This document shows positions 1 to 64,000 of a stretch of 64,000 nt of DNA, piece after piece. Origin of the DNA: Eledone cirrhosa (lineage: Eukaryota); the NCBI GenBank assembly GCA_964016885.1, contig OZ024742.1:40362001-40426000 (forward strand), given 5' to 3'. The notes below the pieces were generated by a model. It saw only the letters and a list, made by a program, of their open reading frames with translations, did no database searches and had not been told where the DNA came from. The translations under genes were made by a program, and so were the position numbers. Positions within the stretch are counted from its first letter, which is position 1. Every line of letters begins with the position of its first letter.

Positions 1-354
1 AATTGGTCTACCTGAGGCTATAATAGTACTTGCACAAACTGCTGTGTAAAATGAGTGAATCTAAACTTTATGATTGCAAAGTGAACTCCTTAACCATACA
101 GCCAGTAGTTTGTCACAGTCAAAATTTCTTTTAGAATTCAGAAATAGTGTATAACTCTTAACATCCTATTACACAAGAAACCTTATTAACTAATTTCAGG
201 AAAAATCTGCAAACCCTATTGTTATCATTCTTTTTCTGAATTTCATCAAATTCCAAAGAATCTGGCATTGTTCCTCCTCTAAATATTAAATTTATCTAAA
301 GGCCTTCAAAATACACAGTTTTTTAATAAGTTGGAAGTTTTGATCATGTTTGTG

Positions 355-572
355 ACACAACTAAAAGCACTCAGTACTCTCTGTAAGGTGGCCATGCTGG
401 TGACACAATAAAAATCGCCCAGGCTAGACAGTAAATTTAGTTGGCATTAGAAAGGGCATCCGGCCATAGAAACTAAGCCAGAAACACTTTTGTATGAGTT
501 AGACATGGTCACTTGATCTGACTTGTCTCACAGCTCATCTAACCCATGCTAACATGGAAAATGGAGGGTATG
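355..572 (+). mobile_element. Degenerate RTE 3'-UTR / RTE-tailed SINE remnant
   Basis: Contains ttagaaagggcatccggcc and aacccatgctaacatggaaaatgga, both also present in the RTE 3' ends at 15000-15150 and 54950-55095. Confidence 0.55.
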
Positions 573-596
573 TCAATATTTATATATACATATAAA

Positions 597-632
<36 letters not shown>

Positions 633-635
<3 letters not shown>

Positions 636-1107
636 AGATAAGCGGAGCAAGCAAGATTCAAACAATTTTTTTAAATAAATTAAAAAATATAATTTAAATA
701 TTTACCTATTCCATTTGCTTTTACTGATGGTTTCACCTTACAAAAGATTGGAGATCCCTAGGGACTTCCAATGGAAATGTTCGGATCATCAGAGAGCATT
801 TTCCTTTCCTAGGACAAAAATCCCAGGAATGGCAAAATATGTTGCCATCTGCCAGCTAGCACAGGATCGAATGGGGCCGTAAACTTGACCTATGCATGAA
901 CCAGCCCTTAGTAGAAGCGGAAGTAAACATAGACGCATTCTCTACCTCGCCACTAAAAATAGCAGCTAAATAAAACAACAGATTTGTTCTCTACATAATG
1001 GAGAATATTAAAATAAGGTTAATATGCCCAGAGGTACTAAGTACCCCTGTAATTCCATAGAACAACCACTGTATCATAGACACCCTATATATTTCCAGGG
1101 GTACTTA

Positions 1108-1110
<3 letters not shown>
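633..1110 (-). mobile_element. Penelope-like non-coding remnant between (TA)n tracts
   Basis: Bounded by TA microsatellites. Carries a hammerhead core (716-798) and a 15-bp inverted repeat tactaagtacccctg/caggggtacttagta (1036-1110). Confidence 0.5.
716..798 (-). ncRNA. Candidate minimal type-I hammerhead ribozyme
   Basis: Minus strand: tgctct-CTGATGA-t[cc...attgga..tccc-ta-ggga..tccaat...gg]t-GAAA-cca-TC-ag(taaa)agca. Confidence 0.5.
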
Positions 1111-1165
<55 letters not shown>

Positions 1166-1713
1166 TGAGAGAGAGAGAGAGAAGGTGAAATTGGAAATAG
1201 CACGGAAAATATATTTTAGGGTCTGTTTTTCTTTTTTTTCCTTTCTTTGATTCGTCAAAGGGACATTATTGAAAAAATGAGAGGACAATTCTTTAAAAAA
1301 AAGAGTTTTATAAAGTATATAAAGTATAACCGGTTTTGATGTATTAGTAAAATTCATCTTATCAAATGTTGAGTATTACAATTAAAAAGAATTAATAAGA
1401 ATTAATAAGAATTAAAAACTAAAACTTAAAGATTTAAAATTAAGAGGTAAGTTTTTTCATCTTCCTTGTTGAGAAGGAGACTGGAAAATGAACTCTTGTG
1501 TATATAGAGAGAGAGAGGTGTAGTCATGATAGTAGCAGCAGCATAAACACTCAAGGTACTTAGATAAAATTAATATGAAGGTCCCAATTTAAATATGAAC
1601 AATTTAAAAGAAGAGGTTTTTCTATCATAGAACCAATGGTGGTTTCTGACTCGGTATTAAATTGGCGCTAATGGTTCTCAATATTCCTTTTCTTTTATAT
1701 TTATTTTCCCATT

Positions 1714-2007
1714 ATAGTGCTTGTACTACAAAAGAAATGACCAATAGTACTAACAATAGTGCTTGTACTACAAAAGAAATGACCAATAGTACTAACAATA
1801 GTGCTTGTACTACAAAAGAAATGACCAATAGTACTAACAATAGTGCTTGTACTACAAAAGAAATGACCAATAGTACTAACAATAGTGCTTGTACTACAAA
1901 AGAAATGACCAATAGTACTAACAATAGTGCTTGTACTACAAAAGACATGACCTCTAGTACTAGAATTAGTGTTTGTATTACAAAATACATGACCTCTAGT
2001 ACTAGCA
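1714..2007. repeat. 42-bp minisatellite, 5 near-perfect + 2 diverged units
   Basis: Unit atagtgcttgtactacaaaagaaatgaccaatagtactaaca. It produces the SACTTKEMTNSTNN repeat ORF. Confidence 0.95.
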
Positions 2008-2689
2008 TTGCAATGCTAAATGTAAATATGTCGAGATACATGACACTATATGGTGTGGAGAGATCCCTTTAACTTTTCTCCTGTTGGTGTCTTTTGGCCA
2101 GTTGGTATGAAAAGGGTTAATGATTTTCTGTATTTCTTTTGTTTTATACACATCTTAACCCTTTTGATACCAACCTGCTCCAAACCAGCACTGGTTCTAT
2201 GAAACAAAGCCACTCATTTGAAAATGTTCCTATCTAAATTAAAATATTCCAACATAAAATTTTATAAGAGCAATGTGATTTAAAATAATCACACCTATTA
2301 TAATGCCCATTCTAAAAGGTTTGTACCAATAATTTCATTCAAGAGATTTTTGCTACATAATCTTCCAGACATCAGCACACTAATGAAAAATTTATTAAAT
2401 TATTCTAAATGTTTTATTATTTTCAAAATTATTTGAAACACACTGTCTGTGTATTTCATTAGAAATACATTAACAATGTAACCATATTTTTAATGAAACA
2501 CTGCATTTCAATTAATTAAGGAAGAATTTTGAGTGATTTACTAAATTACTAGACATTTCATGATTGGGGTGGTGTTTGTAACATTGTTTAACAATCGGTT
2601 CTTATATCAAATTATGTCGGAAGATTTAATTTTGAAAGAAACTCATTAATCATTTGATACTAACTTGATATCAAAACTGGATTTGGTTA

Positions 2690-3612
2690 TTTATATATAT
2701 AAAACTGAGGATGTCTGTCTGTGTGTGTGTATGTGAATTTGAATCCCTAAAACTCGAGAAGCACCCAACCGACTGTTTTCAAACTTTACACATGTAATAC
2801 TTCTGTTTCAGGGAGTGTTCAGAACAAAAAGAATTTCAAATTTTCAATGCCCTAGGGACCGCATTAGGCGATTTAGCGATCTCTCTCTATAATTCTTAGT
2901 CTGTCTCTTTTTAGATAGATACATACATATAACGTACGCCCTTATAATATCTGTCTGTATGTCTGGCTGTCTGCATTACGTCACTTCCCTGAGGATATCT
3001 GTGTGTGTGTGTGTGTGTGTGTGTGTGAGTTTGAATCCCTAAAACTCGAGAAGTACCCAACCGACTATTTTCAAACTTTACATGTGTATTACTTATGTTT
3101 CAGGGAGTGTTATGCACATAAAATTCAACTTTTTGATCCCCTAGGGCCCCGCATTAGGTGATACACTGCATTTTTAGGGGTTTTTTGAGGCGTTACGTCA
3201 GACCGATTTCCTTGAAATTGTAACTATGTATTAGTCAGTCTCTTCTTCATACCGTGAGCAAAGAAAATCCAACTTTTTTATGGCCTAGGGCCCACATTAG
3301 GTGAAAATCTTCAATTTTTCAGCTTTTTAGGCCTTGTTTGAGGCGTTACTTCTAGCCGATTTTCCCAAAATTTCAAGGCATATTATGCACATTAAAAAAA
3401 TTCATTTCTTGATCCCCTAGGGCCCGCATTAGGTGAAAAGCTGCATTTTTCCTGCTTCATCGAGGAAACTCTTTAAAATTATCCAACCATCAGAGTATTC
3501 AGTTTATTTTCTTTACATATTGTCCAGGCATGCAGTTTTTCCATGATTAGGTCTGTTGGCAGCCCGCATTCCAAAATACCTTATCCCGTGCAACGCCGGA
3601 TACCACTGCTAG
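2690..3612 (+). mobile_element. Non-autonomous Helitron (copy 1)
   Basis: Starts T(T/C)TATATATATAAAACTG and ends ...gcaacgccggataccactgCTAG, inserted between A and T with no TSD. Internal duplication with (TG)n and ccctagggcccgcattagg subrepeats. Highly similar to 12463-13232. Confidence 0.75.
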
Positions 3613-4294
3613 TAGGAAATAAAACCACCTGTTTTAAAGAGTCCTTTGTAAATTATAATCTTCCAACATAATTTTATATAAAAATATGTCAAATTACTGT
3701 CTTAGTAATGAAATAAATAATAATTTTAGCAAATCTTTCAAAATTCTCTATTAATTAGTTGAATTAGAATGTATTTCATTAGAAATACTGTCATGAAATG
3801 ATTAACAGGAGTGATTTTGTTTTATAGATGCAGAGGGTGTTTGATGCAGGTTTGTATCTAAAGGGTTAATGGTATAAGTAACTGAGTTGTCCAACCTCTA
3901 AAGCAGCATGTTTAACTATCAACTAACAAAGAGTCTACAAGTTGAGTCTATTTAGTGTAAGTTTTAATTGTCAGATTTAGAATTCTGCAATCATGATTTC
4001 TGACAATTTTGTTGCACAATTCAAAAAATTTTTAAATTTCAATTTTTTAAATTTGTAAGCAAAATTATTTTGTGCCCCTGCACCCCACCAAATAATTCCT
4101 CTCACATATATAAAAGCACACATATGCATGCTGACTGCTGTATATGTGAGTGTATGTAATCCCCTTTGTTTAATTGAATGAATGTATGCTTATATGCATA
4201 TGATATATAAATGATGATAATATATGCATGTGTACATAAATATATAGATATATATATTTATATATATAAGTATGTTAATGTATATATATATATA

Positions 4295-4370
<76 letters not shown>

Positions 4371-4377
<7 letters not shown>

Positions 4378-4658
4378 CGTAGTTAAGAAAGCCACAACAA
4401 TGCAGAGGAAAATCTCGAGGTAGGAAGTGAAAGATAATAGGAAAAACAGGTGAAAGTGAAAATTGAGAGAGACAAAGATGAAAACAAAACAAAGGTAGAA
4501 GGGTTACCGTCTCCACTACGGTAACCCTTCTACCTCTGTTTTGTTTTCATCTTTGTCTCTCTCAATTTTCACTTTCACCTGTTTTTCCTATCTATCTTTC
4601 ACTTCCTACCTCGAGATTTTCCTCTGCATTGTTGTGGCTTTCTTAACTACGTATTTTA
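4371..4658. repeat. Long inverted repeat, ~140-bp arms, 7-nt loop
   Basis: taaaatacgtagttaag...gggttaccgt-ctccact-acggtaaccc...cttaactacgtatttta, with few mismatches. Confidence 0.95.
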
Positions 4659-4695
4659 CACATTTCACAATGCTTCAAGCAAACTTTAACACCCT

Positions 4696-4743
<48 letters not shown>

Positions 4744-4877
4744 CACACACACATTCTCATTAAAGTAAGAGGAACATAAGAACATAAAAACAATGTGAAA
4801 GATATTTAACTCTGTGGCTGTGAATGCAGGAATGAATATATACATACATATATATGTGTGTGTGTTTATACATAAGC

Positions 4878-5494
4878 ATCTAGTCTTTAATGCATCGAAA
4901 TACCAACGATAATCAGCAGACTACTGAAGAGGACATTTTAACCCTTGTCTATTTTTATTCATATGTTCATGTTCGCAACAACGCAGCACGCCATTCTTCA
5001 TTCACATAATGTTTCCCTTCGCTGTGGTTCGTATTTTTTCTGTCACTTTACTGCTCTCACACTTTCTCTCTCCTTCACCTCTTGCCTTCCTCAACTCCCG
5101 CTGCTGGTCACTCACTCTCGGCTGTCCCTTCCTCCCACTTTCACTCACTCCCTCTCTGCTTCTCCCCCCTCTCACTTCCTCCCGTCTGACCTGCTTGAAT
5201 TTCTTTCCTCTCTCAATCTTCTCGCAGCTCGGACGTGTCTATTTCTCCTCGTCAATTTGATATGTCGGGCTTAAGCCCACAGGATTCATTGACTTGTCTC
5301 TATTTTCCTCTCTTTACATTGCATACCACCATGTGTTTGTTTCCTTCCCTCTGTTTTCCCACTGTCCCGATAACTTAATTGAGTTATCGCTCGCACTGAT
5401 TTTAGGTATCTAGTCTTTAATGCGTTGAAATACCAACGATAATCAGCAGACTACTGAAGAGGACATTTTAACCCTTGTCTATTTTTATTCATAT
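4878..5494 (+). mobile_element. 530-bp element with 87-bp terminal direct repeat and rearranged hammerhead motifs
   Basis: 4878-4964 is repeated at 5408-5494. Motif order is GGTA-TC-tagtct..GAAA-tacc..agacta-CTGAAGA. A diverged homologue lies at 24800-25030. Confidence 0.7.
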
Positions 5495-5554
5495 ATATAC
5501 ATATATATATATGCATGTGGTCAGTAAATTAATATCTTTTTTTATATCATTTAC

Positions 5555-5625
5555 TGATTCTAACGATTTCTCTACAAAGGAATTAAATGCTACTTCCTTT
5601 GTAGTTAAATGAATCATGTAAATCA
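5555..5625 (+). ncRNA. Degenerate minimal hammerhead (two core mutations)
   Basis: tgatt-CTAACGA-[ctacaaaggaa..ttcctttgtag stem]-GAAT-catg-TA-aatca. Confidence 0.45.
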
Positions 5626-5759
5626 ATTAAATAATGTATTAATGTATTGGACCTTGGTGATTATTTTTTCAATTATATATATATAAATGTACATATGTAT
5701 AAATATATAAATATATAAATATATAAATGTACATATATAAATGTACATACATAACAGCA

Positions 5760-7100
5760 TACAAAACCGCAACGGAGAACCTGCACACAGGAAGGCCTCC
5801 AAATGTAACTGCCACTTACCGGATAAGTGCCCACTACAAAATAGATGCCTGGAATCAAATATAGTGTACCTGTGTATTATTAATTTGGGCAACTTAACAT
5901 GGCACTACATAGGTTTATGGCTGGGGAATTAAAAAAAAGATGGTATGTTCACAGACATTCTATGTAGTACCGTAGACTAGAAAACACAACAATGCTGGCC
6001 AATAAAATCTGGCAGCTTAAGGATACAAACCAAGAATACGGGATTAGCTGGTCGAAATTATCGGGAGCAAAGGCCTACAAAAATGGAAAGTCCTACTGCG
6101 GATTTTGCAATATGGAGCTGTTCCATATTTTAAAGTATGACAAAATGCTGCTTAACAGCAAAATAGAACAATCAATTTTCTGTAGGCACAAAGCAGCTAC
6201 TAAATTTGCAAATTTCAAACCAACATGATTTGATCCAACAATCCCATAATTCAAGCTGAACCACCCAGAGTCTATTATAATAACTACATACCAACCTATT
6301 ATTTACTGTCAACGGACCAACTAATCACTAAATCATAAACCTCCTAACCTTTCTTTCACCTTCTTTCACTCTCTCTCCCTAAAGCTATTTCACCTCTTCC
6401 CTTGTATCCTGTCCTCTATCTCTTAACCTCTAACTTAACTTCTAATTTATTAATTTATCTTTTATATGTTATTTATCATTATATTCTTTCTTCCTACTCT
6501 AACCATCTGTGATTTAACCAATACATATGTATATATTTAATATTTATTTTCATATTAAGAAATATTCCTACCCTCATCACATCTTTATACTTACACACCA
6601 CTATAACTTTAACCACCACCACCACTACCACCACCACCACCACTATTTTCAACAATCATATTATGTCCATATACTTTTTTTTTTCACGTATATATATATT
6701 TTTTTTACTTATTTTTTATCATCTTCATTCTAACTTCTTTATTATTATTTTTTTCTTTTTATTTTTCTTTTTATTTTTATTTTTCTTTTTCTTTTTCTTT
6801 TTCTTTTTCTTTTTCTTTTTCTTTTTATTTTTATTTTTCTTTTTATTTTTATTTTTATTTTTATTTCTTTATTAATGATGTTGTTATTTGAATTCTCCAT
6901 AGTATAAATACAAATATCGAGTGTAATTTTGTCAGTTATTCCGATGATTTGATTAGGCATACACTGTATTGAAGGTTGAGTGACACAACTTCAAGGGATT
7001 AGCAGCCTTTAGACATCCTAATCAATGAAACAATTGTTAATACTGTAAATAAAACCCTTTTTGTACTGTTGACCATGTTATTCTTCACTCTTTCACTAAA
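5760..7100 (+). mobile_element. 5'-truncated Penelope-like element (GIY-YIG endonuclease + 3' region)
   Basis: CNC..CPL...CL...IVY...YIG, then after a frameshift KKRWY.H..., C.FC..E...I......LLN...E....CRH (5804-6228, one frameshift and one stop). A hammerhead follows at 6933-7045. The Cys pattern resembles Naiad-type PLEs (tentative). Confidence 0.8.
6933..7045 (+). ncRNA. Minimal hammerhead in the PLE 3' region
   Basis: cagttatt-CCGATGA-t[ttgattagg...cctaatcaa]t-GAAA-caattg-TT-aatactg. Stem III is palindromic and there is a U4C core change. Confidence 0.65.
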
Positions 7101-7349
7101 TGTACATATATATATAAATATATAAATGTACATATATATATAAATATATAAATGTACATATATATGTATAAAAAGCATCAAGTACTCTGCTGTGTTATGG
7201 TCCACCTGGTTCCTTACCACAATTCCTTCATTATATATATATAGCGTGGAAGATAGACATCAAACGATGATGATAATATATATATATATATATATATATG
7301 TACATATATATATAAAACAAACACAAAATCAGCAAAACAAAATGCTTAC

Positions 7350-7569
7350 CTTTCATCAGTTGGAAAGGTGTAATCTGAATGAAGAATACTAAACTGATAC
7401 CCAAGAAAAAGAGCACCATTTGTATTAGATCAAGAAGTGCTGCTGGAAAGAAAATCAAAGGGTTGAATTTCCCGCCATCTCGATCGATGGGTGCATCTGA
7501 GTATCTGGCCCATCTCACCAAGTAGTAGACAAAAAGGCAACAGAATTCTCCAATAAACATACAGGTTAC
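7350..7569 (-). CDS. SLC35F6: Internal coding exon (exon-3 equivalent) of an SLC35F6-like transporter gene
   Basis: Minus strand: ttcttgatttcag acceptor, 220 nt reading VTCMFIGEFCCLFVYYLVRWARYSDAPIDRDGGKFNPLIFFPAALLDLIQMVLFFLGISLVFFIQITPFQLMK(G), gtaagc donor. Matches the SLC35F6 motifs MF.GEF.CL, FNPL.F.P.AL.D and FQM.RG. Confidence 0.85.
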
Positions 7570-7608
7570 CTGAAATCAAGAAATGAAAAAGAGAGAATGA
7601 TAAGATAT

Positions 7609-7802
7609 AATTGTTTCTACATTTGGCACAAGGCCAGATATTTGAAGGGAAGAGGAAAGTCGATTGACCCCAGTGCATTACTGGTACTTTATTTTATCAA
7701 GCCTGTAAGGATGAAAGGCAAAGCTAACCTCGGTGGGATTTAAACTCAGAACGTAAAGGGCAGTAACTCTATGCCTTAAACGTCCGACTCTCTACTGATA
7801 CT
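7609..7802 (-). mobile_element. tRNA-derived SINE with Meta-like central domain
   Basis: Minus strand has a B-box-like gagtttaaatccc, tttgcctttcatcctt..gataaaataaaagtaccag and the tail ggccttgtgccaaatgtagaaacaatt. Confidence 0.75.
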
Positions 7803-7839
7803 AGAATGATAAGATATACTGTGTGGAAAATATTAAATT

Positions 7840-8300
7840 TACAGCACACATCTTTAAATATCAGGTCTCTTATGAGGTTTATCTCATAGGAAAGATCTCA
7901 GGCACTTTTATGACAGGTGTCCTAGTCCTATCATGTTGTCTCAGCTCACACCTATGCAGCTTTAGCAGGCCTTCTATAAGATTGCATCTTATAGGAGTTT
8001 TATGATATGATCGCCAATATCACATTATTACAGTTCACAGGTTTAGTTATTTGCCTAAGCAGTTTTATATCATAGAAGTCTTTTGGTGTTTTAATGATAG
8101 GAGCCTCAGTCCTATCATGTTGTTGTTATAGCTCACACCTATACAGGTTTAGTTGGCCTCCTGCAAGGTTGTATTTCATAGAAGGTTTCTTGAGTGTTTT
8201 AATGATAGGAGCCTCAGTCCTATCATGTTGTTGTTATAGCTCACACCTATACAGGTTTAGTTGGCCTCAAACGAGTTTGTATCTCATAGGTGTTTTGGTG
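7840..8300. repeat. ~108-bp tandem repeat family
   Basis: Units at 8086 and 8194 are near identical, and earlier units are diverged. Dispersed relatives occur near 25270-25640, 45425-45525 and 60750-60910. Confidence 0.8.
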
Positions 8301-9477
8301 TTGGGTACATCTTATGTCTCCAGTACCAAAGAGATTAAGTCTTTGATAAACCCAAAGTATCCCCCCCCCCCCTATTATTAGGTACATGGACCTTTATTGG
8401 TTTCAATAATGAGTATTCAGTTGCTTGATCAACTGAAATATCTGCTCATTGAATTAGCATGTATGTGGCTGCGTATTCCACAGACACATGTGCCCTTTAT
8501 GTAATCCTGAAACAGAATCAACATTACTTTCATCTTTGATAAAAATTCAGTTCAGAAACAGTACCATCAGAGTGCTCTCCCTTCGTTCCTAAGAATATCA
8601 GTAATATGATCACAGGTTTTTAGAATTCACAGCGAGGCTACATGAACTTTTCATATATGATTGAATATACAACTTGAGTCACGTCTCAATCATGCTATGT
8701 CAGAGCATCACTACCACTTTATATATATATATATTTCAAAGAAAAATACACACACAAATATATATATATATATTTATATAAATACAAGAAAGAAAGAAAA
8801 ACTACAAAGAAGATTAGTAAATGTACACTGAGCCTATTCATTACATCTTCCTCAAAAATAGTTTTCTAACCAATTATTTATAATGACTAGTTTTCTCCAA
8901 GACATATATGTTTTCTACTTCTTATCTTCTTTAGTTTCTGTCCTTCCTACCTTTCTTTATTTCTTGTTTTTCTTTTTGTCTCAATTTACTTTCTACATTT
9001 TAATGACCTCTCAATAGAATATATTTGCTGGCAAATTTCAAAGTAATTTGGGGATTGAAAGTGGTGGTTGATGGAAGGATTCAGGTCAGTGGCAGTTATG
9101 ATTAGATGTGGAGTTTATTTGGAAAGCTGGGTTTGGATGTGTTAGGAGCAGCAAATTGACAGAGTTGTTAGCATGTTGGATTAAATCCCTCAATATTTCT
9201 TTCAGCCCTCAACACCTTGAGTTAAAATCCCACTGATGTCAACTATATTTTTTATTTCTTAGAGGATTGATAAATAAACTAACAGGGGCAGTGGATTGAC
9301 AAAAATCTTAGAAACTCAAATGGGATGATTTGGAGTATCCAACTGTGTGTTCTATGGCCAAACCCCATCCCTTTTTTGTCATGAGTTACAGCTGAGAAAT
9401 AACATTAACAATCATGATCGACTTCTTTTCTTTTCTTGAGATGTTGGAGTAGGCATGAAACAACAGCTTACCTTAAT

Positions 9478-9667
9478 AATTGTTTCTACTTTTGGCACAA
9501 GGCCAGCAATTACCTAGTACATTATTGGTACTTTATTTTATCGACCCCGTAAGGATGAAAGGCAAAGTTAACCTCAACGGGATTTGAACTCAGACAGTAA
9601 AGGGACGTAACTATGCTAGAAAGCATGGCGTCCAACCCTCTACCGATAGTGCCAATTCACCGCCCTT
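9478..9667 (-). mobile_element. tRNA-derived Meta-like SINE, full length with TSD
   Basis: 18-bp TSD acagcttaccttaataat at 9463-9480 and 9668-9685. Confidence 0.85.
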
Positions 9668-10101
9668 ACAGCTTACCTTAATAATGGCTTCTAATTTTTG
9701 AGTGGAAGGAAAAATAGATTAAATTGATCCAGTACTTGACTGGTATTTCCTTTTAGTGTCCTCATAAGGATGAAAGGCAAAGTTGACCTTAGAGGGATTT
9801 GAACTCAGTTCATAAAAAAGAGCCATAACTAAATTCCACAAAGTATTTTGTTCAAGATTCTAGCAATTCTGTCAATCTACTGCTCTTTGAATTACTCTAA
9901 TAATACCACTAATGTGAATAAATATCAAGTTTAATTTACTGCAAATCCAGTTTATGAATGGAAGAATTTGGACTTTCAGTCTGTGAACAGATTCAAATTA
10001 AGCATTCATCATATTCATTATCAACATTATTTAATGTCTGTTTTTCCATGCTGGCTTGAATTGAACAAATTTAGGGAGCATAGCAAGACAGTTTCATTTG
10101 C

Positions 10102-10362
10102 TTAACCCTATCATTACTCTATCTCTAATGAAAGACACTGCCAATGAATTTCAAATAATTTTGAAATTAATAGGAAATTTGGAAGGATTTAGTAATGCAA
10201 CTAACTTTCTCATTATTAATGTGGTGTTTAGATAATTTAACAAATGTTCTTACATAAAATTATGATGGAAAGTTTTTAGATAAATATAAATATTTTAAAA
10301 CCAATAGTTTTGTATCATAGAACTAAAGGTGATTTCAGATTGTTTGATATCAAAAGGGTTAA
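10102..10362. mobile_element. Older TTAA-flanked MITE family member
   Basis: ttaacccta...aaaagggttaa ends. Similar internal sequence at ~1500-1660, 2155-2480, 10660-11010, 17980-18180 and 22760-23210. Confidence 0.55.
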
Positions 10363-12090
10363 CTAGCTATTAAGTTGGTGTATCACAACCATAACACTAG
10401 AAGAATGAAGAACATTGATATTGAGCAAGCAATTGAACATCTACACAGCTATTCAACCATCTTGAATCTACTGGGAAATCTCTTTCAAATCAGACAATCA
10501 TATTTCATAAATGGAAGGACATATTGAAAATTGTAGTTGTAGATAAACAATTCCTGAAAAGAAAAATATTATTTATAGATGGAAAGCCTTTAATCAGAGG
10601 TCTGCAGCTCAGTCAGGGGTGACCAGGAGTTAAAGAGAAGTGGTTTTGATTAATTAATACTTTTGTTACCCTATTTATAATGAAATACTGCCTATAATAT
10701 TTTAATTATTTAGAAAATAATCAAGGATTTGAAAAGATTTAGTAACATAACTTTCTCATTACTATTATTGTTAGTATGTTTATTATGAAAGGCACTACCT
10801 AACATTTTCAAAACAATTTGAGAATTATCAAGATCTTGTGAGGAATTTAGAAACATCACAAACTTTCTCAGTGTTATGTTGGTATTTGGAACATAACTTC
10901 AAGGTTCTTACATAAAATTATGATGGAAAGACTTTGGATAAAAATAAACACTTTATAACACAGATTTGTATTATAAAATCAGGGATGAGGGGAAGAGGCT
11001 TCAGATGGTTATATGCCACATTGTACAAAAAAAGCTAAATGTATCAATTTGCAGAACTATCAAAGGCCTGCTTGTAAAAGAAAGTAAAGATTGGAAAAAT
11101 ATTTTGTTTTAAAAACCAAGAATGGCGAACGAGGGGAATGTTTAACAACAGTTTGTATGGTTGAGAAATATAATAACTGAAATTCAACTCCTCAAAGATT
11201 CCCTCTCCTTAGGGTCCTCTACATCAGAAATGATCTGTTTAAATTTGAAACATTATATTTGATCCTAGGTGGCAGATTTAAAATCAATACTTTACTTCTT
11301 TAAATTGTTTAAAGTGGAGGTTGTTGGGGTAAAGTTAGTTGGTTAGAGAAAACAACACTGCCATTATAATTTACAATATTTCTCTTTAGATTGGCTTTGC
11401 CTTCCACTCCTCTGGGGGTTGATCATTTATCAACTGTCATTGTTGTTTAGCCCTGACTGGACAGAATTACAATCAAACATGTTCCAGCTATGATTATTTC
11501 ATCCCATCCTTCTCTTAGGCATTGCATATCAAAGACTATATTATCCAAGTGCTATGTCTTTTTCAAGACAGTAGAGTATAATTTGAAGGAGATTCGGCTG
11601 TTATTTCTAACAGATCAAGTGCCAACATAGATTCTTATAATTATCAGTTATATACTGGAGGGATTTTCCTACCCATATAAAAAAACTAATTTACACATTG
11701 TTTAATGAAATTACTATCACTATAAAAGCTAATGGTGGTGGATTGGCAGAGTCAAAGCCCTGGGCAAATGTTTTATTGTATTTGTTTCAGTTCTTTACAT
11801 TCTGAAATCAAATGTCACTGAGGTCGACTTTGCATCTCATCCTTCCAGGGACAGTAAAATAAAGTAACAGTCAAGTACTTGTGTCTATTTAATTAGCTAA
11901 ATCCTTCCAAAATTGCGGGTCTTGTGCCAAAATTATTAACCATTATTTCCAAGGTGATGGATTGGTAGAATCATGAAATTATTGTAGAATATGCTTTGTG
12001 GTAATTACTCCCGGTGTATATGTTCTGAGTTCAACTCGTGCAAATGTTGAAAATTATACTTAAAAATGATCATGTATATGTGTGTGTCTT

Positions 12091-12127
<37 letters not shown>

Positions 12128-12462
12128 GATGGCTGCAAACTCTGCTAAGAGTATTGCAATCGCTTGTCAGATTACAGAAAATGGTGCACTTTTAGGCTAT
12201 GACCAGCCACACAAACCTGTAACAAATCTATCATCATTATCATCATAATCATCATCATCATCATTTTACATCTGCTTTTCCCTGCTTGCAAGAGTGGGAC
12301 GGGCCCTATTCAGCACAGCATCTCTCTACTTGTCATGGTCCTTCGTCATCTCCTCCTTGAGCTTCAGCAACCTGAGGTCTGCTCTCACCACCCCCGCCCA
12401 TGTTTTTCGTGGTCTTCCTCTACTGTGTCTTCCTTCTACTGGCATTTCTTGGCACTTCTTTA

Positions 12463-13232
12463 TCTATATATATAAAACTGAGGATGTCTGTCTGTGTGTG
12501 GGGGAGTTTGAATCCCTAAAACTCGAGAAACACCCAGCCGACTATTTTCAAACTTTACACATATAATACTTATGTTTCAGGGAGCAAAAAGAATTTCAAA
12601 TTTTCAATGCCCTAGGTACCGCATTAGGAGATTTAGCGATCTCTCTCTATAATTCTTAGTCTGTCTCTTTTTAGATAGATACATACATATAACGTCGCGC
12701 TCTTATAATATCTGTCTGTATGTCTGGCAGTCTGCATTACGTCACTTCCCTGAGGATATCTGTGTGTGTGTGTGTGTGTGTGTGTGTGAGTTTGAATCCC
12801 TAAAACTCGAGAAATACCCAACCGACTTTTTTCAAACTTTACATGTGTATTACTTATGTTTCAGGGAGTGTTATGCACATAAAAAAAATCAACTTTTTGA
12901 TGAAAAACTGCATTTTTTCAGGTTTTTATGTTTTTTTTGTGGCGTTACGTCAGACCGATTTCCTTGAAGTTGTAACTATGTATTAGTCAGTCTCTTCCTC
13001 ATACCGAGAGCAAAGAAAATCCAACTTTTTTATGGCCTAGGGCCCGCATTAGGTGAAAGCCTGCATTTTTCCTGCCTCATCGAGTAAAATCTTAAAGATT
13101 ATCCAGCCATCAGAGTATTCGGTTTATTTTCTTTACATATTGTCCAGGCATGCAGTTTTTCCACGATTAGGTCTGTTGGCAGCCCGCATTGCAAAATACC
13201 TTATCTCGTGCAATGCCGGGTACCACTGCTAG
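12463..13232 (+). mobile_element. Non-autonomous Helitron (copy 2, internally deleted)
   Basis: 5'-TC and 3'-CTAG termini, A|T target. Same family as 2690-3612. Confidence 0.8.
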
Positions 13233-13429
13233 TATATACACAGTATAGTAAATAATAGAGTGAAGGCCATATGAAGTAGGGCATACATTTTATTCAGCTA
13301 TTATACATATTTCTGGGGTTGATGATTAGTTGATGTGATCACCATGTAACTATTGGCCTGAGTTCATCAGATAGCATTAAGAGATAAAGAAAAGTAACTT
13401 CTAAAGTTTATCGATACAATGGTAAACAT

Positions 13430-15153
13430 TTCGGGTTTGTGTCAGGCAAAAGTACCACAGACGCTCTTTTCATTGTACGACAACTACAGGAGAAGTACCT
13501 AGCTAAAAGTAAACCCCTATACTTAGCCTTTGTCGACTTGGAGAAAGCCTTCGACAGAGTCCCCCGTTCCATTATCTGGTGGGCTCTTAGAAAACTAGGT
13601 GTTGACGAATGGCTTGTGAGAGCTATACAAGCCATGTATAAAGAAACAGTGAGCAAGGTTAGAATTAACAACGAATATAGTGAAGAGTTTAGCGTAAAAG
13701 TTGGTGTCCATCAGGGCTCTGTTCTTAGCCCCCTACTATTCATTATTGCTCTTCAGGCTATAACAGAGGAGTTCAAGACCGGCTGCCCATGGGAACTCCT
13801 ATACGCAGATGACCTAACGCTCATAGCTGAATCAATGGCCGAGCTAGAGAGGAAATTCCAAACATCGAAGCACGGCCTAGAATCAAAAGGCCTTAAAATT
13901 AACATGGCTAAGACTAAAGTTCTAGTTTGTAGGAAAGAAAATAAGGCGCCGGTCCCTTCTGGGAAATGGCCATGCTCAGTGTGTAGGAAAGGCGTAGGTA
14001 GAAACTCCATTTTATGTCCCAAATGCAAAGTATGGGTGCATAAAAGATGTAGTGGGATCACAGGTAAGCTAACTAAGAACACAGATTTTACATGTGGCCG
14101 GTGCTCTGGTGCAATAAGTAGCAGCAAGTGCCCACAAAATACTAGCTCTTTCAACTGCGCAGAGGGTTCTATAGAAATAGTGGACAGCTTCCGTTACCTG
14201 GGTGACAAAATCAGCAGTGGGGGAGGGTGCTCTGAAAGTACAGTAGCTAGAGTCAGAACTGGATGGAAAAAGTTCAGAGAGCTTATACCACTATTAGCCG
14301 CTAAAGGGTTCTCCCTAAAAATGAAAGGCAGGTTGTATGATGCCTGCATACGAACAGCAATGTTGCATGGCAGTGAGACCTGGGCATTGTGTGCAGAGGA
14401 TATACGCAGACTAGAGAGGAATGAAGCTTGCATGCTCCGCTGGATGTGTAATAGTAATATACGTGAACGGCAAAGCATAAACGAACTAAGGAAAAAATTA
14501 GAAATAAGAGGGATCAGATGTTGTTTACTCAGAGAAGGCTACGTTGGTATGGTCACGTGATGCGCATGAAAGACGACAGCTGTATAACAAAGTGCAGGGC
14601 AATAAAGATAGACGGTAGCCACGGAGTAGGCAGACCCAGAAAAACCTGGGACGAGCTGATAAATTCCGACCTCACACATTTACACCTCTCCAAGACAATG
14701 TCACTGGACCGAGAGCTTTGGCGGTACTCAGTAATAGAGAAGACCCGCGTTACCTAAATACAAAGTAAAACCTACTACAGTCAGTAGGCATCTCTAACAA
14801 AATACACCCCCGTCCCACCACCCCCACCCCATCCACACCGCCCCTTTCAATGTAAAGTTATGTTGGTGCCACAAAATCCAGGCCGAAACAAATGAGATCG
14901 TGTAGGTGTCACGACAAAAAAAAAAACACACAGTCCACGCTGTAATGTGGCTGTGTAGGCAACATGGTAAAAACCTCCCAGTCCCACACTGTAAATGTGG
15001 TTGGTGTTAGGAAGGGCATCCAACTGTAGAAAACCCGCCAGACAGTCCTATGCGAGCAAGACAATCACTCTTGCCTCAAGTGGGAAAACTCCCGTCCAAA
15101 CCCATGCAAGCGTGGAACACGGACGTTAAACGATGATGATGATGATGATGATG
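13430..15153 (+). mobile_element. 5'-truncated RTE-clade LINE, subfamily A
   Basis: RT motifs FVDLEKAFD, QGSVLSP, YADD; PHD-like insert; RLRWYGHV..GRPRKTW; one frameshift near 14530; (GAT)n tail. Highly similar to 53396-55095. Confidence 0.95.
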
Positions 15154-15364
15154 AGAGCCTGTTCCATTCTAGCTGTGTGGCCACCTTATAAAACTTTTAT
15201 ATATATATAGTTCGGATCTAGCTGTCTCGACAGCCAGAGCTCAACCAGCAGGATCATGAATCTTTTCATATATATATGTAAAAGGTAAACAGAAATAACA
15301 ACACAATCGGTACAATATATGGAAGGGATATATTAGGTTAACGCTTGATATAACAGCAAGAGGG

Positions 15365-15400
15365 TCTTAACGTTTCGGACACTAGTCCTTCATCAGAAGA
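15365..15400 (-). ncRNA. Minimal type-I hammerhead ribozyme
   Basis: Minus strand: tctt-CTGATGA-a-ggac-tagt-gtcc-GAAA-cg-TT-aaga, with palindromic AACGTT at stem III. Confidence 0.7.
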
Positions 15401-16579
15401 AAGAATGAGAAATAAGATAGATTGAGGGGACGGGCGGGTTGGAATTGGAAAAAATGTCTTTAGATAAAAATAACAGGTCCATTCATGTTGACATCTCATG
15501 CAAAACTGTTGGTGCTGGCGTTTTGTGCATGATTTATTATTATCTACCTGAAATGGGAAAAAAAACATTTCGTAAAAAGAGCTATACTTGTGCACATCAC
15601 ACACCACTCTTCAGAGAGGTGCATCCTCATGAGGTGGAGAGAATACTTTACTGATCTCTTAAACTCGATCACAACAGCATCTTCTGATGTATATGTGATT
15701 CATCTGAGAGCAGTGACTAATCTCTCGGAGGCTAAAGTCACAAGAGTAATTAAAGAGCTCAAATGTGATTGTGAAGCAAACTCCTTTGTTACATAACGAA
15801 GATTGTAAGTACTTTCATTATAAAAAATATGAAGATGAACTGGAAAAAAAAAAAATAAATGCTTCTACTCTTTTAATATTTTCAATAATGTAAGTATTTA
15901 CAATCTCAATATCTCTGATATCTTTTCATAAGGTTTGTGATGGTCAATCTAGGAATAGAGTTTATATTAGTTTTACAATTGATTGTTTAAAAATCAAAAA
16001 ACGTCTTTTTTCTTAACATTTTGCAATAATTTAGTAGAAAATATTTAAAAATATGTTGGTAAATCCAAATGTTTATCTTAACTTGTCGATAGATTGTGAA
16101 AATTTGCAGTATTGAATTATAGACTTTAATTTTTAATGTGATGTAGTCATAGTGCTGTTTTTTTACTTTTCAAGAATGTTTTGTACTTTTTTTTTGCTAA
16201 TGTTTCACATGGTATAGAATATTAAGGGTTAAACAGTCATCAGATTTTTAAGTTAAAAATTATTTGAAGGGGATGAGGTTTAAAAAATAATATTTTCAGT
16301 CAGAAACCGATTAGATATTTACAGCTGCAGTAATATTTTGTCATATAAAATATAGATTTTTATTGGTTTGTGAAGAATATTTACATATTTTGTTTGTATA
16401 TGAAGTGTATAAATGTATTTTCTTTGTATTTGTAATTACATTTTCATTCCTAAAAATTTGAAATTGAAATAAAAGTTCTAGTTTTTGTTTACTAAATTGA
16501 TTGTGAAGTGAATTTCTTAAACATTTGGGTATGCTGTGTCCACATGACCTGGGTTTAAATAACAATAATAGACTAAACA

Positions 16580-17206
16580 GCAACAACAACAACAAGCATT
16601 ATAAAGTTATCTTCCCACTAAAGCCTTGCAGGGCCCCAAGACAAACTTCTCCATTTTTCTTTATCAACTGTAATCCAACTACCTGGTTTTTATTTTCTTC
16701 TCCATCCTCCCCAGGCATGTCTTTCTTCCACATTAATTTCCATCACTCCTCTTACCCAGTCACTTTCATCAATTCCTCAACAGATGACCCAACCATCAAA
16801 TTCCATTTGTTTTCACATTCCTCACTGGCTTTATTCCCACCATCCTCTGCAATTCATTCTTTGTCTTCATCTCCCTTAGTGATATTCTACTCATCCACCA
16901 GACTTTTCATTTCTGTTCTTTTCAACTTTTTCTGCTGCTCCATGTTCATCACCTACATGTTTCACTCCTATAAATCATGGCATTTCTCATGCATGCAGCA
17001 CACACCTTTCCCTTCAGTTTCAGTGACACTTTACTCCTTGTTAGCACACCACTCTGTTCCCAGAACTTTTTCACTCTTTGACACTGTCATTGAGTTTGAT
17101 TCACCACCTCCATTTAACATGTTTGCAAAGAAACAAAATAATTTGAAACCTTCCAGCTTTCCATCTTCTCACCATTCCCAAGATCCAATTCAATTAACTT
17201 TTTTGA
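16580..17206 (-). mobile_element. Old degenerate RTE fragment flanked by ~67-bp direct repeats
   Basis: The minus strand retains traces of LKGKVY..CMR.AMIY.SET with many stops. Direct repeats at 16501-16567 and 17207-17273. Confidence 0.55.
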
Positions 17207-17641
17207 TTATGAAGTGAACTTCTTAACCATTTGGTTATGTTGTGTCCACATGACCTGGGGCTGAATAACAATATCTGAACCACCAAATGTAATAAAACAA
17301 TTTAGTATGTCATGGCTCCAAACAAACTAAACCAATAGTTGATCAATTTAGTAGATAACTGATACCTGATGGAAGAAAAATCAATTGAGACAGGTCAGGT
17401 ATTGTTCATGATCAATGCATATTCCTGTAGGCATCCACACACCATGGTAAAAGGTATATAATGTTGAAAGGAAGAAATAAAATTTGGTGCTTCATTTTCT
17501 AAACATTTAGACATGACTGATAAAACGTTGTACATATGAATGTATGCTTTTATGTATGTGTGTGTACATGTGTAGGCACATGTATATGACATATATTTAT
17601 GTGTGTGTGTGAATATATATGGAGAGAATGATGAATATACT

Positions 17642-17696
<55 letters not shown>

Positions 17697-18507
17697 CATA
17701 ACATGCAGATATACATGTATATCTATATTCATATCTATATATATAGCGTGAAAAAAAGGACGTAAAATGATGATGATATATATATATATATATACATATA
17801 TATGCACTCACACACACATATATTTGTGTATGTGTGTGTATGTGATGTAATCATCATAATTGACATCCATGATTTTCCTCAAGGTAGAACATAAATGCAT
17901 TAAGCATATTTATTTCATGTCCTATGAATTGAATTTTTTTCAAACAATCCATATGAACAATACCTTTATTAAAATCAGCTTTAACCTTTTTGTTACCATA
18001 TTCTAATGAAATATATTGTCTATGGTTTTTAAATCATTTTTAAAAATGATCGTAATTTGGAGGGATTTAGTAACATAACTAACTTTCTCTTCATTAAGCC
18101 AATCTTTGAAAAATAACTTAAAGTTTCTTACATAAAATTATGAAGGATTTAGCAGAAAATATTTTAAAACAGTTTTGTTAATTCAAATATTTATAGTATC
18201 TTTACCAATAGAAAGTTCTTAGCAAAAGTTTTCAGTATTAGAGTAAAGCCTTTAAATTTTAATGCAATTTATTCATAGTGCTATTTTGATAATGCAGCTT
18301 CATGTGGTATATGTCATTAAGAGTTGAGTATCAATATTTAGTTATAGAAGCCATAATGAAAATTGATATTTTCTGAAAGATATTGGTGACTTCTGAATTC
18401 TATTTAAAATTTCAATATGCTGCCAAGATAAATAAAGAAAGATACATTATTTCAAGTTTTACATATATTGTTATATCATGTTTCTCATGAGGCTTACCAG
18501 GGCAGGA

Positions 18508-18560
<53 letters not shown>

Positions 18561-19335
18561 TTGTATATGTGTGTGTGTATTTGTAAGTGTATATATATAT
18601 ATAAATATATATATATATATGTGTGTGTGTGCGTGTGTGTAAATATGAATATATATGTGGACGAAAATGTATTAACTTCTCGCTCCATTGAGTGCTTTGT
18701 GACTACTTCAAACAATTCAATTAGTACCTGCTACATTGCAGCTACATCTTTGATTCATAACCAGTATTATATATATCATCATCGTCATCATCATCATTTA
18801 ACATCTATCTTCCATGCTAGCATGGGTTATATATATATATATATATATACACATACATATATATATTATATAAGTTTATTACTAATGCAGAGGTTCATTT
18901 AACCATTGCTTATATCAGTTTCCCCAGCATTAAGAAACTAAATGTATAAGACTCCTTCTTGCACAGGATGCCATTTTATTGCAGTGTTAACTCCCAGCTA
19001 TTGCAGGTTATCAATTTAGCTGAATGTATTAAAGCAACGCGAAATGAGGTGTTCTGCTCAAGAACACAATGCATCATAAAGTTCAGGAATCAAACCCACG
19101 CCATTATGATTCTAAGTCTAACAACCTAGCCACTAGGCCATGTGTAATCATATATCCGTATATATATATATATATGCATGTTTATATATACTAATTTGCA
19201 TGTGAATAAACACATGTTGATATGTATGTATATGTACGCATGTATATGCTCATATGTGTGGGTGCATGAATGAGGAAATAAAGCAACAGAGTGTGGGGGT
19301 AGGAGATAAGAAAGAGAGAGAGAGAATGAGAGACC

Positions 19336-19406
<71 letters not shown>

Positions 19407-20550
19407 CCTGATGCCAAGTATAAGCATCTCATATTTGATGCCAAATTTATCAGGTGGAACACATGAAAGTTTGTGCTGCAATCAAGCTGGCAGAGCAATG
19501 GTGGTGACCACCAAGCAACTAGCCAAGCAGTTAGTTTGCTAAACTGAAGCTGACATCTAGTGTGACATCTTTTTGGCACATATCTTTTCAACAAGGCACA
19601 AACCCATCAAAGCATGTGATTTATTTTATTATTATCTATTTCATTTTTACTTTTTCTGTTTGTTGACTCCTAATATCCTGTAATGAAACTGCATCAACAA
19701 GTCGTTCTTGAAAAAAAACAAAACGACATTATGACAGCATCAACAAGACATTCTTGAAAAGAACAAAACAATACTATGACTGCATCACATTAAGAATTAA
19801 AGTCTTTATTCTAATACTGCAAATTTTCACAATAATCTATCCACTAATAAAGATACTGTAAATGTATGAATTAACAAACCACTTGAAACTACAATAGCAA
19901 ATCATTCTGGAACAGTACAAAACAGCAGTATAACTGCACCAAATTAAATATCTTCCTCTTTGCTCACAAATTCCTGATAAAGATACTACATTTGAATTAA
20001 TAAACCTTTTTTAAGCAATTTTTTGCTAAATCATTACAGGATCTAAAATTATCATCTCCATCATCACCATCTCCACTGTTATCACCACCGACATCACAAT
20101 CATGACTGCTATTGCCACCAGGAAAAGTTTAATCTTGCCTGGGAGTCTTGGCTGAAAATTTCATTATAACCCTTGCAAATTATTTATGCCAACAAAATAA
20201 AAAGTTGGGTTCTTTAAATACTTTTGGGCCACTGATTGCAGCCTAGTCAACTCTGAGGGAACAAAGTTAATATAAAGAGTGTTGTAGAGTCCCTTGGAAT
20301 AAAAGTTCCTAGCTGGTATCTGGGAGATACAGCATTCAATTCTTCGTGGTGTCTGATAGCAACTTCTTTTCCATATTTAAAGGTGTTCACCCTATTTTAT
20401 ATGCTATTATATAGCGCCCATACAAGCATGGAAAAAATAGATGTTAAATGGTGATGATGATGATGATATATATCTATACGTACACACACAAACACATATA
20501 TATATCTGATGATATTAAATAAATGGAAACTATATTTATAAAACCATATT

Positions 20551-20613
20551 TATTCTATTATATATATTTCAAGGGTACCAAGACACATTGGTACACTTTC
20601 ATCAGATAAAATA
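20551..20613 (-). ncRNA. Minimal type-I hammerhead ribozyme
   Basis: tattttat-CTGATGA-aag.gtacca..tggtac.ctt-GAAA-tatata-TA-atagaata. Confidence 0.75.
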
Positions 20614-20747
20614 CAAAGTTTGTTTTATAAATAGAGACATACCCATGGAAATTATACCTTATCGGTTAGAAATTCACTGGATAGTGAATTTCCAACCGAT
20701 AAGGTATAATTTTCATGGGTATGTCTCTATTTATAAAACAAACTTTG

Positions 20748-20803
20748 TATTTTATCTGATGAAAGTGTACCAAGTGTACCCTTGAAATATATATAATAGA
20801 ATA
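20748..20803 (+). ncRNA. Minimal type-I hammerhead ribozyme
   Basis: tattttat-CTGATGA-aag.gtac-caagt-gtac.ctt-GAAA-tatata-TA-atagaata. Confidence 0.75.
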
Positions 20804-21148
20804 AATATGATTTTATAAATATAGTTTCCATTTATTTAATATCATCAAATGTTTATAACTGATTTATAGCACTCAACAGTTTACTGGAGTAAATATTTAA
20901 TATCATCAAATATTTACTCCAGTAAACTGTTGAGTGCTCTAAATCAGTTATAAACATTTATATTTGTCGGACTTCCAACAAATTAAATACCCTTTCTACT
21001 TATATATATATATATATATATATACATATATACATATACAACACACACATATATATATATAAGGGCGGTGCCCCAGCATGGCCTCAGCCGGATGGCTGAA
21101 ACAGGTAAAAGAGTAAATATACATTTGTATGTACATACATATGTACGT

Positions 21149-21257
<109 letters not shown>

Positions 21258-21796
21258 TACATACATACATACATACATACATACATACATACATACATAC
21301 ATACATACATACATACATACATACATACATACATGATGAATTCTGCAGTGAATTCAATTATGAGCATTTATTTGTTCAGCCAACTGAACAACGATCTCAC
21401 GAATTAGCATGTAAGTGATTGATTATTCCACAGACTTATGTCACCTTAACAGAATTCCCAAGCCAAATCAATATGACACAATTTATGACAAGGCTGGGCC
21501 TTTGAATGAGAGCTGCAATCCTCCTAATGTGATTTTATACAGTTTCAATCTACTTAATTTCACTCACAAGGCTTGGGTCAGCCCAAGGCTATGCGAAAGA
21601 CACTCAAGATGTTACACAAGCAGCATTGTGCGGGAATAGAAGGTTTGTATTAACCCATGGCTAGGACCTCAGTCTTTCAGTTAATTCATGTCCCTTCTGG
21701 GACTTCTATCTTTTACCTAACTAAAGCATAAAAGAATTTGATGGGCCTCTAGTCCCTGCAGAGGCCCTAGGCTTCAGCCTAGTTAACCTTATAAAT

Positions 21797-21973
21797 AATT
21801 GTTTCTACTTTAGGCACAAGGCCTGCAATTACCCCAGTACATTACTGGTGCTTTATTTTATCGACCCCGTAAGGATGAAAGGCAAAGTTAACCTCGGCAG
21901 GTTTTGGACTCAGTAAAGGGCCATAACACTATGTTACAAAGCATGGTGTTTGACGCTCTACTGATACTGCCAT
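21797..21973 (-). mobile_element. Meta-like SINE
   Basis: Same sequence family as 9478-9667. Confidence 0.8.
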
Positions 21974-22910
21974 AATAGGAGAGAGAATGAGTGGAGAGAT
22001 GGGAAATAATAGAGAGATGAGCAAAAGAGAAGTGAGACAGCATCAAAGAGATGTGGGACATATTACACGAGACACGAGAGACCCAAATGTAGATATGTAT
22101 TACCTTTCAACCTTTATCACTAGCTCTATACTTGTGCAATTTATCTTGTGTTCTGTTAACAACAATGGAAGCAATACACATAACAGTGTTATGTGTATTG
22201 CTTCCATTATAAATCATCTATTTTCTGGGGAAGCCTGTAGAGCATAGATAAATTGTTCACTAATGTTTTTCTATCTAGTTTTGTTTTGTGTTGGGAAGTT
22301 TAGTGGATTGCAATTGGTCTTTGAATTTGTATGGAGAGCTGATTTGAGAGTATCATACTTGTACGGCCAATACAATAGTTGAAGTCATTCAGTTTACAAC
22401 TTTCACATTTTCAATTCAATCTATGAACTACATTGGTCATTAGTAGCTTGCTCACAGGTTTAGATGCTTGAAGTTTGTTATTGACTAGAAGCATCTTTCA
22501 AATATATAATTATTCCTAGGTTATGGCTTTGTGCAATGCATTTGGTCTTGTTTTATGAGGTTTTCATAATGTGTTCATCTATTCTATAGTTAGTATGCAG
22601 TTAATTCATATAATAATACATTATGTGTAGTTGTGTATTTTTAATAGGTGTGATGGCTGATATATTTGTTGCAGTGACTCTGTGTCTGTATTATTCTATG
22701 GCTTGGCTTATTATTTTGCTTGAGTAATCATTGTGTGAGTTTGTTAGACAAAAATGATGCATTACCATATTTTTAGTGAAAGGCTGCCTATTAAAAATAA
22801 TCAAGAATGTTTAGGAATTTAGTAATATAACTAACATTTTCATTTTTAAGCTGGTGTTTGAAATACAACTTAAAAAACTTTCTTGCATAAAAGTATGATG
22901 GGAGGTTTAA

Positions 22911-23130
22911 CCCTTTAGCATTTACATAACTCTATATATACTATTGTATTTTTGTGTTAAAGGCTTACCTCACATAATTATCTCACATAATATCTAGTCT
23001 ACGAGATTTTTATGTTATTTATTTTGAGAACAATACCTTAACATTGGTATAAGTGGCCAGTTATGGCCAGTTTAAACAGAACGAGGTGAGAGAATTCTGC
23101 CCAGATATGGCTAGCTTAAATGCTAAAGGG
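22911..23130. mobile_element. piggyBac-type MITE
   Basis: TTAA|ccctttagcattta...taaatgctaaaggg|TAA, nested in an older TTAA-MITE family (22760-23210). Confidence 0.8.
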
Positions 23131-23279
23131 TAACATTTTAAATTGAACACTTTAAAACAGAGGGCTTGGTATCATAGAACCTGAGGCAGTTTGGTAGTTT
23201 TAGAAGGGTGAAAGTAACAATATAAACTTACACGAATCACTTACGTATTACTTTTGGAATAATATCACTACTGTTTAAT

Positions 23280-24345
23280 ATCACTACTGTTTCTTTTATA
23301 TTCACATTTCTTAACAGTCAGCTAGTAAGCTGATAGTGTCCTACCTCTATATAAGTATGTATACCGTTGTTTCTTTTATATCATAGTTACAAACTAGCGG
23401 CCAGGTATTTGATCACATTAATCTCCAGTTGACTTAAACAGTAGTTGAGGAACTAAATGGTATGTTCTTCTGGTTTTATAATTTCACAAAGTTTTACCAA
23501 TAGAGAGAGAGTCGGTTTCTAACATAGACACAAGACTCTCTCATTGGAATTTACACAACATCAACTAGGTAGATATGTATGTATGTCTGCATGCATGCAT
23601 GTGTAGATATGGATGTTATTGTATGTGTGGATGTGTATGTTTTGAGTTGTATGTGTGCATGTGTATATGCTTTGTATCTGTACATGTGTATATGCAGTTA
23701 TTAGACGCAACATTTTTGGAATGTTTTACATATTTTTACTGTTCCATTAATGGATTGTACTTGTAATTTCCTAACTAGTTGTGTTCTTTCTGTTCCTGTG
23801 AAGCCTAGCTTCTCAAGATTTGAATTGAGGCAGTTACTAACATATCCCAGTGCCCCAATAATCACAGGCATAAATCTGAAGGTGTAATCAGGGTGGAGTA
23901 TCTGCAGATTTCTCATCAATTCTGCATAAATATTCTCCTTTTCGCTAATCTTTGATATTATATTGGCATCTGCTGGGCAGCTAATTTCCACTACTGTGCA
24001 TGTTTTCTTCTCCCTGTCCCATATCATAATATCTGGTCTGTTATGCCTGCATTTTATTAGGGTTTTTACTGGAACATTCCACCAGTACTCTTTCATATTA
24101 TGTATATGTATGTCTTCCACATTGCTGTAGCTTTTAATGTGTTTATTATTGGGGCTATCTTTTCTACGGATTGCATTGTACAGTGTTTTGGCCACTACAT
24201 CATGCCTCATAGGTAGATAGTACCGCGATGACATCTTTGGACAGCTGCTTATGACATGGATGACATCTTCAATGTTAATTCTGCAAAGTCTGCATTTGTT
24301 ATCACATATAGGTGTTTTGCCTGCATCCCTATCCCTTTTGTGAAA
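23280..24345 (-). mobile_element. 5'-truncated non-LTR retrotransposon with restriction-like endonuclease (R4/Dong-like)
   Basis: Minus strand: CRLC...E...HVISSC zinc knuckle, RHD, NRPDI..D...VEISCP and PVIIGALG; stop at 23701. The 3'-UTR boundary is approximate. Confidence 0.85.
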
Positions 24346-24420
24346 TATGTATGTATGTGTGTATGTATGTATGTATGATGAATACTACTGTGATATATAT
24401 GTGTGCATGTGTGTGATTTT

Positions 24421-24648
24421 ATGCATATAGATATAGATGTAAAAAATATTAAAAATATATATATAGACATATTTTTCTCTATGTGTGTGTTTATATATAT
24501 ATATTATATGCTTGTATGCATGAGCATATATATATATATATATATGCTCATGCATACAAGCATATAATATATATATAAACACACACATAGAGAAAAATAT
24601 GTCTATATATATATTTTTAATATTTTTTACATCTATATCTATATGCAT
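24421..24648. repeat. Near-perfect spacerless palindrome centred on (AT)10
   Basis: Arms of ~113 bp mirror around 24535/24536 and differ only by about one TA unit. Confidence 0.95.
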
Positions 24649-24785
24649 TTCTACAGCTGAGTAAACTGGAGCAATGTGAAATAAAGTGTCTTGCTCAAGG
24701 AAACAACACATCACCCGGTCTGAGAATTGAACTCACAACCTTTCGATTGCAAGGCCAATGCTCTAACCACTAAGCCATGTGCCTC
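24647..24785 (-). mobile_element. tRNA-derived CORE-type SINE (5' part)
   Basis: Minus strand has A box tggcttagtgg, B box gagttcaattc and CORE-like ccttgagcaagacacttt..ctccagtttactcagctgtagaaatg. Near identical to 50515-50655. Confidence 0.8.
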
Positions 24786-24799
24786 TATTATATATATAT

Positions 24800-25030
24800 G
24801 AATTATTGACTCGATATTCTCATTTTTTCCTCTCTTTACGTTGCCTCACCATTCATGTTTGTTTACCTGTCTCTCTTTCTCCACCCAACTCTTTTTATCC
24901 CAATAACTTATTTTAGTTATTGCATCACCCTAGCCTGAGGTATAGGATCTGTAATGCGAAGAAATACTTATGATGGCTAGTAGACCACTGATGACGGATA
25001 GTCCTGGCTTCTATTTCTAATTCTTCATTT
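24800..25030 (+). mobile_element. Diverged second member of the rearranged-hammerhead family
   Basis: Aligns by eye to 5285-5490, with identical spacing of TA / GAAA / CTGATGA. Flanked by (TA)n. Confidence 0.65.
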
Positions 25031-25065
25031 ATATATATATATATACATATAGCACTATGTTTTAA

Positions 25066-25133
25066 ATTGCCTTGTCTGACGAACGAATGCGGACGTTTCT
25101 TGTATTCGTCTTATTCGGGAAACCTTTGGTAAT
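25066..25133 (+). ncRNA. Candidate minimal hammerhead
   Basis: attgcc(ttgt)-CTGACGA-a-cgaat..gacg..cgtc..attcg-g-GAAA-cct-TT-ggtaat, in a ~190-bp island between (TA)n tracts. Confidence 0.5.
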
Positions 25134-25321
25134 GAGGTAATTATATTGTATTGTTTATTACACATTAAATATTTAGCTCTGTAACTTACATAGAGCACTC
25201 TTCATTCCTCTGACTTTTTCAACGAAAACTTCAATACTTTTATATATATATATATACACATACATACACACATTTACAGGTTTAGCTAGCCTCCTACATG
25301 GTTGCATCTCGAAGGTTTCAA

Positions 25322-25520
25322 CCCTTTAGCATTTACATTACTCTATATTTACTATTATATTTTCATGGTAAATGTTTTACCTCATATAAAATCGAATCTA
25401 CGAGATTTTGATATTATTTATTATGAGAATACCATAAAATAAGAGTGGCTGGTTACAATCAGCTTGAACAGAAAGAGGTCAGAATTCTGGCCAAATATGG
25501 CCAGTTTAAATGCTAAAGGG
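25322..25520. mobile_element. piggyBac-type MITE
   Basis: Same 14-bp TIR. Flanks are tcaa and ttaa. Confidence 0.8.
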
Positions 25521-25659
25521 TTAATGATAGCAGCCCATAGTCCTATCACACACACGTACACATTTATAGGTTTAGCTGGCCTCCAAAACAGTTGCATCTT
25601 GAGTTTTTTTCATGATAATAGCCCTCAGTCCTATCACACACTAACACATGTCTGTCCTA

Positions 25660-25925
25660 AAGTCTGTCTCGAGAGGTATGTATCCCAGTACAACCTGTCT
25701 CATGGTCGGGTCGTTGGCGACTAAACTGGCAACCCCACCAAGGTTTCTTGGTGAGGAGGGTGACTTTGGACATTCTGCAGGACTAAAAACAAAACCTGTC
25801 AAAGGGCAAAGGAGCTCTTAAGAGTCAATGGCCATCCAAAATCACCGGGAGAGATGACCCCTTAGCCTTTGTCAAGGCAGAATTCTAGGAGAAGGAAAAC
25901 TCTGATATAACACCTGCAACCCTGA
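25660..25925 (+). mobile_element. Repeat resembling an RTE 5' leader, with a possible HDV-like ribozyme remnant
   Basis: ccagtacaacc..catgg..gtcgttggcgaCTAAactggcaacc is shared with 27787-27960 and 29088-29222. Confidence 0.45.
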
Positions 25926-26644
25926 TGATATCCAATGATGTTGACTTGTTCTTCTTTTTGGTAAATATCATCTTGGTTAAGAGAGTGGGACTGGCCTTGT
26001 GCAGTGCCTTTGCTCACTATAAAAGCTTCACGGCACAGGCATTGCTTTATATCTGGAGATCTCTCTGCACTTGTCATCACATGGTACCATGGGCCCAGCA
26101 CTATGTGTCAATAATTGTCACAAGTGTAGTGTTTGTACCAGAGTTTTCAAGTCGCTGGCTGGACTAAAAAGTCACACTCGTTCAGCGCATCGGTAGGGGT
26201 TCTCCTACATGGATATAAAGTAGTGGCCGTACTCGAAGACGAGTTGGCAGCCACCATATATATATATGTATGCTTGAATGCATAAACATTTACATATGTG
26301 TGTGTGGGTATATATATATATGCTTGTATGCATAAACGTATACATATGTGTGTGTGTATATATGCTTGAATGTATGAGCGTATATGTGTGTGAGTGTGTA
26401 TGTGATTGTGAGTATTTGTATACATATAAATGTAGTATGTCACAGTATCTGTATTTATGTTAGTATGGGAATCCTTAGACAGAAGTAGGTCCCAGATTAC
26501 TAGGTTTCTTTCTTCACATTGAGCATGAAATAGATAGACAATAACGGTGTGTGTATTTATAATGAATATTATAGTAATATATATGTGTGCCTTTGTATGA
26601 TTTTATGCATATAAATATTCTAAAAATTTGCATATAATAGGCTT

Positions 26645-27135
26645 CAATTCGCTTTTCGTGTCAACCCTTACTTATGGTCATGAATCTTGGGTAATGACTA
26701 AAAGAATATGATCGTGGATACAAGTGGCTGAAATGGGGTTCCTCTGAAGGGTCTTTGGAATAACGTTACTCGATAAAGTGTGTAACTCGGAGATCAGAGG
26801 GTCACTCTAAGTAGAACCGCTACTTTTCCGAATTGAGAAATCACAGCTCCGATACTATAGGCATATGGTTAGAATGTCTTAGGAAATAATCGCTGGGCAG
26901 ATTTTACGCATAAAATCAGCCAGCAGGAGACCCGGGAGTAGACCTCGAGCAAGATGGTTGGATAACAGCCATGAGCTTGGCTGGTCTCACTTGGGGATCC
27001 AAACAGATCAGTTGGAGACAGTTGCTTCTGACAGGACCCACTGGAAGAACTGTTTGAGGACTCTGCCCCCACAATCCTCTCAGGAATAAGTGGGTGAAGA
27101 AGAAGAAGAAGAAGAAGAAGAAGAAGAAGAAGAAG
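26645..27135 (+). mobile_element. Degenerate RTE-clade 3' fragment with (GAA)n tail
   Basis: Translates to TLTYGHESWVMT...VAEMGFL. An inverse fragment lies at ~56140-56315. Confidence 0.7.
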
Positions 27136-28003
27136 CATATAATAGGTTGTCCTATTCTTTTGTATGCTTGTTCTGCCTCTTTGATGTACAGGACCTTAAG
27201 TGAATGCTGCCTTATTAGTTTATACGTTGGTGAAGTGTAGCATATCACCCCGCTTCTCACATTCTAAACCAATGTTAAACATCCTCCTATTTGACTACTA
27301 AATATTCCTCTAAAGTAACTGCAATATATATCTCATTTAATTAAATTACCAATAGATTTGTGATATCAATAATGATGGCAATAGCATTTAACATCATTTT
27401 TAGAATCCATGATTGGTATGCCATATATACCATGATTGTTTAATACATGAATAATCATACAAACTGGGAATTATGCATTTTGATAATTATGCTTGTATGA
27501 GTGAAACCCTATAGTTTATATTCATTACTATTACTGACATGTAGAAATGATTAAAGATAAGAATAATATTTTAATAATTTGTTTCTAGGATATAATTACA
27601 TAAATGTTCAGCATATGTGTACAAATAACATACAGGCTTAAACTTTGGAGAAATAACTATTTACAGAGACATGTGTAGAATCAGAACCTAAAACATTGTG
27701 ATTGGAAAATTTCTTACTTATTTTAGCCACATGACTGAGAAAGGAAATGCACTGTGTGCTTGTAGGCACGTATTTATGTTTATATAGTCAGGTCACTCTT
27801 CAACACTACTGGCAACATGTAACCCAGTACAACCCATGCATGGCCAGGTCGTCTGTGACTAAACCGGCAAGCTTGATATGTGACATTTTTTGTGATGTAT
27901 GGTATTGCTGGCCATAGGTGGCAAGCCCCTAGCAGGACTAAAAAGCTCATGCTTAAATATCAAGCGATGGCATTACTTGAAATTGAGTTGCAGCCATCAT
28001 GTA

Positions 28004-28034
<31 letters not shown>

Positions 28035-29284
28035 ATGTATGCTTTGAAGAATTACTGACAGAAATATATATAATTAAATATAAAAACACACATGGCATAT
28101 TATTATGGTTGATTACTCAGTTGCTATCAGATGCTTTTAGAATCTAAATAGGATTAGCTCTGTAAATTATTCACCAAATAAACAATATAATATAATCTAC
28201 TTCCTGAAGTATTGAATCTTTATTTTGTATTTTCAAACTTTTGAAAACAAAAAGAAAAATATCATAGATATGCATCTCGTCTCCTCTCAGCTATTCTTCT
28301 CATTGAACCATGGAAACATACTTATGCCAAATATCTTACTCCAACATCATTGTTTCCAATACAGTCTTCAGTCTGCTGTCTAATATAGGCACACATACAT
28401 ACAGACACAATGTGTTATTAATAGCTAAAAGAATAGACAGCAACTGAAGAAAGGACACATATAAGATAAAGTCAAATATTTATTTTTAAAATTTGACTGT
28501 AACTTCAAAGTCTTTATCGAATTTGGCTTATGAAACAGTTGCATGTGAAATAAAATAAAGTGGTTGGTGATAAGAAGGGCATCCAGCCATAGAATGTTTT
28601 CTAAGCAAAGAGTTGGGAAGGTGCTTCAATAGAGTCAAAGACATGACAACCTCCTTGAGCTTGTGTCACAACAAAAATCATTCAGAACGCGGAACCATAT
28701 GTAAGAAGACACAGCCCCACCCCAATCCCATCTGAGAGGTCAGTATCCCCTCATGTGTACTGACTTTGGCTGAGAACGCCCATTCAACCCTTGCTATGAA
28801 GAAAATATCTGAAGGTGTGAAAAAGAAAAAAAGAAAACAGTGCCCAATTGGGAAGAGAGCTGATATATTGTACTATTTATTTATGTTCAACAAAAGAACT
28901 ACATAAGGTTTTAAGGTCCAATATTGACCATATCTCCAGAATGTAAGAGGGAATAAAATTGTGACCTAATCTTTAGGCTCTTATACAAGTTTAGCAACAA
29001 TATTGGGCCTAGAAACTTGAGGTAACACTTTTGTTCCATATATGAACATAAATAAATAATATAATATATATGTTTATATATGTGTGTGTCAGGTTGCTCT
29101 CAAGCACTACTGGTAAGATGTAGCCCAATACAACCTGTCACATGGGTGTGTCTTCGGTGACTAAACTGGCAACCCCACCAAGCTAGCTTGGTGAGGAGGG
29201 TGATTTTGGACCCTCTGCAGGATGATGATGATGATATATATATATATATATATATGCTATCGTGGAAGAATGGACATAAAACGA

Positions 29285-29367
<83 letters not shown>

Positions 29368-30013
29368 CGTATTTGGTCTAAGAATAGGATGACATTAACA
29401 GTAGTGTAACAATTGGAATAGGTAGAAGAATTATAATCTGAAGGTTAGTACTTCAACATATGTCAAGATTAGAGAATATTCAAAACAACAAAATATACAT
29501 CTGCTTGTGTGTGCATGTGAACGTGTGTTCAGCTCATCATCATAAGGTTGTGCATTTGATTTCTAGCAATCCATTGTCTTTGAGCAAGACAATTTTTTTC
29601 ACATTGTTCCAATCCACTCAGTTTACAAAACTCAGTTGTACCAGTAAGTCAAAAGGCCAGCTTGGTCACACTGAATCTCCCTGAAAACTGCATTAAGGGA
29701 ACATCTGTCTGTGAAATACTAAGCATCTGAAATGTTAATTTTACAAGCAGATTGTTCTGTTATTCAAATATCTAGAACACATGATATCAGAAAAGACAGA
29801 GGATCAACATTAACATGTGCATGTATATATATATATATATGTTGCTTGTGTATAACATATGTGTAAATATATATATAACAATGAGTTATATGTTTTGTTG
29901 ATTATTCAACAAAGTTAATTTTACAAAAGATTAGAAGCACTCTACAAAGTTTGTCTGGAGTATCATTAATATTAAGAATATTAATAAATGGAAAATATCT
30001 TTAAAACCATATT

Positions 30014-30074
30014 TATTTTATTATACGTATTTCAAGGGTACTAATATTTAAGTACGGTTTCATCAGATAAAATA
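30014..30074 (-). ncRNA. Minimal type-I hammerhead ribozyme (same family as 20551)
   Basis: tattttat-CTGATGA-aa..gtact..agtac..tt-GAAA-tacgta-TA-ataaaata. The stem III palindrome changes from tatata to tacgta. Confidence 0.75.
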
Positions 30075-30076
30075 TA

Positions 30077-30267
30077 ATTGTTTCTACTTTTGGCACAAGG
30101 CCAGCAATTACCCAGTGTATTACTGGTACTTTATTTTATCGACCCCGTAAGGATGAAAGGCAAAGTTAACCTCGGCGGGATTTGAACTCAGAATGGCAAG
30201 GGCCGTAACTCAATGCGTCAACGCATGGCATCTGACTCTCTACCGATACTGCCAATCCACCGCCCTA
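30077..30267 (-). mobile_element. Meta-like SINE inserted beside a hammerhead
   Basis: 20-bp TSD ttcatcagataaaatataat at ~30059 and ~30273. Confidence 0.85.
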
Positions 30268-30465
30268 TATTATTCATCAGATAAAATATAATATTTGGTG
30301 TTAAGATAGTGACATATCTTCATGTGAACTTAATGGTATAAGTCCAGTGAAGATAGTGAATTGAAAAATTCAAAACTCATATATGATGCATGCGTATATG
30401 TATGTGTAAATATAAGATTTCTTTCAAATGAAATAGCTCTAGTCCTGTAGAAGCCATATCTATGT

Positions 30466-30873
30466 TACACTATATGGATCAGAAACATGGACCTTTTCTG
30501 TTGGTCTTGAAAGAGGTTGGATGGAGCATATACAAATCTGCTCAGAAGAATCAAAAACATAAGCTGGAGATCACACGCAACACTTGAAACCATCTATAGA
30601 GATTTGATTCCAACATCCCACAGACTCAAGCAAAAAAGACTACAGTTTACTGGTTACTGTCATCAAGCCGACAAAGAAATCATTTCATCTCTCCTTCTGT
30701 GCCATCCCTCTGGATGTGTCTATTCACAAAAACTGACTTTTCCAGACACCATAGCTCAGGACTCAGGGTTGGACATAAGGGATCAGGGGACAACAATGCA
30801 GGACCGAACAGTGTGGAAAGGGATTGTCAAGAGAGTTCCGACTGCCCACAGGAGTTGAAGGATGATGATGATG
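30466..30873 (+). mobile_element. RTE-group LINE 3' fragment (distinct family)
   Basis: LYGSETWT..LDGAYTNLLR.IKNISW..RLQFTGYC, then a (GAT)n tail. Confidence 0.7.
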
Positions 30874-30992
30874 TTACATTTGGTATATATTCTACTAATG
30901 TATTGAGTATTTCACTTACTGTGGTTATCCCCGATTGAACCCAGGACTCATATATATATATATGTATATATATATTTATATATATATATATG

Positions 30993-31031
<39 letters not shown>

Positions 31032-31110
31032 ATACTTGGGGAGGGTCATATTGTTGTAATAATATTGCCAGAAATAATAACAGAACACACTCACTGTTTG
31101 GTTGATTTTT

Positions 31111-31152
<42 letters not shown>

Positions 31153-31184
31153 GCACATATATATATGATGCATGTGTATATGTA

Positions 31185-31227
<43 letters not shown>

Positions 31228-31274
31228 ATGCTAGCGTGAAAGATAGACGTTAAACGATGATGATGATGATGATG

Positions 31275-31850
31275 ATAATAATAATGATAATAATGAAATA
31301 TTGTGTACAGTGCTCAGGTGCACTACAACTCATCAAAAAGTGTATGTATAGTACATAGGGTAATGTACAAATGTCAGGAAAATGAACAGTGCATGAGTCA
31401 TGATACACACATGTGTGCATGTGTATGGAAGGGGTACATCATGTGTAGTTTTGGCGTATTTCGGGAAGCATGAGTGTCTTAAAGGATGCAGTGTCTCGGC
31501 AGCTAACAACTGACGCAGGCAGTTTGTTCCATGCTTCAGCAACTCTGAACGTGAAAAAATGTTTACGAAAGTCATGGGAGCTGTGCTGTTTTCTGATTTT
31601 GTAGGCATGTCCATGTGTGTTAGAGACATGGAGATCAAAAAGGTGCTCAGGGTTGTTGTTGGTGAGATGGTTAATAACTTTGTGGGCGTTTACCAAGTCC
31701 ATTGCCAGACGTTGGAGCTTCAATGAATCCATGCCCAGGGAAGCAAGGCGTTCAGAGTATGGTAGGTGTCTGATGGAGGGTATGCGCTTGGTTGCACGTC
31801 TCTGAACAGTTTCCAGGTCAATGTTCTGAGCAAGATAGAGGTTCCAGACT
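31275..31850 (-). mobile_element. CR1-like LINE, 3' half
   Basis: VWN.Y...LETVQRRATKRIP...DL..HK..N...THGH.YK...RKHFFT.RV..WN.LP..VV...FK. Confidence 0.85.
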
Positions 31851-34473
31851 CATCATCATCATCATCATCACCGTTTTACGTCCGTTCTTCCACGCTAGCA
31901 TGGGTTAGACGGGTTGTCCTGTTGTGGGCAGTGTCTGGTCGGCTGACCATGCCTTGCTCATACAGGAACTGATCTGGCTTGATTTCTACAGCTGGATGCC
32001 CTTCCTAACACCAACCTCATTTACAGTGAGTGCTGGGTGCTTTTTCGTGGCGCCTACATGTCCACTTTACAGTGTGGGCTGGGTGCTTTTTTGCCGTGGC
32101 ACCTCCACGACCACCTTGCGGTGGGGGGGGGGGGCATATTGTTTATATGCTTCAGCATGTACCCATGGGAGGTCGGGTACCCTGTATTACTGCGTGACGC
32201 CAGAAGTCACGGTCGTGTGTCATTGACTTTGAGAGGTGTAGTTGGGTAAGGTCGGCTTTTATCACCTCATCCCAAGTCATCTTGGGTCTCCCCACTCCGC
32301 GGTTTCCATCAACTTCTAGTGCTCTGCACCTTTTTATGCAGCTGTCATCCTTCATACGCATCACATGTCCATACCAGCGTAACCGCCTCTCCTGCACGCA
32401 GCATTTGATTCCTCTTATGCTCAGTCTCTCTCTCAATTCATTTATGCTTTGTCGTTCACGTATATTACTGTTACACATCCATCGGAGCATGCAGGCTTCG
32501 TTTCTCTCTAATCTACGTAAGTCTTCCACCTTCAGCGCCCAGGTCTCACTACCATGCAACATCGCTGTTCGGATACACGCATCATACAGTCTGCCTTTCA
32601 TTCTGAGGGAGAAGCCTTTTGCAGCTAGCAGTGGTAGTAGTTCCCTAAACTTCTTCCATCCCGTTCTTACCCTAGTTATTGTACTTTCTGAGCACCCACC
32701 TCCGTTGCTAATTCGGTCACCTAGGTAGCAGAAGCTGTCTACTGTTTCTACAGGGCCCTCCCAGAGATTGGTGGTACTTGTTTCCTGTGGCTGTTTGCTT
32801 GCTGTTTCAGCACAGCTGCTGCATGTGAATCCTACATTCTTAATTAAGCTTCCTGAGATCCCGCTACATCTCTTGTGTACCCATTGTTTGCATTTGGGGC
32901 AAAGAATGGAGTTCCTACCTACACCTTTCCTACATACTGAGCAAGGCCATTTCCCTGAGGGGATCTGGGTTCTGTTTTCTCGTCTACTTATAAGGACCTT
33001 AGTCTTTGTCATGTTGACTTTGAGGCCCTTTCTCTCTAGTCCCTGCTTCCAGGTTTGGAATTTATCCTCTAGTTCTACCATAGATTCAGCTATGAGTGCG
33101 AGGTCATTAGCATACAGGAGTTCCCATGGGCATCCGGTCTTAAACTCCTCCGTTATTGCCTGCAGGACTATGATGAACAGGAGAGGGCTAAGAACAGAGC
33201 CCTGGTGGATCCCAACCTGTACGCTAAATTCCTCGCTATACTCATTGCCAATCCTAACTTTGCTGACTGCTCCCCTATACATGGCTTGTACCGCTTTCAC
33301 AAGCCATTCATCTACTCCTAGTTTTCTAAGAGCCCACCAGATTACTGCACGTGGAACTCTGTCAAAGGCTTTCTCAAGGTCGACAAATGCCAAGTAGAGT
33401 GGCTTACTTTTAGCTAGGTACTTTTCCTGTAATTGCCTCACAAGGAAGAGCGCATCAGTGGTGCCTTTCCCTGGTACAAACCCAAATTGCATCTCGTCTA
33501 TATTCACCCGGTCCCTAATCAGCTGTGCTATAACTCTTTCTGTTACTTTCATGACCTGGTCCATCAACTTTATACCTCTATAGTTTCCTCTATCTAGTGC
33601 ATCGCCTTTACCTTTGTAGCAGTTGACAATGATGCTACTGCACCAATCTTTTGGTATGGCCCCCTCTAGTATTACCTGGTTAACGATACGTGTGGTTATA
33701 GTGTGACCTACAGACCCAGATGCCTTCAGCATCTCGGCAGCTATACCCGATGGACCGGTTGCCTTCCCTATCTTCATATCTCTGATTGCCTTACTTACTA
33801 CGCTGCCGCTGACTTGTACTGCTGGTCCCTCTATAGGGTCTACCTGGGGTAGGGTCTCTTCTTCCCATGCATTCTCCTCATTTAGTAATCTATCATAATG
33901 ACTCTTCCATGCATATTTCTTCTCAGCACTTGTGAGGGCAAGCTCACCTTTATCATTCCGGATACACTTCTCTCCAATGACATCACAACTATCTCTGACA
34001 CACTGCCTCGCAATCTTGAATACCTCCTGTTTCTGGTCCTCACGTTGTAAAACATGCTTGAATTTTCTATCCTCTGCCTCCCTCCTAGCTAAGTATACTT
34101 GTCGCCTAGCTTCCCTCTTGGTCTCTATGTAATGTACCCTGCTCCCCCCGTTCTTCCATTCTTTCCATGCCTGTCTCTTGGCCTTGACTGCTTCATCTAC
34201 CTTATTGTTCCACCACCAAGTCACTCTCCTCCTGCTTGAGGTCTTACTCCAGCCACAAACCTCATCCGTCGCCTCTAGTAAGTTATTTTTTAGGAACTCC
34301 CAGTTCTCTTCTACGTTAAATGTCTCTATCTGTTCTTCTTTACTGTCGTAGGCGTTGAGTAAAATATCTTTAAATCTGTTACTGGTTGAGGGGACTTTCA
34401 GCTTCCAGATCTTTCTTCTCCAGGTTGGCCTCCGTTTCAGGGCTCGTCTAGTTCTGACCGTGAGGTCGCTGAC
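31851..34473 (-). mobile_element. 5'-truncated RTE-clade LINE, subfamily B
   Basis: Open frame 32152-34470 with RT motifs, but YAND replaces YADD. PHD-like insert, (GAT)n tail at 31851. Confidence 0.95.
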
Positions 34474-34840
34474 ATGATGATGCGAATTCCAAGTGTGGTC
34501 GTACCATAGCTGTATACAGTTTTAAATAGATGGCTGGAGAGCGGCTAACAAAGGTCTTGCTGAGTGATGCCAAGACACCCTCAGCCTTCTTGACAATCTT
34601 AGAGACATGCTTTGTCCAACGCAAATCGCTGCTGACAGTAATGCCCAGGTCACGTTCATAAGAGGACTTCTTGATATCAGTTGTGGAGGGAGTATGTGGA
34701 CGCTGGATTTTTCCTAAAAAAATGCATGGTGGTACACTTGTCCACAGCCAGCTTCAGTTGCCAGTCTGTGATCCATTACTGCATTGTGTCCAGGTCTGAT
34801 TGTAGGAAAGAGTTGTAGATTTCAGGATCAGTCCTTTTGA
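34474..34840 (-). mobile_element. CR1-like LINE, upstream half (split by RTE)
   Basis: LQSDLD...W..DWQLKL..DKC...ERDLGI.VSSDLRW..H...LYTAMVRPHLEFASS, which continues into VWN at 31850. Confidence 0.85.
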
Positions 34841-34851
34841 TGATGATGATG

Positions 34852-34894
<43 letters not shown>

Positions 34895-35451
34895 CTGTTT
34901 ATGAACCCTGTGCATATATTTGAATATGGTGGTTATTGCATTTTATTGAATTTAATGTTGTGCTTGTCTTTCCCTTGTGGCAACCCCCAAAAAGTGTATT
35001 GAAACAGTTTCTAGTACTATAGTTTCAACTTCATCTCACCACCACCACCACCACCATCACTAATATTACTTCCACCAAAACTATATATTTATGGCTTATA
35101 TTTAATAAAGCTGGTTGCCCACTTCAAATATTGCCATAAAATATAGATATAAAAACACTAACTAGCCAAATAAAGGAGGTGGTGGCGGTGGTGGTGGTGT
35201 AGAAGGATAAAGTAATTATTGGAAAAGAAATTTAGTTTACTGCATGATCTATGTATCTCTCTATTTAATTAATTTTCCTCTTCTGTTTTTACTCACATAT
35301 ATATTATAAACATATATATATATACACATATACACATTTATATATATGTATATACATACATATATATATATATATATACATACATATATATATATATGTA
35401 TATACATATATATATATGTATAAGTATACTTATGTATATGTGTATAAGTAA

Positions 35452-35535
<84 letters not shown>

Positions 35536-35815
35536 TACATATATATATATATATATATACACATATATGTCGAAACTTATATATATATAAATATACATAC
35601 ATGTATTTATATACATGTATTTAGATATAATTATATATATTCATATATATACTTATACACATATACATATGTCATACACACACGCTCATATATATATGTG
35701 TGTGTGTGTATAGGTACATATGCAAGTGTGAATATGTATAAATATAGTATGAATATAACTATGTGTGTGTGTATATATAAATATTAAACGAAGATGATGA
35801 TGATGATGATGATGA

Positions 35816-35865
<50 letters not shown>

Positions 35866-36212
35866 CAATTCGGTCAGCCAAAACGAAACTGACTAAAACT
35901 GCTAGTTTCAACAAATGTTACTGTCTCTATATTCAGTCAAGCATGTTGATTAAAGATGAACAACAATAAGAAATACTATGATAAAATGAGATAGCTCCCT
36001 ATTGTTTTCCAACCATGTACTTTTTAGACACCTCATGATTGTCAGTGTCTGGTATAACACTTTGATTAAATCCTGAATTCTGTGAGGGTGCCAGCAGAAT
36101 ATTTTCTTATTTACAGGCTACTTTGGCAGCAAATTGTCAGTCATTAGGGAGTCAGCATTTGTTCTGGGTCTCTTTGCTCCAAGTTTAAATCCTATTGAAT
36201 TTAACTTTCATT

Positions 36213-36556
36213 TTGACGCATAGAGTTACGGCCCTTGCTATTCTGAGTTCAAATCCCACCGAGGTTAACTTTGCCTTTCATCCTTACGGGGTCGATAAAA
36301 TAGAGTACCAGTAATGCACTGGGTAATTGCTGGCCTTGTGCCAAAAAGTAGAAACAATTATTATTTTCGTGAATTGGCAGTATCGGTAGAGAGTCGGACG
36401 CCATGCTTCCATCATAGTTACATCCCTTTACGGTCTGAGTTCAAATCCCGTCGAGGTTAACTTTGCCTTTCATCCTTACGGGGGTCGATAAAATAAAGTA
36501 CCAGTAATGCACTGGGTAGTTGCTGGCCTTGTGCCAAAAGTAGAAACAATTATTAT
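36213..36556 (+). mobile_element. Tandem pair of Meta-like SINEs
   Basis: Two head-to-tail copies, each ending agtagaaacaattattatt. Confidence 0.85.
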
Positions 36557-36574
36557 TTTTTTCTAAAGTCTGTC

Positions 36575-36812
36575 TTAAGCCAGAAGGCTTGTTAGGCTGG
36601 TGCTTATCCTGGTTTCATGGTGTGAAGTGAGTGAGAGTACAAGACACCCCCTGGACAGGATGCTAGTCCATCGCAGGTCAGTCCATTGCTGAATATACTT
36701 ACTGGAGCAATGTGAAATGAAGTGTTTTGCTCAAAAACACAACGCACAACCCAGCCCAGAATCAAACCCATGACATTATGATCGTAAGTTCAACACCCTT
36801 ACCATTAGGCCC
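36575..36812 (-). mobile_element. Older CORE-type SINE
   Basis: ctggagcaatgtgaaatgaagtgttttgctcaa motif plus tRNA-like end. Relatives at 18900-19145 and 60915-61020. Confidence 0.6.
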
Positions 36813-37426
36813 TATCTTTTCGGGGCCAATAAATAAGGGCAGTGGAATGGCAGAATTGCTAGATTTGAATATGATGCTCTAAAGCATCATATCTGACTCG
36901 TTGTATTCTGAGTTCAAATCCTAACTCACCATGTCAAAAGTTGTGACCAGCAGATAGTATCATAAATAGAAAGACCAATAAAAACAGTTTCCTTCTTTCA
37001 ATTTGATGATCAGCTCCTTTCCTTTTTTGTAAAGACAAATCATTGAGATAATAAATTATCTCATATATCCACAATATCTCTTGTAACTCCATGTATTTGT
37101 TTCCTTACATTTTGTTTCCATCTTATTTCATATTATTGCACCATATTTCTACTTAAGTAGGTTTCATATCTGGGGGGGAGATGATATGACATCACTTTTA
37201 AACTGATTTCTCAAGTACAAAAACAATGGTGTAAATGTTCTTGCTCTGGGTATGTGTGGATGTCTCTGTGATAGAGTGTGTGAGATCACACTTGAATACA
37301 TATGTAGGTATATTCCTATGTGTATACATATGTAGGCATATTTCTATGTGTATACATATGAAGGCATATTTTTATGTGTACATTAACTGATGTGTGCCTT
37401 AGTAGTGTATGTGTGTGTGTGTGAGT

Positions 37427-37457
<31 letters not shown>

Positions 37458-37470
37458 TGAGTGAGTGAGT

Positions 37471-37509
<39 letters not shown>

Positions 37510-38172
37510 CAAGCAAGCAGTGCTAAACAAAACAATGAATAAATTATGTGGTGGTGGACATAAATTCTATTATCATTTATTTTATTTTATCAACAAACGT
37601 ATTGAGTACTGTATACATCATATGTGTGAATATTTAATTGTATAGGTGTATACAAGAATGTACCATGAGTATTAGTCATTTGTATTATATAGTAACAATC
37701 CCTGAAGCTATGCTGGAGGCACATAGCTAGATATCTAATTATCTCCCCATGCTTCTTAATGCCCAGAAGAATGATCTTCCTTGCCATATAGCGAAACCAC
37801 ATCAATGCAAAATCTATGCTGACCAATTAGGAAATATGTACCATTCTCCATCTTGCCATACCATTTGTTGTTACTTGAAGTTGCATATTCTCTAATGGAA
37901 AGAGTTAACTGAAATACAGATAGAAGCACATGTCAAAACCTATAGTTTAAGGTCTATTTTTTCTTCAGCTCTGAATTAAATTATCTACACTTTTGATGTT
38001 GGATAATTTTTCTTCCATATATTGCTATTAACAAATGCATCCACACAAAATGTATAGGTATATATATTCATCATCATCATCACCATCAAGTGATTTTTTT
38101 TTCCTTCAAAAAAGTGTTTATATATACATATATATACCCCCCCCCCACACACACACATATATATATATATAT

Positions 38173-38310
38173 ATAATGTTGAAAGGGATAGAAGGCTAAA
38201 CAATGCATAATGGACTGTAAGATGAGGTTACAAAAAGTAAACGTTTAGCCTTCTATCTCTTTCAACGTTATATATTATATACGATGCTTCAAGCAATACT
38301 ATAACATTAT
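38173..38310. repeat. ~29-bp inverted repeat element in (TA)n
   Basis: gttgaaagggatagaaggctaaac / gtttagccttctatctctttcaac, followed by atgcttcaagcaa as at 4670. Confidence 0.75.
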
Positions 38311-38962
38311 ATGTGAGAAAAACCACAAACCCTCCATCTCAATTCTACTTTTGAGAAGCAGAAGAACTGTGAAACTGGTAAAGGAACCAAATAAATATAT
38401 ATATATTTTTTAAAAAGACTCCAGTTGCATTTTCGATTTCATCTTTTTTCCTTATACTTTCACTCGTGTAGGACACCTCGGGTTTTTTTCATTTTGTAAA
38501 AAAACCTCACTTTCTAATATATATATATATGGCAATGGTTTAGGGTTATCGTGTTGAGCTCTACTGATGAACGATTCCAACCGTGACCATCCCCATTGAA
38601 AGTTTCGTGAAATAATATTTTTAAGACTATATAGAGCATTTGAACTTTTTCGAAATTGAAGGATGAGTATTTAAACTTTATTTTATTCAGAGTTAAGGCT
38701 CTATTGATTTTTCCCTGGATTCCACAAAATTCTATGGATAAATCTATGTCTTGATTTTTTTTTAATTGAGTTTGAATTATTTTCCCACATCTTACGTTAA
38801 TTATTTTCCATTTTGATGTTATAGTTTCTTATATATATTATGAAATCCTGTTGGCTTCAGGCTCACAATAGTTTCTATACTTTCATTTATATATATATAT
38901 ATATACTTTAAAATATAGGGGATGAATAAAATAGGTATGAGACCCATTCATTACATATATAT

Positions 38963-39076
<114 letters not shown>

Positions 39077-39541
39077 AAAGAGAGAGAGAGACAGACAGAG
39101 AGAGAGATGTTATACATTTATTTATATCTCATGCATCCTTACAAACTATTATCAAGCATAAGAACTCCATCTTATAGATATCCATAAAGGTAAGAACAGG
39201 TATTATGTATCTGGTATCTGGTAGGTTATTTTTTATTATGAAGAAGTGATGGTTTTACATTTTATACTTCCATTTATTATCTTACATAAAACCTATTATG
39301 CATATTTCAAACACATTAAATTGTCACCATTTAATAATTAATTGTTTCTACTTTAGGCACAAGGCCAGCAATTACCCAGTGCATTACTGGTACTTTATTT
39401 TATCGACCCCCGTAAGGATGAAAGGCAAAGTCAATTTAATAATTAATGCCTTGTCCTCAGACAGATGCTGAAAATATAAACAATATTTTTGTTTTTGATA
39501 TGCCTGCTGTTGGAGAGATATTTTTCATTTGGGTTCCAGCA

Positions 39542-39577
<36 letters not shown>

Positions 39578-39579
39578 TG

Positions 39580-40328
39580 TGTGTTAGATTCGCCTACCAC
39601 AATGTTTGATTTGTCAAGCTATTTAAACGTATGTTATTACTCTAAGGCCCTATCTTATCGAATGCTTTGCTAACTCATCATTTCATATAAGTAGGCCGAA
39701 TTTACTTGCGAATTATATTATTCTCCTAGATTTAATAATTAACTAATTAATTTAATTAGACAATTCTGTTGATTAGTTAATTATTTGTGTTTGTTTTATA
39801 ACATCTAGTTGAGAGCTTATCATGATGATTAGCGGAAATTAAAATATTTCCTTTCCCTAACATTTTGAATGACCCGCCTAAAACCGGGGGTTATTTCCCT
39901 TACTGGAATTAACACGTGATAGCTATAGATACGATAAGCCGCATGTAGCAGCAACATATAATTTATCACTGCGGTCCTAGGCAGAACGAAAATCCTGTTG
40001 ATAAACTGAATCCTCCGTTCGATCACAAATACCACGAGCTTGCCAGTCACGTAAGTCTGATATTTGATTTCGGATTCAAAGAAACACTTTAAACGATTGA
40101 TCGTTTGATTGTCCAGGTGTACTTTTCTCAACCTGATTAGTTTTATCGTTACTTTGGTATGTATTATGTGTTAGATTTGCCTACCACAATGTTCGATTTG
40201 TCAAGCTATTTAAACGTATGTTATTACTCTAAGGCCCTATCTTATCGAGTGCTTTGCTAACTCATCATTTCATATAAGTAGGCCGAATTTACTTGCAAAC
40301 AGCCAGAGATTCGATTTTACTGATTTCC

Positions 40329-40330
<2 letters not shown>
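39580..40330. mobile_element. Unclassified element with 130-bp terminal direct repeats
   Basis: 39580-39709 is repeated at 40167-40296, plus a ~35-nt extension. Flanked by (TA)n. Confidence 0.7.
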
Positions 40331-40387
<57 letters not shown>

Positions 40388-41699
40388 TTATCTGATGCAC
40401 ATGGAAGATGACAGCTATAACAAGAATTCAAAGAAATCTTAGGGAACTCACGGAACAGGAAACCCAGAAAGACATAGGATGAGGTAGTGGGGACTAACCT
40501 AATGAAGCGGAACCTAACAATGGAGCTGACAAAAACCATGAGAGCTTGAGACATTGTGTGTTGGTGAAGACCTGCCTACCAGTATAAAACTTGACCAGAC
40601 CTATCCATGTACATCCACTTCACCTCTCTCCATTCCTGTCTGCTAGCCATCCTCTCTATCACAACACTCTCCACTTCCTTCTTGCCTGTCTCCCAACTGC
40701 CAAATCTGCAGTAGCTATTCTCAGACTTACTTGTCATCCACACTCCTCTTAAATCCTAATGTACACACTCTATCCACGGTCACCATCTAACACCCCACTT
40801 TACTCTAGATCCCACATCCACAGCTCTGACATACCAGTCATAGCCATTAGTAGGTGTTATTACCACAGTACATTCCGATACTGTTGGAGGTCATCCCTCC
40901 TGCTTACCCTACACCACCTCATCAAATTTGCCAGTTTTAGTACACACTCATGGCATGCACTCCACTCCTGTCCATAGGGTACTGGGGGATTTTCAGCTGA
41001 GTCAATGAATGACAGCCTCTCTAGTGCCAGTGCCATGAAAAATGCACCCAGTAAACCCTGTAGAGTGGTTGGTGATAGGATAGGCAACATGCTGTAGGAA
41101 CAGGGCCAAAAAGATTGAGAGGACTCTTTAGTTGTGTCAGAAACCTCTCTAGTGTTGATGATATACATGATAAATGTACCCAGTACACACAGTAAATTAG
41201 TTGGTAATAAGAAAGTAATCAAGTTGTAGAAAACGTGCCAAACAAAGAAAAGGTCTGGATGACTCTTCTGGTGTGCCATAGACATGACAACCTCCCTAGA
41301 ATTGGTGATCTACACAATAGACACACCCAGTACATGCTATAAAGTGGTTGGTGAAAAGAAAGGCATCCAGCTGTAGAAAACTTTCCAAAGAAAGGGTTGT
41401 AGACATGACAACCTCCCTAATATAAGGGCCATGATAAAATGCAGTCGTGAACCCTTAACATAATTCTCAGGAAGATTCAGCATGATACAATATGTGATAA
41501 AGTTAGCCCTTACTGGATGGCTTTCAAACAGTTTCTGTCTAGCAAATTTCACTTAAAAAGCATGAGTCAACCTGAGGCTATGTTAAACGATACTTTCCCA
41601 AGATGCCATGTAATGGTATTGAACCTAGGACTAAAAGGTTGTGAAGTAATCCTTTAAACCATTCAGCAATGCTGTTTGCCATAAAACAATACAAGAATA

Positions 41700-42245
41700 A
41701 ATTCACTCTCACTGATAGAATAGATACAACACCCAGTAAAACTACACAAATCACACATATTGCATACTACAAGAACCAAATGCACCCAAGTTACAGAATG
41801 GAAGAATATGGCATTAAAAAACTCATGTATCACATTTTTCCAGATATACTTGAACATCCTCCTCATTAACAAGACTAGAAACTGGCAACAGGTCATACTT
41901 CAGAAACGTAGCCCCTCACAAAGACCCTGGTAAAGAGGATTGACAGCTTCGATAACAGAGCCCTGAGGACCATTAAGAACATCAGATAGTACCACCATGT
42001 TTCCAACATAGAGATGCATGCACACACGCATCAGACTACAATCTCCTGCCTCATAAACATCCACTACATGCATTGGTATGGACCTCCACCTGCTGCCAGA
42101 TCATCCTACCAGGGCCAAACTCTCATTTGATGCAGCAGATACAGGATGGAAGATGCCCCATGGCAGACCCCACATGAGACCCCCAGTAATGGAGACAACT
42201 GGTGGACCTGGTCAGCTCTACACACAATGATGCCCCTGGGATCAC
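41700..42245 (+). mobile_element. Highly degenerate RTE-group LINE fragment
   Basis: Traces of SET.PLTK...RIDSFDNRALR.I..IR..HHVSN, WYG and GRP. Confidence 0.5.
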
Positions 42246-42318
42246 TTACCTAGGATGGCCCCAGTCTCATTGAGCAAGAGCAAGATGAAGAAAAAGAAGA
42301 TATATACATATATATATA

Positions 42319-42399
<81 letters not shown>

Positions 42400-44292
42400 C
42401 CAACCCTTGCAAGCAGGGAAAAGCGGACGTAAAATGATGATGATGATGATGATATAAATATATATATATATATGATGATGATGATATATATATATATTGC
42501 TAGCAGGGAAAATGGACATTAAATGATATATATATAGCAGATATAGCATGATTAAATGGTGTTAAGAAGTTCATTTCACAATCACGTTCAATGTTACTGC
42601 TTGTTATTTGTTATAGGCTTAGGTCAACTGAAGCTTTATAAGTGGAATTGTGTTGGCGTAAAGTCTTCGGAAGTCTGTTGGACAGACTGTGCCCACCTTG
42701 TCATACTCTGTGTCATGCTGAATCTTCTTGAGAATTACATTAAAGGTACACATACCTATAGAATGCTCAGCCACTTGCATGTTGATTTCATGAGCAGCCT
42801 GTTTGATTTATCAACAACTGGAACACTTATTGTTGAAATCAATGTAGGTCTATCCCATTCTACACACACACATATATACACATACACACAAATATATAAA
42901 CATGATATTGAATATATAAAATCAATAAGATGAGGGAAATACCAACATCCCTTGTAGCCTGTAGTTGAGTGTGAACGTCTCTCATTTTTTCTTATCTAAC
43001 TAATTCTTATTGATTTGTTTCTATTGTAAATCATATAAATTATATAAATTGTGTTATTAACTGGCAATTTATCTTCTATTTTAATTACATAAAATAAATA
43101 GAAATTCTTAATGCCATATGATACTGAGAACTGAGAGGTTAAACTTTAGAATACACTTTTTTCATTTGCTCTTATTTTCTGCACCATACTTTTCATAATA
43201 TATTGAAGCTGCTACTACCACCACTACCCTCACTAATAGTACTAATAATACCACTATTATTCATCAGAATTACGCTTACTCTAGATTACTAATTACCCCA
43301 CCACCATTATTATTATTATTCTGACCATTATCTTGTGGTAACAACTATAATAATTGCGAGAATTACAAGTCACCACTGTCATCACCACCATTGCTGTATA
43401 AAGTATATATTAATTCCACACCATCACCAGTTTATATTATTGCTTACCATTCCCATAACAGCAGCACCATTATCACTTTATATTACTACTCTCCATTCCC
43501 ATGACACTGATTACAACTACTATAATAAAACTTACTACCACTAGTAACAGTGATAAGGTCAGTGAATTGGCTGAGTCGTTAGGGCATGAGATTAAATACC
43601 TCAGTATCTGTTTCAGCTGATTGTGTTCTGAGTTCAAATCCTGCAAAGTTCAACTTTACCTTTCATCCTTTTAAGGTCAAGAAATAAAATACTAGCCTAA
43701 TAAGTGAGTCGATTCTACCTCCATGTCTTTTTATCTCTTACCCCGCCTCTCACCCCTCTCTCTCACCTCTCTTACTCATTCTCCCTTTCTCCAGAAGAAA
43801 TCAGCTGCCTTTGTCTTCTGACTTGGAGAGGAATGGGCTCTATCAAGTTTACGAATGCCCAAGACACGCAGTGAATTAGAAGTCACCCCTACGACTCTAT
43901 CAGAGGTTAAAGATGCAAATAAAAAAAATATCATCCAAGCCAACGTTCGAGCATCTACATGGGAGCATCTACATAGTCACTCTACCTACATTAAATAACA
44001 CCCTCAAATTATACCTTGCTGTCTTTAGAATGGCAGTCCTGGGTTGCTAACAGAGAGAAAAGACACATTGGTAATGGCTGAAATGCCTTTGACCATAAGT
44101 CTGCTCAATCAGTGGTGACTTGAATCTATACAACAACAACCCTTACAAAAATCACTATTATCACTAGTACCTCCTTCCTCACCCCCAATGCTGGAAATCC
44201 CATAAATACCTAATGGATATAAACCCCAAAAGCTTTTAACCATGGGCACAATTTCACACACACACTCTTAATAATATTATTTACCACTAATA

Positions 44293-44597
44293 AGGGCGGT
44301 GAATTGGCAGTATCTGTAGAGAGTCGGACGCCATGCTTTCCAGCATAGTTACGTCTCTTTACAATCTGAGTTCAAATCCCGCCGAGGTTAACTTTGCCTT
44401 TCATCCTTACGGGGGTCGATAAAATAAAGTACCAGTAATGTACTGAGTAATTGCGGGCCTTGTGCCAAAAGTAGAAACAATTATTTACCACTAATAATTG
44501 TTTCTACTTTTGGCACAAGGCCAGCAATTACCCAGTACATTACTGGTACTTTATGTTATCGACCCTGTAAGGATGAAAGGCAAAGTTAATCTCGACA
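44293..44597. mobile_element. Full Meta-like SINE (+) followed tail-to-tail by a truncated inverted copy (-)
   Basis: TSD attatttaccactaataa flanks the first copy. 44496-44597 is the reverse complement of ~44385-44482. Confidence 0.85.
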
Positions 44598-44790
44598 ATA
44601 ATGAATGACAGTACCATTGCACAGTCACTTGACAGGCTATTAATAGCAGCCAACTTCCCTACCATCTTGAAGAAGTAAGATCACATTAAATAAAGTGTTA
44701 ACAACTACCAGTGATGCCAATATTGTTAATAGCTACTGGTGACACTATGAGTTAAACAAATTTAAATGAAAGAAAATGTTTCCAACTCAC

Positions 44791-44872
44791 CATAAAGAAA
44801 GGGTGCCAGAAAATGTGTTTCTTCCCACTGTAGTTGTCAAGAGTACCCCGAGCAAGTAACGATTCCGTCAAA
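44791..44872 (-). CDS. SLC35F6: Internal coding exon (exon-2 equivalent) of an SLC35F6-like transporter gene
   Basis: Minus strand: polypyrimidine tract + ttctag acceptor, 82 nt reading (x)LTESLLARGTLDNYSGKKHIFWHPFFM, then a gtgagt donor. Resembles the SLC35F6 segment WAD...H.F.HPF.Q as I recall it. It ends in phase 0 and joins in frame to the exon at 7569. Confidence 0.8.
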
Positions 44873-45839
44873 CTAGAATATATAAGAAAACAAAATATTA
44901 ATATAGAGATATTTAAGATAAATATAAACACTTTAAAAACAGAAATTTAGAAAAATATTAATGGACCAAGGGACTGAACTCCTGATGGAGTTGTAGATGT
45001 GCCAATGTGACATCCTGTGTGACTTAGGTTTGCAGAAATGGTTATGTGCTTTGCTGTATTTAGTTACATCCCTTTACATTCTGAATTCAAATCCTTTCAG
45101 GGTTTATTTTGCCTTTCATTCATCTGTGATAAATAAAATAAATACCAGCCAAGTAGAATGTATCTATCACCCATCTTAACACCATCACCCCACTCTTGGG
45201 AGCCATTTGTGGAAATCACTCTGTTGTAAGTATTCAGGCCAGTTCTTTAGTGTGAGGGAAACTGCCACCCTCCCTTCCACCAGTCTCAGAGGTTCTGAAA
45301 ATGGGGCAAGGACTCTGCTCTAGTTCTTCTGGCTAAACTATGAAATATTTACAAAATAAAGTAAATTTTATTCAACCATACCCTATGCATTTGTGCCCTT
45401 GTGTCAATATTATGAAAATGAAATTTACAGCTCACACCTATACAGGTTTAGCTGGCCTCATATGAATTTGCATTTCCTAGGGGGTTTTTTATGTTTTAAT
45501 GATAGTGAATCAATTCCTATCATCAAAAACAACCTGAGTAAAGTATCTTATTCAAGAATATGAGCTACCCAGTCCAGAAATCGAACCCATGACCTTAAGA
45601 CGGAGTTCAATATCCTAACCACAACCTCATATGCTACTAGTATCAGAAATCCAATATTTCCTCATGGTGAAAGAAAAACATTGAAAATTGGGGCATTTGG
45701 GTCCTAACTAATGGTGATAAACCTCTAACGTAAAAATGACGTCCTTATTGCTGATTGGAGCAACACTTCAGTTGCATTAAGGTACATGAATGCAGACCTT
45801 CACTGAATCTAAATAAATGCTTGGAGATACAATATTATA

Positions 45840-46260
45840 GTGGCAGAATCGGTAGAGCGTCGGACACCATCCTTCACAGCACAGAGTTATGGCCCTTTAC
45901 GGCCTGAGTTCTAATATTGCCAAGGTTAGCTGTGCATTTCATCCTTACACACCAGTAATTTAATTGACTTCCCCCGCTTCAAATTGCTGGCCTTGTGCCT
46001 AAAGTAGAAACAATTATATATTGATATATTCAATATTATAATATATAATACAGTTTATACTTTAGACACAATGCCAGCAATTCTCGGTGGAGAAGTTTAG
46101 CCAATTAAATCGACTCCACCACTTGACTGGTACATTATTTTATCAACTCCAGAAGAAAAGCAAAGTTTACCTCAATGTAATTCAAACTCAGTAAATAAAG
46201 TTGTAACTAAATACCATGAGGTGTTTTATCCAATACTCTATTGACTCTGTCAATCCACAT
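45840..46260. mobile_element. Two diverged Meta-like SINEs in inverted orientation
   Basis: + copy ends gtagaaacaatt (~46016). A degenerate - copy spans 46050-46260. Confidence 0.6.
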
Positions 46261-48168
46261 GTGGAACAGTACAGATATCATGTGAGTTTAAATACCCCAG
46301 GGTGTTGACTTTGCCTTTTATCTTTCTTTGGTCGATAATAGATATACACAATAGCTGTCATTGTTGTGCCAATATTAGACATCATTATTTATTATTCGAC
46401 CAAGAGCATGGCATGTAATAGAACAGGATATTTATAAGTCTATAAACCACAAGCTCAAGGCAAAAAAAGTAAAACCTGATAGAAAAAAAAACAAAAAAAA
46501 ACACAATTTATTTTAGAAAATACTAGAACAAACATGTTCATGTAAATCATAATAGATGGAAACTTTATAGGCAGCTTAGAGCTAACGTGCTGTTTAACAA
46601 GATGGTAGTCACTTAAGGCCAAGAAATATCAGTAGTAGTTGCTGCAAAAGAACTGTTAGTCTCTGCAAAAACAAAAGAAGTTTATCAATAACTGAAAATA
46701 GGGCAGGAGATATATAGTTATTTACTTTGTAGAAAACAAAATGAATGCAATGAAAACATGTGTGTGTGTGTATGAGTGCATGTGTGTTTGGTTGTGCAAA
46801 CACTAGTTGGAAAATTTCACTAAGCACAAAACTCCTGGCTCTTGAGGCACTGGTATAACTTTCCAGCTATATTAAAATAATATATTGAAGCAGTTAACTT
46901 TAAGCTAACATACATTAAAATTCATAATTCACTCAGTGCTTTTTTGTCAGCTCACTTTGGTGAAATGGGTAGCACAATCATCTAGCATACAGCCAGTGTG
47001 AAGACGACTCCCATAATTGATACTGTCCACTTTTTTCTGTCTTTAGAGGCCCAACTTGTTCAAATATTTTTCATAGTCAAACACATATGTTGAAGCAGTT
47101 AACTTTAAGTCAATATACATTCACAATTCATAATTTACTTAATGCTACCTAAATATTTATATCGTTTATATTTATATATCGTAGTTTTTAACATCATTCT
47201 GTCATACTGGCTTGGGTTGGACAGGTTGTCACATTCTTGGACCAGATGAGCTGGAGATACTTTTTTCTTGCTCATATATTCCGTATTTGCCATAGTCTCT
47301 ATGACTGGATGCCTTCCTTAACATCAACCACTTTACAGAGTGTACTGTGTGCATTTTTCATAGCACCAACACTATGAGTTTATAAATATATATATCATCA
47401 TCATAAGTTAACATTAATTTTCTCTGCTAGCAAACAACAGTAGTCGAGAATGAGAAATTAAGGAATTGACCTGCTGGGTCCATTGTTTGATCAATGAAAC
47501 AGCCTGTTAATGAAATAAATGTGTAATGAAATAAATGTGTAAGATGTGTGAACCCTTAATGTAATTCTTAGGGAGATTCAGTATGACATATGGCAAGGTT
47601 GGCCCCCTTCAAATACAGGTATAATCCATATGATGAGCTTCCAAACAATTTCTATCTACCCAATTTCACTCACAGGGCTTGACCCAAGATTATGGTAAAT
47701 AACATGCTCCAGATGCCAGGCAGTGGGATTGAATCCAGGATCTAATGAACTTGTTAACAATTTGACCCTGCTGCTTCCAGAAGAGAAGACAAAAGAAGTG
47801 GTTTGAATTGTGAGGGGAAATATAATGACACTATCAAAAATATGTGATATATCACATAATTTGTGTGATTCACTATCATCAATCTGCACTAGTTTATCAA
47901 TATTTATGAGATGGGTATTATCGGTTTTTAAACAATTTAGTAAATACTGCCATCAGCCCCACCCCTGCCCCCACCCCACCCCCACACACTTACCCATGAA
48001 AAAAGAAAAGAGAAATGAGGAAGAAACCATTTCCACTGTGAAACTGTTTGTAACTCTTTACACTTTTGCTAGTTTCATTCATTTGACTATGACCATGCTG
48101 GGGCACTACCTTGAATTAGTCAATCATACATAAAACCAATATGAGCACTAATGTGCATACACGCACAT

Positions 48169-48272
<104 letters not shown>

Positions 48273-48343
48273 GTAGACAGACTGATATGCAAACAAAGTC
48301 AGATATATAACGAGAGAGAATGAGAAATGGTGGGGTAAACATT

Positions 48344-48375
<32 letters not shown>

Positions 48376-48692
48376 TGGATGAGAAAATGGTATGCTAAGG
48401 ATGTTTCACAATTGAAGTTTAATATCCTGTTGTGCACTATCTATAATGAAAGTTCCATCTTATACAACGACCATAGCAGATGCTTCTAAATGCTGTAGAG
48501 AATTATTAAATATCTTAATGTCTATATGTATGTGTCTCTGTATTAGTTAGTGTGTCTGTGTTAGTGTATCATTTTATAGAAAAGACGATTTAAGTATAAT
48601 TAAACACACACATTCACATGTGTGTGTATATATACATATATATATATATAGAGAGAGAGAGATAGATCAAGTTTAATAGAGAAATGGCTTCT

Positions 48693-48740
48693 ACAGGACT
48701 AGAACTGTTTCATTCAAAAGAAATTATCAGGAAAGCCCTA
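48693..48740 (-). ncRNA. Degenerate minimal hammerhead
   Basis: tagggct(ttc)-CTGATAA-t-ttc-tttt-gaa-t-GAAA-cagt-TC-tagtcctg. Related fragments at 30415-30460 (+) and 55445-55510. Confidence 0.45.
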
Positions 48741-49064
48741 CGAATGCATTGAGTACCTTACTAATGTGGTTACCCACAATTGAACCCAGGAGTCAAATAT
48801 ATGTGTGTGTGTGTGTATTTGAAATGCATGTCTCAACACATATGACCATGATGAGAGTCAATCAAGTAATAATTGAGAAAATCAAGTAAAGTAACACAGA
48901 AAAAATTATTATGGTCATTTGCACAGGAACGCACACAATTCAAATTTTTCTAATGCTTCCTAAGCCAACCATTTTAGATATCTATCTATCTTGCCATATC
49001 TCTTTCTATATATATGTGTGTACAACATGTATATATATATATATATATATGTTTGTATGTATTA

Positions 49065-49162
49065 CAGCAGTACATATTCTAAAATTGGAATGATACAGAG
49101 AAGATTAGCATAGCTCCCTGCACAAGGATGACACAGAAAATTGTGACGCATTCCATATTTTT
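49065..49162 (+). pseudogene. U6: U6 snRNA retrocopy
   Basis: gcagtacatattctaaaattggaatgatACAGAGAagattAGCatagctccctgcacaaggatgacac...ttccatattttt follows U6 to its oligo-U end. The first ~11 nt are absent and no snRNA promoter is visible. Confidence 0.92.
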
Positions 49163-49418
49163 CCACAAGCTTCCGCCCCCCCCCCACCCTCTCTAGTTTC
49201 AAGACAATAGTGCCCAGTCCACATTGTAATGTGGTCATGTAGGTGACATGACAAAAAAGCATCCAGCACACACTGTAAATTAGGAAGGGCACCCAGCTGT
49301 AGAAACCAAGCCAAAATCTGCTCTGGGTCAGCTAAACATCTTCTAACCTGATTCTCTCCCTAAGGGTCAACCCATCCTACCCATGCTAGCATGGAACATG
49401 GGCGTTAAATGATGATGA

Positions 49419-49421
<3 letters not shown>
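49163..49421 (+). mobile_element. RTE 3'-UTR segment fused to U6
   Basis: gtccacattgtaatgtggtcatgtaggtg..ttaggaagggcacccagctgtagaaa..cccatgctagcatggaa..cgttaaatgatgatgatg. Confidence 0.8.
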
Positions 49422-49469
<48 letters not shown>

Positions 49470-49482
49470 TATATATATATGC

Positions 49483-49515
<33 letters not shown>

Positions 49516-49619
49516 AGCAGAAGGGATATTCAATTTGTTGGTAATTCAACAAATATAATTCAACAATATATAACAGAATAAATATGGTTTTATAAATATA
49601 GTTTCCATTTGTTTAATAT

Positions 49620-49679
<60 letters not shown>

Positions 49680-49815
49680 GGCTGCCTTTTCACACTACAA
49701 CAGTTGTTTTACAGGCAGTCTCTGGGTCAAATTTTCATTTTCCTATTCTCTTGTCCTTATCTTTGGGTTCAATTTATTGACATTTTTCAGCATATCTACA
49801 GTCCAGCCTTCTGGT

Positions 49816-49819
49816 GGTA

Positions 49820-49852
<33 letters not shown>

Positions 49853-49865
49853 TATATCCTGTTGG

Positions 49866-49907
<42 letters not shown>

Positions 49908-49916
49908 TCCTGTTGG

Positions 49917-49952
<36 letters not shown>

Positions 49953-50011
49953 TATATCCTGTTGGTAATATATATATATATATACTCACACACACACATA
50001 TATCCTGTTGG

Positions 50012-50066
<55 letters not shown>

Positions 50067-50082
50067 GCACATATATCCTGTT

Positions 50083-50140
<58 letters not shown>

Positions 50141-50153
50141 TATATCCTGTTGG

Positions 50154-50191
<38 letters not shown>

Positions 50192-50247
50192 TATATCCTG
50201 TTGGTATATGTATATATATATATATATGCACACATATATCCTGTTGG

Positions 50248-50281
<34 letters not shown>

Positions 50282-50292
50282 TATATCCTGTT

Positions 50293-50346
<54 letters not shown>

Positions 50347-50441
50347 TATATCCTGTTGATATATATATATACACACACACATATATCCTGTTGGTATATG
50401 TATATATATATATATATATACACACACATATATCCTGTTGG

Positions 50442-50493
<52 letters not shown>

Positions 50494-50514
50494 TCCTGTT
50501 GGTATATATATATG
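49816..50514. repeat. Compound satellite: constant core catatatcctgttggtat with variable (TA)n(CA)n spacers
   Basis: 13 cores here, 1 more at ~50867 and 2 at 55146-55195. Confidence 0.95.
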
Positions 50515-50851
50515 GAGGCACATGGCTTAGTGGTTAGAGCATTGGCCTTGCAATCGAAAGGTTGTGAGTTCAATTCTCAGACCGGGTGATGTGTTGTTTC
50601 CTTGAGCAAGACACTTTATTTCACATTGCTCCAGTTTACGCAGCTGTAGAAATGAGATGATAGGGACTGGGTTCCATATCATTCCACTGCAAAGTGGTCG
50701 TGGAGGTGCCACGGCAAAAAAGCACCCAGCACTCACAGTAAATGAGGTTGGTGTTAGGAAGGGCATCCAGCTGTAGAAATCAAGCCAGAATCAGTTCCCG
50801 TCCCACCCTTGCAAGCAGGGAAAAGGGTAGACGTAAAATGATGATGATGAT
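50515..50851 (+). mobile_element. CORE-type SINE with RTE-derived 3' tail and (GAT)n
   Basis: tRNA head + CORE, then a segment matching the 3' UTR of the RTE at 31965-32115, ending gacgtaaaatgatgatgatga. Confidence 0.8.
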
Positions 50852-50884
50852 ATACACTCACATATATCCTGTTGGTATATATAT

Positions 50885-53800
50885 ATAATTGTCTTTCTAT
50901 AATTCTGTCTCACTGTTCTAAAAATCTTCTCCACGTTGTTATAAATAATCTTCCCGCTACCATTTTGGCCGAAAAGTTTTTCCAGGATTCATAGAAATGG
51001 CTTCTCTCTCTCTCGGCCCTCTAAAATCGCTTCACCTTCACTCTCTCTCTATCATATACGTCGCTCTCTCACTCCCTCTCACTCCCTACGCACTACCACC
51101 AAATATAAATATAAATAAGCCTGTTACGGGGGACAAAACTCAGAATTTGTCAACTTTTATTGATGGTCAGTCGGCTTCTAAGAAATGTAACGTACAAATA
51201 TCATTTTCTTCTTAACTCCCCACCCTTCGGTTCATTCATCCATATATCTAAAATCGCCCAGAATCACAATCTTATTCATAATTGTCTTTCTATAATTCTG
51301 TCTCACTCTCTCTCCAACAATATATGTCGCTCTCTCACTCCCTCTCACTCCCTACGCACCAAATATAAATAAGCCTGCTCCTCACAAACTACCCATACCC
51401 CTCTCTCCCGCCCCCACTCACCACCTTATTATTTGGACCAATCACAAGTCAACGGCCTATGCTATCACTTCTGGTTGCTTTTCGATATGATGGATGGACT
51501 AAGGAATTTCTGGAGAGTCTGAAGAATCTGGACACCCGAAGACAATGCCAAAGATAACGACAAATTCACCTCATGCTGCCGGACGAAAGGGCAAGGCCCC
51601 CTCCTCTTTGTTGCGGCCGCGGATGGCCAACATAACCCCAACCCCATCCACCTCACCCCTCCCTGCGCCCCACCCACCAAACGCAATCCAAAACTTCAGA
51701 GTTGGTACCATGAATGTAGGCACCTTAAAAGGCTGCTCTAACGAGGTTGTAGAAATGCTTGAACGTAAGGAGGTTGATGTTTGCTGTATCCAAGAGACCA
51801 GGTGGAGGGGTGGGTCTGCTAGATTAATTGTGGGTAAAAAACGATGCTATAAGCTTTTCTAGGTGGGAAATGACAATGGGCTGGGTGGGGAAGGAATCAT
51901 GTTAGCAGAAAAATGGGTGGATAAGATAATAGACGTAAATAGAGTGAATGACAGAATAATTAAAATAAGACTTGCTCTAAATAGAACTACTGTGACGGTA
52001 ATATCTGCGTACGCGCCCCAATCCGGACTGCCTGGCGCTATAAAAGACAGTTTCTATGAGACACTGATGGTCACTACCTCCCAAATAACCGACAGTGACT
52101 ATATAATTATTGCTGGCGACCTAAATGGTCACGTTGGACAACATTGTGATGGCTATGGTGGAATCCACGGAGGCTATGGGTTTGGTACTAGAAATGAGGA
52201 AGGCTCCAGAATCCTGGAATTCTGTGATGCAAATAACCTAACTATCTGTAACACTAACTTCAAAAAATGAGACAATCACTTGATCACCTACAGATCAGGG
52301 GAACATACCAGCCAGGTAGATTATATCCTTAGCAGAAGACGTGACAGAGTGTCTGTTGTAAACACTAAATCCCTCCCCCATGAGGAATGCACCTCCCAAC
52401 ATAGACTCATAATTAGCGACCTCATAGTCAGGACGAGACGTACTCGACAGCAGAAGAGGACTATCCTCAGGAGAAAAATATGGAAGCTAAAGGACCCCAC
52501 AACCAGAAATAAATTTAAAAGCATATTACTTGATGCTTTTGACAGTAAGGAAGAGCATTTAGAGTCGTACAATATAGAGGAGCAGTGGGAATTCCTGAAA
52601 GCAAACCTGCTGATGGCGGCAGACGAAGTCTGTGGCTGGAGTAGGCCTATAGGCAGGAGGAGAGTAACATGGTGGTGGAACAGTAAGGTGGAGGAGTCAA
52701 TTAAGGCCAAAACGCAGGCTTGGAAAGTATGGCAGGATGGGGGAAGTAGAGAAGACTATCAAGTGGCCAGGAGGGAAGCTAGGAGACAAGTGTACTTCGC
52801 AAGAAGGGAAGCAGAGGAAAGAAAGTTCAAGCATGTTCTACAACACGAGGACCAAAAACGTGAGGTGTTCAGGATTGCTAGGCAATGTGTCAAGGAAAAT
52901 CATGATATTGTCGGGGAGAAGTGTGTACTTAATGATGATGGAGTACTCGCCATCACTGATGCTGATAAGAAGGTAGCTTGGAAGTGTCACTACGAAAGGC
53001 TACTAAATGAGGAGAATAAATGGGAGAAAGACAGTCTCCCCCACATCGACCCAATAGAGGGACCAGCAGTGTTAGTCGAAGGTAGTATAATAAGTAAGGC
53101 AATCAAAGATACGAAGACGGGTAAGGCGGCTGAGCCTTCGGAAATAGTTGCTGAGATGCTGAAAGCCTCTGGAACGGTGGGACACACCATGGTCACCCGG
53201 ATGGTAAACCAAGTCATACAGAATGGGGTTGTTCTGAAGGACTTACGTAGCAGCATCATCATTAACTGTTACAGGGGTAAAGGAGATGCCCTAGATAGGA
53301 GTAACTATAGAGGCATTAATCGACCAGGTCATGAAGGTCACGGAAAAAGTAATAGCGCAACTAATCAGAGAGAGAATTGATCTAGATGAAATGCAGTTCG
53401 GGTTTGTGTCAAGCAAAAGTACCACCGACGCTCTTTTCATTGTACGACAACTACAGGAGAAGTACCTAGCAAAAAGTAAACCCCTATACTTAGCTTTTGT
53501 CGACTTGGAGAAAGCCTTCGACAGAGTCCCCCGTTCCATTATCTGGTGGGCTCTTAGAAAACTAGGTGTTGATGAATGGCTTGTGAGAGCTATACAAGCC
53601 ATGTATAAAGAAACAGTCAGTAAGGTTAGAATTAACAACGAATATAGTGAAGAGTTTAGCGTAAAAGTTGGTGTTCATCAGGGCTCCGTTCTTAGCCCCC
53701 TACTATTTATTATTGCCCTTCAGGCTATAACAGTTCAAGACCGGCTGCCCATGGGAACTTCTATACGCAGATGATCTAACGCTCATAGCTGAATCAATGG

Positions 53801-55095
53801 CTGAACTAGAGAAGAAATTCCAAATATGGAAGCACAGCCTAGAATCAAAAGGCCTTAAAATTAACCTGGCTAAGACTAAAGTTCTAGTTTGTAGGAAGGA
53901 AAATAGGGCGCCGGTCCCATCCGGGAAATGGCCATGCTCAGTGTGTAGGAAAGGTGTAGGTAGAAACTCCATTTTATGTCCCAAATGCAAAGTATGGGTG
54001 CATAAAAGATGTAGTGGGATCACAGGTAAGCTAACTAAGAACATAGATTTTACATGTGGCCGGTGCTCTGGTGCAATAAGTAGCAGCAAGTGCCCACAAA
54101 ATACTAGCTCTTTCAATTGCACAGAGGGTTCTATAGAAATAGTGGACAGCTTCCGTTACCTGGGTGACAAAATCAGCAGTGGGGGAGGGTGCTCTGAAAG
54201 TACAGTAGCTAGAGTCAGAACTGGATGGAAAAAGTTCAGAGAGCTTATACCTCTATTAGCCGCTAAAGGGTTCTCCCTAAAAATGAAAGGCAGGCTGTAT
54301 GATGCCTGCATACGAACAGCAATGTTGCATGGCAGTGAGACCTGGGCATTGTGTGCAGAGGATATACGCAGACTAGAGAGGAACGAATCTTGCATGCTCC
54401 GCTGGATGTGTAATAGTAATATACGTGAACGGCAAAGCATAAACGAACTAAGGAAAAAATTAGAAATAAGAGGGATCAGATGTTGTTTACTCGAGAGAAG
54501 GCTACGTTGGTATGGTCACGTGATGCGCATGAAAGACGACAGCTGTATAAAAAAATGCAGGGCAATAAAAATAGACGGTAGCCATGGAGTAGGCAGACCC
54601 AGAAAAACCTGGGACGACTTGATAAATTCCGACCTCACACACTTACACCTCTCCAAGACAATGTAACTGGACCGAGATCTTTGGCAGTATTCAGTAATAG
54701 AGAAGACCCGCCTTACCTAAATACAAAGTAAAACCTACTACAGTCAGTAGGCACCTCTAACAAAATACCCCCCCCCCATCCACACCGCCCCTTTCAATGT
54801 AAAGTTATGTTGGTACCACAACATCCAGTCCGAAACAAATGAGGTCGTGTAGGTGTCACGACAAAAAAAAACACACAGTCCACGCTGTAATGTGGCCGTG
54901 TAGGTAACACGGTAAAAACCATCCAGTCCACACTGTAAACGTGGTTGTTGTTAGGAAGGGCATCCAGCCGTAGAAAACCCGCCAGACAGTCCTATGCGAG
55001 CAAGACAACCACTCTTGCCTCAAGTGGGAAAACCCCCGTCCAAACCCATGCAAGCGTGGAATACGGACGTTAAACGATGATGATGATGATGATGA
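50885..55095 (+). mobile_element. Near-full-length RTE-clade LINE, subfamily A (disabled)
   Basis: 5' leader with internal duplications. A single ORF 51545-54720 encodes an APE endonuclease (GTMNV.TL, CIQETRW, AYAPQ, GDLNGHVG, VDYIL, SQH) and RT (YADD), with stops at 51860, 52268 and 54664 and frameshifts near 53320 and 53731. (GAT)n tail. Confidence 0.95.
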
Positions 55096-57189
55096 TATAT
55101 ATATATATATATTATATATATATATATATATACACACACATATATCCTGTTGGTATATATATATATATATACATACACACACATATATCCTGTTGATATA
55201 TATATATATACACACACATATATCTTTAGAATAGGGACACTGTATTCCTGTGTGTTATAAGAAGTGACTAATAGCATTGGTAGCAGGAAGGGTATTCAAC
55301 TATAAAACATGACCTCAAAAAGGTCCAGTCCAACCCATTCCAGCAAGAAAAATCAACGCAAAAGCTCTGATGAGGATATATACGTGTCTGTATGTGTGTG
55401 TATGTATAGGGATTTGTAGAATATAGGCATCTTTATTTTATATAGAAATGACTTCTACAGGACTAGAACTGTTTAATTCATATGAAATCATGATTCCATA
55501 TGAATGAAACAAATAAAATAAAGATACATTATATATGCATATATCTAATAAAATAAAGATATATTATATATGCATATATCTAATAATTATGATTTATGTA
55601 TGTGTGTGCAATTATATAAATATCAATATAATACATAGGTGTGAGTGTGTGTGTATGATCATATAAATATCAATACCTACAAATTATAATTCCTGACAGA
55701 GTACACTAATATCAATTTGAATATTTAATACATATTATATCTCTCTTTCTCTCTCTAGATGGCATTTAATAAATCAATATAAGAACTGACACACATATGT
55801 ATGCATAAATATTTAGACCTTCACTCATACTCACACACATATATACACACGTGCATACACACACAAACTGTGGGAATTAGATAGCTATAGCAAAGAGCTT
55901 TGAATGTAAACACTTTTTTTTCCCTCCATACAAGGATTTTACTCGAATTTGTAAGCTACTATTTTTAGCAATTGACTGTGGTTCCAATTATTTTCTGTGT
56001 TTTAGATTCCTACATCTAAAATTTTCAAAACTACCTAACATTGTTAGTTTATCATCATCATCATCATCTTCGTTTAACGTCCATCTTCCACGCTAGCATG
56101 GGTTATAAAATGTTAATTATACTCAAAGCTGTTCTGTATCTCTTCTTCTTTGCCCACTTATTCCTGAAAGAGTCATAGGAGCAGAGTCCTCAAAAACTCC
56201 TTACTGTGGGTCTTGTCAGAAGCAGCCATCTTCAACTGATCCAGCTGGATCCCCAAGTGAGACCAGTCAAGCTCATGGATGTTATCCAATCATCTTGCTG
56301 AGGCTCTACCCCTAGCTGTCTAATTCATACAGACTCAATTGTCAGAGATTATTGAGCTCAATGATTAGAGTACTAAGCTGGAAGTTGAGTGATACAGAGT
56401 TTGATCATCCTTAGCATCTTTTAGCCACTTTTTTCCAACTATAGAGATATTTTACCAGATTTTCGAAGCTATTATTTATAGTAATTAAGTGTGGTTCCAG
56501 TTATTTTCTACATTTGGGATTCCTATATTTTCTAAGAAAAATTTGTATTTTTGCTACCAAAATGGTAAAAGCTTAACCGTAGAGTAAAAATTCCTTATAA
56601 TATATATATTTTTTTTATTTAAGGCCCCCATCGGTCACTAATGACTATGGTTTTGCACCTAGAAAGTTTCCCTCTGAGGCACAAGCCTGGGCAAGGTTTG
56701 TTTGGAGAAGACCAGCAGTCACCCATGCATACCAGTCTCCTCTCTCCAAGGCAATGGCCAATACAGCTTGGTACCAATGATGTCACAACTCATTTCTACA
56801 GCTGTTAATATATATATTATCAGTGGCACCTGGCATTGCCCAGATGCCAAATATGTAGAATACATGTCTGGTGTAGTTAATCTTAAAGGAAATAATTTAT
56901 TGATAGTTTTTGTGAAGTTATGAAGTTCTTTACACACATACCATAGAAAAAAACTGCTTTGAAAACGTCTCATTTAACCCATGCTAATATGGTAAAGCAG
57001 GCATAAAACTGATGATGATGATGATGATATTGAAATAACCTCATAAAAACCAGAGACAATTACAAACATAGTACACCAAACCTACACACTGCCAAAACAA
57101 AACATCAAACAACTTAAAAGGAAATTACTAAAAAAAAAAATGAAAGAAAGAAACCATTTAGAACCCCCCCCCCCCCCCTCCCCCGGAAA

Positions 57190-57448
57190 ATTGGCAACAT
57201 TTTGTCCAAGATAAACAAAACAAAAAGTGGAACACTTCATTGAATGGCAACAACAATGGTCAGACCACACACCAAGTTACAATAACAACAACAAATGATA
57301 TAAGCACACTTTATTGGATCTCCATCAGTTTCAATGACAAGTGTCCTAGCATCATGGTGTGAGTGATGTGACCGTTGTTGTTGCCAATTATTCAATAAAG
57401 TGTTTGACTTTTTGTTTTGTTGTTTATGTTGGATAAAATGTTGCCAAT
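57190..57448. mobile_element. MITE-like element with ~85-bp imperfect terminal inverted repeats
   Basis: attggcaacattttgtccaa...cacacca versus tggtgtg...ttggataaaatgttgccaat. Confidence 0.7.
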
Positions 57449-57567
57449 GTAAAATAAAGTATTTTTTACAAAAACACAATGTGCCATCTGATCCAGGAAT
57501 CAAAACCATGAACTAATGATCATGGGTTGAACACCATAACCCTAACCAACTTCTCATGTTACCTTAA

Positions 57568-57776
57568 CCCTTTAGCATTTACATTACTCTATATATACTA
57601 TTATATTTTCTCAGTAAAGGCATTATCTCATATAATATCGAATCTATGAGATTTTGATATTTATTTATTTTGAGAACAATACCTTAACATCAGTATGAGC
57701 AGGCAGTTATGGCCGGTTTGAACAAAAAGAGGTGAGAAAATTCTGGCTGGACATGGCTGGTTTAAATGCTAAAGGG
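57568..57776. mobile_element. piggyBac-type MITE
   Basis: TTAA on both sides, 14-bp TIR ccctttagcattta. Confidence 0.9.
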
Positions 57777-60153
57777 TTAAGAAATGGATTTTTAACAAGA
57801 ATGTGTCTTGAGACTTTTATGCTACATTATTCTCACATAACTTGCTGCTTACTATAAACTCCATTAAGTTTGGAGACAATATCACAATAGTTTATCTATC
57901 CGTATTTAAAGAGACAGTGTAAAGTTTACTAGGCTGAGAATATTACTGAAAAGACTAATGGGAATATTCTAAATTACTGAATGTTGACAGACTGTGCAAC
58001 ATTTTACTTTATTTCAATTAGGGATGGGTGCAAAATGTCTATATATTTCAATTCTTTAACATCAACATCATAGATGATCTATCAGAGTTCAGAAACATCT
58101 GGTTACTTGATGAAAATAAATTACCTGCAACATCTGACTCTCAGATGTTCCCTAACTTCTACTGGTGAACAATTGAGAAGATCATACTGTAGTAACATTT
58201 ACAGATTTCTCATATGGAAATGTGGATCTTTACTTGATAGTACAGAAAATGGCATTATTGAGCACACTATTTTATTGAGTTATTATCTGTGAAATGTATT
58301 CAGTATCTTCAAGAATATAAGTTAACTCAAGTACAAGATGTTTTCCTTAAAGATGTATAAGAAATTGTTATGAATGCATTCATTTGAACATGCATGATTA
58401 AGTTCAAAACAGCTTCATAGTTTCGTCTGAAGGGAAGAAACAGATAGCTGAGCCAATATGAAGCCAGATTAATAACCAACAGTCCAATAGTTTATATCTC
58501 GTCACTGCAAATACTAAAAAATGTTTATAGCTTAGACACTTAACACTCTTTCTGTTTCCGTAAAATTAGATATGTAAATGGACACCATAATTTAATCACA
58601 CCTTACCACTGTTAACAGGTGGAGCAATGTATATTTAACCCTTTAAACAGCAACCCACCCAGAACCATCTTTATTAAAGTGTCAAACTTAAATTCAAATC
58701 TTGGACTAAAATCTCATTATTTCATGGCAGATCATATTAAAATTCAGAAGTTAGATATTTATTGTTTATTATTTAGTTAAAAGTTAATTATTTTTATAAA
58801 CCTCACATGATTTTATGGTTACTTTGATAATTCAATCCCAAAGGCAGTATATTCTTGGTAGTAATAATGTCACAAAAGGTCTAACAATTATTTCAGTGGC
58901 TTGCAATACTGAGATGAAATTCTTCTGTAGACCTGGAGATGGTTGCAAGAATTCACCCCAGTATAATTTTTCTTTAAAATTCCCCAGAAATGGGTATCTT
59001 TTTTAAAATAACTTAGTGAAAGGAGAAAGAGCTGCACATACGACTGTTTCAGGATCTTCGAGGTTGATGGAAAGAAAGGGAAGAGCTAGTCTATTCTCAG
59101 ACTGGAGATCTGGCCAAAATGTTTGTAAGAGAGGACAAGTGCTGTAAGGCAGAGTACAAGTGCTTAAAGCAGGGTTTAGCCTGCAGGTCCCATGACAAGC
59201 TTCATACCACTCATGGGATCCTATTTTAGTTAATGTTTTACAATTAGATATTCCTGTTACCAACTCTTTTAGTTGCCTCTTATGACATACAGGAATATAG
59301 TGCACCTATTCGAAAGCAGATACATACAGAGTCCATGCAACAAAGTATATGGAACAGAATATACTCTGCTAAATTCACCCAAGAGCTGAGTGGGGATATT
59401 AAACCAAGTGATGGATTGAGTCTACCATCCAAGTAGACCACAGTGAGATTTGAACTCAGGATGCACAAAACCAGGACAGTGACAATGTGAAATCATGTTA
59501 TTATTCTCACAATTAATTGCTAGTACATTGGATGAAATAAATGCTTAACAGTATTAGTCTTTTACTTTCTGAGTTTAAATCCCTTCGAGGTCAAATTTGC
59601 ATTTCATCCTTCTGGGATTTGGTGTGGGGAACACCCCTTTGGGATTAAAGAAATGAACTCGGCAGACTATTATAAATAAGCAACATATCTCATTGTCAGG
59701 AATTCGGTTGGAGTCTTACTTGAAAGTGTCATGTTTTGTACTCGGAAATTTAGCCTGAGATAAAATTGTTAGTACCCCTGCATCGTAGAAAATATAAGCA
59801 GTCCAAAGGATTATAAAAGGATTGATGAAATAAACTACCAAAAAAATACTGGAGTTAATGCAATCGACTTTTCACTCCCTCAAAATTGCAGGACTTGTGC
59901 CTAAATTAGAAACCATTATTCTCACAATTGTACTTGTTAACTGTTTTCATCCGTTAATGTTTTCTGTTTGTGTTTATAATTGATATCAAATGTGTTTATA
60001 GTTGTCATTGTATTTGTTCCTGCTATTTGCAATTGTAGACTGTTTTTCGTTGTATTTGTATAATATGACAAAAATATGAATTGAATAAAATGTATTGAAT
60101 CACACCTGTTTGTATATCTGTATGTTAATAAATAAATGTATGTGTGTGTTTGT

Positions 60154-60187
<34 letters not shown>

Positions 60188-61139
60188 GTATGCAAGCATA
60201 AAATCATGTGTGCATTTATAGACAATGCCTCTGTTTGTTTGTTTATGTGGGTAAGTGTGTATGTGTCTATGCTTGTGTATATGCAAACAACATTTATATG
60301 TGAAAATATACAAAATATTTCTTTTTGAGTGTGTGTGTTTCTGTGTATACAATATGAGTGTTTGTGAGTGCCTATATATATGTGTATGTATACAATTTGG
60401 GTGTTTATACATCTGCACATTTGAAAGTACAGACAGGAGTTCTATGAATAAAAGTGTTTTATTGTCTGCGAATATCAAAACATCAAATTGAAATATTTAT
60501 TCAGTTTGTCAGTCTTTTGTAAATAATACAGTTTACAGTTAATAGAATCTGTTAGAATGTGACAAGAAGGAGAGTTGAAATGGATGGATAATTCACTGTG
60601 TTTTGGTAACAAATAAAGCCATGTTCAATCTGATGAAAATCGCACCAGACATAAGCTTCATCACTCAACATACTGAGGTTTGAAAACTGAAACAGTACTG
60701 GCTGCTTTTCAATAAAGTCTCTTGTTCAACCTATAGCAGTAGTTGTTGTTACAGCTGACACATCTGTAGGTTTAACTAGCCTCTTTCGAGGTTGCATCTC
60801 ATAGACAGTTTCTTGGGTGTTTTAAATGATAGGTCCTCTAGTCCTATTGTTGTTGATCTTTCAGCTCATACCTGTGCAGATTTAGCTGGTTTCCTATGAG
60901 GTTGCATTATATATCAATGTGAAATGAAACATCTGGCTCAAGAACTCAATGTAAAACCCAGCTCAGGATTTGAATCCATGACCTGATTATGAAACTAATA
61001 CTCTAACCCCTAAGTGATGTGAATCTCTCTCAGTTGAGATGATCATTATTGGTAATAAGAGAAAGAACCCTAATCCTTGTTGAAAAGATCCTCCTCACCA
61101 CCACCTTCTCAAGGCAGGGTGTTAATCTTTCGTAGGGGT

Positions 61140-61505
61140 TAATCCACAGCTCCTGCTGGTCCTCATTTTTTTCAGCTGAGTGGACAGAAGCAATATGATT
61201 TCTAGTATAGGCACAAGGCCAGTAATTTAGGGAGAGGGGAAAGTCGATTAAATAGACCCCAGTACGTTACTGGTGCTTTATTTTATCTACCCCGGTAGGA
61301 TTTGAATTCAGACCGTAAAGGACCGTAACTCTGTGCTGTAAAGGATGGTGTCCGACTCTCTACTGATACTGCAAATCCACCACCCTAAAGACAGAAGCAA
61401 TATGAAAAGAAGCGTCAGGCTCAAGAGCACAACATCAGGTCCAGGAATCAAACCCATGACCTTATGATTGTCAATCCAACACACTGATCACTAGGTCATG
61501 CATCT
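61140..61505 (-). mobile_element. CORE-type SINE interrupted by a Meta-like SINE
   Basis: The inner copy 61199-61389 is flanked by TSD gacagaagcaatatga (61183-61198, 61390-61405). Confidence 0.75.
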
Positions 61506-62035
61506 TCATATTAACTTATAGAAGCTGAAACATATCAGCTTCTGAACTAACTTCCTACTCAGTTCAATAAGATGGAGATGGCCATCGACAATGGGCACTT
61601 TCAGCATATCTTCCCTGCCATCCTTCTGGATAATGCATTCACTATTTTACTCTTTTACGATTTTCAGTCATTAGACTATAGTCATGATAGATCATCATGT
61701 TCACTGATTTTTAGTCAATCATAACAACTCCAATACTTATTTTTATTGATCAGTATTTGTTAAACTGCTAAGTTACAGGATATAAAGAAACAGTCAATGT
61801 AAACACAGATTGAGATACACAATCACACACACATATTATATATTATATGTGTGTGAGTTAGTAAGTAGGAAAGAGGAACCTGCTTCCAATGCCCCTGTTG
61901 ATAGGCAGAGAAAGAGTACACTCTACACAATGCAAATCTTAGGTACATAAGAATTGTAATGAGATAGCAAGCAGACTAACAGGAAAGTAAATCTTCATAT
62001 ATAATAGATGTACAGAGGTAATCGATTGTAAGAGC

Positions 62036-63168
62036 ATCATCATCATCATCATCACCGTTTTACGTCCATTCTTCCACGCTAGCATGGGTTAGATGGGTTG
62101 TCCTGTTGTGGGCAGTGTCTGGTCGGCTGACCATGCCTTGCTCATACAGGAACTGATTTGGCTTGATTTCTACAGCTGGATGCCCTTCCTAACACCAACC
62201 TCATTTACAGTGAGTGCTGGGTGCTTTTTCGTGGCGCCTACACGTCCACTTTACAGTGTGGGCTGGGTGCTTTTTTGCCGTGGCACCTCCACGACCACCT
62301 TGCGGTGGGGGGTGGGGGGGGGGCATATTGTCTATATGCTTCAGCTTGTACCCATGGGAGGTCGGGTACTCTGTATTACTGCGTGACGCCAGAAGTCACG
62401 GTCGTGTGTCATTGCCTTCGAGAGGTGTAATTGGGTAAGGTCGGCTTTTATCACATCATCCCAGGTCATCTTGGGTCTCCCCACTCCGCGGTTTCCATCA
62501 ACTTCTAGTGCTCTGCACCTTTTTATGCAGCTGTCATCCTTCATACGCATCACATGTCCATACCAGCGCAACCGCCTCTCCTGCACACAGCATTTGATTC
62601 CTCTTATGCTCAGTCTCTCTCTCAATTCATTTATGCTTTGTCGTTCACGTATATTACTGTTACACATCCATCAGAGCATGCAGGCTTCGTTTCTCTCTAA
62701 TCTACGTAAGTCTTCCACCTTCAGCGCCCAGGTCTCACTACCATGCAACATTGCTGTTCGGATACATGCATCATACAGTCTGCCTTTCATTCTGAGGGAG
62801 AAGCCTTTTGCAGCTAGCAGTGGTAGTAGTTCCCTAAACTTCTTCCATCCCGTTCTTACCCTAGTTATTGTACTTTCTGAACACCCACCTCCGCTGCTAA
62901 TTCGGTCACCTAGGTAGCAGAAGCTGTCTACTGTTTCTACAGAGCCCTCCCAGAGATTGGTGGTACTTGTTTCCTGTGGCTGTTTGCTGCTTGCTGTCTC
63001 AGCACAGCTGCTGCATGTGAAGCCTACATTCTTAATTAAGCTTCCTGAGATCCCGCTACATCTCTTGTGTACCCATTGTTTGCATTTGGGGCAGAGAATG
63101 GAGTTCCTACCTACACCTTTCCTACATACTGAGCAAGGCCATTTCCCTGAGGGGATCTGGATTCTGTT
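62036..63168 (-). mobile_element. 5'-truncated RTE LINE, subfamily B
   Basis: Near identical to 31851-32975, with one internal stop. Confidence 0.95.
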
Positions 63169-63184
63169 CATCAGTGATATAAAC

Positions 63185-63825
63185 CTTTTCCAATCACATG
63201 AAAGACCCATAGAAGTGGTTGATGGTTTCTGCAATTTATGTGTTCTAATTAGCAGTGAAGGAGGGTTCTTTGAAAGCATCGTAGCTAGAATAAGGACAAG
63301 AGGGAAGAAGTTTAGAGAGCCACTTCTTCTGTTGACAACATAAGGTTTTTCCCTATGAAGCAAAGGACAGCTGCATGATGTCTATGTGTGAAGTGCAATG
63401 CTGCATGGTAGTGAAACATGGGCAGTGACTGCAAAGGATATGTGTAGTCTGGAAAGAAATGAAGCAAGCATGCTTCCATAGATGTGTAATGTTAATGAGA
63501 AAGAACAACAGAGCTTGGATGAACTAGGGAAAAACTGGGTTTAAGAGGAATCAGAAGTAGTATGTAAGAGAAAAGACATGTGATGTGCATGGATGATGAT
63601 TGCTGGGTGAAATGCCAGGAAATCCCAGTAAAAGGAAACCCCAGTAGAGGAAAACCAAGGAAGACCTGGGCAGAGGTGGTGAGAGCTGATCGCAAATCAC
63701 TGAAACTCACAGAGGTGATGACAAAGAAATGCGACAACTGGAGAGACACTGTGCTGAAAAAGACCTGTCCAACCCATACAAGCATGGAAAAGTGAGCATA
63801 AAAACAATGACAATGATGATAACGA
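63185..63825 (+). mobile_element. Older degenerate RTE copy, head-to-head with the 62036 copy
   Basis: IEVVDGFC.L...ARIRT..KKFRE, AMLHGSETWA, RGKPRKTW; tail cccatacaagcatggaa..gatgat. Confidence 0.8.
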
Positions 63826-64000
63826 TATATATATATATATATGTACTGACTTGGTCTATATGGATTGTTCAACCCTTGCTAGCTGGGAAAGTAGATGTTA
63901 AAATGATGACGACAACAATGATGATGATATATATTATACACAACAGTCTTCCACATACTTTCCATGCACCAAATTTCACTAAAAAACATTTCTCAACCAA

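Follow-up and report, generated by a model that had tools for sequence, protein, structure and literature searches.

A Conserved, Probably Self-cleaving Hammerhead Fold of SGC Order in a Non-coding Penelope-like Repeat of Eledone cirrhosa

The insertion at positions 4878..5494 of the window—that is, of the whole stretch of 64,000 nucleotides of Eledone cirrhosa DNA analyzed here—carries a module that, judged from sequence comparison, is a conserved hammerhead fold of S-G-C block order in a non-autonomous Penelope-like family. With considerable confidence, the locus is interpreted as a non-coding Penelope-like repeat of 530 nt with a covarying SGC fold, likely self-cleaving after C5410, in which the module was likely inherited from a Naiad element. 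The initial annotation had proposed a non-circular hammerhead in a retrozyme-like, Penelope-related family, and this proposal is backed by covariation, core conservation, and element anatomy.

The Insertion and Its Block Order

The insertion, assigned to family A, lies in (TA)n-rich DNA and consists of a non-coding monomer of 530 nt together with a direct repeat of 87 nt; this and all of its features described below are on the plus strand. The upstream partial repeat (4878..4964) matches 5408–5494 with 97.7% identity and a period of 530, and contains the last 3 nt of the S block, the stem I 5′ strand, GAAA at 4897, and CUGAAGA at 4924–4930, with a cut predicted after 4880 and with strands a, b, c, d, and III absent. 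The monomer, counted from predicted cut to predicted cut, spans 4881..5410 (530 nt, 69% pyrimidine), and same-strand tandem periods of 500–575 nt were found in most related loci. The longest ATG frame in the doubled family A monomer is 103 aa, and the monomer is thus considered non-coding. Three sequencing runs from one study (type not stated) cover 4878 to ~5490 and are uninformative on RNA ends.

The hammerhead core blocks at 5363–5465 were found to be ordered UH, GAAA, CUGANGA, namely S-G-C. The S block (5405..5410) comprises the stem III strand GGUAU (16.5–16.1) and C17, the cut being predicted between 5410 and 5411, and is followed by the stem I 5′ strand TAGTCT (5411..5416), the partner of which is AGACTA (5448–5453). 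Positions 5417..5426 hold the conserved UUAA linker, the helix c 3′ strand, and nucleotide 11.1, which is U in the window copy and C in the family majority. The G block (5427..5434) consists of GAAA and the stem III partner strand, GAAATACC, and the segment 5435..5447 contains a 3-nt bulge and GA of a predicted kink-turn, the helix d 3′ strand, and a 1-nt link. In the C block (5448..5461), the stem I 3′ strand is followed by CUGAAGA (5454–5460) and G10.1, which pairs with 11.1; the helix a 3′ strand and a terminal segment (5462..5494) then extend to +84 relative to the cut, where the more frequent of two 3′ ends lies. The letters and order of the blocks given initially, with GGTAT-C at 5405–5410 and CTGAAGA at its present place, agree with this assignment.

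Upstream of the S block lie the 5′ strand of helix a (TGTCC, 5363..5367), pairing with GGACA/GACA at 5461–5465 and showing complementary letter changes elsewhere by eye; hairpin b, of 8 bp (5368..5389); the 5′ strand of helix c (TCGCA, 5391..5395), with four of five pairs to 5421–5425 in the window copy; the 5′ strand of helix d (CTGATT, 5396..5401), the partner of which is AATCAG at 5441–5446; and the non-bulged strand of the predicted kink-turn (5402..5404), which is UGA in eight of 10 families and UUA in the window copy.

A flexible SGC descriptor, specifying the order S-G-C and stems I and III of at least 5 bp each, matched the window solely at 5410 and, with both strands searched, matched none of 300 dinucleotide shuffles, while an Rfam search at the locus returned no hammerhead and no other ribozyme. 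The order corresponds to none of the circular types I, II, and III (CGS, GSC, and SCG), but to type SGC, with the S-G-C order and crossing stems; the HRIMA-1 form, which requires a multi-pair stem II, CGAAA with CUGAUGA(U)G, and a 3′ interaction stem, differs from the module. Novelty of the permutation, which the initial annotation had left to a literature check, does not hold, the order being that of the published type SGC. A canonical order formed across the tandem junction was also considered and rejected, the repeats yielding just GCS or CSG, both non-circular.

A second, 5′-truncated copy with the same module occurs at 24825..25030 (+), with a cut predicted after 24944, GAAA at 24961, and CUGAUGA at 24988–24994; over 24825–24994 it is 68% identical to the window module with unchanged spacing. 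The initial annotation had taken 24930–24994 for a diverged copy of the first element: the shared spacing stands, but the copy is not a decayed version of the first, since its family, B, is a separate one with a monomer of 572 nt. The two broken stem I pairs noted for it are private to this copy, with stem I of the family B majority being fully paired.

Several other features of the window were observed. A near-perfect inverted repeat with ~135 bp per arm, flanked by (TA)n, occupies 4375–4657 and is possibly a head-to-head truncated insertion of Penelope-like element (PLE) type. A full-length U6 snRNA-like copy, probably a retrocopy, adjoins (TA)n at 49059–49162 (+) and scores 94.9 bits against a cut-off of 44 bits. 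RTE-like LINE copies, assigned to this clade by eye and with frames of up to 789 aa, occur at 13388–14560, 32152–34521, 51503–54666, and 62341–63381. A 227-aa frame at 23701–24384 (−) has a CCHC finger and a PD-(D/E)xK-like motif, resembling R2/R4-type endonucleases by eye, and gave no match in a Pfam search; a tandem repeat with a 42-bp unit and several open frames is located at 1672–2049.

Related Families, Covariation, and the Scaffold

Searches of the genome (3.0 Gb, 1796 contigs) gave 1351 first-look candidates for the window module, 2093 for the 24.9-kb copy, and 968 for family D, totals that should not be read as copy numbers and that may partly coincide; counting exact 32-base matches gave 62 in family A and 184 in A2, its sister. 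Family B, a young family ~70% identical to family A, is the largest sampled family, and the 40 best matches of the 24.9-kb copy are 94–100% identical to that copy. Patterns for the S and G sides uncovered more families, with 70 matches in one search and 168, vs 27 for a reversed control, in another; 30 loci were taken from each. The C block and the pairing partners had not been selected by these patterns, yet they fit in the recovered families. In one locus (G000:C3:317803693-317803858), the S-G side pattern was observed to match three times with a 71-bp period.

Selection for helix pairing and GAA left 141 distinct sequence windows, representing 10 element families with at least two members each, singletons, and a few non-element matches. 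At positions not used in this selection, U16.1 was found in 95%, A15.1 in 96%, H17 in 100%, and CYGANGA in 85% of them. Divergence from the majority was 1.8–3.9% in families G, B, and A and 6–9% in the other families, the values for B and A being biased low because their samples are best matches. Pairwise identity among families ranges from 45 to 89%. Subfamily C1 (loci L098, L113, and others) was observed to carry CCGAAGA in place of CUGANGA throughout, yet it has spread.

For analysis of covariation, 12 representatives, consisting of the 10 families and two singletons, were placed in a gapless alignment. The named structure leaves 95.3% of 276 cells paired, vs 74.3% in shuffles, and shows two-sided change in 19 of 23 pairs, vs 10.7, with none of 500 shuffles reaching any measure; the rows being related and partly chosen by helix pairing, and the shuffle control being blind to relatedness, these figures are not a probability. 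The stronger point is that up to four Watson-Crick types occur in a single column pair. Slid-partner controls were only 30–49% paired. Two-sided change was found in all six pairs of stem I and in four of five pairs of stem III, in which U16.1-A15.1 is invariant, and likewise in three of five pairs of helix c (93% of cells paired) and five of six of helix d (97%). The initial annotation had made its reading depend on conservation of the core above its surroundings, and pairwise identity among the 10 family majorities is indeed 98% in the core vs 59% in the stems, one family having CCGANGA.

A chance arrangement of short motifs, with pairing retained merely through common descent, can be set aside as very nearly refuted. 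The families are related, as their pairwise identities show, and their changes are accordingly non-independent; however, the empty shuffle searches, the variety of Watson-Crick types, and the failure of the slid controls all speak against chance, as does the recurrence of the scaffold, by eye and with unrelated letters, in the Naiad sequences of a coral, a cubozoan, and squid.

Stem II, called poor and ambiguous at first, resolves into a single covarying 10.1–11.1 pair once more families are compared: it is present in 10 of 12 rows as four types (C-G in five, U-G in three, and A-U and U-A in one each) and unpaired in two, with families B and J having A-C at this sole pair. Helix c is formed by the strand preceding 11.1 and a segment upstream, and helix a (4–6 bp with family-specific letters, by eye) by the strand following 10.1 and a segment lying still further upstream; hairpin b lies between the 5′ strands of these two helices, except in family D, which lacks it. 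Thus, both strands of the one-pair stem II would continue into helices a and c, formed with an upstream strand also bearing hairpin b, and a four-way junction would result. A local stem II hairpin following CUGANGA was rejected, being found in families A and B and not in most others, whereas helices a and c hold across families.

Kink-turns are characterized by a helix ending in C-G, a 3-nt bulge, and tandem G-A and A-G pairs. The loop between stem III and helix d, a predicted kink-turn on the basis of this consensus, is a 3 × 6 loop with invariant G, A, and A in all 10 families (G1b, A2b, and A1n), G2n in eight of 10, and, in most families, two C-G pairs followed by a 3-nt bulge; family A has U for a kink-turn G. 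Such a turn would bend the strand leaving stem III back and bring helix d to the distal ends of stem I and helix c, an arrangement that would let a single RNA close the pseudoknotted core. Minimum free energy (MFE) folding recovers helix a, hairpin b, and stem I and misses stem III and helix d, and the MFE of the circular monomer (−72.5) is no better than that of shuffles (−68.2 ± 5.0).

The same pairs could also form between copies, in a domain-swapped dimer or between neighboring repeats, with the loop of stem III docking into the a/b/c/d multiloop of another RNA. Within a single strand, stems III and d are crossed by stems I, II, and c, covariation is blind to pairing in cis or in trans, and dimeric cleavage has reportedly been seen for small PLE hammerheads. 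This arrangement is nonetheless improbable, since the conserved kink-turn-like loop lies exactly where a single strand must turn back sharply, which favors a monomer; moreover, the stems are non-palindromic in most families, and most genomic copies carry just one module. Published SGC ribozymes, in addition, bridge the same distance in single-copy constructs (PMC10085705).

Genomic Footprint of Cleavage and Ends of the Element

From the sequence record of many copies, it is likely that the module cleaves itself after the predicted site. Counting against activity are the A-C at the sole stem II pair of families B and J, the CCGANGA of C1, and the U that family A has for a kink-turn G. That the window copy itself starts 3 nt before the predicted cut proves nothing alone; 5′ ends were therefore compared among matches picked solely by the sequence downstream of the cut, namely the 62 of family A and the first 100 of the 184 of A2. 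Seven of these 162 loci start at +1 to +3, five exactly at +1, whereas the 23 starts found at −1 to −45 predict 1.5 (Poisson P ~0.001); positions beyond −45 were ignored as subfamily-divergence artifacts. The excess at +1 is confounded, since the sequence from +1 opens with TA, as the target does, the bin was chosen post hoc, and position −20 has three starts. Two loci contain repeated restarts—three tandem segments in L238 (segment length, 40 nt) and two in L279 (33 nt)—each opening exactly at the predicted cut (+1) and with internal junctions outside (TA)n. These restarts are consistent with run-off of the reverse transcriptase (RT) from a fixed 5′ end and subsequent re-priming, and such loci offer a genomic footprint of cleavage.

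The remaining matches qualify this picture: 147 of the 162 continue for at least 6 nt through the predicted cut, from which it follows that cut linear RNA is not the main template, the usual template being uncut or re-ligated. The initial proposal that self-cleavage creates the 5′ end of the monomer is therefore borne out in part, by the loci starting at +1 to +3, and does not describe the majority. The read-through would also be expected if the fold were selected but cut rarely, or cut with a retrotransposon protein, and served as an RNA handle or a platform for the start of reverse transcription, with uncut multimers as template. In the anole PLE, unprocessed RNA was the dominant substrate, the hammerhead was protein-assisted, and no reads ended at the site (PMC11167929); eight of nine Xenopus retrozyme dimers were uncleaved in vitro (10.64898/2026.07.22.740005); and successful families here bear A-C at 10.1–11.1 or U4C. 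Against this reading, which we regard as rather unlikely, every catalytic core position is conserved well above the stems, the repeated restarts in L238 and L279 require a 5′ end at +1, and a re-ligated circle accounts equally well for read-through.

Copies of the carrier have common 3′ ends, are 5′-truncated and inserted in (TA)n, and often adjoin a truncated copy in inverted, head-to-head orientation. The 3′ ends fall at +82/84 (18 segments) or at +115–128 (14 segments), 30–45 nt apart, and the remaining 14 tallied segments are mostly query-limit artifacts. In the anole PLE, reverse transcription was described as starting at two internal sites that define the tail (PMC11167929). The PLE hallmarks of 5′ truncation, partial tandem repeats, and adjacent inverted copies are all present in the family, and its two 3′ ends match the optional 30–40 bp tail of PLEs; the hallmark of non-LTR retrozymes, non-coding tandem monomers with a single hammerhead in each, was likewise found.

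In the proposed mechanism, a tandem or read-through transcript would be cut at successive sites into monomers, and helices III, d, c, and a (~20 bp) would hold the two ends of a monomer together, favoring circularization by re-ligation. Supplied in trans, a Penelope-type RT/endonuclease would then nick (TA)n DNA and start copying at +84 or at +115 to +128 past the cut, usually reading across the sealed or uncut junction and occasionally running off the cut 5′ end at +1.

Naiad Elements and Known Hammerhead Systems

Naiads were reported to lack canonical hammerheads, some core motifs that fit no descriptor being tagged "HHR_core" or "HHR_half_core," and those of cephalopods were called old remnants (Craig 2021, PMC8557442). 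The last ~300 nt of 52 of the 54 Naiad consensus sequences in File S5 of that study were inspected by eye. SGC order, with stems I and III and helix d all paired, was recognized in Naiads Obim, Ovul, Esco, Amil, Aacu, Anas, and 2_Movir, and probably in Bfor, in which stem I has just 2 bp; in the nematode Naiads 1, 2, and 3_Nbra, Hcon, Hpol, and Asuum, the order was C-S-G, and stems I, II, and III were all complete. Circular permutation of SGC yields CSG, of which just two sequences were known to Eckert 2023 (PMC10085705). Four arthropod Naiad 3′ ends showed partial blocks, and the remaining ends showed no blocks in the part inspected. In Naiad_Obim and Naiad_Ovul, the scaffold appears by eye, with different letters, at the 3′ end ~1 kb after the ORF, and Naiad_Obim has stem III and the kink-turn loop in common with family D of the E. 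cirrhosa genome.

Other Naiads in the same file were observed to have different 3′ motifs. Those of Movir-1, Scon, Mmer, Mgal, Bpla, and Mphi resemble, by eye, the 3′ half of a twister ribozyme, and the consensus sequences of oyster, ark clam, pearl oyster, and hemichordate share a different conserved, structured-looking motif close after the stop codon, which is possibly an HDV-like or other ribozyme.

Taken together, the module of the family A repeat is likely to be Naiad-derived. SGC/CSG wiring may further be ancestral or widespread in Naiads (ctenophores, cnidarians, cephalopods, and nematodes) and caged in cephalopods, where the one-pair stem II would be rebuilt by the four-way junction, the kink-turn would close the pseudoknot, and the cut ends would remain clamped, with re-ligated circles seeding thousands of young copies; for this wider proposal, we see the odds as evenly balanced. 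The age of cephalopod Naiads counts against a Naiad reading, families A, B, and G being only 2–4% from their majorities. A Naiad ORF (N-terminal GIY-YIG, CxC motif, and C-terminal RT) is absent from the monomer and was not found linked in the examined loci. In the genome, two exact-match Naiad RT motif patterns gave zero matches, and a 20-base Naiad motif gave four one-mismatch matches, two of them SGC modules without an ORF.

Recent spread could accordingly have been driven by a different machinery, the module descending from an old Naiad or another, unknown PLE and being moved by PLEs that carry their endonuclease C-terminally, are abundant, and likewise target (TA)n. A search for GIY-YIG gave 10,595 first-look candidates, and in the 46 loci examined, every long ORF with RT and endonuclease motifs (up to 938 aa) ends in the endonuclease; SGC units are, moreover, nested beside such PLEs. 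However, the hammerheads near PLE ORFs are of type I, the neighboring SGC units were inserted separately, comparison of the monomer and tail with 75 PLE loci revealed no similarity apart from such separate SGC-family insertions, and a diverged Naiad would escape the two exact-match patterns. Mobilization by these PLEs is judged a serious alternative, albeit on the unlikely side.

Candidate physical links to such drivers were rejected. PLE ORFs located 2–3 kb upstream of SGC units (L185 and L193) or beside one (L197) proved to be independent insertions nested in (TA)n. At L104:669-1640, a fragment of a Neptune-like endonuclease precedes a family C module; this same-strand arrangement was seen in that locus alone among 30 loci and was considered a chance or chimeric join; in it, the endonuclease fragment and a C/A-rich UTR are joined to the family C SGC end, a junction unseen in the 29 related loci. 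As a separate observation, six tandem copies with a ~490-nt period and a type I hammerhead were found at L196:6560-9060, forming a classical retrozyme-like array.

In the literature outside subscription journals, no description was found that places a non-circular hammerhead in the genome of an animal or in Naiads, nor any of the module's scaffold and its Naiad link; the scaffold of one-pair stem II, four-way junction, and kink-turn is in this sense undescribed. The Naiad ribozyme would have been missed because all descriptors assumed circular orders.

With Naiads (PMC8557442), the family shares (TA)n targets, 5′ truncation, partial tandems, an inverted truncated copy, and a 30–40 bp tail, and, by eye, the SGC scaffold is common to the 3′ ends of Octopus, Euprymna, Acropora, Morbakka, and probably Beroe Naiads; unlike Naiads, the family A element has no ORF. 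Metazoan non-LTR retrozymes, which have been proposed to be PLE-derived and PLE-moved (PMC7229834; 10.64898/2026.07.22.740005), share non-coding tandem monomers of a few hundred bases with one hammerhead per unit. Retrozymes, however, have type I hammerheads and a demonstrated circular RNA, whereas the family A element has an SGC hammerhead and occurs mostly as truncated single modules. The minimal type I hammerheads of canonical PLEs (Poseidon, Neptune, and Hydra), present in this genome, share the near-3′ position and short tail, but have the circular C-G-S order with a local stem II hairpin and lack the pseudoknotted scaffold. The standing question of whether PLE ribozymes cut, circularize, or just scaffold RNA is made directly testable by the present families.

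Type SGC (HRIMA-1 and variants) was found in metatranscriptomes and in no genome of a known organism, with natural SGC ribozymes cleaving in vitro at 0.007–0.19 min−1 (Eckert 2023, PMC10085705). The module shares with it the S-G-C order, the full core, and a short link between the S and G blocks that connects stems I and II (4 nt, vs ~3 in published SGC), and its G-to-C distance of 13 nt is within the published limit of 0–15. In published SGC ribozymes, by contrast, stem II has several pairs and a 3′ extension forms an extra stem, whereas the module has a one-pair stem II capped by the junction with the upstream strand, and its stem III continues through the predicted kink-turn; it thus escapes the published descriptor, which needs CGAAA and CUGAUGAG or CUGAUGAUG plus 2–6 further stem II pairs. 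If the present interpretation is true, SGC and CSG ribozymes are placed in animal genomes at high copy number, many natural variants are supplied for structure work, and the environmental-RNA permutations of 2023, with hosts unidentified, are linked to Naiads, which were described in 2021 as successful retrotransposons devoid of the hammerhead of other Penelope-like elements.
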